In this document: positions 1 to 64,000 of the stretch, one piece after another
How positions within the stretch are numbered: position 1 is the stretch's first letter
How the letters are laid out: the number at the start of each line of letters is the position of its first letter
Sequence record: PV808484.1
Source of the DNA: a phage
DNA: 64,000 nucleotides
Direction: 5' to 3' (one strand)
Notes under the pieces: model-generated
What the model was told of the DNA's origin: nothing
Databases searched by the model: none
Seen by the model: the letters and a program-made list of their open reading frames with translations, nothing else
Program-made: the position numbers and the translations under genes

Positions 1-216
1 CCGCACACTGTTAAAAAATGCAAGTCAAGTTTTATTTTCAGATGACGAGTATTTCAACAAAGACATTACAGGCGTGAAAAATTTAAAAGACGTGAAGGAT
101 GTTATCGGTATCCGTGGATCTTTACGTAAAGGTGACATATACGGTAACAAGGTGCAATATAAACTGTCAAAAGATTATGATTTTACTTTGACAATTATCA
201 ATTAAGGGATCACAAA

Positions 217-375
217 ATGAAAACTTGCCAATGTGGTAAAAAGTCTATCTCTGGTTTAAAACGTGGCGTTGCTCTTTGTCAATATCACTATAACGCTCAA
301 ACGTGGGGTAAGCAGTGGGCGGATCAGATGGAAGAGGCAAAGAAAGAAAATATAAAAGTAGTTGCAAAGAAATAA
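217..375 (+). CDS. small Cys-rich protein (52 aa), possible zinc-binding
   Basis: ATG 217, stop 373-375; CQCG...CQYH spacing; below the 60 aa ORF-track cutoff. Confidence 0.35.
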   Translation: MKTCQCGKKSISGLKRGVALCQYHYNAQTWGKQWADQMEEAKKENIKVVAKK

Positions 376-400
376 AAATAAAGTAAACTGTATTCATCAA

Positions 401-422
401 GGCGGTGGAATAGCCCACCGCC
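401..422 (+). promoter_or_regulatory. GC-rich leader hairpin (GGCGGTGG-loop-CCACCGCC) just upstream of the start codon at 447
   Basis: 8 bp perfect stem read directly; same position as the conserved leader hairpins further downstream. Confidence 0.4.
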
Positions 423-446
423 TAACAAAGAGAAGAGGAAAACATC

Positions 447-617
447 ATGATCACTTTCGCTACCCGTGAAGCCGCTCGCAACGTTGCACGTAAAGTTAAC
501 GCCGCCAACCTGGGCGCTACGTTTAAAGCCCCGGTGAAAGATGAGTCAGGAAAATGGATCTTCCCTGGTCTGCGTCACGCTGATAAGCTGGGAACATTAA
601 CGTTAAAAAATAAATAA
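447..617 (+). CDS. hypothetical protein (56 aa)
   Basis: ATG 447 preceded by AGAAGAGGAA RBS-like purine run; stop 615-617. Confidence 0.35.
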   Translation: MITFATREAARNVARKVNAANLGATFKAPVKDESGKWIFPGLRHADKLGTLTLKNK

Positions 618-624
618 GATCCGC

Positions 625-683
625 TTGACAGTAGCATGATTTATAAGTAAAGTAACAACAACGGCGGGAAATGGTTTCCCGCC
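625..683 (+). promoter_or_regulatory. TTGACA-type promoter plus conserved leader hairpin GGCGGGA-AATGGTT-TCCCGCC (663-683)
   Basis: TTGACA at 625-630; identical 21 nt hairpin recurs at 2973, 4856 and 5715; followed by conserved ATCAATAAAGAGATAAG and ATG 704. Confidence 0.5.
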
Positions 684-703
684 ATCAATAAAGAGATAAG
701 ATT

Positions 704-1063
704 ATGAAATCAGTAAAAGCAATCAAAACTTACATTGTATCGGCTATTTCTTTTGAAGGTACTACAACCGAAAAAGAAAAAATCACCGAACTGATGCGCC
801 GTTTTAATTCTGAATACTGGTATCCCGATAATCAAAAACGTTACAATTATAACGTGATCAAGGCGATAGCCTCATGGTTACAAGGTTTACCGTCAGACAT
901 TAACATCGCCTTTGATTATAACGAGATCGATCACTTGTTAATTGAATGGAAGTACATAAAAGAAACAAGCAAAGAAACAACCGTTACCCGTGAGCGGGAA
1001 AATTATTGGTTATATATTGCAAGCATGATCGTAATCCTGGCAAAACAGCATAACGTGGCGTAA
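704..1063 (+). CDS. hypothetical protein
   Basis: ORF track; start directly after conserved leader. Confidence 0.5.
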   Translation: MKSVKAIKTYIVSAISFEGTTTEKEKITELMRRFNSEYWYPDNQKRYNYNVIKAIASWLQGLPSDINIAFDYNEIDHLLIEWKYIKETSKETTVTRERENYWLYIASMIVILAKQHNVA

Positions 1064-1078
1064 TTAAGAGGAAGAAAC

Positions 1079-1216
1079 ATGAACGCATCACAGCAGATCG
1101 AAAAATTCAACCGCAGCAAGGCGCGTAAAGATTGGAACGAAGAGATCACCAAAAAAGGCGACAAGCGGAACAAAACAAAAAGAGATCGCAGCACAAAAAG
1201 ACACTGGAACGAATAA
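1079..1216 (+). CDS. small basic protein (45 aa)
   Basis: AAGAGG RBS, ATG 1079; Lys/Arg-rich; followed by terminator. Confidence 0.35.
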   Translation: MNASQQIEKFNRSKARKDWNEEITKKGDKRNKTKRDRSTKRHWNE

Positions 1217-1223
1217 CAAAAAA

Positions 1224-1244
1224 GGGCGCAATAAGCGCCCTTTT
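1224..1244 (+). terminator. intrinsic terminator hairpin GGGCGC-AATAA-GCGCCC plus T-run
   Basis: read directly. Confidence 0.6.
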
Positions 1245-1334
1245 AGCTTATATAGAGGCTTGTTACCCATAGGCAATGGTAACGCCAGGGCAAGCCTATA
1301 AACAACGTTAGACGGCTTTACAGGAGCTTTAAAA

Positions 1335-1517
1335 ATGAGATTAGAAGAAATAAGCAAGGCACTAGCCCAGGGGCAAAGGTTATGCGCCAGATATCGTGAT
1401 CAATATGGCTTCATAACTAGCGGCGTGATCCTGGGGATTGAAGGCAATAAGATTTTTATTGACACGTTGAAAAACGTTGTATATAGTGACAATATAATCT
1501 CAATAAAACATATATGA
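1335..1517 (+). CDS. hypothetical protein
   Basis: ORF track. Confidence 0.4.
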   Translation: MRLEEISKALAQGQRLCARYRDQYGFITSGVILGIEGNKIFIDTLKNVVYSDNIISIKHI

Positions 1518-1525
1518 GGCAAGAA

Positions 1526-1927
1526 ATGAAAAACTTATTGATCGCTGGTTTACTCTCTTTTGGTATGGTTGGAACATCTAGCGCGGCGATATCCTCCACA
1601 GTAGCAGAATTAAGCGCCGTTGATGCAATGGAAAACGTCATGCTTATTAATAATGCGATCCCCGATGAAATCATGGAGGATTCACACATGATCGCTTATG
1701 GTGCTGTTACACAACTAACGGCAAAAATAGATAAATCTATTGTTAATGGCTTAAATGAAGATGTACCATGTGAAATTATTACCAGTGTGCTTACTACTCA
1801 AAATTTTACGCCGTGGTTAAAAAGTATTCAAAAAGTACACAGTACAGCCGCAGATCGTAGCAATGAAAAACTAGTGTCAGCACTTGCAACGTATACCCTA
1901 GCAAAATGCACCGAGATAAAAGATTGA
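1526..1927 (+). CDS. hypothetical secreted protein (N-terminal signal-peptide-like segment)
   Basis: start moved to the ATG at 1526 (MKNLLIAGLLSFGMVGTSSAA hydrophobic leader). Confidence 0.45.
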   Translation: MKNLLIAGLLSFGMVGTSSAAISSTVAELSAVDAMENVMLINNAIPDEIMEDSHMIAYGAVTQLTAKIDKSIVNGLNEDVPCEIITSVLTTQNFTPWLKSIQKVHSTAADRSNEKLVSALATYTLAKCTEIKD

Positions 1928-1974
1928 CAACATAGAAAGCACGTTATAAGATACACACAACAAAGGAGAACTAC

Positions 1975-2277
1975 ATGAACGGCATAGCTAAAACGTTTTT
2001 TCTTTTTTCTGGTGTAAATGATCCATCAATAAAAGTCGATAGTGTAAAAGAAAACAATACTATCACCGCTAAATTGTTTCAAGATGAAACAAATAACGTG
2101 CTAATCATTAATCTTAAAGAAATAACTAAAGGTTATTATACTATTGCTTACCATGCAATCTATCATGCTGGTACTAGTGAGGAAGTGCAAACAAGCAACA
2201 ACGAAAGCGCGGCGCTACCTGGTGATCTGGTGCTGGGCGTTATCAGTTTAATTGTCAATGATTTTTTTAAGGAGTAA
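1975..2277 (+). CDS. hypothetical protein
   Basis: ORF track; AAAGGAG RBS. Confidence 0.45.
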   Translation: MNGIAKTFFLFSGVNDPSIKVDSVKENNTITAKLFQDETNNVLIINLKEITKGYYTIAYHAIYHAGTSEEVQTSNNESAALPGDLVLGVISLIVNDFFKE

Positions 2278-2606
2278 AACCATGCCCTATTTACATTTAT
2301 TTTTCGGTATCTTATTGACAGGATCTTTTTTCTTCTGTATGCTTGTTTCTATTGTAAACCACGTTTTAAGACATTAAGGAAACAGCATGAAAATTATTCC
2401 CGTACAATATAGCGTAATAAATCCAGCATACGAGGAAGGAAGGAAAACAAGCATGGCTTTATGTTGTATTGCTACTATAGCCATGTTGTTATGCATTGTG
2501 TTTTAATAGGTTTTATAGTTGTACGCTTTAAAGGCTTGACAATTTTTTGTTATGCTTTAAACTATATCTTGAAAACGGCAAAGGCCGCAAACAAAAGGGT
2601 AAAATT

Positions 2607-2930
2607 ATGAAATCTGTGATCGGTGTTTATTTGGATAACTCTGATTTTTTCTATCATCGCGCTCGTTTCCTTGATGCGATTGAAATGATAGAATCAGGCT
2701 TTAAAGAGTATCGCCTTGCACATGATGACCTGGAAGCATTACAGGGCAATAGTGTTTTTACATTGCAAGCTAAAGCACTATGCAAAAGCCGGATCGACAT
2801 TGCGAGCAAAAAGATAGAACGCGGCATGTCCTGGTTGCGCACCGCAGAAATCAACATGGGGCAATGGTACGGCGAAAACTTAGAAAATAAACATGCTTTT
2901 GTCAATGTAGAAAATATTGAAGATTATTGA
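2607..2930 (+). CDS. hypothetical protein
   Basis: start at internal ATG 2607 after promoter-like TTGACA at 2536. Confidence 0.45.
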   Translation: MKSVIGVYLDNSDFFYHRARFLDAIEMIESGFKEYRLAHDDLEALQGNSVFTLQAKALCKSRIDIASKKIERGMSWLRTAEINMGQWYGENLENKHAFVNVENIEDY

Positions 2931-2993
2931 TTGACAGCACACCTAACGGGTAGTATATTGTATCTCATAGAGCGGGGAAATGGTTTCCCCGCC
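2931..2993 (+). promoter_or_regulatory. promoter TTGACA-17-TATATT plus conserved leader hairpin GCGGGGA-AATGGTT-TCCCCGC (2973-2993)
   Basis: read directly; followed by ATCAATAAAGAGATAAG and ATG 3013. Confidence 0.55.
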
Positions 2994-3012
2994 ATCAATA
3001 AAGAGATAAGCT

Positions 3013-3297
3013 ATGAAGATCACAAAAGCACTTTCCAACTATGCAGCACGTCGCGGATTATGTTTAACCGTTGAAAATTTAGGGAAAGAAGATTTTTTGT
3101 GCTTTTGGGAGCTTGAGAATGATAATGAGTGGATCTTCTCTTATTCTATCTGCGAAGATCAAAACGGTTGTTTATTAACCTGGCGCGGTAATATCTATCT
3201 ACCGGAAGAAATCAAAGAAGAATTACCAGGCACGATCATGACTGAGAAACAGCTTAAGGAAGTGATCAATTTTGTAGGGCAAAACATTAAAAAATAA
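3013..3297 (+). CDS. hypothetical protein
   Basis: ORF track. Confidence 0.5.
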   Translation: MKITKALSNYAARRGLCLTVENLGKEDFLCFWELENDNEWIFSYSICEDQNGCLLTWRGNIYLPEEIKEELPGTIMTEKQLKEVINFVGQNIKK

Positions 3298-3355
3298 TTT
3301 GACAGCAGAAAAACAACGTAGTAAAGTTTATCACATAGGGCGGCAATAGTGCCGC
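3298..3355 (+). promoter_or_regulatory. TTGACA promoter plus leader hairpin GCGGCA-ATAG-TGCCGC
   Basis: read directly; precedes ATG 3379. Confidence 0.45.
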
Positions 3356-3378
3356 TCATAACAGAAGAGAAACAAATC

Positions 3379-3549
3379 ATGATCCCGACTATGTTTTATG
3401 TATCGCGCAAAGGTCACAATATTTTTTGGTCTGAAGATTTAAATGAAGCCATGACGTTTGCCCGTGATCGTGTTGCTATCGGTGGCGTTAACATTACTGT
3501 AACCGATGAAAATGGCATTGAATACTATAACGGCGACGATGAAGAGTAA
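3379..3549 (+). CDS. hypothetical protein (56 aa)
   Basis: internal ATG of ORF 3349..3549, lying after the leader hairpin. Confidence 0.4.
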   Translation: MIPTMFYVSRKGHNIFWSEDLNEAMTFARDRVAIGGVNITVTDENGIEYYNGDDEE

Positions 3550-3556
3550 TTAACAA

Positions 3557-3575
3557 GGCGGGGAGTATTCCCGCC
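3557..3575 (+). promoter_or_regulatory. leader hairpin GGCGGG-GAGTATT-CCCGCC followed by GTCAATAAAGGATAA and ATG 3595
   Basis: read directly; variant of the conserved leader cassette. Confidence 0.45.
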
Positions 3576-3594
3576 GTCAATAAAGGATAATATC

Positions 3595-3732
3595 ATGAAA
3601 ACTTTCAACGCAACAGCATCAACAATTGGTTATATTATCACCGTGCAAGCTATTGATCTAGTAGCTGCAACAAACAAGATTAAAAACATGATCCCTGTAG
3701 GCAGTGATTTTTCCGTTTGGGAAGTAAAATAA
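3595..3732 (+). CDS. hypothetical protein (45 aa)
   Basis: ATG after leader cassette; below ORF-track cutoff. Confidence 0.35.
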   Translation: MKTFNATASTIGYIITVQAIDLVAATNKIKNMIPVGSDFSVWEVK

Positions 3733-3735
3733 ATC

Positions 3736-3797
3736 TTGACAGTGATTTGTTATTTGATAAGATGTACTACGTAGGGCGTGGCAATAAGGCAACGCCC
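3736..3797 (+). promoter_or_regulatory. TTGACA promoter plus leader hairpin GGGCGT...ACGCCC
   Basis: read directly; precedes ATG 3819. Confidence 0.45.
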
Positions 3798-3818
3798 CAC
3801 ATCAGAAAGGGAAAGATT

Positions 3819-4055
3819 ATGACTATAGCAACAGTATTAACCGCCGTTAAAACCGCCGAATCATCCGGCTTGCATGTTGAGATTATAGATCAACCAGGTG
3901 GCGATCTCCTTGTCCAGGTTTACCCGCCGAAAGTAGGGGATGATTATTATTGGTGCTATTCTGATACGTTCGAACAAGTAGACACGAAAGCGATCACGGC
4001 TTTTATTTTAAAAGCTATTGAAGAAAATAACTTTCATTATAACATCAATCAATAA
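3819..4055 (+). CDS. hypothetical protein
   Basis: internal ATG of ORF 3717..4055; the upstream part of that ORF overlaps the promoter. Confidence 0.45.
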   Translation: MTIATVLTAVKTAESSGLHVEIIDQPGGDLLVQVYPPKVGDDYYWCYSDTFEQVDTKAITAFILKAIEENNFHYNINQ

Positions 4056-4097
4056 ACCATAAGCGGGGCAGTAACGCCCACTAATGAGGGTAAAATC

Positions 4098-4202
4098 ATG
4101 TTAGAGAAAATTTTCACGGTTGTAGTAGTGGGCCTGGCGTTATCGGTTGGAGTGGTTGCAACTATGGCTAACATGATTCTATCTTCTCACGGTATTGGAT
4201 AA
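4098..4202 (+). CDS. small hydrophobic protein (34 aa)
   Basis: ATG 4098; predicted single transmembrane helix. Confidence 0.3.
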   Translation: MLEKIFTVVVVGLALSVGVVATMANMILSSHGIG

Positions 4203-4212
4203 GGTGAATCAA

Positions 4213-4428
4213 ATGATCACGAATAAGACAGGTAAAACAGAATTTTTACGCGGCTTGCAAATAGGTAAACCTGAGATCTGGCATTGCACTAAATCCGCGC
4301 ATAATGAAATGAAAGATTTTACCGCTACTTTACAACGTGTTAAAATATCTATCACACAGAAAAAAGCCTTGTTAGTAGTAGAAAACGAGATCCCGCAAAC
4401 TATTATTATTGTCGAGCGTACAGCATGA
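4213..4428 (+). CDS. hypothetical protein
   Basis: ORF track, start at internal ATG 4213. Confidence 0.4.
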   Translation: MITNKTGKTEFLRGLQIGKPEIWHCTKSAHNEMKDFTATLQRVKISITQKKALLVVENEIPQTIIIVERTA

Positions 4429-4811
4429 AAACAGAAATCATTATTGAAATCATCAACGGTTATAAAGAAGCCTTTATTTTTGCTGAATCCGCCAGGGATC
4501 ATGAAGGTAATTTTATTGATAACTTGACTGATTATGATTTTTCAGATCAAGCCCATCAGCGGATCATTCATGACGTAGCGGCTTATTGTGATGCCAATGA
4601 TGCCGCTATCTCTGAGGCAATGAGCGACGGCGCAACAGCCAACCAGATCGGGAATGATTTACATTTTACCCGTAATAGTCACGGCGTAGGCTTTTGGGAT
4701 CGCCCTGAAATATACACTACTAACACCGCCAACCGCTTAACTAATGCAGCTAAATTGATGCCATCGGTGCATGCTTACATTGGTGAAGATAATTTGATTT
4801 ATATTGAATAA
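4425..4811 (+). CDS. hypothetical protein
   Basis: ORF track; ATGA stop-start overlap with upstream gene. Confidence 0.5.
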   Translation: MKTEIIIEIINGYKEAFIFAESARDHEGNFIDNLTDYDFSDQAHQRIIHDVAAYCDANDAAISEAMSDGATANQIGNDLHFTRNSHGVGFWDRPEIYTTNTANRLTNAAKLMPSVHAYIGEDNLIYIE

Positions 4812-4817
4812 AAAGTA

Positions 4818-4876
4818 TTGACACCGATCCCCAATATGGTACTATTTACCACGTAGGCGGGAAATGGTTTCCCGCC
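4818..4876 (+). promoter_or_regulatory. promoter TTGACA-17-TACTAT plus conserved leader hairpin GGCGGGA-AATGGTT-TCCCGCC (4856-4876)
   Basis: read directly. Confidence 0.55.
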
Positions 4877-4899
4877 AGGTAATCAAAAAGGTAAATACT

Positions 4900-5289
4900 A
4901 TGCGCAACCTGGTTTCTGTTTCTAACGTTGAAAAATTTCAATCTTTACAGGGTATCGTTAACAACGTAGCGCCTTTTTTAGTCAACGGCTTGATTGCAAA
5001 GATGAAAAATAAACATCATGCGGCATGGTCTGCTTACTGCTTTGATAATGATGAAAAAGCGGCTGAAATGATGTTAAATATGCTGTTAGACAGTGTAGAA
5101 TCATCTTTACCGGAAAACATCGCAGAAGAGATCACCTATCGTTATAATATGGCGATCACTTACCAGGAGGTTGCGCAATTTAATATGATGGACGATGACG
5201 AACAACAGGATCAGGAAATTTTCTGGGAGTATGCAGATCGTCAATCGGCTTTTGATGAAAAGTTAGCGATGTATTATAACGAATATTAA
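4900..5289 (+). CDS. hypothetical protein
   Basis: start moved to ATG 4900; the ORF-track start at 4864 lies inside the leader hairpin. Confidence 0.45.
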   Translation: MRNLVSVSNVEKFQSLQGIVNNVAPFLVNGLIAKMKNKHHAAWSAYCFDNDEKAAEMMLNMLLDSVESSLPENIAEEITYRYNMAITYQEVAQFNMMDDDEQQDQEIFWEYADRQSAFDEKLAMYYNEY

Positions 5290-5306
5290 TACACGGTAAA
5301 AGAAAG

Positions 5307-5329
5307 GGGCGCACTAAGCGCCCTTTTTT
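5307..5329 (+). terminator. intrinsic terminator GGGCGC-ACTAA-GCGCCC plus T-run
   Basis: read directly. Confidence 0.6.
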
Positions 5330-5675
5330 GTATTCTTTTTTCACAATGGAAGCGACACGTAAAGAATAGGCGTAAAAGGTGGCGTAAAACCATCTAAAAC
5401 CGACTGTAACCGCTTAAACAAGGCAGGGATGATTAATCCCCTTACCAGGATGAAAAAGCTGTTAGAGAGCTATTCATAGCGTTTAAAGCACATAGGAAAT
5501 AATTTGCTTTTTATCTTGCCTTTTATCCTGCTTTTGATTATTATTATGGAACGGGCGGCACCTGGGGACAGGGGAAGATAATCACCGGAAGATCCCGCTA
5601 TATATTGATAGCTAATACCTATTAAACAACAAAACATCAAAGGGATAAACTATCAAATCTTTACAATCCTACCTA

Positions 5676-5735
5676 TTGACACACGATCACCCTTATACTA
5701 ATATGTATCCCGTAGGCGGGAAATGGTTTCCCGCT
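5676..5735 (+). promoter_or_regulatory. TTGACA promoter plus conserved leader hairpin (5715-5735)
   Basis: read directly; precedes ATG 5754. Confidence 0.5.
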
Positions 5736-5753
5736 TGATATAGGAATCATACC

Positions 5754-5984
5754 ATGATCGAACAAATTAAAAGCACTCAAAATGTTAACGGCAATGTGTT
5801 CCACTTTATCGGCAATAAAGGAAAAGGCGTACCCTACGCCGCCGTAACCGTGCAACCTAATGGCGATTATTGGTTTACCGTGTACGGATCATACTCTTTC
5901 GGACGCCCGGCACATGATAAGATCTTGCAAGCGGTTAAACCTGCGGGGAAGAATATTACAGCAGAAAAATTTTATAAAAAATAG
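5754..5984 (+). CDS. hypothetical protein
   Basis: ORF track. Confidence 0.5.
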   Translation: MIEQIKSTQNVNGNVFHFIGNKGKGVPYAAVTVQPNGDYWFTVYGSYSFGRPAHDKILQAVKPAGKNITAEKFYKK

Positions 5985-6059
5985 CTTGCTTTATTTCTTC
6001 TGTTAACTTATAGTTATCGCGTAGGGCAAACAATTTTAAACGGTAGACGAGGAATCACC

Positions 6060-6443
6060 ATGAGCAATATCATCAACCTGGCAGCGACTGTAAACGGTAA
6101 AGACTTTAACGGCGCTGTAGACCGTGATCCTATGTGGTGCTTATCAGTGTTTAAAGGCGATCTGGTTGAAGTTAGAACAACCGAAGGGTATAGCGATGAT
6201 TATAAATGCGAGATCCATTTACATAACTGGTACACGGGGAAAACTTATGCGCTGAATCACGCGTTTATCGGGAAAATTGAATATCGCGAGATGATCGACG
6301 ATGAAACGGGGCAAGATTTTAGTGATTATGTTTATATTCGTTCAGAAACATTAGCCGAACGTTTGATCGAGAAAATGAAAGCAAAAAATAAAATTAATTT
6401 AGCTCATTGGCTTGATATAACAAATGATCCGGCTTACAAGTAA
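6060..6443 (+). CDS. hypothetical protein
   Basis: ORF track; GAGGAA RBS. Confidence 0.5.
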   Translation: MSNIINLAATVNGKDFNGAVDRDPMWCLSVFKGDLVEVRTTEGYSDDYKCEIHLHNWYTGKTYALNHAFIGKIEYREMIDDETGQDFSDYVYIRSETLAERLIEKMKAKNKINLAHWLDITNDPAYK

Positions 6444-6459
6444 ATAACATTTCATACCA

Positions 6460-6485
6460 GGGCGCACAAAGCGCCCTTTCTTTTT
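6460..6485 (+). terminator. intrinsic terminator GGGCGC-ACAAA-GCGCCC plus T-run
   Basis: read directly. Confidence 0.6.
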
Positions 6486-6742
6486 ACCTAAATAAAGATG
6501 ATAGCTTTTACCTATCAAAAACATTCACCGAAAAAAGTGAATAGATCGCGGTATCGAGCTAATCAAGGAGCAGATGAACAACCATACCATGAAGATCATA
6601 AGGCGCTTACAACGTGTTTTAAACCGCTTATTTTTAATTTCTCCATGTAACTATCTGGCAAAAACAGCCTTTTTCGTGTCTTTCCTCTTAAGTGATAATC
6701 ATTCTTATTTATAGCTGATTATTTATGCAATAAACTGCATAA

Positions 6743-6762
6743 TGCAATAATGATAATCATTC
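6743..6762. repeat. Fur-box-like iteron (AATGCAATAATGATAATCATT)
   Basis: shares the ATGATAATCATT core with the copies at 7629 and 7817; a shorter copy lies at 6694-6704. Confidence 0.45.
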
Positions 6763-7176
6763 TTAACTTATGACCATCTAACCTATAAAATAATAAGTTA
6801 TCTAACTAAATTAAAGCTAATTATTTCACCTTTATTTATAACTTACTGTTACTATCTCATTGATAACCTTATATTAAACAACAATAACTAATATAAATCA
6901 TTACTAAGCTAAATATAATCTATCTAACCTTTAAAACTATAACTATAATCTATCGAATTGTTGCACAAAGTAACTATTAAATTGTTAGTAACATTACTAA
7001 ATAATTCATATCCTATCTATTTATGATCTAATCTTTACTTTCCTATCTATTACCTAAATAATCCTATCATACAGTTACCATTTCATGTAATAATCATTTC
7101 ATACAATAACTATAACAAGAAATATAATTCGCAAGCGTATCATTAGCAGCCTATGCCGGACACATAGGCGGCTAAT

Positions 7177-7312
7177 AATAACGCAACTACACACCCCACA
7201 TAATAACCATCACCGATAGTTATTATTTGTGCTTATGTAGCTTGCAACAATTGCAAGCGCAACAATATACATGGTATATTGTATCCCTTACATTGTTGCG
7301 GTGCGTTATTAT
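7177..7312. repeat. long-range inverted repeat (GCTAATAATAACGCAAC / GTTGCGGTGCGTTATTATTAGC) enclosing palindromes
   Basis: read directly; inner palindromes GCCTATG-N7-CATAGGC and GCTTGCAA-CAA-TTGCAAGC. Confidence 0.4.
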
Positions 7313-7628
7313 TAGCTAATGTTTGGAACATTGGCTATAATATAAGCTAAATAATAAGCTATTCAATAATAAACATAATGAATAATGACACTGATGATCA
7401 TAATGCGCCACCTTCCAGGGGGCGCTATGTGAACACAAAGAAATCTTTCTTGTCAAGAAAAATATTAACACTATTGCGCAAAATTATTTATGTCTGAATA
7501 GATGATTTTTCATACTATTGTTATTATTTATCGGCCCTAACTATTGCCTATTTGTTGAGCCTACTTTCTTAAAAGCGCAATAAATCAGAATTATCTTGAT
7601 TTTTAGGGTGTTTTATAGTATAGAAAAT

Positions 7629-7649
7629 ATGCAAATGATAATCATTATC
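7629..7649. repeat. Fur-box-like iteron GCAAATGATAATCATTATC
   Basis: about 17 of 19 positions match the enterobacterial Fur box consensus GATAATGATAATCATTATC. Confidence 0.45.
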
Positions 7650-7816
7650 AGCTATCTTCCACGGGTGGCACTATTTCACGCAGGATCATTTCATTTGGCA
7701 AGGTGTATATAGATGTTTAGACTTGCCAAGCCATTGATTTACTTAGAATTTATCTGTTTTGTTGTGAGTAGTACCTTTCTTGCTCAGAAAATAATCAAAA
7801 GTCTTATAAGTCATTG

Positions 7817-7845
7817 AATGATAATGCAAATGATAATTATTCTCA
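7817..7845. repeat. Fur-box-like iteron pair GAATGATAATGCAAATGATAATTATTCTC
   Basis: read directly. Confidence 0.45.
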
Positions 7846-8206
7846 TTGATATTTGAGGGGGACGGTCGGCAGAAATCGGGGGGCGCTGAAAATCGCGTTA
7901 AGCACCTCTCGCAAGCGAGCAGTATTTTGCGGCAAGTTATTGATATTATTGGCTTTACGCTTATGGAAAGGGGGTGTGTCGAAATAAATCGGGTATACCG
8001 GAAAATTTTTGTGGCATAGATATTTATTTGTCTATATTATGTACAAAGGGGTGTGTTAAAAATATTAGGTATATATAGAATAATTGATAGGGAAATCCTA
8101 TACTAATTCCTCCATTAATGATGTTTCTATGTTGCTGTTCTTGTAACAGATGAAAAGACGCTGTATGATGTGTAGCATGAAACGTAAATTTATAAAGGAG
8201 TCTGAT

Positions 8207-8575
8207 ATGTGTGTTCCTCTTAGCAGTCCTCTGCTGTTAGAATTTTACAAAGCATGGATGGAAGATCATTCCTCAATGCATCGTGAGAATGTTGGTTTGT
8301 GTAATTGCCTTATGGATTACCTGGCAACCACTATGTCAAAGAAAAAGCCTACGGAAGAAGATATAGAATATTTCAAGATGGTTCGTAGCAAAACGCTGAA
8401 AGAGATGAAACTGCAATTCACGTGTGCTGGGCTATCCTCCTTCCTACCCTTTAATTATGATCTTCTATGTTATGAAGATGAAGGTAAGACACATTCTTGC
8501 CATACCAACCCAAAGAGATTGCAGTGGGTGAAAGATCGTATTGCCGATTCATGTTTGGTGTTAGGGGGGTGGTAA
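8207..8575 (+). CDS. hypothetical protein, paralog family A member 1 (Cys/His-rich)
   Basis: AAGGAG RBS; shared motifs FYKAW, GLCxCL, FTCAGL, LPFN, CHTN, LQWVKDRI with three other genes. Confidence 0.5.
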   Translation: MCVPLSSPLLLEFYKAWMEDHSSMHRENVGLCNCLMDYLATTMSKKKPTEEDIEYFKMVRSKTLKEMKLQFTCAGLSSFLPFNYDLLCYEDEGKTHSCHTNPKRLQWVKDRIADSCLVLGGW

Positions 8576-8943
8576 TGAAAAGTAATATTCCGTTGAGTAG
8601 TGCAGCTTTAATACGATTCTATAAAGCATGGATTGCCAACCATCCGGCAATGAATCGCACAACGAGTGGCTTGTGTGGTTGTCTGGTAGATTATGTAGAT
8701 GATTTTGTTGGCGAGGTAACTAGAGAAGAAGATAAAAGATGGCGTGATCGTTTGTTGGATAGTTTGAAATACGAAATGAGGAAACAATTTACATGTGCAG
8801 GACTGGACTACAATCTTCCGTTCAATGTAGATTGCATGGATTACCTTTCAGAGTGTATAGACTTGGCGTGTCATACCAACACGTTACGTCTTCAATGGGT
8901 GAAAGACAGAATCGAAGATGCAAATAATGCTTGCATTGAATAG
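8575..8943 (+). CDS. hypothetical protein, paralog family A member 2
   Basis: ATGA overlap start; same motif set as 8207..8575. Confidence 0.5.
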   Translation: MKSNIPLSSAALIRFYKAWIANHPAMNRTTSGLCGCLVDYVDDFVGEVTREEDKRWRDRLLDSLKYEMRKQFTCAGLDYNLPFNVDCMDYLSECIDLACHTNTLRLQWVKDRIEDANNACIE

Positions 8944-9014
8944 AAATGTCTGTACACTGTGTTCCATAAGATATGCAATATCGCGCATAACAAAACTACT
9001 AATGAGAGGTGTAA

Positions 9015-9473
9015 ATGAAAACTGTATCTTTGTATCTTGCTAACACGGAGCGTGTACATAATCTCGTAAAAGAATGCGGTGTGAGTGTTCAATTTAATAC
9101 AGGAAAGCCTTCCGTGGTGACAGGCAGTGAGATGTGTGTTATTGATTTCCTCAATGAATATTTTCGTGGAAAACCTATTGCTCGTCACTTCATTCAAGAA
9201 ATGCGAGATGTTCTACAGGATTATGAATTCTACCCAGAAGTTTGTGAACGCTATGAAACGATTCTTAGTTCTGTAGAAGATCCAGATACTAGTGAAACAG
9301 GTGCTTCCCACTTACTGTGGATGTTGAATGAAATTCAGGATGGGTGTAATGGTATGTCTGAAACCAAACGCCATCGTTGGCTAGGCTATATTCAGGGTGT
9401 TATGGTTATGAAAAACCTTATTACAGTGAACGATGAACGTAACGCTACACGCCCCGTCTTTAATGGAGCATAA
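9015..9473 (+). CDS. hypothetical protein
   Basis: ORF track; GAGAGG RBS. Confidence 0.5.
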   Translation: MKTVSLYLANTERVHNLVKECGVSVQFNTGKPSVVTGSEMCVIDFLNEYFRGKPIARHFIQEMRDVLQDYEFYPEVCERYETILSSVEDPDTSETGASHLLWMLNEIQDGCNGMSETKRHRWLGYIQGVMVMKNLITVNDERNATRPVFNGA

Positions 9474-9474
9474 C

Positions 9475-9690
9475 ATGAAAAGCATTAAGGTGTGTATTGA
9501 AAATAATTGTGGCTATCTGGGGTTGACACACGTTGCTTTCCCTCTTATATTGGATGCCGATATAGCTTACAGCGGAGTTGCTTATGTGTCATTCAAGACA
9601 ATGAGCCAAGTACCTGGCTGGAATTGGGAAGTAGTTGATGTTGTTGAAGGAGAAGACTATGTTTTCCTTCCACACGAATATACTGTTTAA
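9475..9690 (+). CDS. hypothetical protein
   Basis: internal ATG 9475 overlapping the upstream stop. Confidence 0.4.
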   Translation: MKSIKVCIENNCGYLGLTHVAFPLILDADIAYSGVAYVSFKTMSQVPGWNWEVVDVVEGEDYVFLPHEYTV

Positions 9691-9705
9691 AGAGAGGAAA
9701 AGAAG

Positions 9706-9882
9706 ATGGATAAACAAACTACTGTGTACTTAGTAACAAAGAATACCCCAGGCTGGAGCCAATGCAGCACTGTCCCTTACAAGATTTGTGCAACATTAGA
9801 ACTAGCACAACGCGCAGAAGCAGAAGTGGATGCCATGCAATACAGCTATGGTGAGATCATTCCTTTTACTCTTGAACAATAA
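9706..9882 (+). CDS. hypothetical protein (58 aa)
   Basis: GAGAGGAAAAGAAG RBS region, ATG 9706. Confidence 0.4.
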   Translation: MDKQTTVYLVTKNTPGWSQCSTVPYKICATLELAQRAEAEVDAMQYSYGEIIPFTLEQ

Positions 9883-9893
9883 GGAGTTGTGTA

Positions 9894-10346
9894 ATGTTTG
9901 AAATTGGTAAAGTGTATCGTTTTAAGAACGCATCTTATATCCGTAAGTTTGCTAATGTGTCTGAGTGCAATAGCAGGATTGCTTCTTTCTTAGGTGATTC
10001 CTGTTTTCGTGTATTAGATGTGGATGCCTGGTATGGTGTCACTTCTTTGCAATCCTTAGCAGGAGAGCAAGAAATTATCACTCAAAATGAAGGAGACTTT
10101 GTTCTGTGTTACACATTGCTTGCAGAAAGTGAGTTTGAGTATTTTGTAGAAGTATTAGAAGAAGCACCAAAAAGTAAACACGAAGAGAAATACCTGCTTG
10201 TAGTGGATGGAGTTCCGATCATGGAAACCACCTCCCGTGAGGAAGTTGAAAAAGAGGCAAAACGTTACAAGCTGGATCGTACACAGAGTGTAGTTGAAGT
10301 CTATTCTCTTGTTGGTGTTGCAGATGTTCATGTGAACATTGTATAA
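9894..10346 (+). CDS. hypothetical protein
   Basis: ORF track; AAGGAG RBS. Confidence 0.5.
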   Translation: MFEIGKVYRFKNASYIRKFANVSECNSRIASFLGDSCFRVLDVDAWYGVTSLQSLAGEQEIITQNEGDFVLCYTLLAESEFEYFVEVLEEAPKSKHEEKYLLVVDGVPIMETTSREEVEKEAKRYKLDRTQSVVEVYSLVGVADVHVNIV

Positions 10347-10349
10347 TAT

Positions 10350-10562
10350 ATGTGTAATGATAGATACATTCTTCGTGTATCTGATAAGTCTCCTATGTTT
10401 GACTGGCGGGGCTGGTGGCTACTAGCTCCGATGCAAGGTCTGACAGACGTGGAAAAGGAGGCTTATGTGTATACAAAAGAAGAGATAGAAGATAGCCTTT
10501 ATTTGACAGATAACATTAAGAATGGTATCTTTGAGTGTAAATTGAAAGGAGAGGAAGAATGA
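10350..10562 (+). CDS. hypothetical protein
   Basis: ORF track. Confidence 0.4.
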   Translation: MCNDRYILRVSDKSPMFDWRGWWLLAPMQGLTDVEKEAYVYTKEEIEDSLYLTDNIKNGIFECKLKGEEE

Positions 10563-10858
10563 CTATTACAGAAAAACTGCGCTGTATTGCAAAGCAAAGT
10601 GGAGAAGGTTTATGGTTTCCTATTGAGGAAATTATTCAGGACTGTTATGATCAGGCTAAGACTGGCAAATACTCCAAAGCATTTAAACCGTCTGTTTTCG
10701 GTTTGGATGACTATCCAAAAAATGAACAAGCAAAGAAACGACAAGTTGATTTGATTGATCTGGCTATGGAAGCACTACGAGAGCATGGACTTAGTAAGGT
10801 GTATGCTTTAAACACCAAAGAGGGCTTTGTAGATTCCGTGATCGTAGACTGGTATTAA
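10559..10858 (+). CDS. hypothetical protein
   Basis: ORF track; ATGA overlap. Confidence 0.45.
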   Translation: MTITEKLRCIAKQSGEGLWFPIEEIIQDCYDQAKTGKYSKAFKPSVFGLDDYPKNEQAKKRQVDLIDLAMEALREHGLSKVYALNTKEGFVDSVIVDWY

Positions 10859-10867
10859 GGAGAAGTC

Positions 10868-11236
10868 ATGCAAGAGAATAGTAAAGTGTGTAGCATGAAA
10901 AGCAGCCCCTATTTGCTACAATTTTATGAGTGGTGGTTAGAACAAGAAGATACAAACTTTAGCAAAAAACATTATGGTCTTTGCACGTGTCTTGTAGACT
11001 TCTTGTACAATATTGCTTTGATAAAAGATGTTGAGAATGTAGCAAAGCTCCAATCCTCTGTACGAGAGGAAATGAAGGAACAATTTAAGAAAGCGGGTTT
11101 GAACCATTTACATCCGTTTAATACGGATTTCTCGCACTACTTTACGGAAACAGAGCTAGGCATTGCACACCTTAATAAAGAACGTGTACAATGGGTGATT
11201 GATCGTATTCGTGATATGGAGGAATACAATGGTTAA
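10868..11236 (+). CDS. hypothetical protein, paralog family A member 3
   Basis: AAGGAG RBS; motifs FYEWW, GLCTCL, HPFN, VQWVIDRI. Confidence 0.5.
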   Translation: MQENSKVCSMKSSPYLLQFYEWWLEQEDTNFSKKHYGLCTCLVDFLYNIALIKDVENVAKLQSSVREEMKEQFKKAGLNHLHPFNTDFSHYFTETELGIAHLNKERVQWVIDRIRDMEEYNG

Positions 11237-11438
11237 GTTTAAAACTTTCTGTGCAATCACTGTTTGTCTTATTCTTGCATACGTGTTATTCTCTGGTATC
11301 GTTCGTTTAGGTGAGTATATGGCAAGAGAAGCTCGTGAAAGTGCAGCTAAAAAAGAACAGTGTATTGTGTTCAAGCATCAAAGAGATGCTGAAAAGTTTC
11401 TTGAACAGGATTGTGGGCGCTATGTGAATTATAATTAG
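11229..11438 (+). CDS. small membrane protein, paralog of 16226..16450
   Basis: GGAGG RBS, ATG 11229; transmembrane helix then C.I.KH...AE.FL...C..Y..Y pattern shared with 16226..16450. Confidence 0.45.
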   Translation: MVKFKTFCAITVCLILAYVLFSGIVRLGEYMAREARESAAKKEQCIVFKHQRDAEKFLEQDCGRYVNYN

Positions 11439-11447
11439 GAGGGAAGT

Positions 11448-11696
11448 ATGTTAGATATTTTTACCTTTGATCGTGTTGGTACACCGATTACCGAAGAAGA
11501 ACGTACCAAAATTGAACAAGAATTGGATGCTTTACGTGCGTCTCTTACAGACACAGCCTCACTACAACGTGAAGCTGCACATCTCACAGAGATCACTGGT
11601 ATTCAGTGGAACACGGAGTGGGTTGTAATTACAATTGAAGCGGATATTTGGGGACATGAAGAGACGCTACGTACCGGAGTAGTAACGGTTTGGTGA
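11448..11696 (+). CDS. hypothetical protein
   Basis: ORF track; AGGAGGG RBS. Confidence 0.5.
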   Translation: MLDIFTFDRVGTPITEEERTKIEQELDALRASLTDTASLQREAAHLTEITGIQWNTEWVVITIEADIWGHEETLRTGVVTVW

Positions 11697-11742
11697 TAGA
11701 TGTTATTCTTTTGTGTTTCTTGATATATAAATAGGAGGGTTT

Positions 11743-11967
11743 ATGGTAAAACGTCTGGAATGGGATGCGTGTACTGCTCACGCTTGTCACTGTGATATTG
11801 TTGAAGATCCTAATGGAGAGATGGTGTATTATGAGGATTACGAAGCATTGCACAATGCTGTGATTGCTTTACTGGATGATATTAGCTCACGCTATCCAGG
11901 ACAACAATTCACGTGTCCACATATCCAACTATTAGCCGAACTTACGGAGTATCCAAGTGTTCCATAA
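11743..11967 (+). CDS. hypothetical protein, paralog of 17102..17374
   Basis: AGGAGGG RBS; shared CDIVxDPxG...DY motif. Confidence 0.45.
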   Translation: MVKRLEWDACTAHACHCDIVEDPNGEMVYYEDYEALHNAVIALLDDISSRYPGQQFTCPHIQLLAELTEYPSVP

Positions 11968-11968
11968 T

Positions 11969-12136
11969 ATGGGTGTCCCTGAACAACTGCTCTTTATTGT
12001 AGGATTAGTAGGCTTATTGGCGGCTGGCGCTAAAGCCGCTTCTCACACGCATCACATAATGTTAAGATTTCTGTTCCTACTCCCTTCTATCCTTGTATTA
12101 TTAGTCATATTGATTGATAACATTTTTCACAATTAA
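11969..12136 (+). CDS. small hydrophobic protein (55 aa)
   Basis: ATG overlapping upstream stop; two predicted transmembrane segments. Confidence 0.3.
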   Translation: MGVPEQLLFIVGLVGLLAAGAKAASHTHHIMLRFLFLLPSILVLLVILIDNIFHN

Positions 12137-12145
12137 GGAGAGGTT

Positions 12146-12730
12146 ATGAGTAAAATTATACCAAGCAGTTATGAATTATTGCAGTTTTATGTATATTACT
12201 TAGACTGGGTTAATAGATCGAATGTTAAAGACAATGCGATGTTTAGTAAAAACATCTGTTTAACAGAAAGTATCTTCCGTTATTGGCACACAGGCAGAAA
12301 GTGTACACACAGTGAAGCTATGCGCATTGTAGGTGAATACCTGGAGCAATTGCAAAAAGCAGAACTTCCTGTCCTTCACCCATTCAACGAATCTAAAGAA
12401 GAATTAGAACAAGAGTGTAGAGAAGGTAAGTGCCATTTAAATGAAAAACGTATCGAATGGGTGAGGCAACGTTTAGCCGATGCAGGGAATCCTCCTAGTG
12501 ACTCTGACTATACGTGGTATGATGTAGAGGGTTTAGTTCAAGGTTTTGAGGCTTGTGCTATAGGTAATACCAACTTTGCCAAAGTTTTATGCGAGGTTTA
12601 TGATCTGGCAGATAAAATCCGAAATCACGGATGGAAACAAGAGCATAAAGAATCATATGAACGCCTTGACAAGATTTTCAAACAGATCTATTCTAACCAC
12701 AAAGAGATGTTCCAAATGGAGGATGTGTAA
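12146..12730 (+). CDS. hypothetical protein, paralog family A member 4 (C-terminally extended)
   Basis: AAGGAGAGG RBS; motifs LQFY, HPFN, CHLN, IEWVRQRLAD. Confidence 0.5.
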   Translation: MSKIIPSSYELLQFYVYYLDWVNRSNVKDNAMFSKNICLTESIFRYWHTGRKCTHSEAMRIVGEYLEQLQKAELPVLHPFNESKEELEQECREGKCHLNEKRIEWVRQRLADAGNPPSDSDYTWYDVEGLVQGFEACAIGNTNFAKVLCEVYDLADKIRNHGWKQEHKESYERLDKIFKQIYSNHKEMFQMEDV

Positions 12731-13416
12731 TGAAAGAGATTATGTTTGAAGGGCATCGTTACGAAGTTCCAGACAATGCAAATTTCATGGCTCGTGATAT
12801 CACTGGAGATGTGTTCTGGTTTGAAGATGAACCTGTGTTTTCTTCGAACAAACACTGGTTTTCACAACAATCTTCTTCGGAAAATATGACTTTTGGCTAC
12901 GTAGAGCCTAAAGTGCGCTGCAAAGCAGCTTCTTCTTTGGTAAAAATTTCCCAAGATGATCAAGAAAATACTCCAGATGTTGTTAGTGCACTACTGAAGT
13001 ACATTGCAGAACTTGAGAAGAAAATTAAAGAAGCAGAAACTAAGGTGAAAGCACGATCAGCCATCATTGAAGCTATGTCTGAACGTATCTTAGAGCTAGA
13101 AGATTTGTGTGGAGAGGCTTATCAAGTGGTTGGTGCGCTGGCTTGTGAAGCACAAATGTTTGAAACTTCAGAACAAGTTTCACATATGTTAGATAATTTG
13201 AGTGAATGTAAAATGATTCATGATGATGTATTGCCATTTTGTTGCAATGTTAACAAAACAGAGCAAACACAAGATTCAGAAACAGTTTATGTTCCGCTAA
13301 TGTGTGTTCCAGATCATCTAAAAGGTGTATTCTCTTGTAAATGGTCGCTGTTGAGCGTTACTAATTGTGGTGAAAACTATTCTGCCAACATTGAATTGCT
13401 AAAACACGTTAAATAA
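12730..13416 (+). CDS. hypothetical protein with coiled-coil-like central segment
   Basis: ORF track; ATGA overlap. Confidence 0.5.
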   Translation: MKEIMFEGHRYEVPDNANFMARDITGDVFWFEDEPVFSSNKHWFSQQSSSENMTFGYVEPKVRCKAASSLVKISQDDQENTPDVVSALLKYIAELEKKIKEAETKVKARSAIIEAMSERILELEDLCGEAYQVVGALACEAQMFETSEQVSHMLDNLSECKMIHDDVLPFCCNVNKTEQTQDSETVYVPLMCVPDHLKGVFSCKWSLLSVTNCGENYSANIELLKHVK

Positions 13417-13426
13417 GGAGAGTAAT

Positions 13427-13831
13427 ATGTGGTCTGTTAAAATCAAATATAATGCGCAGTATTATGGTGGAAAGCCTTACGAAGTTGTTATTTGTGACTG
13501 TATCTCTAAAGAAGTTGCACAGCTTTGTGGTGCTGGTGTTAGTGAAGCTATGAACAAAATGCATAACTCGACTGTGCGTTACCTGGATCAAGATATTCCA
13601 GAAGATGTAAATGACTATGCTTACGAAGTTATTTACAGTGAAGGTAAGAAGCTCTCTATTGAAGATGCACTTAAAGCACTACCTGCTATGTGCAGCCCAA
13701 CACCAGAAGCAGTTAAAGAGATTTTACCAGAATCCAACCCCGATGAATATGCCTCTATGGTTGCTTCAGATATGTGGAATCTCTGTCGAGAAACTATGAT
13801 TAAAAATCTTGTGGAAATGGCGCATGAGTAA
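13427..13831 (+). CDS. hypothetical protein
   Basis: ORF track; AAGGAG RBS. Confidence 0.5.
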   Translation: MWSVKIKYNAQYYGGKPYEVVICDCISKEVAQLCGAGVSEAMNKMHNSTVRYLDQDIPEDVNDYAYEVIYSEGKKLSIEDALKALPAMCSPTPEAVKEILPESNPDEYASMVASDMWNLCRETMIKNLVEMAHE

Positions 13832-14042
13832 AACACACTTTATACATCCGTTTGATCCAAAGAACAAGGCGGTTATACACCGCCGTTGGACTGAAACGCG
13901 CATTACAAAATGTCCTGTGCCAGCAGCACAGGAATATAACAAAACATATAAAGCAGAATTTGTGGAGTACACCTTTGTAAATAACAAAGGGAAGGAGGTT
14001 TATGTTCCAGAATACTGCCTTTGGATAAAATGGGAGGAATAA
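13824..14042 (+). CDS. hypothetical protein
   Basis: internal ATG (MSKTHF...) of ORF 13809..14042. Confidence 0.4.
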   Translation: MSKTHFIHPFDPKNKAVIHRRWTETRITKCPVPAAQEYNKTYKAEFVEYTFVNNKGKEVYVPEYCLWIKWEE

Positions 14043-14209
14043 TGCAAACATTTTTTATCGACAAGTTCAATAAAAGTATGAACACGTGGATGGCAACATT
14101 CACTATGCAATTTGCGTCATTTAAAGAAGCTCAAGAATGGTGCGATCAACACAAGGATTTTGATTTTTACTATCAAATTAATACAAATCTTTCTCCAGAG
14201 GATAAATAA
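14042..14209 (+). CDS. hypothetical protein
   Basis: GGGAGG RBS, ATG 14042. Confidence 0.4.
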   Translation: MQTFFIDKFNKSMNTWMATFTMQFASFKEAQEWCDQHKDFDFYYQINTNLSPEDK

Positions 14210-14210
14210 T

Positions 14211-14555
14211 ATGTTGGCTGATATTGAAATCCTTATGTACCGCCAAGGTATGATCAAAATGTGGCTGGATTCTTTTAGCAACATATACTGCACAGTGCGA
14301 TCAGCAGAGGAGCGTAAAACGCTTATTTTATCTGCTATTGTTGATAAACAACGTTTCTTCAAAGAAGTTTTGCAAACAGGCTTCTCCGATGCAGGAGTAG
14401 AGATTGCAACTCTTAGTCTTGGGGTGCTGTCTTACTTGGAGTCCGTTGTTTTATATGTCTTCTCTTTAGAAGAACACTTGCAATTTGAAGCATTAAAACT
14501 TATCTTAGATGCTGCAATTGACATAGAACAAAATCGAATTGATTCTTTTGAATAA
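14211..14555 (+). CDS. hypothetical protein
   Basis: internal ATG of ORF 14112..14555 directly after the upstream stop. Confidence 0.45.
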   Translation: MLADIEILMYRQGMIKMWLDSFSNIYCTVRSAEERKTLILSAIVDKQRFFKEVLQTGFSDAGVEIATLSLGVLSYLESVVLYVFSLEEHLQFEALKLILDAAIDIEQNRIDSFE

Positions 14556-14570
14556 AATAAGGAGAAAACT

Positions 14571-15029
14571 ATGCAAGAGGTTAAACATTATCCACATGGT
14601 CGTAGTTTTGTAGCTGTATGGCATGTTCCTGCTCGTAATGAACTGTTTTGTGCATCTTTTCATTACAAAGATGGACAATATTTCACCTATGATGAGACGA
14701 TGGATGATTTTATCCCAGAGTGCGATCATGGGTATACACCAATGTTCTTTAAACGTATGAAAGCTCGTTTCTTCGTTACAGATGTTGATGGTGAACCTAC
14801 TTGGCACATCGAAGAAGATTGGCAAGATTCTGTGGATATTAAAGAAGCCCCAGAATGGGCTACACTACTGGTACACGTGAAAACCCCTACCCTTGACATT
14901 ATGGCGTGGGTTAATCATGATGATACCCATTACCAATACATAAACAGTAGCACAGAGATTTCTGGTGAGATTATTGGTCGTTGGAAGCCTACGAATCAGG
15001 TTGCTATTGTCGGATATAAGACAGTATAA
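14571..15029 (+). CDS. hypothetical protein
   Basis: ORF track; AAGGAG RBS. Confidence 0.5.
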   Translation: MQEVKHYPHGRSFVAVWHVPARNELFCASFHYKDGQYFTYDETMDDFIPECDHGYTPMFFKRMKARFFVTDVDGEPTWHIEEDWQDSVDIKEAPEWATLLVHVKTPTLDIMAWVNHDDTHYQYINSSTEISGEIIGRWKPTNQVAIVGYKTV

Positions 15030-15030
15030 T

Positions 15031-15225
15031 ATGAAAAGTAGCGTAGATTGGGATGATTTATCCGCTTTTGAAAAATGGTTCTTAGGTAGTGGTTGTTATG
15101 CAGATGGGGATCTCGAAAGAGATCCTTCTGGAAACTACATTATGCCATTAACCCAAGGTTTTTATGAGTGCTGGTGCGCAGCACAAAACAACGTACTGAA
15201 TAAGGAGACAACACAATGCAATTAA
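15031..15225 (+). CDS. hypothetical protein
   Basis: internal ATG of ORF 14965..15225. Confidence 0.4.
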   Translation: MKSSVDWDDLSAFEKWFLGSGCYADGDLERDPSGNYIMPLTQGFYECWCAAQNNVLNKETTQCN

Positions 15226-15455
15226 ACATCGGACAACCCATTTTTGATGCAGATACTGGTCAATATGCAGTGATTGTTGCTCGTATGAGCGGTGATGACT
15301 TTATTGTTTCAGAACTACTCGGATCAGATCCGCAACTGCGAGTAGTATGTGACCTATATCTTCGAGACGAAAGTGATCGCATTGCACTGAAAGAAGATGG
15401 TATGCTTTACTACACCTGGACTAGAGATCCTGGTGTAAAGGAGGTAGAGGTATAA
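15216..15455 (+). CDS. hypothetical protein
   Basis: ORF track; AAGGAG RBS. Confidence 0.45.
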   Translation: MQLNIGQPIFDADTGQYAVIVARMSGDDFIVSELLGSDPQLRVVCDLYLRDESDRIALKEDGMLYYTWTRDPGVKEVEV

Positions 15456-15754
15456 TGGTAAGGAATAGGGGTTTACATAAAAGAAGACACCTTACTTACT
15501 GGCATCGCAAAGTACATGAACCTGTATCAAAGAAAGAATGGCAATACCTTCCTTATGGAAAGGAGCGAAGGAAGTATTTGTTAGCTCATTTAAGGGTACA
15601 TGGTTCGCTTCCTGTTAACAGTAAGTGGCAATTGCAAACAGCTTATGACGAAGATATGAAATATCTGTTAAAGAGAGGCATTATTTGCCTTGTTAAGATA
15701 GGACGATGGAAATCTCGTCAATCTTATATCGTACTTAAACAGGAGAAACCATGA
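15455..15754 (+). CDS. hypothetical basic protein
   Basis: ORF track; Lys/Arg/His-rich N-terminal half. Confidence 0.45.
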   Translation: MVRNRGLHKRRHLTYWHRKVHEPVSKKEWQYLPYGKERRKYLLAHLRVHGSLPVNSKWQLQTAYDEDMKYLLKRGIICLVKIGRWKSRQSYIVLKQEKP

Positions 15755-16002
15755 ATATCAAAGATGTTGTAGCATATGTAGAAGATGAAGTTAAAAACCA
15801 TACAAGTTTACTGAAAGTAATGGTTGTGGTTAAAAATGGCATTGGACAAGTAAACGTACAACATGTCTTATCTGATACTGTATATAATGTGTTTGAATGT
15901 AAAGACACACCTCATGGAGTACGTGTGGTGTATATTGATAACAATTTCAAAGAGTGTGTGAGACATACCTTAGAAAATGAGCTAAGGATCACAATCTTAT
16001 GA
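15751..16002 (+). CDS. hypothetical protein
   Basis: ORF track. Confidence 0.45.
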   Translation: MNIKDVVAYVEDEVKNHTSLLKVMVVVKNGIGQVNVQHVLSDTVYNVFECKDTPHGVRVVYIDNNFKECVRHTLENELRITIL

Positions 16003-16172
16003 GTTATTATGTTGTACCCTATGCCAATAAGTGGAGAGTAAGAGAAACTTGTTTTCTATTCTCCTGGTGGGCTACGTTCGGAGATGGTTGTGGAAATGAT
16101 ACAGGGAAGCCTGTAGAGTATGACACAAAAGAAGAATGTGAACAGTGGATAAAATTAACACAAAGATGTTGA
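15999..16172 (+). CDS. hypothetical Cys-containing protein (57 aa)
   Basis: ATGA overlap start at 15999. Confidence 0.3.
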   Translation: MSYYVVPYANKWRVRETCFLFSWWATFGDGCGNDTGKPVEYDTKEECEQWIKLTQRC

Positions 16173-16225
16173 CACGATCTTAACTTCTTGTTAGTATCAA
16201 TATGTACTAACGATAAGGAGGGTTT

Positions 16226-16450
16226 ATGAAGTCTGTAAACAAGTTGCAACAATTTTTGTTATCAACAGCAATCTTTTTGCTTTTGTTAATTGGTATTCTG
16301 TATGGTGCATCTAACTTATACAATCTACACAACAATGTAGAACATAATATAGAGAAGTGCACCATCCTAAAACACAATAAACAAGCAGAAGATTTCTTAA
16401 AGAACAAGTGTTACAACTACATTGATTATGAGGAGACAAACAATGATTAA
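16226..16450 (+). CDS. small membrane protein, paralog of 11229..11438
   Basis: AAGGAGGG RBS; promoter-like TTGACA at 16169. Confidence 0.45.
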   Translation: MKSVNKLQQFLLSTAIFLLLLIGILYGASNLYNLHNNVEHNIEKCTILKHNKQAEDFLKNKCYNYIDYEETNND

Positions 16451-16685
16451 AGAATTAGGTATGCGAGTATACAGTGAGTGGACTCCAAGCAATGGCCCAG
16501 GAGTTGTTGCAGCTAAATGTATCAATGGTCGTATTGAGTACCTAGAAGGGTATGAAGATAATGAAGAGTTAGTAGATTATGCTAAATCTTTTATTGAAGA
16601 TGATACAGACTTTATTGTATTATATGATACAGGAGAGTTAGAGTATGGATATGATGGAGATGGGGATATCTTTGAACTTCAATAA
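16443..16685 (+). CDS. hypothetical acidic protein
   Basis: internal ATG of ORF 16422..16685. Confidence 0.4.
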   Translation: MIKELGMRVYSEWTPSNGPGVVAAKCINGRIEYLEGYEDNEELVDYAKSFIEDDTDFIVLYDTGELEYGYDGDGDIFELQ

Positions 16686-16892
16686 GAGTAGTAAGTAAGG
16701 TATAAAGAGTATATAGTTAGTTATAGAGTTAGTAACATTACATATACTCTTCCCATGTATAACATGGAATATTCTCTACCTCGCTATCGCTCGGTATATA
16801 AGATTAGGGTAGCATGTTTTTTACGAAAAGTAAAACTGTTTATACCGATTGATAGCAGGTTTTTAATAGATTCTATCTATGAGGAGTAGAAA

Positions 16893-17111
16893 GTGTACAA
16901 ATTATATAAAGGAAAAGATAAGTTTACGGGTAATACATCTGGTTTCTATGTAACACCACGTGGCGTTGCTGTATTTGATTGGATTCCTGGTACTCCAGAT
17001 CGTGAAATGATCTCTCTTGTAAAACTGTCGGAACAAGAGTACACTTACGGTGACATTACAACATTCTATTCTCGTGCAGAAAATCCAAAACTGATCGCGG
17101 AGTGGGAATAA
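16893..17111 (+). CDS. hypothetical protein
   Basis: ORF track; GAGGAG RBS. Confidence 0.5.
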   Translation: MYKLYKGKDKFTGNTSGFYVTPRGVAVFDWIPGTPDREMISLVKLSEQEYTYGDITTFYSRAENPKLIAEWE

Positions 17112-17374
17112 TGGTTACACGATATGATTTAGAGGTGTACAGCCAAGGTGCTGCTGGTCAATGTGATATTGTACCAGATCCAGAAGGAGACTATGTTCTT
17201 CTTGCTGATTACAACAAGCTAGAAGAAAGACTTCTGGCTGTGTATGCTAAAGAGAACAAAACAATCTGTCCTTATTGCAATGGAATGGGTTGGGTGGTTG
17301 CAGATGTTGGACAAATGTATGAATGTGTACCTTGTAAAACCACAGGCTTTATTGAAAAGGATACTGACAAATGA
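17102..17374 (+). CDS. hypothetical protein with C-terminal CxxC...CxxC, paralog of 11743..11967
   Basis: ORF track; shared CDIVPDPEG motif. Confidence 0.45.
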   Translation: MGIMVTRYDLEVYSQGAAGQCDIVPDPEGDYVLLADYNKLEERLLAVYAKENKTICPYCNGMGWVVADVGQMYECVPCKTTGFIEKDTDK

Positions 17375-17619
17375 CTGTAGCAGATAAAATGAGAGAAATG
17401 GCAGAAAACGCAGAACTTAACAAAGCAAAGGAGAGTTTACAAAACATCTACGCGTATATTGAAAGAGCAGCTAAAGATGGAGACAGAGAAGCTGCCATAT
17501 ACACGCTTTATCCAACTTTTGTAAAAGTTAGTTTGGATGCTGAAGGTTTTTCAACTTTTATTGATACAGAAACATCTCATTACGATGAAAATTTTACTCG
17601 AATAGTTATTCGATGGTAA
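17371..17619 (+). CDS. hypothetical protein
   Basis: ORF track. Confidence 0.45.
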   Translation: MTVADKMREMAENAELNKAKESLQNIYAYIERAAKDGDREAAIYTLYPTFVKVSLDAEGFSTFIDTETSHYDENFTRIVIRW

Positions 17620-17635
17620 ATTTCTGATATTTATG

Positions 17636-17700
17636 CGCCCTGGCTACCTGGGCGTAATAAATTCAGCTTATATTTGATCCGCGCCTTCGGCGCTTAGGCA
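17636..17700 (+). terminator. tandem GC-rich hairpins (GCGCCTTCGGCGC and upstream stem)
   Basis: read directly in intergenic gap. Confidence 0.4.
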
Positions 17701-17724
17701 AAGCCACGCCACACAGGAGAGTTT

Positions 17725-18135
17725 ATGTTCAAATGGTTAAAAGAGTTTCTAACATCTTTGGCAGAACCTAAGCAAGATGTTATTAAAAGCTCTATCACAG
17801 GAAAACCGCTTGTTATAGTTACAGGCGGCTTTGGTCATGGGTTTTCTCTTAAACAAACAGATATAGGTTTACAGGGATCTTTGATTAGTTTTAGAATCAC
17901 TCAATTAGGAGATAATAGACAAACAATCTTAGACCTTTTCAATGGGGAATTTGATGATTATTTATCCAAGAGTGGTAAAGAACGTCTGATCGAGCATATA
18001 AAACACCGCTATGAGCATGGTGGTTACTACTTAGATACAAAACGTAATGCACAAGGTGATCTTGACATAGTTCGTATAGCGTGGGATAATGAATTTAAAA
18101 CTAAACTTGGTAAACTTCTGGAGGAGTTATGGTAA
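17725..18135 (+). CDS. hypothetical protein
   Basis: ORF track; AGGAGAG RBS. Confidence 0.5.
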   Translation: MFKWLKEFLTSLAEPKQDVIKSSITGKPLVIVTGGFGHGFSLKQTDIGLQGSLISFRITQLGDNRQTILDLFNGEFDDYLSKSGKERLIEHIKHRYEHGGYYLDTKRNAQGDLDIVRIAWDNEFKTKLGKLLEELW

Positions 18136-18311
18136 ATATTAAAACAGGTGATATTGTACGTCTTGCTAGTGAAGAAATGTTAATGACTGTAATGGTATCT
18201 ACCTACGATACTTGCGAAGTGGTGTGGTTTGATGTTAATGAACAACTACAGAAAGCTACATTTGATAAACGTATGCTTCGTAAAGTTGAAGAAGTGAAGG
18301 AGGAAGAATAA
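18129..18311 (+). CDS. hypothetical protein
   Basis: ORF track. Confidence 0.45.
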   Translation: MVNIKTGDIVRLASEEMLMTVMVSTYDTCEVVWFDVNEQLQKATFDKRMLRKVEEVKEEE

Positions 18312-18312
18312 T

Positions 18313-18525
18313 ATGACAATGTTGCTTCGTATGTTTGTGTTTCTTATGTTCTGGATTATCGTTGGTAACGGTATTGTGTTTTTGATTTTTCCTGAAGTAA
18401 TGACAGGTAATGAAAATAAGGCAGTGCCTTACATTATGCTTATCGGTTACGGTATTGGTACACTCGGATTACTGTTTGCTGACTGGTTAGTCAATACTTT
18501 GTTCTCTAAGTACAGGAACAACTAA
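18313..18525 (+). CDS. small membrane protein (two predicted TM helices)
   Basis: ORF track; hydrophobic. Confidence 0.5.
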   Translation: MTMLLRMFVFLMFWIIVGNGIVFLIFPEVMTGNENKAVPYIMLIGYGIGTLGLLFADWLVNTLFSKYRNN

Positions 18526-18526
18526 T

Positions 18527-18799
18527 ATGTCGGAAAAATTACCTAATGTTTTCTTTTGTTTTGTAGATTGTGTTACACAAGAAATTATAGTTGACGAAGA
18601 AGGTATGTTTACTTATTTTGCATCTGAAGAAGAGGTAAAACTGTCAGCTATGAAATGTATAAGCCAATTGTCAGTACCTGCTGTCAACAGGTTCGGTATT
18701 GCACAGGTGTATAAAACAGTAACAGAGTTTACACCAGATCGAAAACTAACTTTTCTTAACGTTCACTTTGTTTGTAAGTTTAGTGAACTACGACATTAA
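18527..18799 (+). CDS. hypothetical protein
   Basis: ORF track. Confidence 0.45.
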   Translation: MSEKLPNVFFCFVDCVTQEIIVDEEGMFTYFASEEEVKLSAMKCISQLSVPAVNRFGIAQVYKTVTEFTPDRKLTFLNVHFVCKFSELRH

Positions 18800-18812
18800 A
18801 TCAGGAGTGAAA

Positions 18813-19412
18813 ATGAAAGAATATTGGAGTGGTGAGAAGGGCTTACTAAAGCCAGGAATGCTTTTGCGAGTGAAGAACATGTTGATCACACAAGATTACA
18901 TAATGCCTAATCCTGGAGCATTAGTAGAATTCCTTACTGCGCGAGATCAACCTGGGGTTGGTGAAATGTGGATTGTAACGTGGATATCTCTCGATGGTAA
19001 ATTGCGCGTTGCTCCTATTGACCCAAAACACCTAGAATCTCCTTACGCCAGTATTGATCCTCGGATCATAGATTTGGCTAGAGTTTATAAAGCTCGTACT
19101 GGTGTAGAATTAAATGTGGAAATTTTAAATCAATGTATTGACTTCTTACCGGAAAAAGTGCATAATGCACAACAAGAAGGTAACGGTTTAGAAGTTGTTC
19201 TTCTTAATGATGGGATGTTCTCTGGTTTGGCATCCGTAGATTTTCCAATAACATTAAGATTGTTACCTGGAGAATATGTACTGGATGAAGATACTATTGC
19301 TATATCCTCTAAAATTTTAGAACTCATTCCAGGTGCAAGGTGTGTTGGTGATACATCTTCCTTGCTGTTTACTCTGAATGAAGAAGCCATTATAGTTAAA
19401 AAGGAGAAGTAA
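18813..19412 (+). CDS. hypothetical protein
   Basis: internal ATG 18813 with CAGGAG RBS. Confidence 0.5.
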   Translation: MKEYWSGEKGLLKPGMLLRVKNMLITQDYIMPNPGALVEFLTARDQPGVGEMWIVTWISLDGKLRVAPIDPKHLESPYASIDPRIIDLARVYKARTGVELNVEILNQCIDFLPEKVHNAQQEGNGLEVVLLNDGMFSGLASVDFPITLRLLPGEYVLDEDTIAISSKILELIPGARCVGDTSSLLFTLNEEAIIVKKEK

Positions 19413-19517
19413 ATGATGACGTTTATTGTTGGTGTTATTGTTGGTTATTTTGGTCACAAGTACCAGGATGTTATCATCGCTAAAGTTGACGAAGTAATCG
19501 AAAAATTTAAACACTAA
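19413..19517 (+). CDS. small hydrophobic protein (34 aa)
   Basis: ATG directly after upstream stop. Confidence 0.3.
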   Translation: MMTFIVGVIVGYFGHKYQDVIIAKVDEVIEKFKH

Positions 19518-19568
19518 TTTTTTAAAAGGCTGTACTGCTGTGCAGCCTATCTTTCAAAGGAGAGTAAA

Positions 19569-19742
19569 ATGTTCAAAGATACCAATTATAAATGTGTACA
19601 TTGCGGTAAATCTTTTGGTGATCACAAAGCTAAAACATTCAATTGTCCACGAAAAGGGCGGGGTAGCTTTAAAGGTTTTAATCCATCCCACGTTTACTCT
19701 CCCAACTACGACAAACCAGAAGAAGAAAAATTTGTAATCTGA
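19569..19742 (+). CDS. small zinc-finger-like protein (CxxC...H...C, 57 aa)
   Basis: AAAGGAG RBS 7 nt upstream of ATG 19569; preferred over the ORF-track frame 19540..19737. Confidence 0.4.
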   Translation: MFKDTNYKCVHCGKSFGDHKAKTFNCPRKGRGSFKGFNPSHVYSPNYDKPEEEKFVI

Positions 19743-19751
19743 GGAGGCAAT

Positions 19752-20039
19752 ATGGAACTAGTGCAAGAAGTTTATGAAAAACTGAAAGAAGAGAATCTTG
19801 ATTGGCCTGAACATGCTCTTATTGTCGTCAAAGATACTAATGGTGAAATAAAATTCTCAAGTGTAAGTGAAGATGATGTTGTTTTAAGTCCTACAGGGTA
19901 TTATATGAGAGGTGTTACGTGTCTATTCAACACCAAAGTGTATCCTGAAATTAAACTTAGTTACGGTGAACCTGATCATCCAGAAATCGTTACACGTAAT
20001 GAATATGAAAATTATTATTTTGCTCGTGAAAGCAAATAA
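19752..20039 (+). CDS. hypothetical protein
   Basis: ORF track; GAGGAGG RBS. Confidence 0.5.
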   Translation: MELVQEVYEKLKEENLDWPEHALIVVKDTNGEIKFSSVSEDDVVLSPTGYYMRGVTCLFNTKVYPEIKLSYGEPDHPEIVTRNEYENYYFARESK

Positions 20040-20047
20040 GGAAAACT

Positions 20048-20371
20048 ATGCAAAAAATAAACACTGGTTCTCGTCCTAAACAGAAGCAAACAAAAGCAAG
20101 GGTATCTTATGTTGACAACTCTTGTTATAATTTCAAAAATGTTAAAGAAGTTATCATTGATGAAAAAGAAGGTTTGATTCACATTTCATCTGAACGTTTG
20201 AAAGGTAGTGTTACTCTTCGTGAGAATGTATCTATACCTATGAAAGTTGTGGCTACACTCTGTGTTGATAAGCCAGATGTTGTTAACTACTATGTGTTCC
20301 GTGATAGTTGTATTTCATTACATAATAAGATTTTTAAATCTTCGCACGTTAAAACAAAACACATTGTATAA
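20048..20371 (+). CDS. hypothetical protein
   Basis: ORF track. Confidence 0.5.
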   Translation: MQKINTGSRPKQKQTKARVSYVDNSCYNFKNVKEVIIDEKEGLIHISSERLKGSVTLRENVSIPMKVVATLCVDKPDVVNYYVFRDSCISLHNKIFKSSHVKTKHIV

Positions 20372-20377
20372 CACATA

Positions 20378-20400
20378 AACCCGCTTCGGCGGGTTTTCTT
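20378..20400 (+). terminator. intrinsic terminator AAACCCGC-TTCG-GCGGGTTT plus T-run
   Basis: read directly. Confidence 0.6.
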
Positions 20401-20456
20401 GTATATATGCTCTTTGTGTGTTTTTATTTGTCTTAGCCTAAACAGTAGGAGGTCTT

Positions 20457-20678
20457 ATGTCTGTAGTTGTAGAAGGTAGTATTGGTTTCTTAGTAGATAA
20501 CCCTCACCCTTTCGTGGTTAAGGTTCATATTCAAGAAAAGGTAAGCAACAATACGTGGTTGTGCTTGTTAGATAGTAAGATACACTCTTATACAGAGGTT
20601 TATCTTCACACTTGGCAAATTGGTACGATAACAGCAGAGGATGAATTGATAATTGAATTATATGAACGAGATCTATAG
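20457..20678 (+). CDS. hypothetical protein
   Basis: ORF track; AGGAGG RBS. Confidence 0.5.
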   Translation: MSVVVEGSIGFLVDNPHPFVVKVHIQEKVSNNTWLCLLDSKIHSYTEVYLHTWQIGTITAEDELIIELYERDL

Positions 20679-20757
20679 ATGACTTTACTAGAGAGTATCG
20701 TAGTGTTAATCATCTTTATCATTGTTGTCATAGGATATTTTACAGAAGACTAAAATA

Positions 20758-20790
20758 AAGCCCCTAGAATCGCTTCTAGGGGCTTTTGTT
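20758..20790. terminator. bidirectional terminator hairpin at the convergent strand switch
   Basis: AGCCCCTAGAA-TCGC-TTCTAGGGGCT flanked by A-run and T-run. Confidence 0.55.
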
Positions 20791-20853
20791 TGCATTAGAT
20801 AGGGAAACGTATTACTAAGATAAAAAGTGCGTTAGAATGCGTTACAGGAGGTT

Positions 20854-21111
20854 TTAGGAATGCATAAAATCTTCTTCAGGGCAGGTTGAAAGATAAGAGA
20901 TGCACGTTGGGACAACAACAACATTGTCTTTAAGGTTTGCAACCAAGCCTTTTGTAATTCCAGCCACTGCCCCGTTAATATCTGCTTGACGGATACCAAA
21001 ACCTTGTTGTGCGGATAGATAACAAAATCCCTCACCTTTCTGTTGATTATTATTGAAGTAATAAACGTAGTGCATCATAAAATGGTCTTTAACGATTTGT
21101 TCTGTGGTCAT
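20854..21111 (-). CDS. hypothetical protein
   Basis: ORF track. Confidence 0.4.
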   Translation of the reverse strand: MTTEQIVKDHFMMHYVYYFNNNQQKGEGFCYLSAQQGFGIRQADINGAVAGITKGLVANLKDNVVVVPTCISYLSTCPEEDFMHS

Positions 21112-21126
21112 AATATTCTCCTATAA

Positions 21127-21147
21127 GAAAAGGGGCTTTCGCCCCCT
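21127..21147 (-). terminator. terminator hairpin GGGGCTTTCGCCCC (recurrent element)
   Basis: same hairpin at 32417 and 45499. Confidence 0.5.
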
Positions 21148-21155
21148 TGGTCAAG

Positions 21156-21968
21156 TTACTTAGTCAAATGATCTTCTATCATTTTTATGAAAGCAGGATT
21201 GCTAAAAGCATCTGCTGCCTTTTCTCTATAAACAAAGACTCCTCTATCTTCGTAAAGAAGAGTTTCTTCGTAATTAATTCCTGGGTTAACAACAATCATT
21301 TTTGTACCCATATTAAGTGCAGGGAATAATTCCCAATTAAAATTGATAACTTGGTTTGAACATCCTACTACAACAACCAAATCTTGCATGGTCAAAGTAT
21401 CAAACAAGTGAGCCATATCTGCATACAAAGGTGCAGCCTCACCAAAAAATACAACATTAGGCTTCACCCAGTTATAATCATCTATGTTTATACTATTGTA
21501 ACCAATGTCTACCAGTGTTTTGTAATCTCCAGGATGCATACGGTAAACTACTTCAGGAAGATACCCGTGCACGTGAATAACAGAATCCCTGTCCACACCT
21601 GCTCGCTCTAGTAGATCATCAACGTTTGTTGTCAAGTTTACTACTTGGTTAGGATATTCCTTAAACCACTTTGCTATTTGAATATGTGCAGCATTAGGTT
21701 GTACATCTTTAAGCTCAACACGTCTTTTGTTATAAAATTCGTGTGTTTTGGCATACAAGTCCATACCGTTCTCGTCTACACCACCGACCACTGGAAGATC
21801 TGGAGATGTTCTCACACGATAACCTGCTTGGAAAGCTCCAATATCGCAGACCTCTTCTAAGTCATATTCTTCCCATAAGGCACGACCACTATCTGTGTCT
21901 GTTCGGAACGTTCGAATCCCACTGTCTGCACTTAAACCTGCGCCACTAACAAAAATTACTCTTCGCAT
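21156..21968 (-). CDS. sirtuin-like (Sir2/CobB family) NAD-dependent protein
   Basis: GAGLSADSGIRTFR, NVDDLLERAG, HVHGYL and VVFFGE match sirtuin signature blocks in order. Confidence 0.75.
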   Translation of the reverse strand: MRRVIFVSGAGLSADSGIRTFRTDTDSGRALWEEYDLEEVCDIGAFQAGYRVRTSPDLPVVGGVDENGMDLYAKTHEFYNKRRVELKDVQPNAAHIQIAKWFKEYPNQVVNLTTNVDDLLERAGVDRDSVIHVHGYLPEVVYRMHPGDYKTLVDIGYNSINIDDYNWVKPNVVFFGEAAPLYADMAHLFDTLTMQDLVVVVGCSNQVINFNWELFPALNMGTKMIVVNPGINYEETLLYEDRGVFVYREKAADAFSNPAFIKMIEDHLTK

Positions 21969-21979
21969 TCAATATCCTC

Positions 21980-22525
21980 TTAGTAATCATCATCCCAAGA
22001 AGATGCGTCGTAACGCTCTTCCTCTTCGAAATCCCAATTAATTTCTACTCCAAAATCTAAAAACAATTTAACAATGTTTTCTGTAGAGTAGTATTTATCA
22101 TAAGCATTAGCTAGTTCCCAATACTTGTCACTCAATTTTTTATATTTAGGATCATTATAGTCATAATCTACTTTATAACCATAATCATACATCTCTTGTT
22201 CAGCTTTAAGCATAGCTTCTGGTGTAAGAAGATTAGGGAACGGACGATTTCTTTCTTTTAACTTAGAAGCAATCCAGTTTGCAACATTCGCCACTTCACC
22301 ATCTCGATTATCACCTAAACAACTTGCATAATCTCCATCTTCGTAAGTGCCTAAATCCCCACTAACTTCATGTACAATAGACGAATACGATCCACACGTT
22401 TCACAATCTGAAAAAGTGTCTACTGTTGTAATATCAATAGATAAAACTGGTAAAGCCATAGCTTCTTTCACACAAGCCTCCTCATATAATAACATGTCAT
22501 CAAAACCCATATATCCTCCAGACAA
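21980..22525 (-). CDS. hypothetical acidic protein
   Basis: ORF track. Confidence 0.45.
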   Translation of the reverse strand: MSGGYMGFDDMLLYEEACVKEAMALPVLSIDITTVDTFSDCETCGSYSSIVHEVSGDLGTYEDGDYASCLGDNRDGEVANVANWIASKLKERNRPFPNLLTPEAMLKAEQEMYDYGYKVDYDYNDPKYKKLSDKYWELANAYDKYYSTENIVKLFLDFGVEINWDFEEEERYDASSWDDDY

Positions 22526-22564
22526 ATAAAGCCCCTGTTTGGGGCTTTGGTTAAGTTTTACGGA

Positions 22565-23176
22565 TTATACCAGACTTTTAAGGTACTTGTCAAGGGCTTC
22601 TTGATCACCTTGACAAACATAGCAACGGAAGTCTTGAGCAGAAGGTTCTTTGTCCTCGTCCCAATCCCAATAGACAGTACCTTTATAGCGTGAGCCTGGG
22701 AACTCGAAGTATGCCACATGAGTAATATGGTGTGGGCCACCCCAAAATTCTGTAAAAGTAAATTGAGGATACGCTGCTTTAACTGTATTTTCAAACCAAG
22801 TTTTACGATCTAATGCTTCGTTTATAAAATAAGCATGGCGTTCCATTTCATCCCAATCTTTCCAAACGCATTTTTCATCCAGAGAAAAAACAAAATCTTC
22901 ACTGTTAAAATCGTCTGTATCTGATTCCAAAATATCATAATCATGTGCACTAGGTATCCACCATCCAGCTTCTAATAGTGCTTTTGCAGGTACAAAACCT
23001 TTTTCAGCATATTGATCAAATTCTTTTACTCTACGTACAGTGCAGTATTCATCTTCACCACCAATGTCCAGTAGACAAGCACCTTTGCGTCTTGCTGCAA
23101 GACCATGTGTATCAAAAACTACAACACTACCTTCACCGTCTTCACGATCTACTTGATATGCAACTTTTTGAGTCAT
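22565..23176 (-). CDS. hypothetical protein
   Basis: ORF track. Confidence 0.45.
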   Translation of the reverse strand: MTQKVAYQVDREDGEGSVVVFDTHGLAARRKGACLLDIGGEDEYCTVRRVKEFDQYAEKGFVPAKALLEAGWWIPSAHDYDILESDTDDFNSEDFVFSLDEKCVWKDWDEMERHAYFINEALDRKTWFENTVKAAYPQFTFTEFWGGPHHITHVAYFEFPGSRYKGTVYWDWDEDKEPSAQDFRCYVCQGDQEALDKYLKSLV

Positions 23177-23299
23177 ATTACCCCCAATGTATATGGGAAA
23201 TTAACCAAAAGATAAATTCCCAAAAACACCAACCAAGAAAAGTTAATGGAATTATAAAGGCTATCAGAGCAGTCTTCCAGCCTTTCCACAATGTTTCCA

Positions 23300-24289
23300 C
23301 TATTCCTCCATACATTTAAGAATATGTGCAATGACAGGTATAGTCCAACCGTTACCTAACATCTTATATGCTTGTGTGTTACTACTCACTTTAAAGTAAT
23401 CATCTGGCACACCTTGCAAGCGGCAACACTCTTTAACCGTTAACTTTCTATAATGTACGCCTTCACTCAATTTTTCAAAGGCATCTAGATATCTTCCAGG
23501 TGGAATGTAGGCTAATAGTACGTCTTTAGGCACAGTCGTGAGGCAACGAGTTTTTTCACTGTCCTGAACTTCCAAACAATGTACCAAACGATCAGTTTTA
23601 GATGTACTACGTTTGCCATTTTCATTAATTCTACGCCCATATATTGCTGCCGGATAAAAAACCAGTTGTCTGCGACTCTTTTCAAAATACTGTTCTATAT
23701 TACCACCTTTGGCATAATTTGCATCTATGCAATAAGCCTTATCTCTGTCTACAATACTATCATCTTCAATGATATCTTGCAACACTTCATTGGTAATCTC
23801 CCAGGGTTTTATTTCCCAGTTGCACCAGTATAAACGTTGTCTATTCTGTGCCGTGAAATCTGCGGAGTTAATGAATACGGGATCAACACCTAAGTAACTT
23901 GTGATCACGTTTTCCCACTCCACTTTCATCTTAACGTTTTCAAGCATGAACTTAACATTAGGATTAAACTTTTTAATATGTTCAAGAATTTCAACATATT
24001 CGAAGAATAGCTTAGATCGCGGATCTTGAAAGTTCAAACCCTTACCAGAAGAAGAGAAGCCTTGACACGGACTACCACCTAACAAAAGATCAATTTCTCC
24101 CCACGGGATATCCCATTCTCTCCATTTTGTAACATCACCTAACTGAATAATATCTGGAAAATTTGCTTGGCTTTCAGCTACGGCAAATTTGTCTAATTCT
24201 GAAGCGTAATATGTATCTACTTCAATACCTGCACTTTTTAGCGCAAGCATTCCTCCTGACATACCATCAAAAAGACTTAAAACTTTCAT
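23300..24289 (-). CDS. dcm: DNA (cytosine-5)-methyltransferase
   Basis: LFDGMSGG (motif I), GGSPCQGFS (motif IV), ENV (motif VI). Confidence 0.85.
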   Translation of the reverse strand: MKVLSLFDGMSGGMLALKSAGIEVDTYYASELDKFAVAESQANFPDIIQLGDVTKWREWDIPWGEIDLLLGGSPCQGFSSSGKGLNFQDPRSKLFFEYVEILEHIKKFNPNVKFMLENVKMKVEWENVITSYLGVDPVFINSADFTAQNRQRLYWCNWEIKPWEITNEVLQDIIEDDSIVDRDKAYCIDANYAKGGNIEQYFEKSRRQLVFYPAAIYGRRINENGKRSTSKTDRLVHCLEVQDSEKTRCLTTVPKDVLLAYIPPGRYLDAFEKLSEGVHYRKLTVKECCRLQGVPDDYFKVSSNTQAYKMLGNGWTIPVIAHILKCMEE

Positions 24290-24291
24290 TA

Positions 24292-24702
24292 TTACTTCTT
24301 CTCCTTAACACTAGCTGGTAATTCTGCCTTGAGGCAGAAGTTTAAACGGTAAGCCTCATTCTCATTTAAAAGTACAGATTCACACGATAACCAGAACAAG
24401 AGATCCTCAATACCAGGACTGTTAAGCCAACAGTGCAGAAGAGAATGTTGTTCTATATCAATGTAATTTAGTAACAAGGCTTGTAAGGCGTAACTAGTTC
24501 CTGTCGTTTTTGCTTTTTCAAGGATGATATTGTGTTTACTAACAACTTTCTTCCTAAGACCAAACCATTTATTAACAACAACAGTCTCTTCTTGTAGTTG
24601 TTTTCTTATTTTCTCACATTCTTTAACTACAATCTGCATCTTATCCACTGCTGATTGAAGTTGTTCTTTTGTTGGGTTTACAAAATAATCACTATAATAC
24701 AT
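24292..24702 (-). CDS. hypothetical protein
   Basis: ORF track. Confidence 0.45.
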   Translation of the reverse strand: MYYSDYFVNPTKEQLQSAVDKMQIVVKECEKIRKQLQEETVVVNKWFGLRKKVVSKHNIILEKAKTTGTSYALQALLLNYIDIEQHSLLHCWLNSPGIEDLLFWLSCESVLLNENEAYRLNFCLKAELPASVKEKK

Positions 24703-24784
24703 GCTAAACTCCTCTTCTGTTTTTCTGTAGTCTATTCGAAAAAACTGGTGTTGTCAACAAAAAACCCGCCGAAGCGGGTTTATA

Positions 24785-25042
24785 TTATTCTACAGGAACT
24801 TCTTCACCAAGAGAAACTTCTAAACGGAATGCTTTACTTTCAATACATTCACTACCTTTTAAGAAATCGAATTGCACTATAGACTGACTTAATAGAATAG
24901 ATAGAATCACATCGCAATCTTCACTAGGGGCTAGATGTTTGTATTCTTCCTTCAAGGTAACATCATAAAAACATAAGTCCCCTACTCCTAGTTCATCCCA
25001 TCCTTCCCATGCATCTACAAAGTTAAATTCTAAACCTTTCAT
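24785..25042 (-). CDS. hypothetical protein
   Basis: ORF track. Confidence 0.4.
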   Translation of the reverse strand: MKGLEFNFVDAWEGWDELGVGDLCFYDVTLKEEYKHLAPSEDCDVILSILLSQSIVQFDFLKGSECIESKAFRLEVSLGEEVPVE

Positions 25043-25563
25043 ACAACCTCCTCGTAATCGTTATTGTGTTTTACTGTCTCAACATACAATAAAGATTCCA
25101 TCTGTAATACATTACCAGAAAGAATAAACCCATAAGCCATTTCAGATGTGTCTATATCATATGCCCCGTCTTCCGGTTTAGCAAAGTGTAAAACTATTTC
25201 ATCTGGGTTTTCTGCATCCCATAGTTTAGAAATTTTCCGAACCAGAATGTTAGCTAAAATAGTTGACATTCGGGATAAAGCTGTATCCTCATATCTTTTA
25301 AAACCTAGCCAATAGAGGTTAAGAATTTCTACTTCTTCTTGTGTTAAGTTTTTGTCTAAAGTAATCAGATCTGTAGAGCACGGCGTTTTTGTTGAACCTA
25401 CTGTTACAAAACCTGGAGTGTTATGAAAAACAATCTTAACTTTATCACGTATAAAGTTTAAACCTTGTGCCTCAACTATATATTGTATTGTAGGTACAAT
25501 ATCGTTTGTTACATCAATAAAACTATCTTTAATGACGCTTATATTATTTCTGGACAAGACCAT
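25039..25563 (-). CDS. hypothetical protein
   Basis: ORF track. Confidence 0.45.
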   Translation of the reverse strand: MVLSRNNISVIKDSFIDVTNDIVPTIQYIVEAQGLNFIRDKVKIVFHNTPGFVTVGSTKTPCSTDLITLDKNLTQEEVEILNLYWLGFKRYEDTALSRMSTILANILVRKISKLWDAENPDEIVLHFAKPEDGAYDIDTSEMAYGFILSGNVLQMESLLYVETVKHNNDYEEVV

Positions 25564-26122
25564 TCTCCTCTAAAATAGGCTTAATAAATTCGAAAATTTG
25601 TTTTTTACTTTTACCTCGAATATTAAAACAAGGAACATTAAACTTTTTAGCCAACATCCAAGCTGTTCTTGTACCACCTAAAGGATCTCCATTTTTATCT
25701 GTATTTGCACAAGCTAAAAGAAAACAAGATGGTTTTGGATTCTCAAGATCTCTTCCAAGAACTTGGTGGATATTTCTTTGATGTAATTTTTTAGCACCTT
25801 GAGATAATCTGTCCCAAGCTGGATGCAATTCTTTTGCATATTGCAAGGTTAGAGCATAGTTTACACTATCTGGTCTGTCAAGAACAATAACCTCTCCCTC
25901 TATTTCATTACCTTTAAACGAGAGCCAAGGGATGTATATTTCTTTCTTTGTATTGTTCCCACTATCATATACCCCGCATTCAAATGCGGAATCTGCACCT
26001 TCTGCTTTACCGGATCGCAAAATGAACCATGTAGATAACCATTTTGCAACAGATACCATAGTATCCCATTCTTCGTCTGTAATATCTCTGCTACCAACAC
26101 CTGTGTAGAATAAATCGCTCAT
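25544..26122 (-). CDS. Rossmann-fold nucleotide-binding protein, possibly SLOG/DprA-like
   Basis: start moved to ATG 26122 (AAGGAG RBS); YTGVGSRDIT and GKAEGADSAFECG glycine-rich loops; family assignment tentative. Confidence 0.35.
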   Translation of the reverse strand: MSDLFYTGVGSRDITDEEWDTMVSVAKWLSTWFILRSGKAEGADSAFECGVYDSGNNTKKEIYIPWLSFKGNEIEGEVIVLDRPDSVNYALTLQYAKELHPAWDRLSQGAKKLHQRNIHQVLGRDLENPKPSCFLLACANTDKNGDPLGGTRTAWMLAKKFNVPCFNIRGKSKKQIFEFIKPILEENGLVQK

Positions 26123-26132
26123 GGTTTTCTCC

Positions 26133-26453
26133 TTAACAAGTAATATTGGGAGTAACAATTGGATTAACAATTGGAGTAATAGGGTACGTAAACCAAGGGC
26201 TTCCAATTTCCCAAGGATAATAAGGTCTACGAGGATCGTATGGAGGAGTTACTTCAGGCTTTTTCCAAATCTCCGCTAATTGTTTCTTCCATTTATCCCT
26301 TGCTGTCTCATTATCTTCATCCAACTGTTCATCATTATCTTTTATTTCTGGTTTTGGAAATAAAAGCTCTTTGACTAATTCAACATCTTCCGTCTCAATA
26401 GTAGTTTCTTTCGTAAGTTCTCCTACTGTTTCTTTAATTGTGATTTTATACAT
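26133..26453 (-). CDS. hypothetical Pro-rich protein
   Basis: ORF track. Confidence 0.4.
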   Translation of the reverse strand: MYKITIKETVGELTKETTIETEDVELVKELLFPKPEIKDNDEQLDEDNETARDKWKKQLAEIWKKPEVTPPYDPRRPYYPWEIGSPWFTYPITPIVNPIVTPNITC

Positions 26454-27199
26454 TAGTCCTCCTCTAAAGTAGAATAAAATTGTAACGTATTTGAATCATC
26501 AAAATATGCAAAGGTTAAATTACCATTGAAGCAAGATCCTGTGTCCATATATACCCTATTACTGCTAATCACAGGTTTAGGAACATAAGAATGCCCGTGA
26601 AATACATAATCTACTCCTGAAACCCTAGGAAGAAGAATTCCTTCAAGTGCGCAATCTATCATATCACGATCCCACATTAAAGATTCTGTGAATCGAGAAA
26701 CTTGCTCTTTATTCATATTCAAACAAAATGGCAAAACTTCTGTCACTGGCAAATGTTCCAAAACTGAAGGATACCCACCGTGAATAAAGCCTAGTTTCAT
26801 ATTACGATAATTGACAACAAGTACAACAGGTAAATCTTCTAGCATCAAAGCAAGAGCAGTTGCACCCTCTTCTCCACACTCGTCTAGAACTGTATGGCCT
26901 CCGTTCTGAAACCAACATTCGTAATATCGTCTATCACCTTCTAGCAACCCTTTAATCATCATATCTTCATGGTTCCCACGAATAGCATAACGATTTAGCT
27001 TTCTGGTGAATTCAACAACACAACGAAAATTCTGCTTGCCGCGATCTGTAAGATCTCCTAAAGATACAACAACATCTTGATCTCGGATACCTAAAGTATT
27101 AACACCTTTCTGGTACAAATCAAAGCAACCATGTAAATCACCAATAATAAACAGGTCTTGATCATCTTTTACACTAATTTCTTGATATACTAACATCAA
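26453..27199 (-). CDS. PPP-family Ser/Thr protein phosphatase (lambda-phosphatase-like)
   Basis: GDLHG, GDLTDRG and GNHE metallophosphoesterase motifs in canonical order. Confidence 0.85.
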   Translation of the reverse strand: MMLVYQEISVKDDQDLFIIGDLHGCFDLYQKGVNTLGIRDQDVVVSLGDLTDRGKQNFRCVVEFTRKLNRYAIRGNHEDMMIKGLLEGDRRYYECWFQNGGHTVLDECGEEGATALALMLEDLPVVLVVNYRNMKLGFIHGGYPSVLEHLPVTEVLPFCLNMNKEQVSRFTESLMWDRDMIDCALEGILLPRVSGVDYVFHGHSYVPKPVISSNRVYMDTGSCFNGNLTFAYFDDSNTLQFYSTLEED

Positions 27200-27522
27200 C
27201 TCTCCTCAAAATCCATAAGTATAAAGATATTAACTTTACCTTCTATATTATGTTCTACAACAAGATCTGCAAATTCTTTGTAGGCTTTTTCTTCTATTTG
27301 TTCAATGTGAGACGCTACATCTTTGTATATAGCGTCACCATCTACTTTAACAAGGAGGAATAGAGATCTTACTTCAATCTCTTTATTTTTACGGGGTAGA
27401 AAATCGACGGCTTCTTGTATACGCCAGCCGAGATACCCTGGAGTCCTTTGAATATCCTCCAAATGACTTTCTAAGATTTCCCTTCCTTTGTCTATTAAAG
27501 CCTGTTCTGTCGTTATTTTCAT
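27196..27522 (-). CDS. hypothetical protein
   Basis: ORF track. Confidence 0.45.
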   Translation of the reverse strand: MKITTEQALIDKGREILESHLEDIQRTPGYLGWRIQEAVDFLPRKNKEIEVRSLFLLVKVDGDAIYKDVASHIEQIEEKAYKEFADLVVEHNIEGKVNIFILMDFEES

Positions 27523-27532
27523 CCCCTTCTCC

Positions 27533-28105
27533 TTAATGTGTTAATGAAACTGCGTAGCTAAACACAGGTTCAGATATTACATCGGCTACAGTAATAAAAA
27601 CGTCTTCGTCTTGAGTTGTTTCTACACGACATACAGTTACACCATTCACCACGAATTCAACGCAATGTGGAATATTTTCACAAACGAAGGTAGTGTAAGT
27701 AACACCCAAAGCATCATACAAAGATTTAACAGTGTTTGCAAGTGCCGCAGTTTCTTCTTTTTCTGAGACAATGAATGCTGTAACAACAAGATTGTTTGCA
27801 TAGTTTAGACTGTCCTCTATAGCCAATGATTTACAAGGTAGTAATGCAAAATATTTACCTGGTTTAATCAGACCTGCTTCCCATTGATTCAAAATTGCCT
27901 GGGATGGTTTAGTAATATAAAACAGATTTTCACTTGGGTTATCAATATTACTTCTGGCGATACAACGTGAAGGATTATTAATATCAAACACATGATCAAA
28001 ATCTACACAAACAGGTAAACTGAAAGGTGTGAATTTTTTACCTAATAATCCTATGGCTGATAATATGTTTGCTGTGCTTATCTTCCCGTTAAAAGCTAAA
28101 CGCAT
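27533..28105 (-). CDS. hypothetical protein
   Basis: ORF track. Confidence 0.45.
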   Translation of the reverse strand: MRLAFNGKISTANILSAIGLLGKKFTPFSLPVCVDFDHVFDINNPSRCIARSNIDNPSENLFYITKPSQAILNQWEAGLIKPGKYFALLPCKSLAIEDSLNYANNLVVTAFIVSEKEETAALANTVKSLYDALGVTYTTFVCENIPHCVEFVVNGVTVCRVETTQDEDVFITVADVISEPVFSYAVSLTH

Positions 28106-28116
28106 ATTTAACTCCT

Positions 28117-28320
28117 TTAACTAGCAACCGTAACTTCCGAACTTTCTTCTTTCGTACTGTCTACGATATGCCTGGTGGCAATATACGAGACTTGCCAGTT
28201 ACCATCTGGTGTAGTCTCAATAAGTACCCTATCTACTTCGAGAAAATGCAAAAATTCAACCATCGCTCGCTTCGATAGGAATTGTTTTTTAACAGTCTCC
28301 TCAAAAGATTGAACTGCCAT
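28117..28320 (-). CDS. hypothetical protein
   Basis: ORF track. Confidence 0.4.
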   Translation of the reverse strand: MAVQSFEETVKKQFLSKRAMVEFLHFLEVDRVLIETTPDGNWQVSYIATRHIVDSTKEESSEVTVAS

Positions 28321-28329
28321 GTTTCCTCC

Positions 28330-28992
28330 TTATTTAATATTCAATTTTGCACAAAGACGTTGTACCGCTTTGGCATCGAACAAACTCCCACGAATAGTTC
28401 TCTTTCCTGATTCATTCAGATGCTTTGCAATCGTCATATATGGCGTTTTACAAGCTCTGTATGCAACTAAAGAATCTTTTAAAGAAAGCGCAAACTCTCT
28501 TGAGCGTTTTGCTTCTTCCGTTTTCGTATAATCTGTTCTTTTGTATTTAGGGTTTGCTGCACCAAGAAGCGTTCCCTTCGCTTTTGCTACCTTAAGGCTC
28601 TTCTTAACACGATCAGATATTGCACGAGCCTCTTCTTCTGCCAGAACTGCTAAAATATTTATTATCATATTTTCAGCGGAGGGCATAGTTGCTATTCGTA
28701 CATTAATCATCTCTAACAAGGTTGCAACAGAAGCTGTGTTACGTCCAAGACGGTCAACCTTAGCAACAACAAGTGTAGCACCTGTTTCTTTGCAAAGATT
28801 AACAGCTTTTACAAGCTCTCTACGTTGCTTCCAATCGCCTTTACCCGAATAAAACTCTGCAAAGCTACCTACAATAGTATAATTTTCTTGTGAATCCAGG
28901 AAGCGTTGAATATCTGCTTCCTGTGATTCTATACCATACTGGTTGCCTTGTTGTTTCTTCTTAGAAAGTCGATGATATAGTACAAACTTCAT
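28330..28992 (-). CDS. serine recombinase (resolvase/invertase family)
   Basis: N-terminal YHRLSKKKQ (catalytic Ser), VVAKVDRLGRN, SDRVKKSLKVAKAKG; C-terminal HTH-like tail. Confidence 0.75.
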   Translation of the reverse strand: MKFVLYHRLSKKKQQGNQYGIESQEADIQRFLDSQENYTIVGSFAEFYSGKGDWKQRRELVKAVNLCKETGATLVVAKVDRLGRNTASVATLLEMINVRIATMPSAENMIINILAVLAEEEARAISDRVKKSLKVAKAKGTLLGAANPKYKRTDYTKTEEAKRSREFALSLKDSLVAYRACKTPYMTIAKHLNESGKRTIRGSLFDAKAVQRLCAKLNIK

Positions 28993-29049
28993 AATACCCT
29001 CCTGTTCTGTTACAGGAAGTATGCACTACCTTAATGTTAAAGTCAACAG

Positions 29050-29253
29050 TTAAGTAGTGGTAATATCATCCTCTTGAATACCAGGGTCAACTTCTGCAAA
29101 GATAGCCTCTACAGGAATTTCTTCACCTGCTATTCTAGAAAGAAGCACTGAACCAATAGCTTTTGCGTGTTCTTCGGATTCCGCATAAACATTAGTTCCT
29201 GTGTCTTTTTTCTTAGTTTCGTTAAAATATACCAGATAGTAATTGTATGCCAT
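29050..29253 (-). CDS. hypothetical protein
   Basis: ORF track. Confidence 0.4.
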   Translation of the reverse strand: MAYNYYLVYFNETKKKDTGTNVYAESEEHAKAIGSVLLSRIAGEEIPVEAIFAEVDPGIQEDDITTT

Positions 29254-29504
29254 TATTCATCCCAATCGTTGTTACGAGCACTTTCAAGAACCTTGACAAC
29301 TTCTGCATACTCTACAGCTAAACCAGCACACACTTCAGCTTGTTTTGCAATTGCTTGTTTAAAGAACATAGCGATTGCAACACTCTGTGTTGTGTGAATG
29401 TTATCTGCTTTAGTTGATACATGAAGATCAAAATCTTCTTCATCAAAGGTGAGTTCCATAGTAACAATAAATTTCTCGGTCATAAAAATGCTCCTCTTAA
29501 ACAA
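29253..29504 (-). CDS. hypothetical protein
   Basis: ORF track. Confidence 0.4.
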   Translation of the reverse strand: MFKRSIFMTEKFIVTMELTFDEEDFDLHVSTKADNIHTTQSVAIAMFFKQAIAKQAEVCAGLAVEYAEVVKVLESARNNDWDE

Positions 29505-30006
29505 AATAGAAAGGTTGAGTTAAACCCAGCCTGTTTTTTGGGTCGTAGACGTACCAAGCATATGCTGTCTTATCAGTACCACCTGCAACAAAAGATGGTC
29601 GTTCAGAAAGAACAATCAAATTTGTTGGTGGATTCTGTTTATGGAATTCCCTTCGTTTAATAGACTCTAGGAACCCAAGACGCAACAAGTATATGCAAAC
29701 GTCTGCTTCTTTTAAGCTCTTTTGCAAGAACTCAAGTGCAAGTTTGAATGGGGGATTTGTGATTATAATATCCGGCTTAGTATGCCATTCGTGGTTAAAA
29801 TAATCTTTCCCTTCTTCTAACTCACAATATTCTGATCCTTCTGGAAAATGTTGATAAATTGCAGCAGCAGCGCCTTTACACGGTTCTGCAAAAATAAAAC
29901 CTTCTTCTTTAAGGTTATTAAAATCTATTACACTAAATAATGCATTTATACATTTTTGTGGAGTAGGATAGTAATCAGTTGGTGGACGATCATACTTATT
30001 TGCCAC
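29497..30006 (-). CDS. DNA N6-adenine methyltransferase (small phage Dam-like)
   Basis: YPTP, EPCKGAAA (AdoMet loop) and IITNPPF motifs. Confidence 0.6.
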   Translation of the reverse strand: MANKYDRPPTDYYPTPQKCINALFSVIDFNNLKEEGFIFAEPCKGAAAAIYQHFPEGSEYCELEEGKDYFNHEWHTKPDIIITNPPFKLALEFLQKSLKEADVCIYLLRLGFLESIKRREFHKQNPPTNLIVLSERPSFVAGGTDKTAYAWYVYDPKNRLGLTQPFYFV

Positions 30007-30424
30007 TACTTAAAATCTCCTCTTTTGTGATTTCAGGGTCTTCTTCAAAAACCATAATATCTCTTAAGAACGTTAATTCTTCCATAGATACTGGTATTGT
30101 ATCTTCTTCTGTTTTTCGTTTACATAAATCGTCAAGAAAGTTTTTAAAGTTTTCTGACAAGTCGTAAAATTTCAACAGTTGATAATCACAGGAGGAGATC
30201 CTATCTAGTTCTAACATTCTTTCTAAGATATTTTCTGTGTTGCCGTACAACACACGAACTTCTCCGAAAGGGTTGACTAAATATTGTGAAGTTCTGAACC
30301 ATCCCTTTTTAGATACAGTGTAACGCTGTTCTGCTAAACTTTCAATAAAATTTTTAGCTCTTTTACAGTTTTGTTCTAAAGAGTAGTAGGCTTTTTCTAC
30401 AAAGTTTACAGGTACTGGTAACAT
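29996..30424 (-). CDS. hypothetical protein
   Basis: ORF track. Confidence 0.45.
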   Translation of the reverse strand: MLPVPVNFVEKAYYSLEQNCKRAKNFIESLAEQRYTVSKKGWFRTSQYLVNPFGEVRVLYGNTENILERMLELDRISSCDYQLLKFYDLSENFKNFLDDLCKRKTEEDTIPVSMEELTFLRDIMVFEEDPEITKEEILSSGK

Positions 30425-30429
30425 ATCTC

Positions 30430-30458
30430 CTCCTAATAACCCCCCTTGAGGGGGTTTA
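30430..30458 (-). terminator. terminator hairpin CCCCCCTTGAGGGGG
   Basis: read directly. Confidence 0.5.
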
Positions 30459-30465
30459 TACTAGA

Positions 30466-31119
30466 TTAATTATCAGAGGACACTTTATCAAGTTTTTCAG
30501 AGACTGTCAATACTTTTTCTTGTGATTCTTTCATTTCTGCTAAAATACTTTCAGCTTCATCACTATCAGGATCACCAGTCAACAGCATACTAATTAGTTG
30601 CTCCTTGCTGAAGTTCAGAATATCTTCCGCTGTTAACTCCAGTTGTTCTTCGATCTCTTCGATAAAAGTTTCACCGCCTGAAAAAGCATCTCGCAGTTTT
30701 GCAACTTCCATCGCTTCTTCTGGGGTTGCCCCAGCGTCTAAAGCTGCTAAAGCAAAATCTGCCCCACTACCCACAGCATAATAATCTTCAGTTAAAGGAT
30801 ATGCTCGCGTTGGATTATTACCCTCGTGCATATAAATTTTACCGTCTGGGTGAACAACCAATGCCACAAACTCTTCATCTTCTTTATCAGGATCTGACTG
30901 GATCACCAAACCTGGGATTGTCTCTTGTGCTGCTTGGCATTGTAAGTTTTGTTCGAACCAAGAAAAGAAAGTCAGGATAGAAGACAGACGTCCTGCACCA
31001 CCAACAAGGTAATCCCCAATTTTACGCACTTTCTTGAAATTTAAAGTGTCTACACGACTACCTACTGTTACCTTACCGTCAGACAGAATTTTGTTACGTG
31101 TTGCAATAATTGTTGTCAT
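30466..31119 (-). CDS. HslV/proteasome beta-subunit-like N-terminal-nucleophile peptidase with acidic C-terminal extension
   Basis: MTTIIATR (Thr2), KKVRKIGDYLVGGAG and YAVGSGADFALAA align with the HslV N-terminus, Gly-rich loop and GSG block. Confidence 0.6.
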   Translation of the reverse strand: MTTIIATRNKILSDGKVTVGSRVDTLNFKKVRKIGDYLVGGAGRLSSILTFFSWFEQNLQCQAAQETIPGLVIQSDPDKEDEEFVALVVHPDGKIYMHEGNNPTRAYPLTEDYYAVGSGADFALAALDAGATPEEAMEVAKLRDAFSGGETFIEEIEEQLELTAEDILNFSKEQLISMLLTGDPDSDEAESILAEMKESQEKVLTVSEKLDKVSSDN

Positions 31120-31610
31120 TATACTTCCTCCTGTAGTGTTTTAAGGACTGCTTTACCACCGCTTACATATTTACGGAGGTAATCAATAGCTCTTAGTGTT
31201 TCTTTATCCACAAGAATTTTATTAGTTCTTGTTAGTGGATGATTTAGTAAATCACTGCAATTTCTTACTAACATAGATTTCTTGTGAAAGATACTGCTAA
31301 GAAAAAGAAGTTTAGAATCTTCTTCATCAATCAGGAGTAATTCTGAATTAGACCCAGCTATATTTATTATACACTCAAACAAGCCTTCTTGACTATCAGA
31401 TAATTCCTGGTAATATTTAGTTAGCCAATCCTCGCCTTTTAACCAACTAAAAAACATCTGAACTTTTTGCAAAGTTGTCATGTTCTCTAAACGAAGAGAT
31501 ATTTCTTTTTCAATCTTGTCAATATAAATCTGTCTAAACTCATTCGGCTTAACTAAGCCAGCTTGATAGCATTCATCAATACCATTGCGATCAATCTCAA
31601 TTAGCGTCAT
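31119..31610 (-). CDS. hypothetical protein
   Basis: ORF track. Confidence 0.45.
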   Translation of the reverse strand: MTLIEIDRNGIDECYQAGLVKPNEFRQIYIDKIEKEISLRLENMTTLQKVQMFFSWLKGEDWLTKYYQELSDSQEGLFECIINIAGSNSELLLIDEEDSKLLFLSSIFHKKSMLVRNCSDLLNHPLTRTNKILVDKETLRAIDYLRKYVSGGKAVLKTLQEEV

Positions 31611-31646
31611 TTAACCTCCATAACAGGCATCCTTGCCTTGTAATTA

Positions 31647-32399
31647 TTAATATACTTCCGTGATGAACTGAGACAAACGGGAACGTTGGTTATCAGCAGT
31701 TGTCATTTCAACATAACCAATAAAATCCACAATAGCTTCCCTTTCTCCTTCTTCGTTAATAGGAACAACACGATCTAACAAATCACCTAACCCGTTAGCT
31801 CTTCGTTTAATTGCATATGTTTGATTAACATCGCCCATAATGACAATACGTGTATTAAGACCTGCTCGCTCAAGGAGAAGTTTTACTGTATTTGGTGACA
31901 TAAGTTGAACTTCATCAATAAGAATAATGCTGTTATCCCACGTAGCACCTAGTGCATAGTTTGGAATATTAAGTTCAATTTTGCCACTTGCAATATCGTT
32001 TTCCAATTTATTTGCAGTCATAAACTGTTGGAAAATTCTTTTAGTTGATTCGTAGTGTGCTGCTAGTTTATCAGTTTTATCTCCAGATAAGAAACCAATT
32101 TGATCATCACCTACTTCTGTCGGGTTTTTAAGGAAAATCAACTTTCTGAAATCACCAGCTTTAAGCATTTGCAATGCTTTCCATAGTGCTGTTGTCGTTT
32201 TTCCTGTTCCTGCTGGGGCATTAACAATGGTTAAATCATTCCAAACCATGCTTCTTACAATAGCTTCTTGATTCCCAATAGGGGTAAATTCATCAAGACG
32301 GTAATCATCATTTCCTACTGCTTTAGCCGCATAACGACTGGCACGTTTGTCATCATTGGCTGCTGATTGACGACGAGCCTTTGCGGTTTTATTTCCCAT
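31647..32399 (-). CDS. phoH: PhoH-like ATPase
   Basis: Walker A GTGKTTTAL and overall PhoH-like layout. Confidence 0.8.
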   Translation of the reverse strand: MGNKTAKARRQSAANDDKRASRYAAKAVGNDDYRLDEFTPIGNQEAIVRSMVWNDLTIVNAPAGTGKTTTALWKALQMLKAGDFRKLIFLKNPTEVGDDQIGFLSGDKTDKLAAHYESTKRIFQQFMTANKLENDIASGKIELNIPNYALGATWDNSIILIDEVQLMSPNTVKLLLERAGLNTRIVIMGDVNQTYAIKRRANGLGDLLDRVVPINEEGEREAIVDFIGYVEMTTADNQRSRLSQFITEVY

Positions 32400-32416
32400 G
32401 TTTGCACTCCTTATAA

Positions 32417-32434
32417 AAGGGGCTTTCGCCCCTT
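32417..32434 (-). terminator. terminator hairpin GGGGCTTTCGCCCC
   Basis: recurrent element. Confidence 0.5.
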
Positions 32435-32437
32435 TGT

Positions 32438-32938
32438 TTAGTTATAAGCGTCTAATGTTCCAGTTTTAAGTACCTGAATTACACGCTCTGCGCGATTAGG
32501 CGTTTGGCGATACCATTTACTTTTACGTAAATTTATAGAGGCTTGAGTATAATATGAATTACTCACTAAAGTCAAGCTATTTTTGAAAGATTCTGCACCT
32601 TTCAATCCCATTTGAAATACCATATTAATAATAGCCATTTTACGATTAGGACTTACTTTATCGTAAATAGGAGATAATATGGTACTTGAATGGATTTGTT
32701 GTATCGCTTTCTTTACGTCACTCTCAAAGATTTTTCTAGCTTCCGCTTCAGTAATAACTCCATTGGTTTTTCTACCTACTAAGTTATCAAGAATGCGTAT
32801 AGCTTCTGCTTTATCTTTGCGTTTTGTCAGAAGGTGTCCAATACCAACTGTCCAATACCCTTCGGTATCAGGATATACAGTTAGCTTTAGTCCTTCATCA
32901 AAACGTAACATATCAAACACATCAACTACCTTAGCCAT
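32438..32938 (-). CDS. T4-type lysozyme (endolysin)
   Basis: N-terminus MLRFDEGLKLTVYPDTEGYWTVGIGHLLT matches the T4 lysozyme catalytic Glu/Asp/Thr block; C-terminal KSKWYRQTPNRAERV. Confidence 0.9.
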   Translation of the reverse strand: MAKVVDVFDMLRFDEGLKLTVYPDTEGYWTVGIGHLLTKRKDKAEAIRILDNLVGRKTNGVITEAEARKIFESDVKKAIQQIHSSTILSPIYDKVSPNRKMAIINMVFQMGLKGAESFKNSLTLVSNSYYTQASINLRKSKWYRQTPNRAERVIQVLKTGTLDAYN

Positions 32939-32950
32939 GTTTTCCTTATA

Positions 32951-33094
32951 TCAGTCGCCCTCCCCATGATCTAGCTCTTGAAACAGTAGGTGTTCAGGAG
33001 ACATTTCACGTTTAGGCTTCGTCTTTTTAGTTTGGGACTTAAGCTCTGTTGCCAAAGCACGAGAAAAGATCTTACGTTTCTGTTTACCTTTCAT
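32951..33094 (-). CDS. small basic protein (47 aa)
   Basis: ATG 33094 to stop 32951; Lys/Arg-rich; below ORF-track cutoff. Confidence 0.25.
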   Translation of the reverse strand: MKGKQKRKIFSRALATELKSQTKKTKPKREMSPEHLLFQELDHGEGD

Positions 33095-33098
33095 ATTG

Positions 33099-33365
33099 TT
33101 ACTCCGCAATCTGAGCCATGAATTCACGTAGTTCAGAAAAACCTCCTACGTGGGTTAGCTGTTCACCATCTTCCACAAAAATCTGAGGAAATGTGCGTGG
33201 TAGAACACCTGTTTTCTCTAAAACCAGATTCTGAATCTGATCTAAAGAATAGTCTTCATCTAAGGTAAGGTATTTAAAATCCTGTTCACGCTGTTCTAGT
33301 AGAATCTTAGCGTTAGTGCAGAAAGGACAATTTGGTTTACCGTAGATAATAAAATTCATTTTCAC
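33099..33365 (-). CDS. glutaredoxin/NrdH-like redoxin
   Basis: N-terminal IYGKPNCPFC active site; next to the nrd genes. Confidence 0.8.
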   Translation of the reverse strand: MKMNFIIYGKPNCPFCTNAKILLEQREQDFKYLTLDEDYSLDQIQNLVLEKTGVLPRTFPQIFVEDGEQLTHVGGFSELREFMAQIAE

Positions 33366-34192
33366 TCCTTGTTTAAAAGTATAGTTAAAGTTCTTACAAT
33401 ACCGCTATCAACACTTCGCGGATTTAAAGTAGGATCTGTTTTTAAATAAGATGTTGCTGGTCTGACTGCTTTGGAATTATAGGTTGAAGCAGACACAGGA
33501 TTAACTGTAACAGATAAATCTATAACAAGAAATATCTTTCGTGCAAAATCATACCAAGAAATATAATCTGCACCTGCATAGTGTACAATTTTACTATTTA
33601 CACCATCTTTTACAAGTTTAAAAATTGTTTCTGCAAGATCAGGTGCATAAGTAGGACATGATAAATGATCACATACTACATTAAATTCTTTTTGACCACC
33701 GTTGTAGCGTTCCAACATAGTTTTCAAAAAGTTATGTCCAAATTCACTATAAACAGAAGCTGTTCTGATAATAAGTGCTGTAGGACAAACTGTTTGTACT
33801 AAAGTTTCACCTAATTGTTTACTGTAACCGTAGGTGTTCAAGGGGTTTGTTTTACTATCTTCTGTGCCAGCAACATGCCCATCAAAAACATAGTCTGTTG
33901 AAATATGTACAAACTGTATCAGTAAATCATTACATGCTTTGGCAATGTTTGTTGCACCGTATGCATTAACATTTATACAGGTGTTAACATCTTCTTCAGC
34001 TTTATCTACTGCCGTGTAAGCCGCACAATTCACAACAACATCAGGCACATGCTGTACAAGACTATTCATAACATCTTTAAAGTTGGTAATGTCTATATCA
34101 CTTGCTTCAATCAAAACAACATCTTCTGGTGCAACTTTTGCCAAAGATTGTCCTAATTGACCTTTTGATCCAAAGACTAAAAATTTTGTCAA
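33362..34192 (-). CDS. rmlD: dTDP-4-dehydrorhamnose reductase
   Basis: VFGSKGQLGQSL N-terminal Rossmann motif, VNCAAYTAVDKAEED, STDYVF, YGYSK; last gene of the rml operon. Confidence 0.85.
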   Translation of the reverse strand: MTKFLVFGSKGQLGQSLAKVAPEDVVLIEASDIDITNFKDVMNSLVQHVPDVVVNCAAYTAVDKAEEDVNTCINVNAYGATNIAKACNDLLIQFVHISTDYVFDGHVAGTEDSKTNPLNTYGYSKQLGETLVQTVCPTALIIRTASVYSEFGHNFLKTMLERYNGGQKEFNVVCDHLSCPTYAPDLAETIFKLVKDGVNSKIVHYAGADYISWYDFARKIFLVIDLSVTVNPVSASTYNSKAVRPATSYLKTDPTLNPRSVDSGIVRTLTILLNKE

Positions 34193-34743
34193 AGTATGAT
34201 CTCCTTTAGTGTTTTTGCTTCCTGATCTTTTTGTGACAAGATAGGTTTAAAATTAATATCATTAAAGATTAAATCAAAACCCCAATCTATATTGATATCT
34301 GGATCATTCCACGCAAGACTACATTCTGAAGTCGGATCGTAATATTCTGTACATTTATATTCAAAATCAGCAATATCGCTAATCACAACAAAGCCATGAG
34401 CGAAACCAGGAGGAATCCAAAATTGTGTTTTATTCTTTTCAGATAAGAGAACACCTACCCATTCTCCAAATGTTGGACTACCAACCCTAATATCTACAGC
34501 AACATCATAAACTTCACCACGAACACAGCGTACTAACTTCCCTTGTGGGTTTTTCTTTTGAAAATGAAGCCCACGTAGAACTCCTCGGATAGAACGTGAA
34601 TGGTTATCTTGGACAAAGTTTTGTTTACCTATGTATTGATCATATAAAGCCTGATTAAAACTTTCTAAGAAAAAGCCACGTTCATCTCCGTAAACGTCAG
34701 GTTGAATGATCAACAAATCTTCGATTTTTGTTGCTTGAATCAT
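34189..34743 (-). CDS. rmlC: dTDP-4-dehydrorhamnose 3,5-epimerase
   Basis: DERGFFLESF, RGLHFQ and WIPPGFAHGF cupin motifs. Confidence 0.85.
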   Translation of the reverse strand: MIQATKIEDLLIIQPDVYGDERGFFLESFNQALYDQYIGKQNFVQDNHSRSIRGVLRGLHFQKKNPQGKLVRCVRGEVYDVAVDIRVGSPTFGEWVGVLLSEKNKTQFWIPPGFAHGFVVISDIADFEYKCTEYYDPTSECSLAWNDPDINIDWGFDLIFNDINFKPILSQKDQEAKTLKEIIL

Positions 34744-34755
34744 TTAATTCCCCTT

Positions 34756-35625
34756 TTATTTTAATTTAAGTAAATACTTACCGTAGTCTGTTTTACTTAA
34801 AACCTCTCCAGAACTTTTTACAGAGTCTAAAGTAATCCATTCATTTTTAAAAGCAATCTCTTCCAGGCATGCAACCTTCATACCTTGTTGCTTCTCTATT
34901 GCATGAACAAATTGAGATGCTTCCATAAGACTTTCATGTGTTCCTGTATCCAGCCAAGTGAAACCTCTTCCTAGCTTACAGACACGTAAAGCCTTTTCTT
35001 TCCAGTACATCTCATTTATATCTGTGATCTCTAACTCCCCTCTAGCAGAAGGCTTAACGCTTTTAGCTTTCTGTATAACAGAATTATCGTAAAAGTACAA
35101 GCCTGTAATTGCATAGTTGCTTTTTGGTGCTTTTGGTTTTTCTTCAATACTTACTACTGTACCTTCAGAATCAAACTCAACAACACCAAATCTTTCAGGA
35201 TCATTTACGTGATACCCAAAAATATTAGCTCCACCATTCTTTTCAATATGTTCTCTAGCAGAATCTAAAATGCTACCAAAACTCTGACCAAAGAATAAAT
35301 TATCACCTAGAACAAGTGCTACAGAATCTTCACCAATAAAGCTCTCACCAATAATAAACGCTTCTGCTAAACCTTTTGGGCTGTCCTGTATTGCATACTG
35401 TAGGGAAACACCAAAAGAAGAACCATCACCTAGAAGATTTACAAAATTAATTTGATCTTCTGGTGTTGTAATTATTAGTATTTCCCTAATTCCAGAAAGC
35501 ATTAGGACAGAGAGTGGATAATAAATCATAGGTTTATCGTAAATTGGTAATAGTTGTTTACTAACCCCTTTAGTAACTGGGTAAAGTCTTGTCCCACTAC
35601 CACCCGCTAAGATAATACCTTTCAT
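34756..35625 (-). CDS. rmlA: glucose-1-phosphate thymidylyltransferase
   Basis: [39 protein letters not shown] is close to the enterobacterial RfbA N-terminus. Confidence 0.95.
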
Positions 35626-35633
35626 ACTCCTCC

Positions 35634-36623
35634 TTAAACTTTATTTTCCCACCACTCTTTGTTATCTACATACCAATCAATGGTTGAATAAAGTTTTTCT
35701 TCAAATGTGCCTTTAGCTTTCCACCCTAATTCCTTTTCAATCTTATAAGGATTCACTTCATATCTTAAATCATGCCCAGGTCTATCTGTAACCATCTCAA
35801 TGAGGCTACAAGCATCTGTTTCAGATGGATATACCGCATCCATATAATCACAAATCATATAGATTACATCAATATTAGTTCTAGGGTTTCTGCTCCCAAT
35901 ATTATATGTCTCTCCAGATTTGCCTTTAGTTACTACCAGGTGTAATGCTTCTGCGTGATCATCAACGTATAGCCAATCTCTTACTTGAAGACCATCGCCA
36001 TAAACAGGGATTGGTTTATTCATTAAGATATTTGTTATCGTCTTAGGTATTAGTTTTTCTGGATGATGATATGCTCCAAAATTATTTGAACAATTTGTTA
36101 TAACTGTCGGAATACCATAAGTACGATGCCACGCTCTTACCAAATGATCGCTTGCAGCTTTAGATGCAGCATATGGACTACTTGGTTTATAAGGATTCTG
36201 TTCTGTAAACGGATAATCCCCTTCTTCCATATCACCATACACTTCATCTGTTGAAATATGATGGAACATTTTAAGATTTGATTTATCTCCCATTAAACGA
36301 ACAGCTTCTAGAAGATTAAATGTTCCAACAATATTTGAATTTATAAAAACACTCGGTGATGCTATTGAATTATCTACGTGACTCTCTGCTGCAAGATGCA
36401 TTATATAATCTGGATTAACATCTGCCACAATCTTAGCAGTTAACTGCGCATTTGTCAAGTCAACACGACAAAACTTTACATTAGGTGTTTCTGATAAATT
36501 TCTAGGGTCTGAAGCGTAACCCCATTTATCTATAACGTAAATATCATTCTTAGTATTTTTAGCTAGGAAACGAACTACCGCACTTCCAATAAAGCCTAAA
36601 CCACCTGTTACTAAGTATTTCAT
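35634..36623 (-). CDS. rmlB: dTDP-glucose 4,6-dehydratase
   Basis: [19 protein letters not shown], catalytic [11 protein letters not shown] (YxxxK), ISTDEVYG. Confidence 0.9.
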
Positions 36624-36817
36624 TTAGTCTCCTTCCAATTATTACCTTCAGTAAAAATAATACCTTCATAAAACAACCATCTGGAACCTTTTTCAACAGG
36701 AACAGGAAGCTCTTCTTCAGTAAAGTTATAAACCTCTCTAGCATCTTCTAAAAGTGATGCAAATGTTTTTGGACTTACTGTTACGCGAGGAGCATTGATC
36801 AATTGATCTAGCATCAT
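36620..36817 (-). CDS. hypothetical protein
   Basis: start moved to internal Met with AAGGAGG RBS at 36821-36830. Confidence 0.4.
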   Translation of the reverse strand: MMLDQLINAPRVTVSPKTFASLLEDAREVYNFTEEELPVPVEKGSRWLFYEGIIFTEGNNWKETK

Positions 36818-36830
36818 TCTACTATCCTCC

Positions 36831-37157
36831 TTACCAAACGTGTTGAGAAATAATAGTTTCCGTTTCAATGTTATATTTTTCAAGAAGTTGTGCATAGGCT
36901 TCTTTTGCATTTTTATTTAGTTGCTCAAGATCTACAGCTACACTTCCTTCGCCACCTTCTAAATAAATGCCATATATGCAATAAGATTCATCAGCGTCAT
37001 AGAAAGGTGAGATACGGCTTAAATCAAGACCTTCTTGTAAGAACCAATTAAAATCTCCATCAAATTCTTCTTCAATTCTAGGATCTTCTCCTACAGCCTC
37101 TTCCCATTTATTAAAAGGTGCACCCTGTAACATACGCCATTCAGTGTCAACTCCCAT
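36831..37157 (-). CDS. hypothetical acidic protein
   Basis: ORF track. Confidence 0.45.
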   Translation of the reverse strand: MGVDTEWRMLQGAPFNKWEEAVGEDPRIEEEFDGDFNWFLQEGLDLSRISPFYDADESYCIYGIYLEGGEGSVAVDLEQLNKNAKEAYAQLLEKYNIETETIISQHVW

Positions 37158-37297
37158 TATCTTCCTCTTCTTCTTCCGTGTGAACGAAGCCTAAACCGTT
37201 ACAATTCCAACACGGAATAAATTGTTCCATACTAACAATAAAATTCCCAGTACCACCGCAGATAGGACAAATACTTACATCATCCATTATTAAAGCT
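37157..37297 (-). CDS. small zinc-ribbon protein (CPICGG...CWNC, 46 aa)
   Basis: manual translation; two CxxC pairs; below ORF-track cutoff. Confidence 0.3.
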
Positions 37298-37496
37298 CCT
37301 CAATCTTTTCTAACATCTGTTTTAACTCATTCTCTGTTAACAGAATTTCTGTGATACCATCATAAGTTTCTACCATCAGAGTAAAACATTTTTCTCCATC
37401 TGAACACACAAAAGCACCACCTTCATCTTCTGTTAAGTCAGAATTAATATCCACATCAACAAAATCAATCATCTTTTTCTCCTTTGATAATTTCAA
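37290..37496 (-). CDS. hypothetical protein
   Basis: ORF track. Confidence 0.4.
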   Translation of the reverse strand: MKLSKEKKMIDFVDVDINSDLTEDEGGAFVCSDGEKCFTLMVETYDGITEILLTENELKQMLEKIEEL

Positions 37497-37683
37497 ACTT
37501 GGCTACACCATTAACTATAATGTGACCGCAAGACATAACCCCTAGCCAATGATCACCATTCTTTTTTAAACGTTTACCGTAAACATCACAGAAACCATTC
37601 TGTAATTCGGAAGCCTCATAAGAGGCTCCCTTTTCGAAAACGTCTTTGAAGTCAGAAATTAATCCAACACAAAGTAGTTTCAT
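37465..37683 (-). CDS. hypothetical protein
   Basis: ORF track. Confidence 0.4.
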   Translation of the reverse strand: MKLLCVGLISDFKDVFEKGASYEASELQNGFCDVYGKRLKKNGDHWLGVMSCGHIIVNGVAKFEIIKGEKDD

Positions 37684-38768
37684 TAAAAGTCTAACTCCTC
37701 GTCATCACTTACATCTTTATTTGCTGAATTCAGTTTGTAAGCTGTAATTTGGATCTCCTGTGCTGCTGCTTGAATTTGATCTGGATTTAACCAAACATCC
37801 ATCCAAGGCAGTGGACTTTTCTTCGGTGCACGGAATTTGTGTTTCATTTTCAGTCTGCGATAGATAGGCGCGGCATTGAAGTAAACCCAAAGTTTGAACA
37901 ACTCTGCGTTACCACCAACGATAACCCTTCCTTCACTAAACAGATAGTCACACCAATCTTCCTCTTGTCCAACTACCGTATCAAGAATTTCTGTCAGAAC
38001 GTCGATATTGTCTTCGTATACTTTTCTCCAGACAGGATCTTTCAGCAGTGCATCAATAATAGCATAATCCATTTTAACGTGCAATAGTTCATCCAACATA
38101 ATTTTTTGAATGAGTTTAGCTGCACCTACAAACAGTTGCTGCTCTGCTAAGGCAAATGTTGCAGCAAAAGATGATATGAATTGAATGCCTTCCAGACCGA
38201 TAAGTGCAATCATTCCTTTCAGAATCAGTAGACGAAGGTTATCATCCTTCTCAATCAGACCTAGAGCATATTTATGTCCTGCCTCTGCCAGATCACTCAT
38301 TATCTCTTCAACTATACCCATCCTCTGGAAGATTCTTTCGTTCTCCATAATCTGATCGATAACTTCATTTGGATTAGGGATACACTGACGAATAATTTCA
38401 GAATATGTCAAAGCGTGTAAAACTTCCATTTCTGATTGCTTCATCATCATTGCACATGCTTCGTTGTTGCTTAAAAATGGTGCAAACAAAGTGATGATTG
38501 ATTTAGCAAGTGAATCATTTTCCCATTGGAAGGATAGGTTTTTGATCATAACATCATAGTTGCTTTTAGAACAAGCTACGAAATCTTTTCGTGTCTGATC
38601 TAAGTTTACTTCGTTTTCATCCCAATCTTGCTGTTTTTGTAGTTTGTACAGACGATGCATTTCTGGGTATGTTACATTAATAGAATCAAAAATACCTAAC
38701 TGTTCTCCCAAAAATACAGGGTAGAAACCTTCTTTGTAAGTGTCGTTGTATAAGTTAATTGCTGCCAT
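37683..38768 (-). CDS. nrdB: ribonucleotide reductase class Ia beta subunit
   Basis: length and conserved-block layout of the R2 subunit; adjacent to nrdA. Confidence 0.85.
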   Translation of the reverse strand: MAAINLYNDTYKEGFYPVFLGEQLGIFDSINVTYPEMHRLYKLQKQQDWDENEVNLDQTRKDFVACSKSNYDVMIKNLSFQWENDSLAKSIITLFAPFLSNNEACAMMMKQSEMEVLHALTYSEIIRQCIPNPNEVIDQIMENERIFQRMGIVEEIMSDLAEAGHKYALGLIEKDDNLRLLILKGMIALIGLEGIQFISSFAATFALAEQQLFVGAAKLIQKIMLDELLHVKMDYAIIDALLKDPVWRKVYEDNIDVLTEILDTVVGQEEDWCDYLFSEGRVIVGGNAELFKLWVYFNAAPIYRRLKMKHKFRAPKKSPLPWMDVWLNPDQIQAAAQEIQITAYKLNSANKDVSDDEELDF

Positions 38769-39090
38769 TTAAATCCTCCACAATATCACACATTGCTTTT
38801 ATTGTATCAATGTGTTCTCTCTCCATACCATCCTCTAGGTAAGCCTTCTCTAATGCGTCCCATACACTCTTTGTGAGTAGTATAGTAACCTCTCCCTCAT
38901 ACCTTGCTCTGGTTAAAGCATACCAGGTAGCTATGGGATCATTGGAAGCCCATATTTCAACACTGGAAAATTGAAAACCTGCAATATAATGACAACACCA
39001 ATCGAATGTAAAATCTTTACTATCTACCAGTGTATAATTTCCCCAGCGTCTTTGTGGTGTTGCCCCAGGTAATACAACTAATGTAGGCAT
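38755..39090 (-). CDS. hypothetical protein
   Basis: start moved to internal Met with AAGGAGGAAT RBS; the ORF-track N-terminus would overlap nrdA. Confidence 0.4.
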   Translation of the reverse strand: MPTLVVLPGATPQRRWGNYTLVDSKDFTFDWCCHYIAGFQFSSVEIWASNDPIATWYALTRARYEGEVTILLTKSVWDALEKAYLEDGMEREHIDTIKAMCDIVEDLNGSN

Positions 39091-39104
39091 ATTCCTCCTT
39101 AAGA

Positions 39105-39125
39105 AAGGGGGACAAAGCCCCCTAG
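39105..39125 (-). terminator. terminator hairpin GGGGGACAAAGCCCCC
   Basis: read directly downstream of nrdA. Confidence 0.5.
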
Positions 39126-39130
39126 TTTCA

Positions 39131-41392
39131 TTACATCTTACAAGCCTCACAACCGGATTCTTCATCCTCTTGAGCGAGTGAGGTTGCCGATTTTGTTCTG
39201 CTATTTAGATAGTACAAAGATTTACCACCAAGTTTTGCAAACTGAAGAATATATTGCATTTCTGATTTAATGGATAAACGACCACCTTCCATCTTAGAAT
39301 AGTCAATCCACTTATCACATGATGCACCTTGATCTAAGAATTTAGTCAATAGTCCATATGCTTCAGCCATATCTTTATCTGGCGTATCCCAAGCCGATTG
39401 GTAAATATCTTTTAGTTTATCGTAATCTGGCACAATAAACAGAACATTACCTTTTTGGCTTTGTTTATAAACTATAGTATCACGTACAGGATACACAGAG
39501 TTAGTCGTATTACTTACAAGACTACTGGACTCATTCGGAGCAATAGCTGCTAATACACTATTTCGGATACCGCCTTGTGCAATGATATCTTGTCGTAAAC
39601 CTTCCCAATCCATTTTAAGTTTAAAATTGCCAATATCATCTACAGCTTTAGCGTAGGTGTCAATAGGCAACCATCCTTCAGGCCATTTGGTTTTATGCAT
39701 CCATTCTGCATTACCTTTCTCTTTTGCCAAACGAAGAGAAGCTCTTGCTAACCAATAATAATGTCTTTCTGCTAATTCGTGAATTAGTTTTTTGCCGTAA
39801 GGATCTGAATAAGTAACAAAATTACTTGCCAGATAATGTGCAAGGTTTGTAATACCTACACCGATAGACCTACGTGCTTTAGCAGTGATTTCGTTATGTT
39901 TAAACGGATACTGCATTGTTTCAATCACATTATCAATAGTTAGAACGGTATAATATGCAACATCTTCATATTCTTCTGGTGTAACACGACCAGCTACAAT
40001 AGAAGACAAGAAGCATAATGCCAATTCTTGATCTTCTGTGTTCTCACCTGTGAAAAGATCCGTCATACTGTGAAATGCTTTCGTAGGTAAGAAAATTTCT
40101 TGGCACAAGTTTGACTGATAAATAACATCCTTAAACGGAGTATGCTTATTAGCATTATCCGCAAAGAACATATAAATACGTCCTGTCTCTGCTCTTTGTG
40201 TAATAATTTCTGCCAGAAGATCTCGTGCTTTTACAAACTTCTTCTTAATTCGTTTGCGACTAACTTTTTCATATACTTCTTCAAACTCTTCCTCGCTTTT
40301 ATAAAGCGCCTCATAGAGTTCTGGTGCTTCGTCATAACTGACTAGCATCCAATCTTTGCCTTTTGCTGCACGGCGCAGGAAAGCATTGTTTACTACAATA
40401 GAGTAATCAAGTTTATCTACTCGTTTTTCACTAACAGTAGTTGGGTTTTTCAAACGTACCAGATCTTCAAAATCAGGTTCTAGTATTGTAAACGTTACTG
40501 TTGCACTTCCACCACGACTTGCTTGTTTTGATGCTCCAACACTTGTTTCCATCCATTTCAGATATGGTAAAAGACCACCGTGAACGATACGGTTGTTCTT
40601 AACACCTTGTCCTGTAGCACGGGTTTGGAGGTTAACACCAATACCTGCATTATTCAATGTATATTCATGAGCAAGATAGTTAGCAATTGCTAAAGATTCT
40701 GCTGTATCGTCTGCTCTAAACAGACAACAAGAAGCACTACCTTTAATCTTAGTACGCAAAGTTGTTAAATAAGGTGATGGTAAATTAATCTTAAGATCAC
40801 TTACGTAGGTATATAGACGTTTAATGTCTTCTACTCTGCGATCTTTTGGTTGGATTTCCATTACCTTCATTGCTACACCAATGAATAAAAATTGTGGTGA
40901 TTCAAAAACCACATCATTGATCGCATCTTTCACAAGATACTTATCAACCATCTGGCGCAGTACGGAATAACCATAAGTTAGGTTTTTATCATGATTGATA
41001 ATTTTACCAATCTCAATAATTTCTTCTTCTGTATAATCCATTTTCCCCCAATAGCCTTTACTTACAGACATATTGTAGAAATCCAGGAGGGAGGGGATAT
41101 TGTGATATCCCCCATGAGCCTGTTTATAGATCATACCAAGAAGTAACCGACCTGCCATATCACTATATGCCTGATCTTTCTTATCAATACATGCTGCTAT
41201 CATAGCTTTATGTAAATCACGAGTAGGCACACCGTCGTAACAACGTTTAACAGCTTCGAGTTCAATTTCAGACCAATTTAATTTACCAGCAGCAAACTCT
41301 GACCATTTACGAAGTTTTTCTGGATTAAATTCTTCTTTCTTGCCGTTTGTTTTTGTTACATAACGGATAGATTTGCTTAGATACTGAGTCAC
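39131..41392 (-). CDS. nrdA: ribonucleotide reductase class Ia alpha subunit
   Basis: 753 aa; SNLCQEIFLPTK, STGRIYM blocks and C-terminal ESGCEACKM tail characteristic of NrdA. Confidence 0.95.
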   Translation of the reverse strand: MTQYLSKSIRYVTKTNGKKEEFNPEKLRKWSEFAAGKLNWSEIELEAVKRCYDGVPTRDLHKAMIAACIDKKDQAYSDMAGRLLLGMIYKQAHGGYHNIPSLLDFYNMSVSKGYWGKMDYTEEEIIEIGKIINHDKNLTYGYSVLRQMVDKYLVKDAINDVVFESPQFLFIGVAMKVMEIQPKDRRVEDIKRLYTYVSDLKINLPSPYLTTLRTKIKGSASCCLFRADDTAESLAIANYLAHEYTLNNAGIGVNLQTRATGQGVKNNRIVHGGLLPYLKWMETSVGASKQASRGGSATVTFTILEPDFEDLVRLKNPTTVSEKRVDKLDYSIVVNNAFLRRAAKGKDWMLVSYDEAPELYEALYKSEEEFEEVYEKVSRKRIKKKFVKARDLLAEIITQRAETGRIYMFFADNANKHTPFKDVIYQSNLCQEIFLPTKAFHSMTDLFTGENTEDQELALCFLSSIVAGRVTPEEYEDVAYYTVLTIDNVIETMQYPFKHNEITAKARRSIGVGITNLAHYLASNFVTYSDPYGKKLIHELAERHYYWLARASLRLAKEKGNAEWMHKTKWPEGWLPIDTYAKAVDDIGNFKLKMDWEGLRQDIIAQGGIRNSVLAAIAPNESSSLVSNTTNSVYPVRDTIVYKQSQKGNVLFIVPDYDKLKDIYQSAWDTPDKDMAEAYGLLTKFLDQGASCDKWIDYSKMEGGRLSIKSEMQYILQFAKLGGKSLYYLNSRTKSATSLAQEDEESGCEACKM

Positions 41393-41403
41393 TTCCTCTC
41401 CTA

Positions 41404-41664
41404 TTAATTGTGCATGTTTAGAACATCTACATCATAACCGCCACGCATCTCATTATATAAGCCATTTGCGTATAGAAAACCTTCAAAATGATCTATACCT
41501 TCAAAACCTTTTGCCTTTGCTTTGCGGTCTGCTTCTTGTCTTTTTGGGGATAATCTTTTAGATGTATCAAGGATAACTGTTACATTGCAACCTAATGTTT
41601 CATCAAAATAGACTTCAATTTCACAGCCTTCATATTTATTACTTTCTGTCATTTGGCCTCTCAA
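41404..41664 (-). CDS. hypothetical protein
   Basis: ORF track. Confidence 0.45.
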   Translation of the reverse strand: MRGQMTESNKYEGCEIEVYFDETLGCNVTVILDTSKRLSPKRQEADRKAKAKGFEGIDHFEGFLYANGLYNEMRGGYDVDVLNMHN

Positions 41665-42075
41665 TTAGAATTCAGAATCATCATCTCGTGATGGATCATG
41701 TTCATTTCCGAAGTCTTCCATTTTGATATGAGAGCTACCCCAACCTGTAAAATCTTCTTCTCCAAAGTGCAAAATATCTACACCTTGATAGATTCGCTTA
41801 TATTTATAGTCTTGTCGAACTGGGAAAGTATACAATGTAGTATTTGCAAACACCACACGTCGATTGTTGTTACTACGAATATTAACACCACGTTCTACTG
41901 TATAATGTCCATCGGTAGACATACCAAGCATTACTAATGCTGCTCGCAATGTAGTGTTATGATATTCGTGAGGAATTTTTCCTCCGTGCTTTTTAGCCAT
42001 TTCTTTCCAGATCGGTGTAGCCTTAATGGTAGACATACTTACGGTCGCCCAAATGGTTGTATTAATTAGTGACAT
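41665..42075 (-). CDS. hypothetical protein
   Basis: ORF track. Confidence 0.45.
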   Translation of the reverse strand: MSLINTTIWATVSMSTIKATPIWKEMAKKHGGKIPHEYHNTTLRAALVMLGMSTDGHYTVERGVNIRSNNNRRVVFANTTLYTFPVRQDYKYKRIYQGVDILHFGEEDFTGWGSSHIKMEDFGNEHDPSRDDDSEF

Positions 42076-42172
42076 AAATTCTCCTTCTCTCTTTTAAGGA
42101 GAGCATAGCTCTCCTAACGTTAGCCTATACTACACGAATCTCAATTAAAAGTCAACTATAATTTTAAGTTGA

Positions 42173-43144
42173 TCACCATTTTGTATGGTTAGTCAAAAGT
42201 TGACGATGTTGAATCCAACCACAGAAGTTTCCACTCCACAAACGATGTTTACGATCCATATGTGTAATACCTTCTTCCCAAGAGGAAGGGAACGGAGGAA
42301 TATTAATACCACCTTTCTGTTGTTTTAATCCTGACAAATCCATTTCTTTCATTGGCGTTGCCTGGTGTTCAAACGGAGATGCATGTACCTTTTGTCCAGA
42401 CAGCAAACGAGAATAGATATCCAATGCTTTATCTTTAGTATCATTCAACTTACGATAACTTACCTGAGCGCAACAAGAAGCTGAAATAGCTTTTGCTTCA
42501 TCTTCTGTCAACATTTTCTCGTTGGAGAAGGTTTCACCCAAGAAATAACGGATCATACCAGTTTCTGGATCTCGATCACGATTAACGTAAGGTGTATGCC
42601 ACTCCCCTGGGAAAAGAAGATATGGTTCAGAAGATTCATACAGTTTTTTAATTTCTTTAGCAAGAGCCTCAATAGTAGGATCTGCATCAGCATCTACGCG
42701 CAACCACAAGAAGTTTTCTAACTCTGTAGTGGTTACTACAGTCTTCATACGCTGGAATGGTTCTAGTAGTCGGTTTGCAACCTGTTTATGATAACCAGCA
42801 AGAGCAAACTCTTCTGCAAAACGTGCAGCACTTAGCGCAGCCAAGTCCCACCATTCTTTTGCAGTGTAACCTGCATCAATCAGGGCATCGTGATCTGTGC
42901 CTTTATCTTGCATACCTGGTTGGTTAGCACCAAAACGATAAGGACGTGCTGGAGATTGCCGTACCATTTCAATTAGAGTTTTAACAGGGATAGCTCGACT
43001 TGATGCGGCATTACGAGAAAACAAACGATGCGTCATCAATTCAGAGTGAATGATTCGAGGATATTCAAGTTCAAAGGTAACAATATCCTTACCTTCAGAT
43101 GTTTGAGAGTGTGCAATAATTTTTGCTGAAATAGAATCTGTCAT
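42173..43144 (-). CDS. thyX: ThyX-like flavin-dependent thymidylate synthase (extended, 323 aa)
   Basis: HRLFSRNAASSRAIP resembles the ThyX RHRxxxxxS motif (first Arg replaced by Thr); C-terminal HASPFEH block. Confidence 0.6.
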   Translation of the reverse strand: MTDSISAKIIAHSQTSEGKDIVTFELEYPRIIHSELMTHRLFSRNAASSRAIPVKTLIEMVRQSPARPYRFGANQPGMQDKGTDHDALIDAGYTAKEWWDLAALSAARFAEEFALAGYHKQVANRLLEPFQRMKTVVTTTELENFLWLRVDADADPTIEALAKEIKKLYESSEPYLLFPGEWHTPYVNRDRDPETGMIRYFLGETFSNEKMLTEDEAKAISASCCAQVSYRKLNDTKDKALDIYSRLLSGQKVHASPFEHQATPMKEMDLSGLKQQKGGINIPPFPSSWEEGITHMDRKHRLWSGNFCGWIQHRQLLTNHTKW

Positions 43145-43153
43145 TATTTCTCC

Positions 43154-43744
43154 TTAAGGTAGTAAAATACTTTCAATTTCTTCCCACTGATTATCTAAAC
43201 CAGTGATAATTACATTAGGAAGTTTCTTTAACTCTTCCAAGTATGGATCTTCATAAATAGTGTTGAAATATATTTTCAACGTTTCATCTGGAAACAGGAC
43301 AAGATTTTCAGCCCTATCATCAATAGTTACGTCGCAAGGTAATAAGTATTTTTCTTTTGTTGCGAAAAAACCATTACCAGATGTTCTACTAAAATCCACT
43401 TTATCTAAAGACCGTGTTACGTGTCTATATTTAGAACTAAGGTGTCCACCCTTAGTGTGGCTTGCTATAGATATATTAGCTCCATTTGCAATTATACGAT
43501 GAACAACATCTGTACTATTAGGTACTACGCCCATAGTATCATATAGATGTTGGTTATCCCAAAAAGAGTAAGGATCTACACCAAATTGCTTTTTAAAATC
43601 AGGGAAATATTTCGTAATATCATAATGCACAGTTTTATGTGTCTTATCAAATTTGATATTAGATCTACTTACCGCATTTAACCAATTTAACCATTCTATA
43701 TCCGCAGGAGCTATTACTAAATCCCAATCACATACTAGACGCAT
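43154..43744 (-). CDS. HAD-superfamily phosphatase, possible 5'-deoxynucleotidase
   Basis: start moved to Met with AGGAG RBS; N-terminal DWD (DxD motif I) and distal IDDR. Confidence 0.4.
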   Translation of the reverse strand: MRLVCDWDLVIAPADIEWLNWLNAVSRSNIKFDKTHKTVHYDITKYFPDFKKQFGVDPYSFWDNQHLYDTMGVVPNSTDVVHRIIANGANISIASHTKGGHLSSKYRHVTRSLDKVDFSRTSGNGFFATKEKYLLPCDVTIDDRAENLVLFPDETLKIYFNTIYEDPYLEELKKLPNVIITGLDNQWEEIESILLP

Positions 43745-44291
43745 TATTTCTCCTGTTATAACATTTTCTACACATTGTTTCGTAAATGTCTTCTCCCCCA
43801 ATAACAATCTGTTCTTTAGAGTCGATAAGTCTAGCATTGAAAATAGCTTTTCTTCCACATTTACAAATGCTTTTCAATTCTGTAATTGAATCTGCTATAG
43901 CTAATAACCGTTCAGAACCTTCAAACAATTCTGTAGCAAAATCTGTTTTAAGTCCATAGCAGAATACAGGAATATCGTAATTATCTACCACATCTCCAAG
44001 AATGTCAACCATATCTTTAGTTAGGAATTGTGATTCATCTACAAATACTGCATCTACTGGATTTTCTTTAAGCTGTGTATAAATTTCCAGCATATCTTCT
44101 TTTGTTTTAACTGGTTTTGCTTCCTCTTTAATACCTATCCTAGAAGCAATAGCACAACCAGATCTGGTATCTAAAGCTGAAGTTAAAAGAAGAACTTTCA
44201 TATTTCTTTCTTTATAGTTCCAAGCTGTTTGTAGAAGATGTGTGCTTTTACCACTGTTCATCGGACTATATCGGAAATAAAGTTTAGCCAT
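43728..44291 (-). CDS. tdk: thymidine kinase
   Basis: FRYSPMNSGKSTHLLQ P-loop; C-terminal CRKCYNRR zinc-binding tail. Confidence 0.9.
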   Translation of the reverse strand: MAKLYFRYSPMNSGKSTHLLQTAWNYKERNMKVLLLTSALDTRSGCAIASRIGIKEEAKPVKTKEDMLEIYTQLKENPVDAVFVDESQFLTKDMVDILGDVVDNYDIPVFCYGLKTDFATELFEGSERLLAIADSITELKSICKCGRKAIFNARLIDSKEQIVIGGEDIYETMCRKCYNRRNNASSM

Positions 44292-44336
44292 ATTTTCTCC
44301 TCTAACGCTCCCGTTTGTGGGAGCGATAATACTTTA

Positions 44337-44912
44337 TTATTTCTCTTCGTCAAGAAGAATTTTTACTATTTGTTTTCTTCGCTTACTTACTGTACTTTCT
44401 GGTGAAATTCCGCGCTTCGTTAGCCAATTTTTATCCTTTTTAGACTGGCATAAAGCTATCGCTTCCTTCTCCGCTTTTGCTTCCCTGAATGTCATATCGT
44501 GCTTGTCAGCATAAGCCAGGATAGCGTTACACTGCTTACAAACTACACGCAGGTCGTCTTCTGTTACATACAATAGGCGTAAAACAAAACTTGGGATATC
44601 TTCATAACAGGTTAATGTACCTGCTGCATTGATATGGTCTACTTGAAAGTCTTTCATACCTCCTGTGTGTCCACACAATTCACACTTACAATTCCAAACC
44701 TGTTTCGGTTTGCCTGTTTTCTTATCTAAAACTACATTGCCATCTTTGTCCAACCTATCGGCTTTAAATCGTACAGATTGGATCTTTTTTATCTTATTTG
44801 GGTGTCTCACCCATGCTTTCCTTAAGCAACCCCTTAAATATGTATAAAAGGCTGCTTGAGTTTTCCAAGGTGTTCCATCTCCCCAAATAACTTTAGGTTC
44901 TTTATTTTCCAA
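44337..44912 (-). CDS. HNH-type endonuclease-like protein
   Basis: CELCGHTGG...DHINAAG...CKQCN metal-binding pattern; assignment tentative. Confidence 0.4.
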   Translation of the reverse strand: MENKEPKVIWGDGTPWKTQAAFYTYLRGCLRKAWVRHPNKIKKIQSVRFKADRLDKDGNVVLDKKTGKPKQVWNCKCELCGHTGGMKDFQVDHINAAGTLTCYEDIPSFVLRLLYVTEDDLRVVCKQCNAILAYADKHDMTFREAKAEKEAIALCQSKKDKNWLTKRGISPESTVSKRRKQIVKILLDEEK

Positions 44913-45096
44913 TAGTGCTCACCTTTTTAGCTACATAATCTCCAGGTGGGATGTTATATTTAAAGAAAAGCATACGGTCTAAACCAGCCTTACACATGTT
45001 TTCTGGGATTGTGATTGTATATAGGAGTTTATCTCCACGCTTATTGTATATTTTATATACTTCACCCTCTCCGTATTGTTTACCGTGAGAAGCCAT
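44902..45096 (-). CDS. hypothetical protein
   Basis: ORF track. Confidence 0.4.
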   Translation of the reverse strand: MASHGKQYGEGEVYKIYNKRGDKLLYTITIPENMCKAGLDRMLFFKYNIPPGDYVAKKVSTIGK

Positions 45097-45481
45097 CTAC
45101 ACTCTCCTTCAATTGTTCAATAGCATCTGCTGCTTCAATGTACTTACCTTTATACATTGCTTTTAAAGCCTTACGAACAAGATCATCGTCTGTGTATAAA
45201 TCAATTAGCTGATTAGCTAACTCAATTTTTACAGGGTTTTTTAGATTAGGGTAGGCTTCATACAACATATTGTAATACTTATCACTCAATTCTTTTTCAA
45301 TATGAATAACGTGAATCGCTTTGTTTAGGTTGATCACACGATCACCTTTGTTTCGACAAGCATACTTAGCTAACTTAGTGAAACAAGGAGTTGCACCAAT
45401 TAGATATGCAAGTTCCAAAGGTTGCATACGCATACGTTTGTAGTGATCACCATCAATTTGAATATCCAGTGCTGTAGTCAT
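45080..45481 (-). CDS. hypothetical protein, DUF3310-like
   Basis: IDGDHYK...MQPLELAYLIGATPCF pattern recalled from phage DUF3310 proteins; tentative. Confidence 0.35.
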   Translation of the reverse strand: MTTALDIQIDGDHYKRMRMQPLELAYLIGATPCFTKLAKYACRNKGDRVINLNKAIHVIHIEKELSDKYYNMLYEAYPNLKNPVKIELANQLIDLYTDDDLVRKALKAMYKGKYIEAADAIEQLKESVDGFSR

Positions 45482-45498
45482 AAATCCTCCAAAAATAA

Positions 45499-45516
45499 AG
45501 GGGCTTTCGCCCCTTT
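45499..45516 (-). terminator. terminator hairpin GGGGCTTTCGCCCC
   Basis: recurrent element. Confidence 0.5.
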
Positions 45517-45519
45517 TTA

Positions 45520-46482
45520 TTAAATTCCAATAACAGTGTTTACACGCTTCTCTTTGCTACGCAAATTAACACGTCCACGAGACAGGCTATTACATGATGT
45601 GCATCTTAGCACTTGGAATGTACTAACCGCTGTTGTGTAAACCTTACCAGGAACAACTTCAAGGTGCTCTTTACCGCAACGAGGACAACGAAGTTTTTCA
45701 TCGTCATAGAATGCAGATACGTTAGGATGCTGTGGAATCCACGCACGAAGTTTGATGTAAAGATCTCTAAGAGAAACAACATCACCATCGTTGTATGTTT
45801 GCATACGGAAGAAGGCGTGTCTGTCTCCTTCACAACATGCTTTCCACAAAGGAAAACCTTCATTGTCAAGTTTAAAGTTTTCTGTATCAAAATACAAACA
45901 CATTTCTTTAAGCGCATTAGAAGGTAGTGCAAACTGCTTCTTAGCTGCCTTGAGTGTATCAATCACAACATAGTGTGATGGTGGCTCCATACCGTGAAAA
46001 GCAAAACGTTGGTTAATATAAGCCTTATCAAACTTAATACCGTTATGCGCGATCACAATATCTGCATCGTCAAGCAAGTGCCACAGATCTTGACATAATT
46101 CCCAATCATCGGTATGATCTATGTCAAACAGAGGGTAATTGCTAAGGTTCTTACCTTCTACTTCTCCTGTTTCTAAGTCAGCAGATGAATAGGAAAGCAA
46201 GTAACCTCGACGAATAACTTGTTCAGGTGAAATAAAGGCTTTGAAACGTGAGAAGCTATACACAATCTCCGGTGCTGTCTCTACGTCAATAATTTTAATT
46301 ACTGGCCCACCTTTGTCTTGCGGAGCACCGCGATGTGGTGAATTTACACGAGCTAAGTAATCATTTACTGTGCTCTTCTTAGTAGAACTTCCCAACACCT
46401 CTTGTGCAATCTTACGCGAAGAGTAACCTTGTGCTTTCATAGATACAATCAAGGCTTTCTGTTCGTCTGTTAATTTACTCAA
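45520..46482 (-). CDS. DEDD-family 3'-5' exonuclease with N-terminal HTH-like and C-terminal zinc-ribbon segments
   Basis: IIDVETAPE and HNGIKFDKAYI exonuclease motifs; CPRCGK...CTSCNS. Confidence 0.65.
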   Translation of the reverse strand: MSKLTDEQKALIVSMKAQGYSSRKIAQEVLGSSTKKSTVNDYLARVNSPHRGAPQDKGGPVIKIIDVETAPEIVYSFSRFKAFISPEQVIRRGYLLSYSSADLETGEVEGKNLSNYPLFDIDHTDDWELCQDLWHLLDDADIVIAHNGIKFDKAYINQRFAFHGMEPPSHYVVIDTLKAAKKQFALPSNALKEMCLYFDTENFKLDNEGFPLWKACCEGDRHAFFRMQTYNDGDVVSLRDLYIKLRAWIPQHPNVSAFYDDEKLRCPRCGKEHLEVVPGKVYTTAVSTFQVLRCTSCNSLSRGRVNLRSKEKRVNTVIGI

Positions 46483-47513
46483 TGTTCCTCCTGCTCTGAA
46501 ATATATGCTTGTAGCATACTTTCAAAAGTTGTTTCATCATTCGCCCAACGTTTCATATATACCAACTGAAAAATTGTCTCTATCCATTCGTCAGTTGTCA
46601 TCTCTACTTCTTCACCATCCCAAGAAGTAAATTTAACGCCATCTGGGAACCATTCATAATACTGATCTTTAACTGTCTGAAAAAGTTCAGCCTGTGTTTT
46701 ACATTTGGAAATAAGATTAAAGCAAGTAATATCTCCAAACTTAACATCGAAATCTTGGTAAGGTCGAATACTATCTGTCTTATCGCCCATTAGCATTTGA
46801 TAAGCTAACCAGTAACTACCCCAGCCCTTAATTTCTTTTTTCTTACCTTTTTCTACGATCCAGATATCACCGATAGATTCATCAATCAAAATAATACAAG
46901 GGTTTTTATAAACACCATCCTCTTTATAAAAGTTAAAGAGTAAACTTGGTGTGTGTAAGCTATCTTTGTCGATAGATGCTACAATATGAGAAAACTTACC
47001 AGTTTCCTTGTAGGCTTTATACCCTGCATATCCATAGATTTCTAAAGCATCATCTGCCTCAATACCAGTAACAACGTCACCGTTATGTTTTTCAACTAGA
47101 TAATCTTTAGTATCTGATAAATGGATTGGTCTTAAATCTGATCGTTCTGATTTATATTCTTTTGGCATTTTGAAAGAATGCCGGAAGGTTTTTCCTACCC
47201 CGATGACACCGCAATACTTTTGAAGTTTTAGGTGATCCATCATCTGGGTTATTTTTGTCTTTGCAGCTTGAAACGTAAAAGAAATATTATCTGGGACTAT
47301 TTGAACATCTTTTATTTCAAAATCTTCTCTAGAGAACAACTTTTTACCAGCAGCTTCGCGTTGCGCGTTAAGTGCTCCTAGCCATCCTCCAATATTTTTT
47401 GAAGACTTACCCCAAAAATCTGTTCTTGTTTCAAACTCTTTTACATTACCGGAAGCCTTGTGTACAGCGTGGATTTTTCTTTGTTCTAAAGCTGAAGACG
47501 CTTGGAACGCCAC
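46479..47513 (-). CDS. 5'-3' exonuclease / flap endonuclease
   Basis: GIEADDALEIYG, SIDKDSLHT and MGDKTDSIRP match FEN acidic clusters and H3TH region. Confidence 0.7.
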   Translation of the reverse strand: MAFQASSALEQRKIHAVHKASGNVKEFETRTDFWGKSSKNIGGWLGALNAQREAAGKKLFSREDFEIKDVQIVPDNISFTFQAAKTKITQMMDHLKLQKYCGVIGVGKTFRHSFKMPKEYKSERSDLRPIHLSDTKDYLVEKHNGDVVTGIEADDALEIYGYAGYKAYKETGKFSHIVASIDKDSLHTPSLLFNFYKEDGVYKNPCIILIDESIGDIWIVEKGKKKEIKGWGSYWLAYQMLMGDKTDSIRPYQDFDVKFGDITCFNLISKCKTQAELFQTVKDQYYEWFPDGVKFTSWDGEEVEMTTDEWIETIFQLVYMKRWANDETTFESMLQAYISEQEEH

Positions 47514-47605
47514 TTGATCGTAGTCTATTGCAAGAATTGTGTTCTCGTCAACATATTTGTGCAGGTCTTCCGGTTGGATTAAAATGTAACCGCTAATATT
47601 ACCTC

Positions 47606-47818
47606 CTATTCATCATCTGAACTCTCTGTTGAGAATGTTCGTGTGTAGGGACACTGACGACTTGCAGAAACCTCTATAACCTTGTCGTACATACCGTTAG
47701 AGTAAAAACAGTATTTTGTACTTCCAGAAACTTGTTCTCCAGAATTAATTAAAGTTATTTGACCAGCATAAGAATAAGAACTGATTACTAAAAGTAAACC
47801 GACAAGAAGTTTTTTCAT
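47606..47818 (-). CDS. small secreted protein (signal peptide)
   Basis: MKKLLVGLLLVISSYSYAGQ signal-peptide-like N-terminus. Confidence 0.5.
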   Translation of the reverse strand: MKKLLVGLLLVISSYSYAGQITLINSGEQVSGSTKYCFYSNGMYDKVIEVSASRQCPYTRTFSTESSDDE

Positions 47819-47893
47819 TGGTGTGTCTCCTTAAAAGCCCACCTAACTAAGTAGGTAGGCATATTAACACATATTAAATTAGTAAGTCAAGTA

Positions 47894-48778
47894 TTATTTT
47901 TGAATAGTTGACTTGATAAGGTCTTGCATAATACCACGGATTTCATTAAAGCACAGAAGGACAGATGCTTCAAAAGATCCTTCTTCATCGTTAAAGTATT
48001 TAGGGAATTTAATACCACTCAACTTAAATTCTTTATCGACAATAAAGTTAACGAAACCGTCATATTCCAGGCCAATGGCAACAACGTGCTTACCATCTTC
48101 CATAAGTTCTACTGCACGAGATTCATAAAGGGACTCTTTACTCCATACAACCACACCTTCAGAATCTTCAAGTTTAATATAATTACCCAGGGTAAGTCGT
48201 TCAGCCTCATGTTCTTCTAAGATGGTATCAAAACCTTTAATAATGGCTTCTTCGTGTACACTAAACGGCAGAACTGGGAAAGTACCCAACACCTCACGAA
48301 GAAATACAGCAATATCTTCACTAATTTTCTTAGAACCATTAAGAACATAGGTAATACTGTTTTCAGTGTCTACAACAACATAGTTGTAGAAATCATCTGC
48401 CTCTGTTTCTGGAAGCAGAGAAAACACGATATCAGCCTCAATTGCTTTTTTACTTTCTTTATCCAAGAAGAATTCTTTAGTAGGATTTGCAGCAATAAAT
48501 TCTTGTTCCATCTCCTGGAGTTTTTCATTAAGAATGCGTTTAACTTTCTTCTTGTTAACTTTCTTAACAGACTGCCCTACTTTAATAACCTCTAAACCAG
48601 AGAACACTTTTACATAGGAACCATCATCTTCAAAACGAACAAGACCAATGGTATGTGCTTGTTGCCCCTGTGCCACAACAAAATCCAGCGGTTTGTCTGT
48701 TACTGTGTCCAGTGCTGAAATAGACAGACCATCACCAGAAATCAGGGTTACGCAAGATTTGAAATTTTTAGCAAACAT
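47894..48778 (-). CDS. RdgC-like recombination-associated protein
   Basis: start moved to Met with GAGGAG RBS; length and LGTFPVLPFS block resemble RdgC. Confidence 0.5.
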   Translation of the reverse strand: MFAKNFKSCVTLISGDGLSISALDTVTDKPLDFVVAQGQQAHTIGLVRFEDDGSYVKVFSGLEVIKVGQSVKKVNKKKVKRILNEKLQEMEQEFIAANPTKEFFLDKESKKAIEADIVFSLLPETEADDFYNYVVVDTENSITYVLNGSKKISEDIAVFLREVLGTFPVLPFSVHEEAIIKGFDTILEEHEAERLTLGNYIKLEDSEGVVVWSKESLYESRAVELMEDGKHVVAIGLEYDGFVNFIVDKEFKLSGIKFPKYFNDEEGSFEASVLLCFNEIRGIMQDLIKSTIQK

Positions 48779-48788
48779 AGTTTTCTCC

Positions 48789-49067
48789 TCAAATAACAAC
48801 TACAAAATATTTTACACCATCATATTCTACAATATGATCAGGATATTTAAATCCTTTATAAGATTTACCAAACAGACTAACAGCCTCATTAGCTTTGTTT
48901 TGCGGATTACTCAACCACTGTTCTTCTGTGTAAAACTTAAATTCTGTTCTCTTACCTTCTTTTTCTAAACCAACAATTTCCTGTGTGATATCTTCAATAC
49001 CTGCATTCTTCAAGGATTTGATCACCTGACGCAAACCGTGTTTAAAGATATCTTCTGCTGTTAACAT
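48789..49067 (-). CDS. hypothetical protein
   Basis: ORF track. Confidence 0.45.
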   Translation of the reverse strand: MLTAEDIFKHGLRQVIKSLKNAGIEDITQEIVGLEKEGKRTEFKFYTEEQWLSNPQNKANEAVSLFGKSYKGFKYPDHIVEYDGVKYFVVVI

Positions 49068-49079
49068 AATACCTCCAAT

Positions 49080-49097
49080 AAGCCCCCGAAGGGGCTT
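49080..49097 (-). terminator. terminator hairpin AGCCCCCGAAGGGGCT
   Basis: read directly. Confidence 0.5.
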
Positions 49098-49103
49098 TAT
49101 TTC

Positions 49104-49826
49104 TTAAGCAATGATTGCTGCGATATTAGGTTTAACAAAGGTAGATGGTTTCATAATTTTACCTTTGTCATCAAAGAATACATACACCTTTTGAACTTCG
49201 TTATATACAGCGTGTACCCCAGTATAAGAACCTTCTGCACGATCTTTGCTTCGCATCTCTATAGCATCACATTCTTTTTCAAGAGCTTCAATAATATCCT
49301 TAGTTTCCCAAATAGCCAGGAGTTGCTTCTTGGTAGGATATTTGGACTCATTGCTATTCAACACTTCACGCATAACCTTCTTCTCGTTATAAACAGAACG
49401 TACCAAAGTATCTCGTGCCATACGTGTAAGTGTAAGAGACATTAGGGCAAATTGCAAGTCATTTTCTACCATTTTATCAAATTCAATGATAACATCGTAA
49501 ATGTTTTCTGCCAGAACATCTCCTGTCGGCATTTCCAGAGCTTTATCAACACCTTCTTTACCAAAGAACATAAACGCCAGGTAGGATGCTACCACAAAAA
49601 TATCTGCTGCTGCATCAAGTAATTCAACGTGATCATTTTCCTGTGCTGCTGCTTGGAACTCTTTAAGTTCTTCTCGTACAAAAGAAAGTTGAGCTTCAAA
49701 CATCTCTTGAGTAAACTCTGGAGTTACTCCACCACGTGCCTTAGCATTCCAAGCAACAATCTGATCGGCAGCTTTGATAAAGAAGCTATTGTCCACTTTT
49801 ACTTGTTTGAAAAAATTCTCGATCAT
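49104..49826 (-). CDS. MazG-like nucleotide pyrophosphohydrolase (tentative)
   Basis: EELKEF and ELLDAAADIF acidic helices typical of all-alpha NTP pyrophosphatases. Confidence 0.4.
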   Translation of the reverse strand: MIENFFKQVKVDNSFFIKAADQIVAWNAKARGGVTPEFTQEMFEAQLSFVREELKEFQAAAQENDHVELLDAAADIFVVASYLAFMFFGKEGVDKALEMPTGDVLAENIYDVIIEFDKMVENDLQFALMSLTLTRMARDTLVRSVYNEKKVMREVLNSNESKYPTKKQLLAIWETKDIIEALEKECDAIEMRSKDRAEGSYTGVHAVYNEVQKVYVFFDDKGKIMKPSTFVKPNIAAIIA

Positions 49827-49835
49827 TGTTTCTCC

Positions 49836-50042
49836 TTATTTAAAATATTGTTCTAACAAAACACTAATGCGAACTACCGATTCGCCCATATACGCCCCAG
49901 CACAGAGGAAAACAACAAATCTACAAAAATTGCAGTACCATTTGTCAACTGGAAACGAGGCTAACATTATAATTGCAATAGCAATTAACATCATAAGAAC
50001 TGTTGCTAATACCATACTACCTCTTACTCTGCTGGTTCCCAA
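49836..50042 (-). CDS. small membrane protein
   Basis: hydrophobic core VLATVLMMLIAIAIIMLASF. Confidence 0.45.
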   Translation of the reverse strand: MGTSRVRGSMVLATVLMMLIAIAIIMLASFPVDKWYCNFCRFVVFLCAGAYMGESVVRISVLLEQYFK

Positions 50043-51139
50043 GTACCTGGAATCATCTTACGTACACGTACCCCAACAGGTTTAGTAGGAATACCTTCGT
50101 CTGAAAATTCTTCGTACTCAATTTCAACAAATTGACCAATAAGTGTCAAAGCATTTTCTTCTTTACGATAGTTAATGGTTTCATCTGAATCCTTACGCAT
50201 CAGGAATTCGACTACTTTACCATTTTCCATCTCGCCTGTCAATACCCCGTCACCATTTTTATCACGTTTTGCACTGACTACCTTAACTTCAAGAGTCTGC
50301 CGTGGTTTACGTTTAATAACATCATAAGAACGTTTATCAAACTCGTAAACACCTTGTGCGTTACGATACACAACACCTTCCGCTTTCTCATGCAGAGCTT
50401 TTGCATAGAAAGCATCAAACTGCTCTTGGTTTTCAATGTATTCTGTATGTACTACACAAATGAGTTCATCTAAACCTTTATCTTCAACAACTTCTTTTAG
50501 AGCAGCTAAAACTTGAACCCTCTTCTCAAATGGTACAGATGGCACAGGAACATCATATACATAGTATTTAAGAAGCGGAGTGTTAGCATTATGCTTTTTC
50601 CACGCACTATTAATTTGTTGAAGGCTAAGGACACCCAAACCAGCAAAAACTTCACCGTCAAGAGGATGACCAACTACTTCTTTAATGAAGGTTGGAATTT
50701 CTTTCCAGTGAGGTGGAAGTTTATATACCTCCCCAGCTTTAGATAAACATTCACCTTGCATGTTAATCATTGAACGTAGACCATTCAATTTATATTGTGC
50801 ATAACCTGGGAACAAAACACGATCAGCATAATCTTTATAATCCTGACATTTCATGGGTGTGGAAGGAACATGGTTTTCAGCTTCCTCTTTTGTTTTATAA
50901 TACCCACTCTTAAGTTGCTTTGTCCATTTGGCAAGAGCTTCTATTTCAGCTTGTTCTTCTGCTGTTGTTTCATTTGAGCGACCAATATTTTTAGGTTCTG
51001 CTGTATAAGATTTGCTAGTAATCTTTCCACCTAATTGACCATGAGCAACAGTTACAACACTACCTTCGGTATAGACTGACCACTGTTTAATTTTACCTGT
51101 AGAAGTTTTACCATATAATGTAGGATTAGTTTGTTTCAT
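50024..51139 (-). CDS. ATP-dependent DNA ligase-like nucleotidyltransferase
   Basis: start moved to Met with GGAGG RBS; motif I YKLNGLR (N where D is canonical), motif III HPLDGEV, motif IV EGVVYR, motif V DVIKRK. Confidence 0.7.
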   Translation of the reverse strand: MKQTNPTLYGKTSTGKIKQWSVYTEGSVVTVAHGQLGGKITSKSYTAEPKNIGRSNETTAEEQAEIEALAKWTKQLKSGYYKTKEEAENHVPSTPMKCQDYKDYADRVLFPGYAQYKLNGLRSMINMQGECLSKAGEVYKLPPHWKEIPTFIKEVVGHPLDGEVFAGLGVLSLQQINSAWKKHNANTPLLKYYVYDVPVPSVPFEKRVQVLAALKEVVEDKGLDELICVVHTEYIENQEQFDAFYAKALHEKAEGVVYRNAQGVYEFDKRSYDVIKRKPRQTLEVKVVSAKRDKNGDGVLTGEMENGKVVEFLMRKDSDETINYRKEENALTLIGQFVEIEYEEFSDEGIPTKPVGVRVRKMIPGTWEPAE

Positions 51140-51329
51140 CTTTAACCTCCAGTTGCGAAAGAACCCATTTAGCCATTTCAATTTCACCGTGTAGTCTGCC
51201 TAGTTCATAGGCATCATCAATATTACCACCAGTGTAATCATCCACCATAAAGTAAGGATCTTCGCTACTGTTAGGTGCGTTTGCAATTCTCGTTAGTTCT
51301 TCAATAAATGTCATAGTCACCCTTACCAA
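51126..51329 (-). CDS. hypothetical protein
   Basis: ORF track. Confidence 0.4.
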   Translation of the reverse strand: MVRVTMTFIEELTRIANAPNSSEDPYFMVDDYTGGNIDDAYELGRLHGEIEMAKWVLSQLEVKDETN

Positions 51330-51547
51330 TTATACACAAGAGTTTGAATTTCTTCCATTAAGTCTTCAAGATCTGTATCAACGTATTCAGAAGATGTTGC
51401 CATAAAGTATGTAATCATTGTGAACCCTTCTGAAGAAAGGGCATCAAGGATATCATTAAACATATCTTCCATTTCAGTATTCTCACCAAATGAGAATAAC
51501 ATTTGTTGATCTTCGCTTACACCTTTAACATAGATAGCTGTACTCAT
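51323..51547 (-). CDS. hypothetical acidic protein
   Basis: ORF track. Confidence 0.4.
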   Translation of the reverse strand: MSTAIYVKGVSEDQQMLFSFGENTEMEDMFNDILDALSSEGFTMITYFMATSSEYVDTDLEDLMEEIQTLVYNW

Positions 51548-51550
51548 ATA

Positions 51551-51871
51551 TTAATCCTTAAGACGTTCATTTAAATCTGCAATAACATCACCTAAATCTT
51601 CACATTCCAGTGTTAATTCTGAAACTTGTCCACTCAAATAACAAACTTCTTCATTTAGATCTGAAATAATGTTTTCTAATGAATCTACTTGGTCATCATA
51701 TGAACGTTTTGTTTCTTCAAGTTCTTCCGTAAGATCATTAATCAAATGGAGCAAAGATAAGATATAACCGTCTCCTGTCGCGTTCCTCCACTCACTTCCG
51801 TAGCGATAAATAATAATTTCACCATTATCGACTACTGTAAAATACTTACCTTCACCAGAATAAATTTCCAT
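51551..51871 (-). CDS. hypothetical protein with coiled-coil-like C-terminus
   Basis: ORF track. Confidence 0.45.
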   Translation of the reverse strand: MEIYSGEGKYFTVVDNGEIIIYRYGSEWRNATGDGYILSLLHLINDLTEELEETKRSYDDQVDSLENIISDLNEEVCYLSGQVSELTLECEDLGDVIADLNERLKD

Positions 51872-51880
51872 ACGCTCTCC

Positions 51881-52285
51881 TTATTGTAGCTTAAGTGAAC
51901 TGCGAAGACGTTTCTCTTGCTGATCACGAATATGTTGTGGAACCTCATGAATTGAGTCGTTACCGTGCCTATTTTCAACAACTAAAGAGATAACTTGATA
52001 ACCAAACTCTTCAGCAAGAGTAAAATAAGGTTTAAGTTCTTTCTCTGTGGTTGAAGTGTTAGAGACAATAATCTTTTTAATATTAGACTGCATAGCATCA
52101 CGAACAATGACTCGACACCATGCGTGTGCTTTACCTACATTCTCTGGCTTCCAATCGTAAACACCACTTTCTGTGTAATGATATTGATCTGCCTCACAGA
52201 TAGGCCAATAACCTTCAGAAATAATTTCTGCTACTGTAGATTTACCTGCACCTGAAACACCACGTAAAATGATAAGTTGTTTCAT
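51881..52285 (-). CDS. P-loop polynucleotide kinase-like protein
   Basis: ILRGVSGAGKST Walker A; short kinase-only protein. Confidence 0.6.
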   Translation of the reverse strand: MKQLIILRGVSGAGKSTVAEIISEGYWPICEADQYHYTESGVYDWKPENVGKAHAWCRVIVRDAMQSNIKKIIVSNTSTTEKELKPYFTLAEEFGYQVISLVVENRHGNDSIHEVPQHIRDQQEKRLRSSLKLQ

Positions 52286-53218
52286 TTAGCCTCCAAAGAA
52301 GTTTTCTATTTCTTTACGTCGCTCTTGTGGATCTAGAGCAGCCCATTGAACCTTCGTAAAATTATTTCGAAGCCATTCTAGCAAAGTATAATATTCTTCG
52401 TCAACAATTTGTTTAGCATTTTTTGGGTTGTCCCAAATCATATCCCACTTCTTATTGCCACCACGCATAAGGAATTTCTTAGCAAGATAGTATGGTGACT
52501 TAATCTTTAAAAGTAAGTTAAACGGATAGTTTGTTTCACGAACAACAAAGCCTTCGTGTCTACAATGTTTAGACATTTCAACAACATCTGAAAATTTAAT
52601 CATTGGATAAACTTCAGGACGTTTAAACTTTGTAATAGATGCAATCCCATCAAGAACACCTTCAGGTAACATGAAACTTGTCCCATCAAGATTTTGAATT
52701 CTTGCTCCAATTAAGTATGCGCCTGGTTCTTCTTCGACAATATGTGGATCAGAAGGATCACAGATTTCAAAAAGGAAAGTTGCTTTTGCACTTTCTGTCC
52801 ACTTAATGAAATACTCTATGTCGTCACACTCGGAAACAATACGGTTCTTTGCCATAATTGCAAAATCTGATTCTAGGCTCCCTGTTGTTGATACAACAAG
52901 TTTCCCTTTGTACACACCTACAGATGCCATAAAACCGTTTACTTTACGGACAGCATCTACAAGCTGGTCTGCTGGAAGATCTGTACCATTCTCAAAACGA
53001 TTAAAGATTTTAGTAAAAGGCCAAATAACAACATTGTCTTCTGAGTCAACAACCAACCCACGACAATATAGAAGCCGTTTGTCAACGTTCCACAAATTAT
53101 CCCAGAATACATTGTTTTTGTATTTAAGTACAGCAAGACCAGCATACTCTCCAGATTTAACTTCTTTTTTATGCACTAAACCTTTTGCAATCAGGTCATC
53201 ACAATTGAACTTAGCCAC
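52286..53218 (-). CDS. RNA ligase-like nucleotidyltransferase
   Basis: motif I KVNGF, motif IV EGFVVR, motif V KIKSPYY. Confidence 0.6.
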   Translation of the reverse strand: MAKFNCDDLIAKGLVHKKEVKSGEYAGLAVLKYKNNVFWDNLWNVDKRLLYCRGLVVDSEDNVVIWPFTKIFNRFENGTDLPADQLVDAVRKVNGFMASVGVYKGKLVVSTTGSLESDFAIMAKNRIVSECDDIEYFIKWTESAKATFLFEICDPSDPHIVEEEPGAYLIGARIQNLDGTSFMLPEGVLDGIASITKFKRPEVYPMIKFSDVVEMSKHCRHEGFVVRETNYPFNLLLKIKSPYYLAKKFLMRGGNKKWDMIWDNPKNAKQIVDEEYYTLLEWLRNNFTKVQWAALDPQERRKEIENFFGG

Positions 53219-53219
53219 C

Positions 53220-53771
53220 TTAATCTCCTTTGATTATCTTATGATGGTCTACAACAACAATATCACGCTTATCCATAATAGAGATGATTTCGTCAAAATG
53301 CAAGATTTTCCCGTGTGCATCCCAACCAACATCCAACATCTTCCCATACAAATGATCAGGGAATGATCCGTGAGAGTGTCCGTGTAGCATGATTGATCCA
53401 TGCCCTTGTTTATTCCAGGCAGCCATAGGGTAATGGCTTAAGACGAAAAACAGCTTCTGATATTTCACTTCGTCATAATAAACCACTTCTCCATACTCTG
53501 CAAGCACTTTTCTGTGTTTACTGTAATCATGGTTCCCAACACAGTAAGTAATATCCCCTTGGAGACGGGAAGCAATCTTACGGGTATCTTCTTCAGTCCC
53601 GAAACAGAAGTCCCCAAGATGGTACATCTTTACTCCTGGTGTTGTGGCACATTTATTCCATGCTTCGATCAGTGCTTCTGTCATATGCTCCATATCTTCC
53701 CACGGGCGATATTCAGGAGCAAACTCTCGGATACGTTTGTGCATAAAATGCAAATCACTTGTAATAAACAT
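53220..53771 (-). CDS. calcineurin-like metallophosphoesterase
   Basis: SDLHFMH, HLGDF and GNHDY motifs. Confidence 0.7.
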   Translation of the reverse strand: MFITSDLHFMHKRIREFAPEYRPWEDMEHMTEALIEAWNKCATTPGVKMYHLGDFCFGTEEDTRKIASRLQGDITYCVGNHDYSKHRKVLAEYGEVVYYDEVKYQKLFFVLSHYPMAAWNKQGHGSIMLHGHSHGSFPDHLYGKMLDVGWDAHGKILHFDEIISIMDKRDIVVVDHHKIIKGD

Positions 53772-54133
53772 TAGTATAATCCCTCGCTGAATAGTTCACT
53801 GTCGTGACCATTTCTTTCATAGTTAATTTGTTTGGCGTTATCTGCAATGATATAAGCATCTTTGCGACTCCACCAATTATAATACTGATCAATAAACCCT
53901 TGATTATCAGGTAAGCAAAACAGTTTATCGATCAATCCTGCATCTTTTAAAACATTAAGTTGTGCAGATAGTACAGGATTTGCATGCCTAACACAAGGAA
54001 TAATTAACTCTTCGCCATTGTTGAGAATATACTTATTCGCAGCGCAGACTATAACACGTTGAGCATAGTGATCCTCACCAATCCAAGTAAGAGGTTGGTA
54101 ACAAATATCATGTTGATTAGTAGCGCACATCAA
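53771..54133 (-). CDS. hypothetical protein
   Basis: ORF track. Confidence 0.45.
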   Translation of the reverse strand: MMCATNQHDICYQPLTWIGEDHYAQRVIVCAANKYILNNGEELIIPCVRHANPVLSAQLNVLKDAGLIDKLFCLPDNQGFIDQYYNWWSRKDAYIIADNAKQINYERNGHDSELFSEGLY

Positions 54134-54288
54134 TTTTCTCCATACTCTTTTAATTTATCAGCGAAAAAACTGTAGTCAGGAAGTAAAAGATCATTACTAG
54201 TATCGCTCCAGTTTTCTTCCTCTCTATAGATAAAATGCCCTTCATCCTCTTCTTGCTCTGACCAAACTGAATAATGCATAATACCTAC

Positions 54289-54663
54289 TTAATAGTTAAC
54301 ACGTTTAATTTCAACACCATAGGATGAAATAAAATTTTCCTTAGCTAACATATATTTACCAGCAGCAGAAGGATTTGATGTATGAACATAGATAGTTTTA
54401 AGAGCATCCCATTCACCCGCGTACAACATACATTCTACATCCAAGAACGCATGATATCCTTCTTGATCTTCTCCAAGATCATTGTCGAAGTGTATCTCTG
54501 AGATAGTATTGAAATTATCTTCATCTGAAACAAAAGCTAACCAATCCTCAAAAGATTTTAACCAAATGGCATCCTCATAACCATAATCTTTAGGATTTCT
54601 TAAATCGTCTAACCAAAGAATTTTAGCCACTATCAACCCCCTGCCTGTTTCTCTTCTTTCCAA
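54289..54663 (-). CDS. hypothetical protein
   Basis: ORF track. Confidence 0.45.
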   Translation of the reverse strand: MERRETGRGLIVAKILWLDDLRNPKDYGYEDAIWLKSFEDWLAFVSDEDNFNTISEIHFDNDLGEDQEGYHAFLDVECMLYAGEWDALKTIYVHTSNPSAAGKYMLAKENFISSYGVEIKRVNY

Positions 54664-54824
54664 GTTTTACCTTTATCTACCAATTTCTTAGAAACAGCAA
54701 ATCTTTCCCCATTGATATAAAACAAATAAAGAATAAAGGATTTTCCTATAGTTACAGTATCTACTACTTCTACACGCTTCACACCTTGCATGTATTTGGC
54801 TTTACCTGAATAAATAAGAAACAT
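54633..54824 (-). CDS. hypothetical protein
   Basis: ORF track. Confidence 0.35.
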   Translation of the reverse strand: MFLIYSGKAKYMQGVKRVEVVDTVTIGKSFILYLFYINGERFAVSKKLVDKGKTWKEEKQAGG

Positions 54825-55102
54825 TACTTATTCCTTTTGTTGTTGATCACATCTAAAGCTGTGTAAGGCTTGTTTGTACCGCTGTATTCAAGAATAATTG
54901 GTACATATTCATAAACCAACTCAAAAGTGCCATACACAGAATCTGCAACTGAAATAAGCATTTCAGTGCCTTCGTCGTTCTTAATTAATGAAAATCTTGC
55001 CCCTGGTTTATTGAGCACTTCATATTTCTTACCTGCTGTCAGCAAACCTGAATACCATTCGTTTTGCACAACAGACAAACACTTCAGATAAGTTTTTCTC
55101 AT
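54824..55102 (-). CDS. hypothetical protein
   Basis: ORF track. Confidence 0.45.
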   Translation of the reverse strand: MRKTYLKCLSVVQNEWYSGLLTAGKKYEVLNKPGARFSLIKNDEGTEMLISVADSVYGTFELVYEYVPIILEYSGTNKPYTALDVINNKRNK

Positions 55103-55440
55103 TTCTTTTTGCTCCTTCTTTTAGGCTTCTCGTATAAACCTAACACAGCCGATTCTTTTGCACAAATAGGAACTGACTTCATTCCTCGTTTTTTAGCTTC
55201 TGGTAGATTCAAAACCCACCAGCCAAACCAGTACAATTCATCTTCTGTGAAAGGATCTGCCATAGGATCTGCATCACGTGCTTCAAATTTAGCAAGAGCT
55301 TCTTCTATCTTTTCTATTGGAGTATCAAAGACAAAAGCCTCTGTGTCAAATTTTTGTTTCTTAGGAGCGGCTTTTGCCGCCCCATCTTTAGATGCGCGCT
55401 TTGTTACGGATCGCTTCTTCGGTGTTTTCGCCATCAACAA
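55099..55440 (-). CDS. hypothetical basic protein (Lys-rich termini)
   Basis: ORF track. Confidence 0.45.
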   Translation of the reverse strand: MLMAKTPKKRSVTKRASKDGAAKAAPKKQKFDTEAFVFDTPIEKIEEALAKFEARDADPMADPFTEDELYWFGWWVLNLPEAKKRGMKSVPICAKESAVLGLYEKPKRRSKKK

Positions 55441-55627
55441 CCTCCATGCGGTGTAAGAAATCTTGCTGGAATCGCCAATACTGTTGACCAGTCCTTACAT
55501 CTTCGTAGATCACAACAGGATCAAATACTTTAGATACACCCGCTGGTTTAGGAAAACCAACTACACGATATAAACCGCCTTTGCTAATACAAGAATATGT
55601 TACATCAGTTAAAATTTCTTTTTTCAT
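55388..55627 (-). CDS. hypothetical protein
   Basis: ORF track. Confidence 0.4.
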   Translation of the reverse strand: MKKEILTDVTYSCISKGGLYRVVGFPKPAGVSKVFDPVVIYEDVRTGQQYWRFQQDFLHRMEVVDGENTEEAIRNKARI

Positions 55628-55821
55628 TTCTTAATAAACTCCAATACAGGTACGTGATCAGCAGTTAAAGTTACACAATTGTAACTCACCTTTTCAACTT
55701 CAGAGAATGCTTCAACCCATAGCAAGAAATTCTCTTTAGCTTCTTCATAATTCAATGTTGACTTAACAACATGGAACTCGCCAAGGATTACTCTATAGAT
55801 TGTTTGCATAGTTTGATTCAT
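55624..55821 (-). CDS. hypothetical protein
   Basis: ORF track. Confidence 0.4.
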   Translation of the reverse strand: MNQTMQTIYRVILGEFHVVKSTLNYEEAKENFLLWVEAFSEVEKVSYNCVTLTADHVPVLEFIKK

Positions 55822-55887
55822 TTATTTTTCCTTTGTTTAAAATGTGTTAAACAATCGCAAATGCTTGTGACGCACTTTGTGATTCCA

Positions 55888-56256
55888 CTAATTAATGTCA
55901 GCACTATGATTGTTGAGAGTATAGGATACTCCATCGCCCAAGTCAACATGAATCTCAACTCCTAACTGTCTTTCTAATGGTAAACGTTTTGAGAATTGAT
56001 AATTACAAAGTTTACAGTCTAAGTCAAGCAATTCATGTTTGCTTAAACCTGCAACGATAACTTTGCTTCCCACTGTCCACTCAATACCTTCAAAGTTATC
56101 TCTTCTTTTCAAAATGTCAAGTAAGAAGATGATTTGTTGCCATTCCGTAGACAAGTCTTCTTCATAGAAGGCAGAACAAAAAGTTTTATCATCGTAGAAA
56201 GCATACATTATGCCTCCATCTATTGTTTCACTTCTAACGTAACGTGTGACCCTCAT
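55888..56256 (-). CDS. hypothetical protein
   Basis: ORF track. Confidence 0.45.
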   Translation of the reverse strand: MRVTRYVRSETIDGGIMYAFYDDKTFCSAFYEEDLSTEWQQIIFLLDILKRRDNFEGIEWTVGSKVIVAGLSKHELLDLDCKLCNYQFSKRLPLERQLGVEIHVDLGDGVSYTLNNHSADIN

Positions 56257-56387
56257 TATTCCCTCCTGTATGGCTCTGTAACGAGCTAATAGCCTCTAAG
56301 ATATGCAATCACCTTACCTCACAGTAAAACTCGTTACAATCGTTTTTAGGAGGTTTAGGTTGTACTTAAAAATAATCTAAAAAGGTG

Positions 56388-56416
56388 TTGACAAACGCAA
56401 AAAAGTATGCTACCCT
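56388..56416 (+). promoter_or_regulatory. TTGACA-type promoter in the divergent AT-rich region
   Basis: TTGACA 56388-56393 with TACCCT about 17 bp downstream. Confidence 0.35.
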
Positions 56417-56677
56417 AACCCCCGAAAAACGCCGAGCGCAGCGAGGGGGTGTTATCTAATCTTGTGATACATGATCTAACAGACAACTGAGTAGTCTACA
56501 TATAGCACTATGTTATGTCTATAATACTAACATACATACTCTATACTAACAATAGATTCTTTATTAATTTTATTATTAATTAAATAATAAATTAAATAAT
56601 AAATATCTATTGACTTTAGATCTATCTGGAGGTAGAGTAGAGAACATAAAGTCCTAACTCAACTAAGGAGATAAAGA

Positions 56678-57571
56678 ATGAAAGTTAGTATTCTACATGG
56701 TGTTGACTGTTATGTTACTGATGTAGACGTTAAAGTGTTTACATTCTCTGGTGGAGAACAACATGTTCAATTAGATACGAACCTGTCAGGTTTCAATCAT
56801 GCTACAGACAGAATCTTACTCACATTAGAAGTAAGATCTGCTAAAGACTTGATGACTTTGGTTATGACTAAGAATGCATTGGACAATATGCTATATCATA
56901 AACCATATTGTGTTGATTTACTCATGTTGTATGTACCGTATGCACGACAAGACAGAGTGTGTGAGCCTGGGGAAGCATTTGGAGTTAAAGCATTTGCTTC
57001 TATAATTAACTCATTAAATTTCTCACGTGTTATCGTTGCTGATCCACACAGTGATGTTACTCCAGCAGTGTTTGACAGACTCTGTGTAATACCTCAAGAA
57101 GAGATTGCTTACGAAACTTTAAAATGGAAGTTACGTATGGAGAATTTTGCTCTTGTTAGTCCTGATGGTGGTGCTCTTAAGAAAATATTTAAATTATCTA
57201 AGAAAATGTCTTTAGATGTGTTCTGTGCAGAGAAGGTTAGAGATACCGCAACAGGTGCTATTGTTCGTACAGACATTTCTGTACAGGATTTCAATAAGCG
57301 TAACCTGATGATCGTAGACGATATCTGTGATGGTGGTAGAACTTTTATCGAATTGGCTAAAGTGCTACGTGCTCGTAACGCAGGTAAGATTGAGCTATAT
57401 GTTACACACGGTATCTTTTCTAAAGGTCTTAAAGAGTTAAGTGAGCACTTTGACTGCATTCATTCTCTTAATATATGGGAAGATAACATCCAAGAAGATT
57501 CCGGTGTTCTTGTTAAGAATCAGTCAGATTTGCAACAACAAATTGTATCTCCATACGTGTGGAATTTTTAA
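56678..57571 (+). CDS. prs: ribose-phosphate pyrophosphokinase (Prs)-like enzyme; candidate ADP-ribose pyrophosphokinase
   Basis: YVPYARQDR, VIVADPHSD and MIVDDICDGGRTF phosphoribosyltransferase-type blocks aligned to Prs. Confidence 0.8.
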   Translation: MKVSILHGVDCYVTDVDVKVFTFSGGEQHVQLDTNLSGFNHATDRILLTLEVRSAKDLMTLVMTKNALDNMLYHKPYCVDLLMLYVPYARQDRVCEPGEAFGVKAFASIINSLNFSRVIVADPHSDVTPAVFDRLCVIPQEEIAYETLKWKLRMENFALVSPDGGALKKIFKLSKKMSLDVFCAEKVRDTATGAIVRTDISVQDFNKRNLMIVDDICDGGRTFIELAKVLRARNAGKIELYVTHGIFSKGLKELSEHFDCIHSLNIWEDNIQEDSGVLVKNQSDLQQQIVSPYVWNF

Positions 57572-57581
57572 ATAATAAGTG

Positions 57582-57625
57582 TTGACAATAGGGAGTATGC
57601 TTAGTAAGATACTCCCACACTAACA
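57582..57625 (+). promoter_or_regulatory. TTGACA promoter plus leader hairpin GGGAGTAT-N-ATACTCCC
   Basis: read directly upstream of ATG 57643. Confidence 0.45.
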
Positions 57626-57642
57626 AACAAGGAGACATAACT

Positions 57643-59376
57643 ATGAATATTTTTGCACCTTTTGCTACTGATTGGTATAAACCTGGTCACAAGCAGATGT
57701 ACAACCAAAATACAAAACTTATTTTCTCTAATTTAACTCCTCGTAATGATAAAAACTTTGCACACTATGCAGATCGTGAAGCACGTGGTGTCATTGTTTT
57801 AGGTATTCGTAGAGCAGTAACCGATGCTCTTGTAACTATGTGGGACGGCTTCTTTAAAATGTCTCGTAGTGCAGCAGTAAATAAATTTTATCGTATGTCT
57901 AAAAATGCATTAGGTGCTTCTGCTCCTTCTGCTGAATGTTGGGGAGAATTGCACGATTTAGGTTATCTTCCGCTGGAAGTTCGATCTCTGCCAGAAGGTG
58001 TTTTGTGTCCTATTGGTGTTCCTGTGTTTACTGTGCATAATACTTTAGAAAAATTCTTTTGGTTAACTAATTATGTGGAAACACTGTTGTCAGATGAAAC
58101 TTGGAAGACAATGACTAATGCCACAGCAGCTTTTCAGTATAAGCGTATCGCTATGGCATATGCGATGGCAACGTGTGATAATATTGATCACGTTAACTTC
58201 CAGTGTCATGACTTTAGCCTACGTGGTTTAAGTAATATCGAAGATGGTTATAAGAGTGGTATCGCTCATTTGGCATCGTTCACAGGAACAGATAATATTC
58301 TGGCTATTGAAACTGTACATGATTATTATGGTATTGATTATGATCAGTTTGTTGCAGGTTCTATTCCGGCTACAGAACATTCAGTAGCAACGACTAACAT
58401 TGGAGCTATTGTTGAAGATCTGAAGGAACATTTCCCACGTCTTAAAGATGATGTAGATTGGCTTCGTTATGTAGCAGAAAAAGAGTTTCTTCGTCGTTAT
58501 ATTGAAGAAATTGTTCCAGAAGGTTTTTGTTCATATGTAGCAGATTCTTATGATTACTGGGCTGTATTGACTAACATTCTGGTAGAGTTGAAAGATTCTA
58601 TTATGTCACGAAATGGTCGTCTTGTTATTCGTCCAGACTCAGGAGATCCGGTTAAAGTTGTTGCAGGATACAATATTGAATCTTTTGATAACTATGAAGA
58701 CCTTTTAAATAATGGTATTGCGACAGCCACTGAAGTAGTTCATTTGGCTGATGTTAATAAGTATTACAATGTTCTTCAGGATTGCAGTGTTGCTGACTGT
58801 ATTGATGAAACTTATGAAATTCCTTATTATGAAGCAGTAGGTTCTATTCAAATCCTTTGGGAAGTGTTTGGTGGTACTATCAACCGAAAAGGCTACAAGG
58901 TTCTTGATCAGCATATCGGTATGATTTATGGTGATTCTATTACTGTTGAACGAGAACACGAGATCTTACGCCGACTGAAGAAGAAAGGTTTTGCAGCTTC
59001 CAATATTGTATTTGGTGTTGGTAGTTATACTTATCAGTTCAATACACGAGATACTTTCGGTTTTGCTGTTAAAGCAACAGGTAGTATCATCGGTGAACAC
59101 GAAATTTTGGTAAGTAAGGAGCCTAAAACTGATCCTGGTAAACGCTCTGCAAAAGGCTTTATTAAGGTTGTTAAGGATACCAATGGTAATCTCTCTCTTG
59201 TAGATAATCTTTCTTTTAAAGATATCCAGGATGAAGACAATGAGTTACAAGTTATCTTCAAGAATGGTAAGGTTATTACACCACAAGTAGAAGGACGTGA
59301 TGAAACATTTACTGATATCCGCAACCGTGTTGACGTAGAGGTTCTTCGTACTATGGGAACCATCCAGGTTGACTAA
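57643..59376 (+). CDS. nadV: nicotinamide phosphoribosyltransferase (NAMPT/NadV)-like enzyme
   Basis: N-terminal FATDWYKPGHKQMY block typical of NAMPT; 577 aa with extensions. Confidence 0.85.
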   Translation: MNIFAPFATDWYKPGHKQMYNQNTKLIFSNLTPRNDKNFAHYADREARGVIVLGIRRAVTDALVTMWDGFFKMSRSAAVNKFYRMSKNALGASAPSAECWGELHDLGYLPLEVRSLPEGVLCPIGVPVFTVHNTLEKFFWLTNYVETLLSDETWKTMTNATAAFQYKRIAMAYAMATCDNIDHVNFQCHDFSLRGLSNIEDGYKSGIAHLASFTGTDNILAIETVHDYYGIDYDQFVAGSIPATEHSVATTNIGAIVEDLKEHFPRLKDDVDWLRYVAEKEFLRRYIEEIVPEGFCSYVADSYDYWAVLTNILVELKDSIMSRNGRLVIRPDSGDPVKVVAGYNIESFDNYEDLLNNGIATATEVVHLADVNKYYNVLQDCSVADCIDETYEIPYYEAVGSIQILWEVFGGTINRKGYKVLDQHIGMIYGDSITVEREHEILRRLKKKGFAASNIVFGVGSYTYQFNTRDTFGFAVKATGSIIGEHEILVSKEPKTDPGKRSAKGFIKVVKDTNGNLSLVDNLSFKDIQDEDNELQVIFKNGKVITPQVEGRDETFTDIRNRVDVEVLRTMGTIQVD

Positions 59377-59447
59377 ATAAAAACTTCGTGATAAGATTAA
59401 GGTAAGGAGAGCCTACAACTGCCCTGGATGGGCTTCACGAAGGATTT

Positions 59448-59669
59448 ATGAAACAACATAATTTTTATTTTCGTTGCCGAGCCTGTAACAGACACTTGAC
59501 TAATCATTCCCGTAGAGACAGGAATGGTAATATTCAAGAGTCGGATCTATGCTCGATTTGTACAAGTTTGGCATTCGACGACAGTCCCGAAAGGGTTTAT
59601 CAACATCAAAGTGTAACTGATCTTCTTCTAAATTACACAGCATCAGAGGAGGAATTAGATTTCACATAA
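59448..59669 (+). CDS. small zinc-finger-like protein
   Basis: CRACNRH...CSIC. Confidence 0.45.
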   Translation: MKQHNFYFRCRACNRHLTNHSRRDRNGNIQESDLCSICTSLAFDDSPERVYQHQSVTDLLLNYTASEEELDFT

Positions 59670-59682
59670 TTAAGGAAACAGT

Positions 59683-59796
59683 ATGTCTACAGAAATTATT
59701 TTTGGCTTATCTGTTTTTATTGCTATTGTATCCTTTGTATGCGGTTATACACTATTTTTATTGCTGTTGTATCTTTTGTATGCTGCTCTACACTAG
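59683..59796 (+). CDS. small hydrophobic protein (37 aa) containing a tandem 41 bp duplication
   Basis: ACAGTATG start; direct repeat 59716-59755 and 59757-59796. Confidence 0.3.
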   Translation: MSTEIIFGLSVFIAIVSFVCGYTLFLLLLYLLYAALH

Positions 59797-59830
59797 GTTA
59801 CAGATTAAGAAAAAATATTGTAAAAACTAG

Positions 59831-59860
59831 TTGACAACATAGCTAGTTATTTGCTAAGAT
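59831..59860 (+). promoter_or_regulatory. TTGACA-type promoter
   Basis: TTGACA 59831-59836, TAAGAT about 18 bp downstream. Confidence 0.4.
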
Positions 59861-59889
59861 AAGCACAAGTTAAACAAAAGGAGAAAACT

Positions 59890-60156
59890 ATGACAGAAAA
59901 GACTTATGGCAAAGAATTGATTGAGAAGCACGTATTGATTGATAATAAAGGTGGAGCAATCTTTATTTTTGATCCTGAATCAGTTCTTACTGAAAACGAA
60001 AATGGTAGCGTTAGCCTTAAAACAGAAAGTTTGGTAATTGACTTCCTTGCTCTTCTGGATGAAATGGGGCTTCCTCACGAAGAAGAAGCAGCTATTGCTT
60101 TGATTGCAGTTCTTCTGGAGAAACGCGAAGCTGGTGAAATGACCCAGTATGCTTAA
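59890..60156 (+). CDS. hypothetical protein
   Basis: ORF track; AAAGGAG RBS. Confidence 0.5.
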   Translation: MTEKTYGKELIEKHVLIDNKGGAIFIFDPESVLTENENGSVSLKTESLVIDFLALLDEMGLPHEEEAAIALIAVLLEKREAGEMTQYA

Positions 60157-60163
60157 TATTCAA

Positions 60164-60239
60164 GGTTCCATAGCTCACTGACGAGAGCGCACACCTCATA
60201 AGTGTCGAGGGCAGGGATTGTAACACTGGGGAACCACCA
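60164..60239 (+). tRNA. tRNA-like element, possible tRNA-Met (anticodon loop CTCATAA), atypical T-loop
   Basis: 6 bp acceptor pairing GGTTCC/GGAACC, ACCA 3' end, D-stem GCTC/GAGC; T-loop ATTGTAA non-canonical. Confidence 0.35.
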
Positions 60240-60270
60240 TTTAAAAGGAGGTGTTATGCATCTCCTATAT

Positions 60271-60356
60271 GCAAGTGTGGTGGAATTGGTGATACACATT
60301 GTGCTTAAAACGCAACGCTTAAATGATTGAGGGTTCGAATCCCTCCACTTGCACCA
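60271..60356 (+). tRNA. tRNA-Leu (anticodon TAA), class II
   Basis: acceptor GCAAGTG/CACTTGC, T-arm GAGGG-TTCGAAT-CCCTC, anticodon loop CTTAAAA, long variable arm, encoded CCA. Confidence 0.7.
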
Positions 60357-60358
60357 AC

Positions 60359-60464
60359 GCCTAGTAGGGTATTTGGTAATTCCGAGGCCATCAAAGCCTG
60401 AAAAATATGTTAGACCGCTTTGTCTAACTAAATACGAAATATGGTTCGATTCCATAACTAGGCT
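60359..60464 (+). tRNA. atypical 106 nt tRNA-like element
   Basis: perfect 7 bp acceptor GCCTAGT/ACTAGGC and canonical T-arm TATGG-TTCGATT-CCATA, but about 30 nt too long; candidate anticodon loop CATCAAA. Confidence 0.3.
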
Positions 60465-60497
60465 TCAATTTAAATAGTAATTTTAGTAAAAAATATC

Positions 60498-60526
60498 TTG
60501 ACATTTACTTAGTTTTTTGTTATAGT
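60498..60526 (+). promoter_or_regulatory. promoter TTGACA-17-TATAGT driving downstream tRNAs
   Basis: read directly; ideal 17 bp spacing. Confidence 0.55.
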
Positions 60527-60537
60527 CGTTATGAAAA

Positions 60538-60619
60538 CGGGGTGTATCTCACCTGACTTCTAATCAGGCGTTAACCGAGTAATTGGAGTATGCAGGTTCG
60601 AATCCTGTCACCCCGGCCA
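60538..60619 (+). tRNA. tRNA-like element, possible tRNA-Arg (anticodon loop CTTCTAA) with irregular D region
   Basis: perfect acceptor CGGGGTG/CACCCCG, T-arm GCAGG-TTCGAAT-CCTGT, CCA; perfect stem-loop CCTGA-CTTCTAA-TCAGG; cloverleaf not resolved. Confidence 0.4.
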
Positions 60620-60682
60620 AAAAGTTTTAAAAACTACTTGACAAGCAAGATAGTTTTATGTTAGATTTAAAGTATGATAACT

Positions 60683-60772
60683 GGAAGGTAGGGCGCAGCG
60701 GTGCGCAACCAGGTTTGAACCCTGGCCCATTGTAGCGATACGGTGATGGTTCGACTCCATTATCTTCCTCCA
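60683..60772 (+). tRNA. tRNA-Ser (anticodon TGA), class II
   Basis: acceptor GGAAGGT/ATCTTCC, D-arm GCGC-AGCGGT-GCGC, anticodon arm CCAGG-TTTGAAC-CCTGG, 19 nt variable arm, T-arm GATGG-TTCGACT-CCATT, CCA. Confidence 0.8.
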
Positions 60773-60790
60773 AATTCAATGAGTGATTTT

Positions 60791-60943
60791 ATGAATTATA
60801 AAACTATTGGACAGGTTGTTACCGGAGTTAAGATTGTAAATAATAAAGTTGTTTATGAGTATTCTAATCTTCAACAATCTGAAGATGGTAAGAATATTCG
60901 TATGGTAAAAGCAGAACAAAAAGATTCCGGTTGTTTTGAATAA
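60791..60943 (+). CDS. hypothetical protein (50 aa)
   Basis: internal ATG of ORF 60743..60943; the upstream part overlaps tRNA-Ser. Confidence 0.35.
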   Translation: MNYKTIGQVVTGVKIVNNKVVYEYSNLQQSEDGKNIRMVKAEQKDSGCFE

Positions 60944-60951
60944 TTAAGAAC

Positions 60952-61037
60952 GGTAGATTGGTGAAATGGTAGCCACAACAGTTTGCTAAACTGTCGTCGG
61001 AAACGGCGTGTAGGTTCAAGTCCTACATCTACCGCCA
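60952..61037 (+). tRNA. tRNA-Ser (anticodon GCT), class II
   Basis: acceptor GGTAGAT/ATCTACC, anticodon arm ACAGT-TTGCTAA-ACTGT, variable hairpin CGTCGGAAACGGCG, T-arm GTAGG-TTCAAGT-CCTAC, CCA. Confidence 0.8.
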
Positions 61038-61172
61038 AGTTATCTTTAATGTAGCTTGTAATCTTACTTTAGCAGAGTAAATCTTCGGCAAGTGGCGGTA
61101 ACCACTTTACCGATACCCCAATACTTCATAGCTAAGTGCCGCAAACACTGGCTATTTTAAAGATAATTTTAT

Positions 61173-61247
61173 ACATCGTTAGCCAAGCGGTAAGGCACTT
61201 GACTTTTAATCAAGGGAGCGAAGGTTCGAATCCTTCACGATGTACCA
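61173..61247 (+). tRNA. tRNA-Lys (anticodon TTT)
   Basis: acceptor ACATCGT/ACGATGT, anticodon arm CTTGA-CTTTTAA-TCAAG, T-arm GAAGG-TTCGAAT-CCTTC, CCA. Confidence 0.85.
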
Positions 61248-61252
61248 AACAC

Positions 61253-61339
61253 GTAGGTATCGCATAGCGGCAATTGCTGGAGACTGTAAATCTCCTGCCC
61301 TTCGGGGCTTCGTTGGTTCGAGTCCAACTACCTGCACCA
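61253..61339 (+). tRNA. tRNA-Tyr (anticodon GTA), class II
   Basis: acceptor GTAGGTA/TACCTGC (one G-U), anticodon arm GGAGA-CTGTAAA-TCTCC, variable hairpin, T-arm GTTGG-TTCGAGT-CCAAC, CCA. Confidence 0.8.
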
Positions 61340-61346
61340 AATTAAA

Positions 61347-61431
61347 GATGGATTGGCCTAGTGGTTGGGCGACGGACTGTTAATCCGTGAACGAAAGTTC
61401 TAGCAAGGTTCAAATCCTTGATCCATCGCCA
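61347..61431 (+). tRNA. tRNA with Asn anticodon (GTT) on a class II (long variable arm) scaffold
   Basis: acceptor GATGGAT/ATCCATC, 3 bp D-stem GCC/GGC, anticodon arm ACGGA-CTGTTAA-TCCGT, 15 nt extra arm GAACGAAAGTTCTAG, T-arm CAAGG-TTCAAAT-CCTTG, G73, CCA. Confidence 0.65.
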
Positions 61432-61435
61432 AATA

Positions 61436-61504
61436 GTGCTTGTAGAGTTAATAGAAACCTCTAGAATTTTCTAGAATTGTAGGTATCAAATCCTACCAAG
61501 CAAA
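61436..61504 (+). tRNA. tRNA-like element, no encoded CCA, irregular anticodon region
   Basis: 6 bp acceptor pairing, T-arm GTAGG...CCTAC with 8 nt loop; region contains TCTAGA-ATTTTC-TAGA palindrome. Confidence 0.25.
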
Positions 61505-61510
61505 TATTTT

Positions 61511-61585
61511 GCTCCTATCGTATAACGGCTATTACGGTTGCCTTGTAAGCAACTTATCAGGGTTCGAGTCCTTGTGGGAGCACCA
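61511..61585 (+). tRNA. tRNA-Thr (anticodon TGT)
   Basis: acceptor GCTCCTA/TGGGAGC (one G-U), anticodon arm GTTGC-CTTGTAA-GCAAC, T-arm CAGGG-TTCGAGT-CCTTG, CCA. Confidence 0.8.
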
Positions 61586-61607
61586 ATTTAACTCTAAAGG
61601 AGTGTAT

Positions 61608-61931
61608 GTGACAGAAAAAGAGTTAGAGAAATATTTTAATATCAATGTTTTCGATGGTTTTGATGATATTGAAGATGTTGAAAGATACTATGAAGTAGAG
61701 TTAGATAAGGATAACATTGTAATTCTTTCTGCCACTTATGATTGTGCATATTATGAAGGCGAATCTCACGTTTATTTCTATGATATGAAAACATCTTTGT
61801 TTTATGAAGTACACGCATATCATTGTTCTTGTTATGGCTTAGAAGGTCAGTGGGAACCTGAAGAAATAGGTGATTTGAGCTTTACGGTTGCATATCTAAA
61901 CAGACGTGGTGCATCTACTATTTTAAAATAA
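61608..61931 (+). CDS. hypothetical protein
   Basis: GTG start 5 nt after AAAGGAG RBS; the ORF-track N-terminus overlaps tRNA-Thr. Confidence 0.45.
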   Translation: MTEKELEKYFNINVFDGFDDIEDVERYYEVELDKDNIVILSATYDCAYYEGESHVYFYDMKTSLFYEVHAYHCSCYGLEGQWEPEEIGDLSFTVAYLNRRGASTILK

Positions 61932-61945
61932 ATATTAAAAGCCTC

Positions 61946-61975
61946 TTGACAAAGGGGCTAATAATATGTTAGAGT
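61946..61975 (+). promoter_or_regulatory. TTGACA-type promoter upstream of tRNA-Gly
   Basis: TTGACA 61946-61951. Confidence 0.45.
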
Positions 61976-61986
61976 AATATTGTTAA

Positions 61987-62061
61987 GCGGGTATAGTGTT
62001 AATGGTAGCATATGAGGTTTCCACCCTCCAGGTGCAGGTTCAAGTCCTGTTACTCGCTCCA
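61987..62061 (+). tRNA. tRNA-Gly (anticodon TCC)
   Basis: acceptor GCGGGTA/TACTCGC, anticodon loop TTTCCAC, T-arm GCAGG-TTCAAGT-CCTGT, CCA. Confidence 0.7.
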
Positions 62062-62160
62062 AGATTATTTAAATGGAATCGCTAGAGAAAATTTCTCTTT
62101 TCGCTCATGGTTTTCTCCTTCAAACTCTAGCGGTTCTTTTTAAGTGATTTTTAGTTTTAT

Positions 62161-62235
62161 TGGAGATTAGCCTAGTGGGAAGGCAACGGCCTTTGAAGTC
62201 GTGATGACTAGGTTCGATTCCTAGATCTCCAGCCA
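62161..62235 (+). tRNA. tRNA-Gln (anticodon TTG)
   Basis: U1-A72 acceptor TGGAGAT/ATCTCCA, anticodon arm ACGGC-CTTTGAA-GTCGT, T-arm CTAGG-TTCGATT-CCTAG, CCA. Confidence 0.85.
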
Positions 62236-62242
62236 ATATTTA

Positions 62243-62318
62243 CAGTGCGTAGCGCAGTTGGTAGCGTGGGAGCTTTGGATGCTTCGGGTCGCAGGTTCGA
62301 GTCCTGCCGCACTGACCA
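62243..62318 (+). tRNA. tRNA-Pro (anticodon TGG)
   Basis: acceptor CAGTGCG/CGCACTG, D-arm GCGC-AGTTGGTA-GCGT, anticodon arm GGAGC-TTTGGAT-GCTTC, T-arm GCAGG-TTCGAGT-CCTGC, CCA. Confidence 0.85.
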
Positions 62319-62323
62319 AATTT

Positions 62324-62398
62324 GCAGAGATAGCTGAGACGGATTAGTGCTACCCTGAAAAGGTAGAAAGGATGGATCGTTACCATCTCTCTGCACCA
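62324..62398 (+). tRNA. tRNA-Phe (anticodon GAA)
   Basis: acceptor GCAGAGA/TCTCTGC, anticodon arm CTACC-CTGAAAA-GGTAG, T-arm GATGG-ATCGTTA-CCATC, CCA. Confidence 0.8.
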
Positions 62399-62475
62399 AA
62401 TAACACCATCCAAGGAGTAGACTTGGTTAACTGTCAATAGCACATTGAGGCTTCTTACAGTGGTGCACTTATTAT

Positions 62476-62560
62476 GGCTAAGTGGTGGAATGGTATACAC
62501 GATACGCTTAGAACGTATTGCCCCAAGGGATTGTGAGTTCGAGTCTCACCTTAGCTACCA
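62476..62560 (+). tRNA. tRNA-Leu (anticodon TAG), class II
   Basis: acceptor GGCTAAG/CTTAGCT, anticodon arm ATACG-CTTAGAA-CGTAT, long variable arm, T-arm GTGAG-TTCGAGT-CTCAC, CCA. Confidence 0.8.
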
Positions 62561-62575
62561 AATTACTACAGATTG

Positions 62576-62654
62576 CGCGGGATAGAGGAGTCTGGTCGTC
62601 CTCGCCAGTTTCATATGCTGGAGATCATCGGTTCGAATCCGATTCCCGCCTCCA
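62576..62654 (+). tRNA. tRNA-Met (anticodon CAT; elongator, initiator or Ile2 not distinguishable)
   Basis: acceptor with one C-C mismatch at pair 1-72, D-arm GAGG...CCTC, anticodon arm CCAGT-TTCATAT-GCTGG, T-arm ATCGG-TTCGAAT-CCGAT, CCA. Confidence 0.7.
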
Positions 62655-62698
62655 ATAAATACTTCCCTTCTGGTGTAATGATTAAATTACATTGACAC

Positions 62699-62795
62699 TT
62701 CAAGGAACTCATAGCCGGGTAGATTTAAAAGAGTATGGTACTCAATATGGCTCCAAACCATAGATCAGGGGGTTCGATTCCTCACCTTGCTGCCA
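62699..62795 (+). tRNA. tRNA-like element with Trp anticodon loop (CTCCAAA) but unpaired or extended 5' region
   Basis: perfect anticodon arm TATGG-CTCCAAA-CCATA, T-arm GGGGG-TTCGATT-CCTCA, CCA; 5' acceptor partner only 5 bp and about 22 nt too far upstream. Confidence 0.35.
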
Positions 62796-62800
62796 ATTAT

Positions 62801-62876
62801 TGTGGTATCGTACAGATGGTTAGTACACTCGACCGATAATCGAGAAACAACGGTTCGACTCCGTTTACCACGACCA
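62801..62876 (+). tRNA. tRNA-Ile (anticodon GAT)
   Basis: acceptor TGTGGTA/TACCACG, D-arm GTAC...GTAC, anticodon arm CTCGA-CCGATAA-TCGAG, T-arm AACGG-TTCGACT-CCGTT, CCA. Confidence 0.85.
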
Positions 62877-62987
62877 AACTCCGTGCCAGCGGTGTCTTCG
62901 AAGAACAAGCCTAGTTCCTTCTGAGATGGAGGGGTGCGACTCCTTAACGCACAATATACTACTACTAAATACTTATCAGGAGATATC

Positions 62988-63257
62988 ATGTATACTTTAA
63001 AAGTAATTCGCAAGTTTCCTCAAGAAGAGGAAGTAAGAATTTATAACACTGTACCATTCGTAGTAAATGAAGAAGAATTCTTTTATTGCTTAGAAGATGA
63101 AGTAATTATTCAATATCATTGGGAAGGTTACGACAGACAAGATGGTGTTGTAGCTTCTGTGCTTGCTGGTGATAGAGTGTTATTCATTCACAAAACTGAA
63201 TCAGCATATTTAATGAATGATAAAGGACAAACTGTTAAAGTAATTAACAGACCATAA
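62988..63257 (+). CDS. hypothetical protein
   Basis: ATG 62988 after AGGAGA RBS; the ORF-track GTG start at 62934 lies in tRNA-like sequence. Confidence 0.45.
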   Translation: MYTLKVIRKFPQEEEVRIYNTVPFVVNEEEFFYCLEDEVIIQYHWEGYDRQDGVVASVLAGDRVLFIHKTESAYLMNDKGQTVKVINRP

Positions 63258-63270
63258 AGAATTTTATAAA

Positions 63271-63295
63271 AGCCTCCTTTTTGGAGGTTTTTTAT
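63271..63295 (+). terminator. intrinsic terminator AGCCTCC-TTTTT-GGAGGTT plus T-run
   Basis: read directly. Confidence 0.6.
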
Positions 63296-63363
63296 TATCT
63301 ATAAAATAAAGATCTTTACAAAACGTATAAAATATGTTATCCTTAAGTAAGGAGGTGCATATT

Positions 63364-63654
63364 ATGCCTAAATTGAAAAGAGGTCGAGGTAGACCTACAG
63401 CCGAAATGCAACAGATTTATGCTATGGATGCTGCACAGGCGCAAGTAAAAGAAATTTTTGCTGGTCGTTATTTAGATGCTATGCGTTACATTGCAGATCT
63501 TGTTGTAGATGAAAAGGCTTCTGCTAATATTAAGTTGACTGCTTCTAAGATCATCAAAGAACAAGTAGAAGAATGGCTGGAAGAACATTATGAATCTATG
63601 GAAGAAGAAGATATTCTTCCAGAAAATTCTCCCCCTCAAAAAATCGTTATCTAA
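63364..63654 (+). CDS. hypothetical protein
   Basis: ATG 63364 after AAGGAGG RBS. Confidence 0.5.
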   Translation: MPKLKRGRGRPTAEMQQIYAMDAAQAQVKEIFAGRYLDAMRYIADLVVDEKASANIKLTASKIIKEQVEEWLEEHYESMEEEDILPENSPPQKIVI

Positions 63655-63700
63655 TTCTCCTCTCTTGGGAACTTTGTTCCCCCTCTCCTTGTTAATTAAC

Positions 63701-63731
63701 ACCCCTTTCCGAAAGGTTAGGGGGTTTTTTA
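63701..63731 (+). terminator. GC-rich hairpin plus T-run
   Basis: CCCCTTTCCGAAAGG...GGGGG followed by TTTTTT. Confidence 0.45.
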
Positions 63732-63791
63732 TTTATACCTATTGCTTTTATATATGTTTTTATGATATGATTAATACAGGAGGATTATAAA

Positions 63792-63965
63792 ATGAGAAAC
63801 TATGTAGCTAAACACGATTTCAATAGGGCTTCTTATCACAGAGATAAGAAGAACAGTTATTCGCGTAAATGGGATCTGGAGGAAGAGTTAGACTATGATT
63901 ACAGAAGAACAATGGAAGGAGATTTTGGAGAATGCACAACCGATGGTAGTGAAGAAGATAGTTAA
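63792..63965 (+). CDS. hypothetical protein (57 aa)
   Basis: ACAGGAGG RBS, ATG 63792. Confidence 0.4.
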   Translation: MRNYVAKHDFNRASYHRDKKNSYSRKWDLEEELDYDYRRTMEGDFGECTTDGSEEDS

Positions 63966-64000
63966 TAATTCACCAAGTCTCCCTAAAGTAAAATTTAAAG

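What the first reader, a model, noticed from the sequence alone, without database searches (positions are those of the whole stretch)
50024..53218. Both ligase-family enzymes carry Lys-x-Asn-Gly instead of the canonical Lys-x-Asp-Gly motif I
The DNA-ligase-like protein reads YKLNGLR and the RNA-ligase-like protein reads RKVNGF at the adenylylation motif. KxNG is the form I recall from Trl1-type RNA ligases, but it is unusual for a DNA ligase that otherwise has typical motifs III (LDGEV), IV (EGVVYR) and V (KRK). The first enzyme may therefore not be a conventional DNA ligase.
Basis: seen in the sequence. Interest (0 to 1): 0.4.

Follow-up and report, generated by a model that had tools for sequence, protein, structure and literature searches.

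The report
Asn-variant motif I in phage ligases
Both ligases of this phi92-like E. coli phage do read Lys-x-Asn-Gly at the adenylation site, but this is a common variant in the DNA ligase family (shared with the proven African swine fever virus DNA ligase) and a fixed signature of the RNA ligase family, so the finding is largely ordinary.

Summary
The DNA ligase (50024-51139, minus strand) reads YKLNGLR and the RNA ligase (52286-53218, minus strand) reads RKVNGF at motif I. The window is a phi92-like E. coli myophage (Justusliebigvirus), about 99% identical to deposited genomes.

The inference that the first enzyme may not be a DNA ligase is not supported. Its nearest solved relative by sequence and fold is the African swine fever virus DNA ligase, a proven nick-sealing enzyme. 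That enzyme has the same N-terminal domain and the same motif I (KRNGVR, Asn153). Within the phage family, Asp and Asn alternate freely: 104 Asn and 16 Asp among close homologues, 48 Asn and 95 Asp among 150 cluster representatives, and at least 24 switches on a rough tree.

In the RNA ligase family, Asn is invariant (119/119 and 70/70). The enzyme sits in a conserved RNA-repair module with a kinase and a metallophosphoesterase, plus a cREC gene nearby. This type of neighbourhood has already been described.

The two Asn residues are not coupled. In 22 of 24 related loci the DNA ligase has Asp next to an Asn RNA ligase.

One lead remains: the RNA ligase also has an invariant His where fungal Trl1 has its 2'-phosphate-binding His.

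The parts
50024..51139 (-). ATP-dependent DNA ligase, 371 aa, with ASFV-type architecture (N-terminal domain, adenylation domain, OB domain)
   Evidence: PF01068 E 6.5e-11; phrog_114 E 7.7e-75; profile against PDB gives 6IMJ E 1e-24; AF2 pLDDT 92 and Foldseek match to 6IML/6IMN/6IMK at TMq 0.78
50774..50791 (-). DNA ligase motif I, KLNGLR (Lys117 is the inferred adenylation nucleophile; Asn119 replaces the usual Asp)
   Evidence: aligned to AsfvLIG K151/N153
50648..50662 (-). DNA ligase motif III, LDGEV
   Evidence: invariant D161, G162, E163 in A2
50363..50380 (-). DNA ligase motif IV, EGVVYR
   Evidence: invariant E254, G255, R259
50306..50314 (-). DNA ligase motif V, KRK
   Evidence: invariant K276, K278
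52286..53218 (-). Rnl1/Trl1-type ATP-dependent RNA ligase, 310 aa
52931..52945 (-). RNA ligase motif I, KVNGF (Lys92 is the inferred nucleophile; Asn94 is invariant in the family)
52742..52744 (-). His159 codon, 8 residues after the motif III Glu151; invariant; aligned by hhalign to Trl1 His227
52463..52477 (-). K248-F-L-M-R252, basic residues on the first helix after motif V; nearly invariant
51881..52285 (-). P-loop kinase, 134 aa; likely polynucleotide 5'-kinase
   Evidence: PF13671 E 1.3e-9; phrog_2071 and phrog_505; within 3 kb of the ligase in 62/70 loci; annotated as polynucleotide kinase in MZ501084
53220..53771 (-). Calcineurin-like metallophosphoesterase, 183 aa; likely heals the RNA 3' end
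   Evidence: PF12850 E 3.3e-4, below the curated cutoff; phrog_547 E 4.8e-55; within 3 kb of the ligase in 65/70 loci
54289..54630 (-). cREC (cyclic-phosphate processing receiver) domain protein
   Evidence: PF20274 E 4e-14; next to the ligase in 10/70 loci
49104..49826 (-). MazG-like nucleotide pyrophosphohydrolase; part of the published rV5-type neighbourhood
   Evidence: PF01503 E 3.2e-7; phrog_671; PMC9503650
21156..21968 (-). Sir2-family protein, homologue of the sirtuin that lies beside the ligases in rV5-like phages; here about 30 kb away
   Evidence: tblastn 56% identity to the EspYZU15 Sir2; PF02146 E 1.3e-22

Best explanation
The first enzyme is a working ATP-dependent DNA ligase of the ASFV/phage type (N-terminal DNA-binding domain, adenylation domain, OB domain). 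It most likely seals nicks by the usual three steps: Lys117 is adenylated, AMP is transferred to the 5'-phosphate, and the 3'-OH attacks. Asn119 in motif I is a tolerated, frequently recurring alternative to Asp in this family. It does not mark a change of substrate.

The second enzyme is an Rnl1/Trl1-type RNA ligase in which Asn at the same position is a fixed family signature. It is the sealing part of a conserved phage RNA-repair module: a P-loop kinase to phosphorylate the 5' end, a metallophosphoesterase (with cREC in some phages) to heal the 3' end, and the ligase. The likely role is to repair tRNAs cut by host anticodon nucleases.

The presence of Asn in both enzymes of this phage is a coincidence of lineage.

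Shown: homology, fold, motif conservation, Asp/Asn statistics and gene linkage. Inferred: catalytic activity, substrates and biological role.
For: DNA ligase:
- PF01068 hit and phrog_114 E 7.7e-75.
- Best PDB relative is AsfvLIG, by phmmer (E 8e-7) and by profile (E 1e-24, covering profile positions 37-361). KlnGlR aligns to K151-R-N153-G-V-R.
- The AF2 model (pLDDT 92) matches the DNA-bound AsfvLIG structures over their full length (TMq 0.78-0.79, 404-414 alignment columns).
- AsfvLIG is a proven nick-sealing ligase with Asn153 (PMC6344480).
- Motif I residue counts: 104 Asn / 16 Asp in 120 homologues. Asn mostly at 45% identity or above, Asp in the ~28% relatives that still have the N-terminal domain. 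48 Asn / 95 Asp among the 150 best representatives at 50% clustering. At least 24 Asp/Asn changes by Fitch parsimony on an NJ tree.
- Neighbouring genes are DNA-metabolism genes: RdgC, MazG, exonucleases, thymidylate synthase, thymidine kinase.

RNA ligase:
- PF09511 hit.
- Profile hit to T4 Rnl1, E 2e-10; hhalign probability 97%.
- Asn invariant in 119/119 homologues and 70/70 viral loci.
- Kinase within 3 kb in 62/70 loci and metallophosphoesterase in 65/70, in varying gene order.
- cREC gene beside the module.
- The rV5-type neighbourhood is described in PMC9503650.

No coupling between the two enzymes: 22 of 24 loci pair an Asn RNA ligase with an Asp DNA ligase.
Against: - No enzyme of this phage clade has been assayed.
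- The proven Asn-bearing relative is from a eukaryotic virus at about 21% identity.
- The ASFV authors list Asn153 among four residues important for catalytic efficiency in an unusually error-prone ligase, so the Asn may not be functionally silent.
- The Asp/Asn counts come from top-scoring database samples, and the parsimony count rests on a rough NJ tree.
- For the RNA module, the kinase and phosphoesterase have only weak similarity to characterised end-healing enzymes.
- The RNA ligase lacks the motif Ia lysine that is essential in T4 Rnl1.
Confidence: 0.85

Rival explanations
1. The DNA ligase seals DNA, but Asn119 together with Leu173 gives it ASFV-like properties. These would be low fidelity at mismatched nicks or relaxed acceptance of RNA-containing nicks, for example in removing or joining primers.
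For: AsfvLIG is error-prone, and its authors single out Asn153 and Leu211 in the adenylation domain. The phage enzyme has the equivalents of both: Asn119 and the invariant Leu173 in LSLQ.
Against: The two OB-domain residues of the ASFV set (Leu402, Gln403) are Thr352 and Lys353 here and vary across the family. The ASFV paper states that the basis of low fidelity remains elusive. Frequent Asp/Asn flips among close relatives argue against a large functional consequence.
Confidence: 0.1
2. The first enzyme is not a DNA ligase at all. It would be an RNA ligase or another nucleotidyltransferase that only resembles DNA ligases.
For: KxNG is otherwise best known from Trl1 RNA ligases. The enzyme lies about 1 kb from an RNA-repair module.
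Against: The top 47 Foldseek hits are DNA ligases (the first non-ligase, an mRNA capping enzyme, is at rank 48), and the full length matches a DNA-bound DNA ligase. It has an OB domain and the ASFV DNA-binding N-terminal domain. No RNA ligase family scores. Relatives with Asp are interleaved with those with Asn. The phage already has a separate RNA ligase.
Confidence: 0.03
3. The RNA ligase works like fungal and plant Trl1. It would require or prefer a 3'-OH/2'-phosphate end made by cREC or the phosphoesterase and leave a 2'-phosphate junction. That phosphate would later be removed by the phage sirtuin or by host KptA.
Against: Overall sequence is closer to T4 Rnl1 (hhalign 97%, E 1e-10) than to Trl1 (71.5%, E 3.6e-5). 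The near-universal healing partner is a metallophosphoesterase (65/70), which in other systems yields 2'-OH/3'-OH ends. cREC and Sir2 were found next to the ligase in only 10 to 11 of 70 loci. The K248/R252 to Arg334/Arg337 correspondence was not aligned by any tool, and no 3D superposition was possible.
Confidence: 0.13

Closest known systems
African swine fever virus DNA ligase (AsfvLIG, NP419L; PDB 6IMJ/6IMK/6IML/6IMN)
   Same: Three-domain layout with the same N-terminal DNA-binding domain. Motif I is K-x-N-G-x-R (Asn153 corresponds to Asn119). Leu211 corresponds to Leu173. Motifs III, IV and V and the OB domain are present. Full-length structural match at TM 0.78.
   Different: About 21% identity and about 40 residues shorter. 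The OB residues Leu402/Gln403 are Thr352/Lys353 here. The host and context differ: a eukaryotic virus and base excision repair versus a phage with its own replication genes. Fidelity of the phage enzyme is unknown.
Minimal ATP-dependent DNA ligases (Lig E, PDB 4D05/6GDR; Chlorella virus ligase, PDB 2Q2T)
   Same: Adenylation and OB core with motifs I to V (E 2.4e-19 and 6e-16; Foldseek E about 1e-18).
   Different: They have canonical KxDG and lack the N-terminal domain.
T4 RNA ligase 1 (Rnl1, gp63; PDB 2C5U/5TT6/9DO4)
   Same: Best sequence relative of the 310-aa enzyme. Shared N-terminal subdomain residues: Arg53, Lys70 and Phe72 correspond to Arg54, Lys75 and Phe77. Shared motifs III, IV and V. 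Both partner with end-healing enzymes for tRNA repair.
   Different: T4 has KEDG. The motif Ia Lys119 is Thr112 here. T4 has no His after motif III. The phage enzyme is 64 residues shorter, with a different and shorter C-terminal helical module. The healing partner is a separate kinase plus a metallophosphoesterase rather than the T4 Pnkp with its HAD phosphatase.
Fungal/plant tRNA ligase Trl1, ligase domain (Rnl6; PDB 6N0T, 6N67, 8RBJ, 9QW7)
   Different: Weaker sequence relationship (hhalign 71.5%). The domains are separate genes rather than one polypeptide. Healing is by a metallophosphoesterase or cREC rather than a 2H phosphodiesterase. The Arg-Arg pair is not demonstrably conserved. Dependence on a 2'-phosphate is untested.
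rV5-type phage RNA-repair neighbourhood (Iyer et al. 2022, PMC9503650)
   Same: T4-like tRNA ligase, cREC, nucleotide kinase, MazG and a calcineurin-like phosphoesterase are all present between 49104 and 54630.
   Different: Here the sirtuin is about 30 kb away (21156-21968) rather than adjacent. A DNA ligase and three small ORFs lie inside the cluster.

Membership tests
ATP-dependent DNA ligase (covalent nucleotidyltransferase superfamily) | Motif I, KxDGxR, with the nucleophilic Lys | tested here: met
   KLNGLR, with Lys, Gly and Arg all present. Asp is replaced by Asn, as in AsfvLIG. Both Asp and Asn occur within the family.
ATP-dependent DNA ligase (covalent nucleotidyltransferase superfamily) | Motifs III, IV and V in the adenylation domain | tested here: met
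   LDGEV, EGVVYR and KRK. They are invariant in A2. PF01068 scores 42.7 bits against a cutoff of 26.2.
ATP-dependent DNA ligase (covalent nucleotidyltransferase superfamily) | C-terminal OB-fold domain | tested here: met
   The full-length structural match to DNA ligases includes the OB domain. The PF14743 hit is weak (16.9 bits against a cutoff of 28).
ATP-dependent DNA ligase (covalent nucleotidyltransferase superfamily) | ATP-dependent sealing of nicked duplex DNA | not testable with these tools
   Needs a biochemical assay.
AsfvLIG-type ligase (N-terminal domain, adenylation domain, OB domain) | N-terminal mixed alpha/beta DNA-binding domain in place of the helical DNA-binding domain | tested here: met
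   The HMM alignment starts at profile position 37, matching Asfv residue 74 (EGKNLGKKNATT against EPKNIGRSNETT). Foldseek aligns 404-414 columns at TMq 0.78. The model has a beta-sheet followed by a long helix at residues 60-77.
AsfvLIG-type ligase (N-terminal domain, adenylation domain, OB domain) | The four 'unique' nick-site residues Asn153, Leu211, Leu402 and Gln403 | tested here: inconclusive
   The Asn153 and Leu211 equivalents are present (N119, L173). The Leu402/Gln403 equivalents are T352/K353.
AsfvLIG-type ligase (N-terminal domain, adenylation domain, OB domain) | Low fidelity at mismatched nicks | not testable with these tools
   Needs kinetic assays.
T4 Rnl1 family | Rnl1-type nucleotidyltransferase domain with the N-terminal subdomain residues Arg54, Lys75 and Phe77 | tested here: met
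   R53 and K70 are invariant and F72 nearly invariant, and all three align to the T4 residues. hhalign probability 97%.
T4 Rnl1 family | Motif Ia lysine (Lys119) | tested here: not met
   Thr112 occupies the aligned position (VSTTGS against FKSKGS). Thr is found in 70/70 loci.
T4 Rnl1 family | Rnl1-specific C-terminal domain that confers tRNA specificity | tested here: inconclusive
Trl1 ligase domain (Rnl6) | KxNG motif I | tested here: met
   KVNG; Asn in 70/70 loci. The Trl1 motif is taken from PMC6379707.
Trl1 ligase domain (Rnl6) | His-Arg-Arg triad that binds the 2'-phosphate | tested here: inconclusive
   His159 aligns to His227. K248 and R252 are conserved, but no tool aligned them to Arg334/Arg337.
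Trl1 ligase domain (Rnl6) | Fusion to the kinase and 2H cyclic phosphodiesterase domains | tested here: not met
   The kinase is a separate gene. The phosphoesterase is calcineurin-like and cREC is separate.
Trl1 ligase domain (Rnl6) | Requirement for a 2'-phosphate at the 3' end | not testable with these tools
   Needs ligation assays with defined RNA ends.
rV5-type phage RNA-repair neighbourhood (PMC9503650) | Linked T4-like tRNA ligase, cREC, nucleotide kinase, MazG, sirtuin and sometimes a calcineurin-like phosphoesterase | tested here: met
   All are found. The sirtuin is in the same window but 30 kb away.

The most novel reading that the evidence does not exclude
The phage RNA ligase family defined by invariant Asn94, His159, Lys248 and Arg252 may be a prokaryotic-virus counterpart of the fungal/plant Trl1 ligase. 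It would seal 3'-OH/2'-phosphate ends produced by cREC or the phosphoesterase. The resulting 2'-phosphate junction would be cleared by the phage sirtuin or by host KptA (Tpt1). That would give bacterial Tpt1 homologues a natural substrate, which has long been missing.
Probability: 0.13. Interest if true: 0.7.

Novelty: new member of a known kind. Interest (0 to 1): 0.22.

Why it matters
For the DNA ligase the result mainly prevents a wrong conclusion. Asn in motif I is a normal state in a very large phage ligase family (3454 clusters at E <= 1e-30), and that family shares the N-terminal domain once described as unique to the ASFV ligase. The phage enzymes could therefore serve as easy-to-handle models for studying the ASFV-type ligase.

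For the RNA ligase, the invariant Asn and His shared with Trl1 give a concrete, testable lead on end specificity in a widespread phage tRNA-repair module. If that lead held, it would connect phage RNA repair to 2'-phosphate chemistry and to bacterial Tpt1/KptA.

Tried and rejected
1. R2D ligase from Cronobacter phage CR9, as a possible characterised phage homologue. I fetched the genome and translated CR9_264. It is a T4-like ligase with a helical DNA-binding domain and EKMDGLY, so it is not a relative. The paper itself is not held.
2. A single-sequence PDB search with the RNA ligase found nothing. A profile search was needed.
3. A library search linking AsfvLIG to bacteriophage ligases returned one unrelated paper. 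Yutin and Koonin 2009 already place the ASFV ligase among bacterial and phage ligases.
4. The idea that Asn in both enzymes is a coupled adaptation is rejected: 22 of 24 loci pair an Asn RNA ligase with an Asp DNA ligase.
5. PDB searches with the kinase and the phosphoesterase were uninformative. The best hits were an uncharacterised Aquifex protein and T4 Pnk at E 0.54.
7. The Trl1 sequences used for hhalign were taken from the PDB alignment printout. Only the printed PDB sequences were used afterwards.
Full report
**What the window is.** The region 49800-54200 is 98-99% identical to deposited phi92-like E. coli myophages (Justusliebigvirus, Stephanstirmvirinae), for example JohannJBalmer MZ501084. 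In those records the genes are already annotated as ATP-dependent DNA ligase, RNA ligase, polynucleotide kinase and phosphoesterase.

**Checking the observation.**
- The ORF list shows YKLNGLR, LDGEV, EGVVYR and KRK in the ORF ending at 50024, and RKVNGF in 52286-53218. Both genes are on the minus strand.
- The DNA ligase starts at the ATG at 51139, giving 371 aa. That ATG is preceded by GGAGG, homologues are 371 aa, and the JohannJBalmer annotation is 1116 nt. The longer GTG ORF is not the gene.
- Motif I lies at 50774-50791 (KLNGLR) in the DNA ligase and at 52931-52945 (KVNGF) in the RNA ligase.
- HMM alignments confirm these are the true motif I positions. K-L-N-G aligns to K151-R-N153-G of the ASFV ligase. 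K-V-N-G aligns to K-E-D-G of T4 Rnl1.

**The DNA ligase.**
- It matches PF01068 and phrog_114 (E 7.7e-75).
- A profile of 30 homologues (A2) finds the African swine fever virus ligase as the best solved relative, at E 1e-24. It ranks ahead of Lig E (2.4e-19) and Chlorella virus ligase (6e-16). The alignment runs from the N-terminal domain (EPKNIGRSNETT against EGKNLGKKNATT) to the end of the OB domain.
- The AlphaFold model is confident (pLDDT 92). It matches the closed, DNA-bound AsfvLIG structures over their full length (TMq 0.78-0.79, 404-414 alignment columns). Ligases that lack the N-terminal domain match only the core.
- AsfvLIG is a biochemically proven, error-prone nick-sealing DNA ligase. 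Its authors list Asn153, the motif I residue, among four 'unique' active-site residues, and they describe its N-terminal domain as a novel fold essential for DNA binding (PMC6344480).
- The phage enzyme shares the Asn153 and Leu211 equivalents (N119 and the invariant L173). It does not share Leu402/Gln403, which are T352/K353 here.
- Yutin and Koonin (PMC2806865) had already placed the ASFV ligase among bacterial and phage ligases.

**How common Asn is in this DNA ligase family.**
- Among the 120 best homologues (46-99% identity), 104 have Asn and 16 have Asp.
- In IMG/VR loci, Asn dominates at 45% identity or above. Relatives at about 28% identity still align from residue 6-7, so they have the N-terminal domain, and these have Asp.
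- An exhaustive profile search found 3454 clusters (at 50% identity) with E <= 1e-30. Among the best 150 representatives, 95 have Asp and 48 have Asn, interleaved down the ranking.
- On a rough NJ tree of 142 of them, Fitch parsimony needs at least 24 Asp/Asn changes.
- A Seunavirus relative with the same architecture has KLDGVR.
- Asp to Asn is a single-base change (GAY to AAY). This position is also His in T4 Rnl2 and Asn in Trl1, so it is variable across the superfamily.
- I conclude that Asn119 is a tolerated alternative and gives no evidence against DNA ligase function. The surrounding genes are DNA-metabolism genes: MazG, RdgC, exonucleases, thymidylate synthase and thymidine kinase.

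**The RNA ligase.**
- It matches PF09511. The PHROG label 'tail fiber attachment catalyst' is inherited from the T4 gp63 annotation.
- A profile (A1) hits only T4 Rnl1 in the PDB (E 2e-10). hhalign gives 97% probability to T4 Rnl1 and 71.5% to Trl1-LIG.
- Asn in motif I is invariant: 119/119 database homologues and 70/70 IMG/VR loci down to 30% identity.
- Also invariant are R53, K70, E151, E222, K238 and K240, which correspond to the T4 Rnl1 and Trl1 catalytic residues. T112 is invariant too and replaces the motif Ia lysine of T4 Rnl1. H159 is invariant. K248 and R252 are each conserved in 69/70 loci.

**Gene context.**
- In the 70 loci, a homologue of the 183-aa metallophosphoesterase lies within 3 kb in 65, and a homologue of the 134-aa P-loop kinase in 62. 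Gene order varies. This is a conserved heal-and-seal module.
- The window also has a cREC (cyclic-phosphate processing) gene at 54289-54630 and MazG at 49104-49826. A Sir2-family gene lies at 21156-21968. Its homologue sits next to the ligases in rV5-like phages.
- Iyer et al. 2022 (PMC9503650) described exactly this rV5-type neighbourhood. They proposed that the sirtuin removes 2'-phosphates in the manner of KptA.

**No coupling between the two Asn residues.** In 24 loci a homologous DNA ligase lies beside an Asn RNA ligase. In 22 of them the DNA ligase has KxDG. Only the two phi92-like loci have KxNG.

**The remaining lead.**
- Trl1 enforces its need for a 2'-phosphate through His227, Arg334 and Arg337 (PMC11404444). 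Asn150 also contacts the sulfate thought to mimic the 2'-phosphate.
- Using Trl1-LIG sequences read from the PDB printout, hhalign aligns FEICDPS-DPHIV with AELCDDSFEEHIL. This places the invariant His159 on His227. T4 Rnl1 has no His at that position.
- K248 and R252 sit on the first helix after motif V, where Trl1 carries the two arginines. No tool aligned them, and I could not superpose coordinates.
- Against a Trl1-like mechanism: overall sequence is closer to T4 Rnl1. The near-universal partner is a metallophosphoesterase, which would normally give 2'-OH/3'-OH ends. cREC and Sir2 were detected beside the ligase in only 10 to 11 of 70 loci.
- I rate this reading at about 13%.

**Verdict.** The main inference, that the first enzyme is not a conventional DNA ligase, is not supported beyond the fact that it has the ASFV-type rather than the textbook architecture. 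The finding is largely explained by known biology. Interest is low, with one modest testable lead on the RNA ligase.

Noticed in passing
window 52889-52891 (Thr112 codon of the RNA ligase): The RNA ligase family has an invariant Thr (70/70 loci) where T4 Rnl1 has the essential motif Ia Lys119 and Trl1 has Lys169 (VSTTGS against FKSKGS and CSKHSTG). It is unclear which residue takes over that lysine's role.
   Followed up: partly
proteins P0246, P0269, P0279, P0292, P0293, P0326 (homologues of the gene at window 50024-51139): Several family members are 700-785 aa long. The three scanned (P0246, P0292, P0326) carry an intein (splicing domain plus a LAGLIDADG endonuclease) inserted close to motif I of the DNA ligase.
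   Followed up: partly
L001:3001-4296 (Cronobacter phage EspYZU15) and other rV5-like ligases: Vequintavirinae ligases of the same architecture are about 430 aa long, with an insertion of about 60 residues in the adenylation domain. tblastn splits them into two pieces. They have KLDGVR rather than KLNG.
   Followed up: no
window 56678-57571 (+) and 57643-59376 (+): A PRPP synthetase-like gene and a nicotinamide/nicotinate phosphoribosyltransferase-like gene (NAD+ salvage) lie just beyond the RNA-repair cluster. In the near-identical JohannJBalmer record they are followed by a tRNA array of at least 14 genes. NAD+ supply could be relevant to the Sir2 gene.
   Followed up: partly
window 21156-21968 (-): This Sir2-family gene is 56% identical to the sirtuin that lies next to the DNA and RNA ligases in rV5-like phages. 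In this phage it has moved about 30 kb away, two genes downstream of a C-5 cytosine DNA methylase gene (23300-24289).
   Followed up: partly
window 53771-54133 (-) and 51126-51871 (-): Small conserved ORFs of unknown function lie inside the repair cluster. They match phrog_839 (120 aa), phrog_18076 (106 aa, coiled-coil-like), phrog_16431 (74 aa) and phrog_24346 (67 aa). None has a Pfam hit above its curated cutoff (only sub-threshold coiled-coil-type matches for the 106-aa ORF; the 67-aa ORF was not scanned against Pfam).
   Followed up: no
window 50024-51139 (family level): The N-terminal domain called a completely novel fold in the 2019 ASFV ligase paper is shared by thousands of phage ligase clusters (3454 at E <= 1e-30). 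It has no Pfam model: residues 1-110 gave no hit.
   Followed up: partly

What the first reader, a model, noticed from the sequence alone, without database searches (positions are those of the whole stretch)
51881..53771. Kinase / RNA ligase / phosphoesterase trio: candidate tRNA-repair cassette
Three adjacent minus-strand genes encode a 134 aa P-loop kinase, a 310 aa ligase-family nucleotidyltransferase (KVNG, EGFVVR, KIKSPYY) and a 183 aa calcineurin-like phosphoesterase. Together these supply the 5'-kinase, 3'-phosphatase and sealing activities that T4 Pnkp plus Rnl1 use to repair tRNAs cut by host anticodon nucleases, but here the activities are on three separate proteins. The Lys-x-Asn-Gly form of motif I is the form I recall from Trl1-type tRNA ligases. 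The phage also encodes its own tRNA-Lys(TTT), the classic anticodon-nuclease target.
Basis: partly seen in the sequence, partly recalled or inferred. Interest (0 to 1): 0.6.

Follow-up and report, generated by a model that had tools for sequence, protein, structure and literature searches.

The report
Phage RNA break-repair gene cassette
Three back-to-back genes of this phi92-like coliphage encode a phosphoesterase, an RNA ligase and a polynucleotide kinase, most likely to mend RNA (probably tRNA) cut by host defence nucleases; the kit is a widespread but biochemically untested variant of the classic T4 repair system.

Summary
Window 51881-53771 (minus strand) holds three tightly packed genes: a 183-aa metallophosphoesterase, a 310-aa ligase and a 134-aa P-loop kinase.

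- **Kinase:** it is closest to the Clostridium thermocellum and T4 polynucleotide kinases.
- **Phosphoesterase:** it keeps every dinuclear metal motif.

In 82 related phage loci the three genes sit together in 62, and kinase and ligase are one fused protein in 12. Close kinase relatives are also fused to HD and 2H cyclic-phosphodiesterase domains.

A predicted cyclic-phosphate-processing cREC gene lies two genes upstream. In sister phages it lies between ligase and kinase.

The RNA "heal and seal" reading is therefore well supported. tRNA as the substrate, and anticodon nucleases as the trigger, remain inferences.

It is not new as annotation: GenBank phage Bas62 already names all three genes. 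No member has been characterised. The ligase C-terminal module matches neither T4 Rnl1 nor Trl1, and an invariant His/Lys/Arg set resembles Trl1's 2'-phosphate site.

Interest is moderate.

The parts
53220..53771 (-). 183-aa stand-alone dinuclear metallophosphoesterase, the proposed 3'-end healing enzyme (2',3'-cyclic phosphodiesterase and/or 2'/3'-phosphatase)
   Evidence: All five metallophosphoesterase motifs are invariant in 23 homologues down to 36% identity: D6xH8, G53D54, G79N80H81, H113, G131H132xH134. Hits are phrog_547 at 4.8e-55 and, as the only solved sequence relative, Aquifex aq_1665 (1xm7) at 2.3e-20. It lies within 6 kb of the ligase in 67 of 82 related loci.
52286..53218 (-). 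310-aa ATP-dependent RNA ligase of the Rnl1/Trl1 adenylyltransferase clade with a short (about 68 aa) helical C-terminal module; the proposed sealing enzyme
51881..52285 (-). 134-aa minimal P-loop polynucleotide 5'-kinase, the proposed 5'-end healing enzyme
   Evidence: hhalign against the T4 Pnk kinase domain gives probability 97.5%, E 7e-12, over the full length. Foldseek's top hits are C. thermocellum Pnk (TM 0.79) and T4 Pnk (TM 0.75). The P-loop G9-K15-S16 and the Asp33 general-base equivalent are conserved. Relatives are fused to the same ligase family, to HD domains and to CNPase-type 2H domains.
54289..54663 (-). 124-aa cREC (cyclic-phosphate-processing receiver-like) protein; a probable accessory 3'-end healing component in the same leftward gene string
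   Evidence: Pfam PF20274 scores 4e-14, above the gathering score. The REC-type acidic pair, Asp, Thr/Ser and Lys are conserved. In sister phages the gene lies between the ligase and the kinase (L005-L009, L014, L087). Operonic linkage of cREC to RNA ligases was reported in PMC7824862.
53771..54133 (-). 120-aa protein of unknown function (phrog_839) whose stop codon overlaps the phosphoesterase start codon; membership in the system is uncertain
   Evidence: phrog_839 scores 3.2e-47 and there is no Pfam hit. The overlap is by 1 nt. Apart from the near-identical phages L003 and L004 (96-97% ligase identity), it accompanies the cassette in only one other related locus, L075.

Best explanation
This is an RNA "heal and seal" repair cassette.

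Host ribonucleases, most plausibly anticodon nucleases switched on by infection, cut RNA and leave a 2',3'-cyclic phosphate end and a 5'-OH end. The proposed steps are:
1. The 183-aa metallophosphoesterase opens or removes the terminal phosphate. The cREC protein encoded two genes upstream may help.
2. The 134-aa kinase phosphorylates the 5'-OH end.
3. The 310-aa ligase is adenylylated on Lys92, transfers AMP to the 5'-phosphate, and seals the break.

What is shown here: the fold and family of each protein, conservation of catalytic residues, tight operon packing, and conserved gene linkage and fusion.

What is inferred: the chemistry of each step, that the substrate is tRNA rather than other RNA, and that the purpose is counter-defence.
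For: **Ligase**
- The profile hits only T4 Rnl1 among solved structures (4e-10), and hhalign gives probability 96.4%.
- The best fold matches are T4 Rnl1 and Trl1-LIG. The tRNA-ligase clade scores far above Rnl2/3/5 and DNA ligases.
- Ten of eleven residues that I recall as essential in T4 Rnl1 are kept.

**Kinase**
- The nearest sequences and structures are RNA-repair kinases: Pnkp1, CthPnk, T4 Pnk and the Mucorales tRNA-splicing kinase.
- Asp33 aligns with the CthPnk general base Asp38.

**Phosphoesterase**
- All metal-binding motifs are invariant.
- There is precedent. The metallophosphoesterase plus kinase of CthPnkp heals tRNA halves so that T4 Rnl1 can seal them (PMC1920235; PMC2190708).

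**Context**
- All three genes lie together in 62 of 82 related loci with 39-97% ligase identity, in two different gene orders.
- In 12 loci the kinase and ligase are one ORF.
- Among the closest 150 kinase clusters, the multidomain members pair the kinase with this ligase (4), an HD domain (2) or a CNPase-type 2H domain (1). All are RNA end-processing partners.
- A 41%-identical phosphoesterase sits 3 kb from an Rnl2-type ligase in another phage.
- cREC is embedded between ligase and kinase in sister phages.
Against: - No biochemical or genetic data exist for any member.
- The motif Ia lysine of T4 Rnl1 (Lys119) is replaced by an invariant Ser-Thr-Thr-Gly.
- The C-terminal module shows no detectable similarity to the T4 Rnl1 domain that confers tRNA specificity, so tRNA specificity is unsupported.
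- The kinase has His where T4 Pnk has Arg38, and only one of the two lid arginines.
- The phosphoesterase's only solved relative has no known function.
- One phosphoesterase homologue lies in an NADAR/NMNAT-like context without a ligase.
- An ATP-dependent DNA ligase lies about 700 bp downstream in the same gene string.
Confidence: 0.72

Rival explanations
1. The kinase and phosphoesterase heal DNA nicks (5'-OH / 3'-phosphate) for the ATP-dependent DNA ligase encoded about 700 bp downstream. On this view the cassette serves phage DNA replication or repair rather than RNA repair.
For: A DNA ligase gene (50024-51187; PF01068 at 6.5e-11, phrog_114 at 7.7e-75) lies in the same leftward gene string. 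One lies within 6 kb of the cassette in many related loci. T4 Pnkp also acts on DNA ends (established knowledge).
Confidence: 0.07
2. The phosphoesterase, cREC and kinase act on small molecules, such as cyclic-nucleotide or ADP-ribose-derived immune signals or NAD+ metabolites. They would then be part of an anti-defence and NAD-salvage island, with the RNA ligase working independently.
For: - cREC was defined through linkage to NAD+/ADPr-processing systems as well as to RNA ligases (PMC7824862).
- PRPP-synthetase-like and NAMPT genes lie 3-4 kb away in the window and next to the cassette in L002, L019 and L087.
- One phosphoesterase homologue sits with NADAR and an NMNAT-like gene and no ligase.
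- A SIR2 gene follows the cassette in L006.
Against: The phosphoesterase, ligase and kinase are adjacent in 62 of 82 loci, and kinase-ligase fusions exist. The kinase's nearest structures are polynucleotide kinases, and its top 22 Foldseek hits are all of that kind. The phosphoesterase also accompanies a ligase of a different family, Rnl2.
Confidence: 0.1
3. The ligase-like protein acts mainly as a T4 gp63-type tail-fibre attachment factor, which is how many database records annotate it. On this view its neighbours are unrelated.
For: phrog_562 and many GenBank records carry the name "RNA ligase and tail fiber protein attachment catalyst". T4 gp63 (Rnl1) has that second activity (established knowledge).
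Against: The name is inherited from T4, which shares only about 18-22% identity. All catalytic nucleotidyltransferase residues are invariant in 77 homologues. The gene sits among nucleotide-metabolism genes, not structural genes. Linkage and fusion with a kinase make no sense for a tail-assembly role.
Confidence: 0.03

Closest known systems
Phage T4 tRNA repair pathway (Pnkp plus RNA ligase 1) that counters the PrrC anticodon nuclease
   Different: - The 3'-end enzyme is a dinuclear metallophosphoesterase, not a DxDxT (HAD) acylphosphatase, and it is not fused to the kinase.
- Motif I is KVNG rather than KEDG, and the motif Ia lysine is absent.
- The ligase is 64 aa shorter, and its C-terminal module shows no detectable similarity to the T4 tRNA-specificity domain.
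- Identity is too low for BLAST to connect the two: no T4-type phage appears among the organism counts or the 40 records sampled from the 727 matches.
Bacterial Pnkp/Hen1 RNA repair system (Clostridium thermocellum Pnkp; Capnocytophaga Pnkp1-Rnl-Hen1)
   Same: It combines the same chemistry: a P-loop polynucleotide kinase plus a dinuclear metallophosphoesterase plus an ATP-dependent ligase. The CthPnk kinase is the best structural match to the window kinase (TM 0.79), and Pnkp1 is the best sequence match among solved structures. CthPnkp end-healing of tRNA for T4 Rnl1 has been shown experimentally (PMC1920235).
   Different: - The activities are on three separate small proteins, not one polypeptide of about 870 aa.
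- There is no Hen1 methyltransferase nearby: no unassigned ORF of that size lies in 48.7-57.6 kb.
- The phosphoesterase has GDF[CS]F at motif II, which is not what I recall as the lambda-phosphatase/CthPnkp form.
Fungal/plant tRNA ligase Trl1 (Rnl6 clade), including the Mucorales stand-alone ligase and stand-alone RNA 5'-kinase
   Same: - Motif I is KxNG, and the window protein's motif IV is EGFV[IV]R (PMC6379707).
- An invariant His follows the motif III Glu at +8, compared with +9 in Trl1. hhalign aligns it with Trl1 His227.
- Invariant Lys248 and Arg252 follow motif V at +8 and +12, compared with Arg at +9 and +12 in Trl1.
- In Mucorales the activities are also on separate proteins, and those kinases appear among the window kinase's hits.
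   Different: - Overall profile similarity is weak (hhalign probability 28%).
- The RxxR register is not reproduced.
- The motif IV Arg is kept in only 31 of 77 homologues.
- The C-terminal module shows no sequence similarity to the Rnl6 C-domain.
- The 3'-end enzyme is a metallophosphoesterase, not a 2H cyclic phosphodiesterase.
cREC-containing RNA-repair / NAD-centred systems predicted by Iyer et al. 2021 (PMC7824862)
   Same: A PF20274 cREC protein is linked in an operon to an ATP-dependent RNA ligase, a polynucleotide kinase and a phosphoesterase, as that paper describes for jumbo phages.
   Different: This is a 145-kb non-jumbo coliphage. cREC occurs in only 10 of 82 related loci, so it is accessory. 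Its activity is still only a prediction.

Membership tests
Rnl1 family (T4 RNA ligase 1 type) | Covalent nucleotidyltransferase motifs I, III, IV and V with the lysine nucleophile | tested here: met
   K92 (motif I), E151 (III), E222-G223 (IV) and K238/K240 (V) align with T4 K99, E159, E227-G228 and K240/K242. They are invariant in 77 homologues.
Rnl1 family (T4 RNA ligase 1 type) | Rnl1-type N-terminal subdomain that contacts the ATP gamma-phosphate (T4 Arg54, Lys75) | tested here: met
   R53 and K70 are invariant and aligned with T4 R54 and K75. The role of these residues is taken from PMC6379707.
Rnl1 family (T4 RNA ligase 1 type) | Motif Ia lysine (T4 Lys119) | tested here: not met
   T4 K119 aligns with T112 of an invariant S-T-T-G segment. 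That Lys119 is essential is my own recollection of the T4 mutational literature.
Rnl1 family (T4 RNA ligase 1 type) | The family-defining C-terminal domain (T4 aa 255-374) that confers tRNA specificity | tested here: not met
   hhalign of residues 241-310 against the T4 C-domain gives probability 0.7%. Only a 12-residue DNPxx...[IV]D resemblance appears, at E 0.08. The protein is 64 aa shorter.
Rnl1 family (T4 RNA ligase 1 type) | Adenylyltransferase fold closest to T4 Rnl1 | tested here: met
Trl1-LIG / Rnl6 clade | Motif I in the form KxNG | tested here: met
   K92-V-N94-G95, with K, N and G invariant in 77 homologues. The Trl1 form is taken from PMC6379707.
Trl1-LIG / Rnl6 clade | The His-Arg-Arg triad that enforces the 2'-phosphate requirement (Cth His227, Arg334, Arg337) | tested here: inconclusive
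   Invariant H159 is aligned with His227 by hhalign, but in a low-probability alignment. Invariant K248 and R252 lie at +8 and +12 after motif V, against +9 and +12 in Trl1, so they are not in the RxxR register.
Trl1-LIG / Rnl6 clade | The Rnl6-specific five-helix C-domain | tested here: inconclusive
Polynucleotide 5'-kinase clade (T4 Pnk, CthPnk) | P-loop GxxGxGK[ST] | tested here: met
   G9-V-S-G12-A-G14-K15-S16. R8, G12, G14 and K15 are invariant.
Polynucleotide 5'-kinase clade (T4 Pnk, CthPnk) | General-base aspartate that activates the 5'-OH (T4 Asp35, Cth Asp38) | tested here: met
   Invariant D33 aligns with T4 D35 and with the CthPnk Asp. The role of this residue is taken from the PMC3902929 abstract.
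Polynucleotide 5'-kinase clade (T4 Pnk, CthPnk) | Arg at Asp+3 (T4 Arg38) and the lid arginine (T4 Arg126) | tested here: not met
   A nearly invariant His36 replaces Arg38. Invariant R106 aligns with T4 R122, and D110 aligns with R126. The alignment in the lid loop is uncertain.
Polynucleotide 5'-kinase clade (T4 Pnk, CthPnk) | Fold closest to polynucleotide kinases rather than nucleotide kinases | tested here: met
   The top 22 Foldseek hits are CthPnk, T4 Pnk and a Mucorales RNA kinase (TM up to 0.79). The first non-polynucleotide kinase, PFK-2, is at rank 23.
Dinuclear metallophosphoesterase superfamily (lambda phosphatase / CthPnkp phosphatase) | Five metal-binding motifs: DxH, GD, GNH[DE], H, GHxH | tested here: met
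   D6xH8, G53D54, G79N80H81D82, H113 and G131H132xH134; the metal-binding residues themselves are invariant in 23 homologues.
Dinuclear metallophosphoesterase superfamily (lambda phosphatase / CthPnkp phosphatase) | Activity on RNA 2',3'-cyclic phosphate, 3'-phosphate or 2'-phosphate ends | not testable with these tools
   This is inferred from linkage to RNA ligases of two families and from the CthPnkp precedent.
cREC (PF20274) | Pfam model above the gathering score, and REC-type catalytic residues | tested here: met
   53.5 bits against a cut-off of 27. Conserved motifs are WLDD, HFDNDLGE, VH[TS]SNPSA and K[FY]MLA.
Bacterial Pnkp/Hen1 system | A Hen1 2'-O-methyltransferase partner | tested here: not met
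   There is no methyltransferase hit among the neighbours scanned, and no unassigned ORF of Hen1 size in 48.7-57.6 kb.

The most novel reading that the evidence does not exclude
The ligase founds an uncharacterised RNA-ligase clade that is neither Rnl1 in the strict sense nor Rnl6.

Like fungal and plant Trl1, it would require a 3'-OH,2'-phosphate end. That end would be read by the invariant His159, Lys248 and Arg252. The metallophosphoesterase would act as a cyclic phosphodiesterase that stops at the 2'-phosphate.

Repaired RNAs would then carry a 2'-phosphate at the junction. The host's NAD+-dependent Tpt1 homologue KptA would have to remove it. That would give E. coli KptA a natural substrate, and it would explain why the cassette repeatedly sits beside phage NAD+-salvage genes.
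Probability: 0.12. Interest if true: 0.8.

Novelty: new variant of a known kind. Interest (0 to 1): 0.42.

Why it matters
tRNA- and RNA-cleaving defences such as PrrC, RloC, PARIS, retron/PtuAB and Cas13 are a growing class of anti-phage immunity. The only experimentally established phage repair answer is T4 Pnkp plus Rnl1.

This cassette family occurs in at least 727 deposited phage genomes, infecting Escherichia, Pseudomonas, Vibrio, Klebsiella, Acinetobacter and Streptomyces. Many of these are phage-therapy candidates, and no member has been tested.

Showing that it works would have three consequences:
- RNA repair would be established as a common counter-defence.
- It would predict which hosts these phages can overcome.
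- It would add small stand-alone RNA end-healing and sealing enzymes to the molecular-biology toolbox.

The ligase's distinct C-terminal module and its Trl1-like residues make its end specificity and substrate specificity a well-posed biochemical question.

Tried and rejected
- **Single-sequence PDB searches.** Searching the ligase, whole or as its NTase core, found nothing. Only a family profile reached T4 Rnl1.
- **NCBIfam.** It has no model for any of the proteins.
- **Burroughs & Aravind 2016.** This RNA-repair survey (PMC5062991) is not in the held library, so its catalogue could not be compared directly.
- **Promoter and terminator scans.** Counts do not exceed shuffled controls and do not define the transcription unit.
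- **Rfam.** It finds only tRNAs in the window and no RNA partner near the cassette.
- **C-terminal module.** hhalign against the T4 Rnl1 and Trl1 C-domains gave no significant match.
- **Literature.** Searches for functional work on phi92-like, Stephanstirmvirinae or Pakpunavirus cassettes returned only genome descriptions.
- **Flanking small ORFs.** ORFs at 51.3-51.9 and 54.1-56.3 kb have no informative family.
- **EGFVVR as a Trl1 hallmark.** I rejected this as a family-wide feature, because the Arg is kept in only 31 of 77 homologues.
- **"The kinase is a nucleotide kinase."** I considered this unlikely given its structural neighbours and fusion partners.
Full report
**Where the window comes from.** Over 51500-54200 the window is 98.9% identical to Escherichia phage JohannJBalmer (Bas62). 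That phage belongs to genus Justusliebigvirus, subfamily Stephanstirmvirinae, the phi92-like myophages of about 145 kb. The finding lies in a long leftward gene string of nucleotide-metabolism and small unknown genes.

**Observation.** The quoted peptides are present. The DNA shows a 1-nt gap between the first two genes and no gap between the last two. Each start is preceded by a Shine-Dalgarno sequence. The upstream 120-aa ORF overlaps the phosphoesterase start by one base.

**The ligase**
- *Family hits.* Pfam RNA_lig_T4_1 (4.8e-14) and phrog_562 (8e-68) match.
- *Solved relatives by sequence.* A profile of 25 homologues hits only T4 RNA ligase 1 among all solved structures (4e-10). hhalign against T4 Rnl1 gives probability 96.4% over the adenylyltransferase domain.
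- *Catalytic residues.* In 77 distinct homologues (39-97% identity) the nucleophile Lys92, Asn94-Gly95, Glu151, Glu222-Gly223, Lys238 and Lys240 never vary. Neither do the N-subdomain residues Arg53 and Lys70.

Three departures from T4 Rnl1 stand out:
- Motif I is KVNG, which is the Trl1 form.
- The motif Ia lysine is replaced by an invariant Ser-Thr-Thr-Gly.
- The C-terminal module (about 68 aa, five short helices) has no detectable sequence similarity to the T4 tRNA-specificity domain or to the Trl1 C-domain.

An invariant His159 follows motif III, and invariant Lys248 and Arg252 follow motif V. Their positions are close to those of the Trl1 His-Arg-Arg triad that enforces a 2'-phosphate end (PMC11404444). 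To make this comparison I recalled the yeast Trl1 sequence from memory. I used it only to retrieve the true sequences of PDB entries 9qw7 and 6n67, which match it at 4e-173 and 4e-103. Those printed PDB sequences are what I used. The resemblance is suggestive, but the register is not identical and overall profile similarity to Trl1 is weak (probability 28%).

**The kinase**
- *Family hits.* Pfam AAA_33 (1.3e-9) and phrog_505 polynucleotide kinase (2e-8) match.
- *Solved relatives by sequence.* A 21-sequence profile ranks RNA-repair kinases first: Capnocytophaga Pnkp1, a Mucorales tRNA-splicing kinase, C. thermocellum Pnk, T4 Pnk and the tRNA kinase PSTK.
- *Profile and fold.* hhalign against the T4 Pnk kinase domain gives probability 97.5% over the full length. 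The model (pLDDT 87.4) superposes best on CthPnk (TM 0.79) and T4 Pnk (0.75).
- *Active site.* The P-loop and the general-base aspartate (Asp33) are invariant. T4 Arg38 is His here, and only one lid arginine is kept.
- *Fusion partners at scale.* Against 1.84 billion representative proteins the family has 12,891 clusters, mostly stand-alone proteins of 130-150 aa. Among the multidomain members in the top 150, four carry this same ligase (in both domain orders), two an HD phosphohydrolase domain and one a CNPase-type 2H cyclic phosphodiesterase. All of these partners process RNA ends. This argues strongly against a nucleotide-kinase role.

**The phosphoesterase.** All five dinuclear metal motifs are invariant in 23 homologues down to 36% identity. 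The only solved sequence relative is Aquifex aq_1665 (1xm7, 2.3e-20), a structural-genomics protein of unknown function. Its substrate is therefore inferred from context and from precedent. In C. thermocellum Pnkp a metallophosphoesterase domain opens and removes the 2',3'-cyclic phosphate of broken tRNA, so that T4 Rnl1 can seal it. A single substitution makes that domain stop at a 2'-phosphate, which yeast tRNA ligase needs (PMC1920235 and PMC2190708).

**Context**
- Scanning IMG/VR with the ligase alignment gave 80 loci, to which I added two loci found by exact protein look-up.
- HMM scans of their ORFs show phosphoesterase, ligase and kinase together within 6 kb in 62 of 82 loci. They are usually adjacent, and occur in two different gene orders.
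- In 12 loci kinase and ligase are one ORF. For example, L056 encodes 432 aa with AAA_33 at 16-115 and RNA_lig_T4_1 at 184-367.
- Starting from the phosphoesterase side, a 40%-identical homologue lies in the same cassette (L087). A 41%-identical one lies 3 kb from an Rnl2-family ligase (L085). A third lies with NADAR and NMNAT-like genes and no ligase (L086).
Window 54289-54663 encodes a cREC protein (PF20274, 4e-14). Iyer et al. 2021 predicted this receiver-like domain to process cyclic phosphates and reported it linked to RNA ligases.
- In Phapecoctavirus-like loci cREC sits between ligase and kinase. Its REC-type catalytic residues are conserved. It occurs in only 10 of 82 loci, so it is accessory.

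1. The phosphoesterase, with or without cREC, heals the 3' end.
2. The kinase heals the 5' end.
3. The ligase seals through a Lys92-AMP intermediate.

Fold, family, catalytic residues and linkage are shown here. The chemistry, the identity of the RNA and the biological trigger are inferred.

tRNA is the most plausible substrate by analogy with T4, and because the nearest ligase relatives are both tRNA ligases. However, the domain that gives T4 Rnl1 its tRNA specificity is not recognisably present.

The phage's own tRNA-Lys has the anticodon loop CUUUUAA, which as I recall is the same as the host's. The phage copy would then offer no obvious escape from a Lys-specific anticodon nuclease.

**Rivals.** I considered DNA-nick healing for the neighbouring DNA ligase, a small-molecule or NAD-centred role for the phosphoesterase, cREC and kinase, and a T4 gp63-like tail-fibre role. 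Each is less likely, mainly because of the kinase-ligase fusions and the structural neighbours.

**Novelty.** The kind of system is known from T4 Pnkp/Rnl1, bacterial Pnkp/Hen1 and Trl1. GenBank already labels the Bas62 genes "polynucleotide kinase", "RNA ligase" and "putative phosphoesterase". The ligase has been called "RNA ligase 1/tail attachment protein" since the phage V5 record DQ832317.

I found no experimental work on any member. The combination is a variant not described biochemically: a stand-alone minimal kinase, a stand-alone aq_1665-type metallophosphoesterase, a short Rnl1/Trl1-like ligase with its own C-terminal module, and an optional cREC.

I rate it a new variant of a known kind, of moderate interest (0.42). 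The most novel reading still open is a Trl1-like requirement for a 2'-phosphate, which would implicate host KptA and NAD+. I put its probability at about 0.12.

Noticed in passing
window 56678-57571 (+) and 57643-59376 (+); also L002 7556-11434, L019 8171-9058, L087 331-3415: A PRPP-synthetase-like gene and a nicotinamide phosphoribosyltransferase gene (phrog_619 at 3.4e-91, phrog_448 at 2.3e-188) sit 3-4 kb from the repair cassette. The same pair, or one of its members, lies beside the cassette in phages whose ligases share under 50% identity or whose phosphoesterase shares 40% identity with the window's. This may be an NAD+-salvage counter-defence module, or a hint of NAD+-dependent RNA repair.
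   Followed up: partly
window 60538-60616 (+) and 60683-60772 (+): Rfam calls a tRNA at 60538-60616 (38.6 bits) that ARAGORN did not report. ARAGORN's tRNA-Ser(tga) at 60683-60772 is missing from the Rfam list. The tRNA cluster may therefore hold 15 genes, one or two of them atypical.
   Followed up: no
window 61173-61247 (+): The phage tRNA-Lys(UUU) has the anticodon stem-loop CUUGA-CUUUUAA-UCAAG. As I recall the E. coli sequence, the loop is identical to the host's, so it shows no anticodon-loop change that would evade a Lys-specific anticodon nuclease.
   Followed up: no
L047, L050, L056, L059-L066, L068 (e.g. L056 5548-6846): Twelve metagenomic phage loci encode a single protein of about 430 aa with the kinase fused N-terminally to the ligase, and no homologous phosphoesterase within 6 kb. 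Representative clusters P0455 and P0501 have the opposite domain order, ligase then kinase. What heals the 3' end in these phages is unknown.
   Followed up: partly
proteins P0430 (2373 aa) and P0438 (2322 aa): Two giant proteins carry three or four tandem copies of the same minimal kinase domain (E about 1e-40 to the family profile). Their origin and other domains were not examined.
   Followed up: no
window 53771-54133 (-): A 120-aa protein (phrog_839, no Pfam hit) has a stop codon that overlaps the phosphoesterase start codon. Outside near-identical phages it accompanies the cassette only in L075. Its function is unknown.
   Followed up: partly
L085 2003-3100 and 5001-5579: A 41%-identical homologue of the phosphoesterase lies 3 kb from an Rnl2-family RNA ligase (PF09414), with no detectable homologue of the kinase. 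The phosphoesterase family therefore partners with more than one ligase family.
   Followed up: partly
L006 8149-8925; L002 4175-4627 and 11911-12408; L019 4595-5041: In related phages the genes next to the cassette encode a SIR2-family protein, HD_4-type phosphohydrolases and a Macro domain protein. These are further NAD/ADP-ribose or nucleotide-signal enzymes clustered with the repair genes.
   Followed up: no
L001 7968-9076: The ATP-dependent DNA ligase homologue downstream of the cassette is split into two overlapping ORFs (7968-8435 and 8402-9076). This could be a frameshift, a sequencing error or a programmed feature.
   Followed up: no
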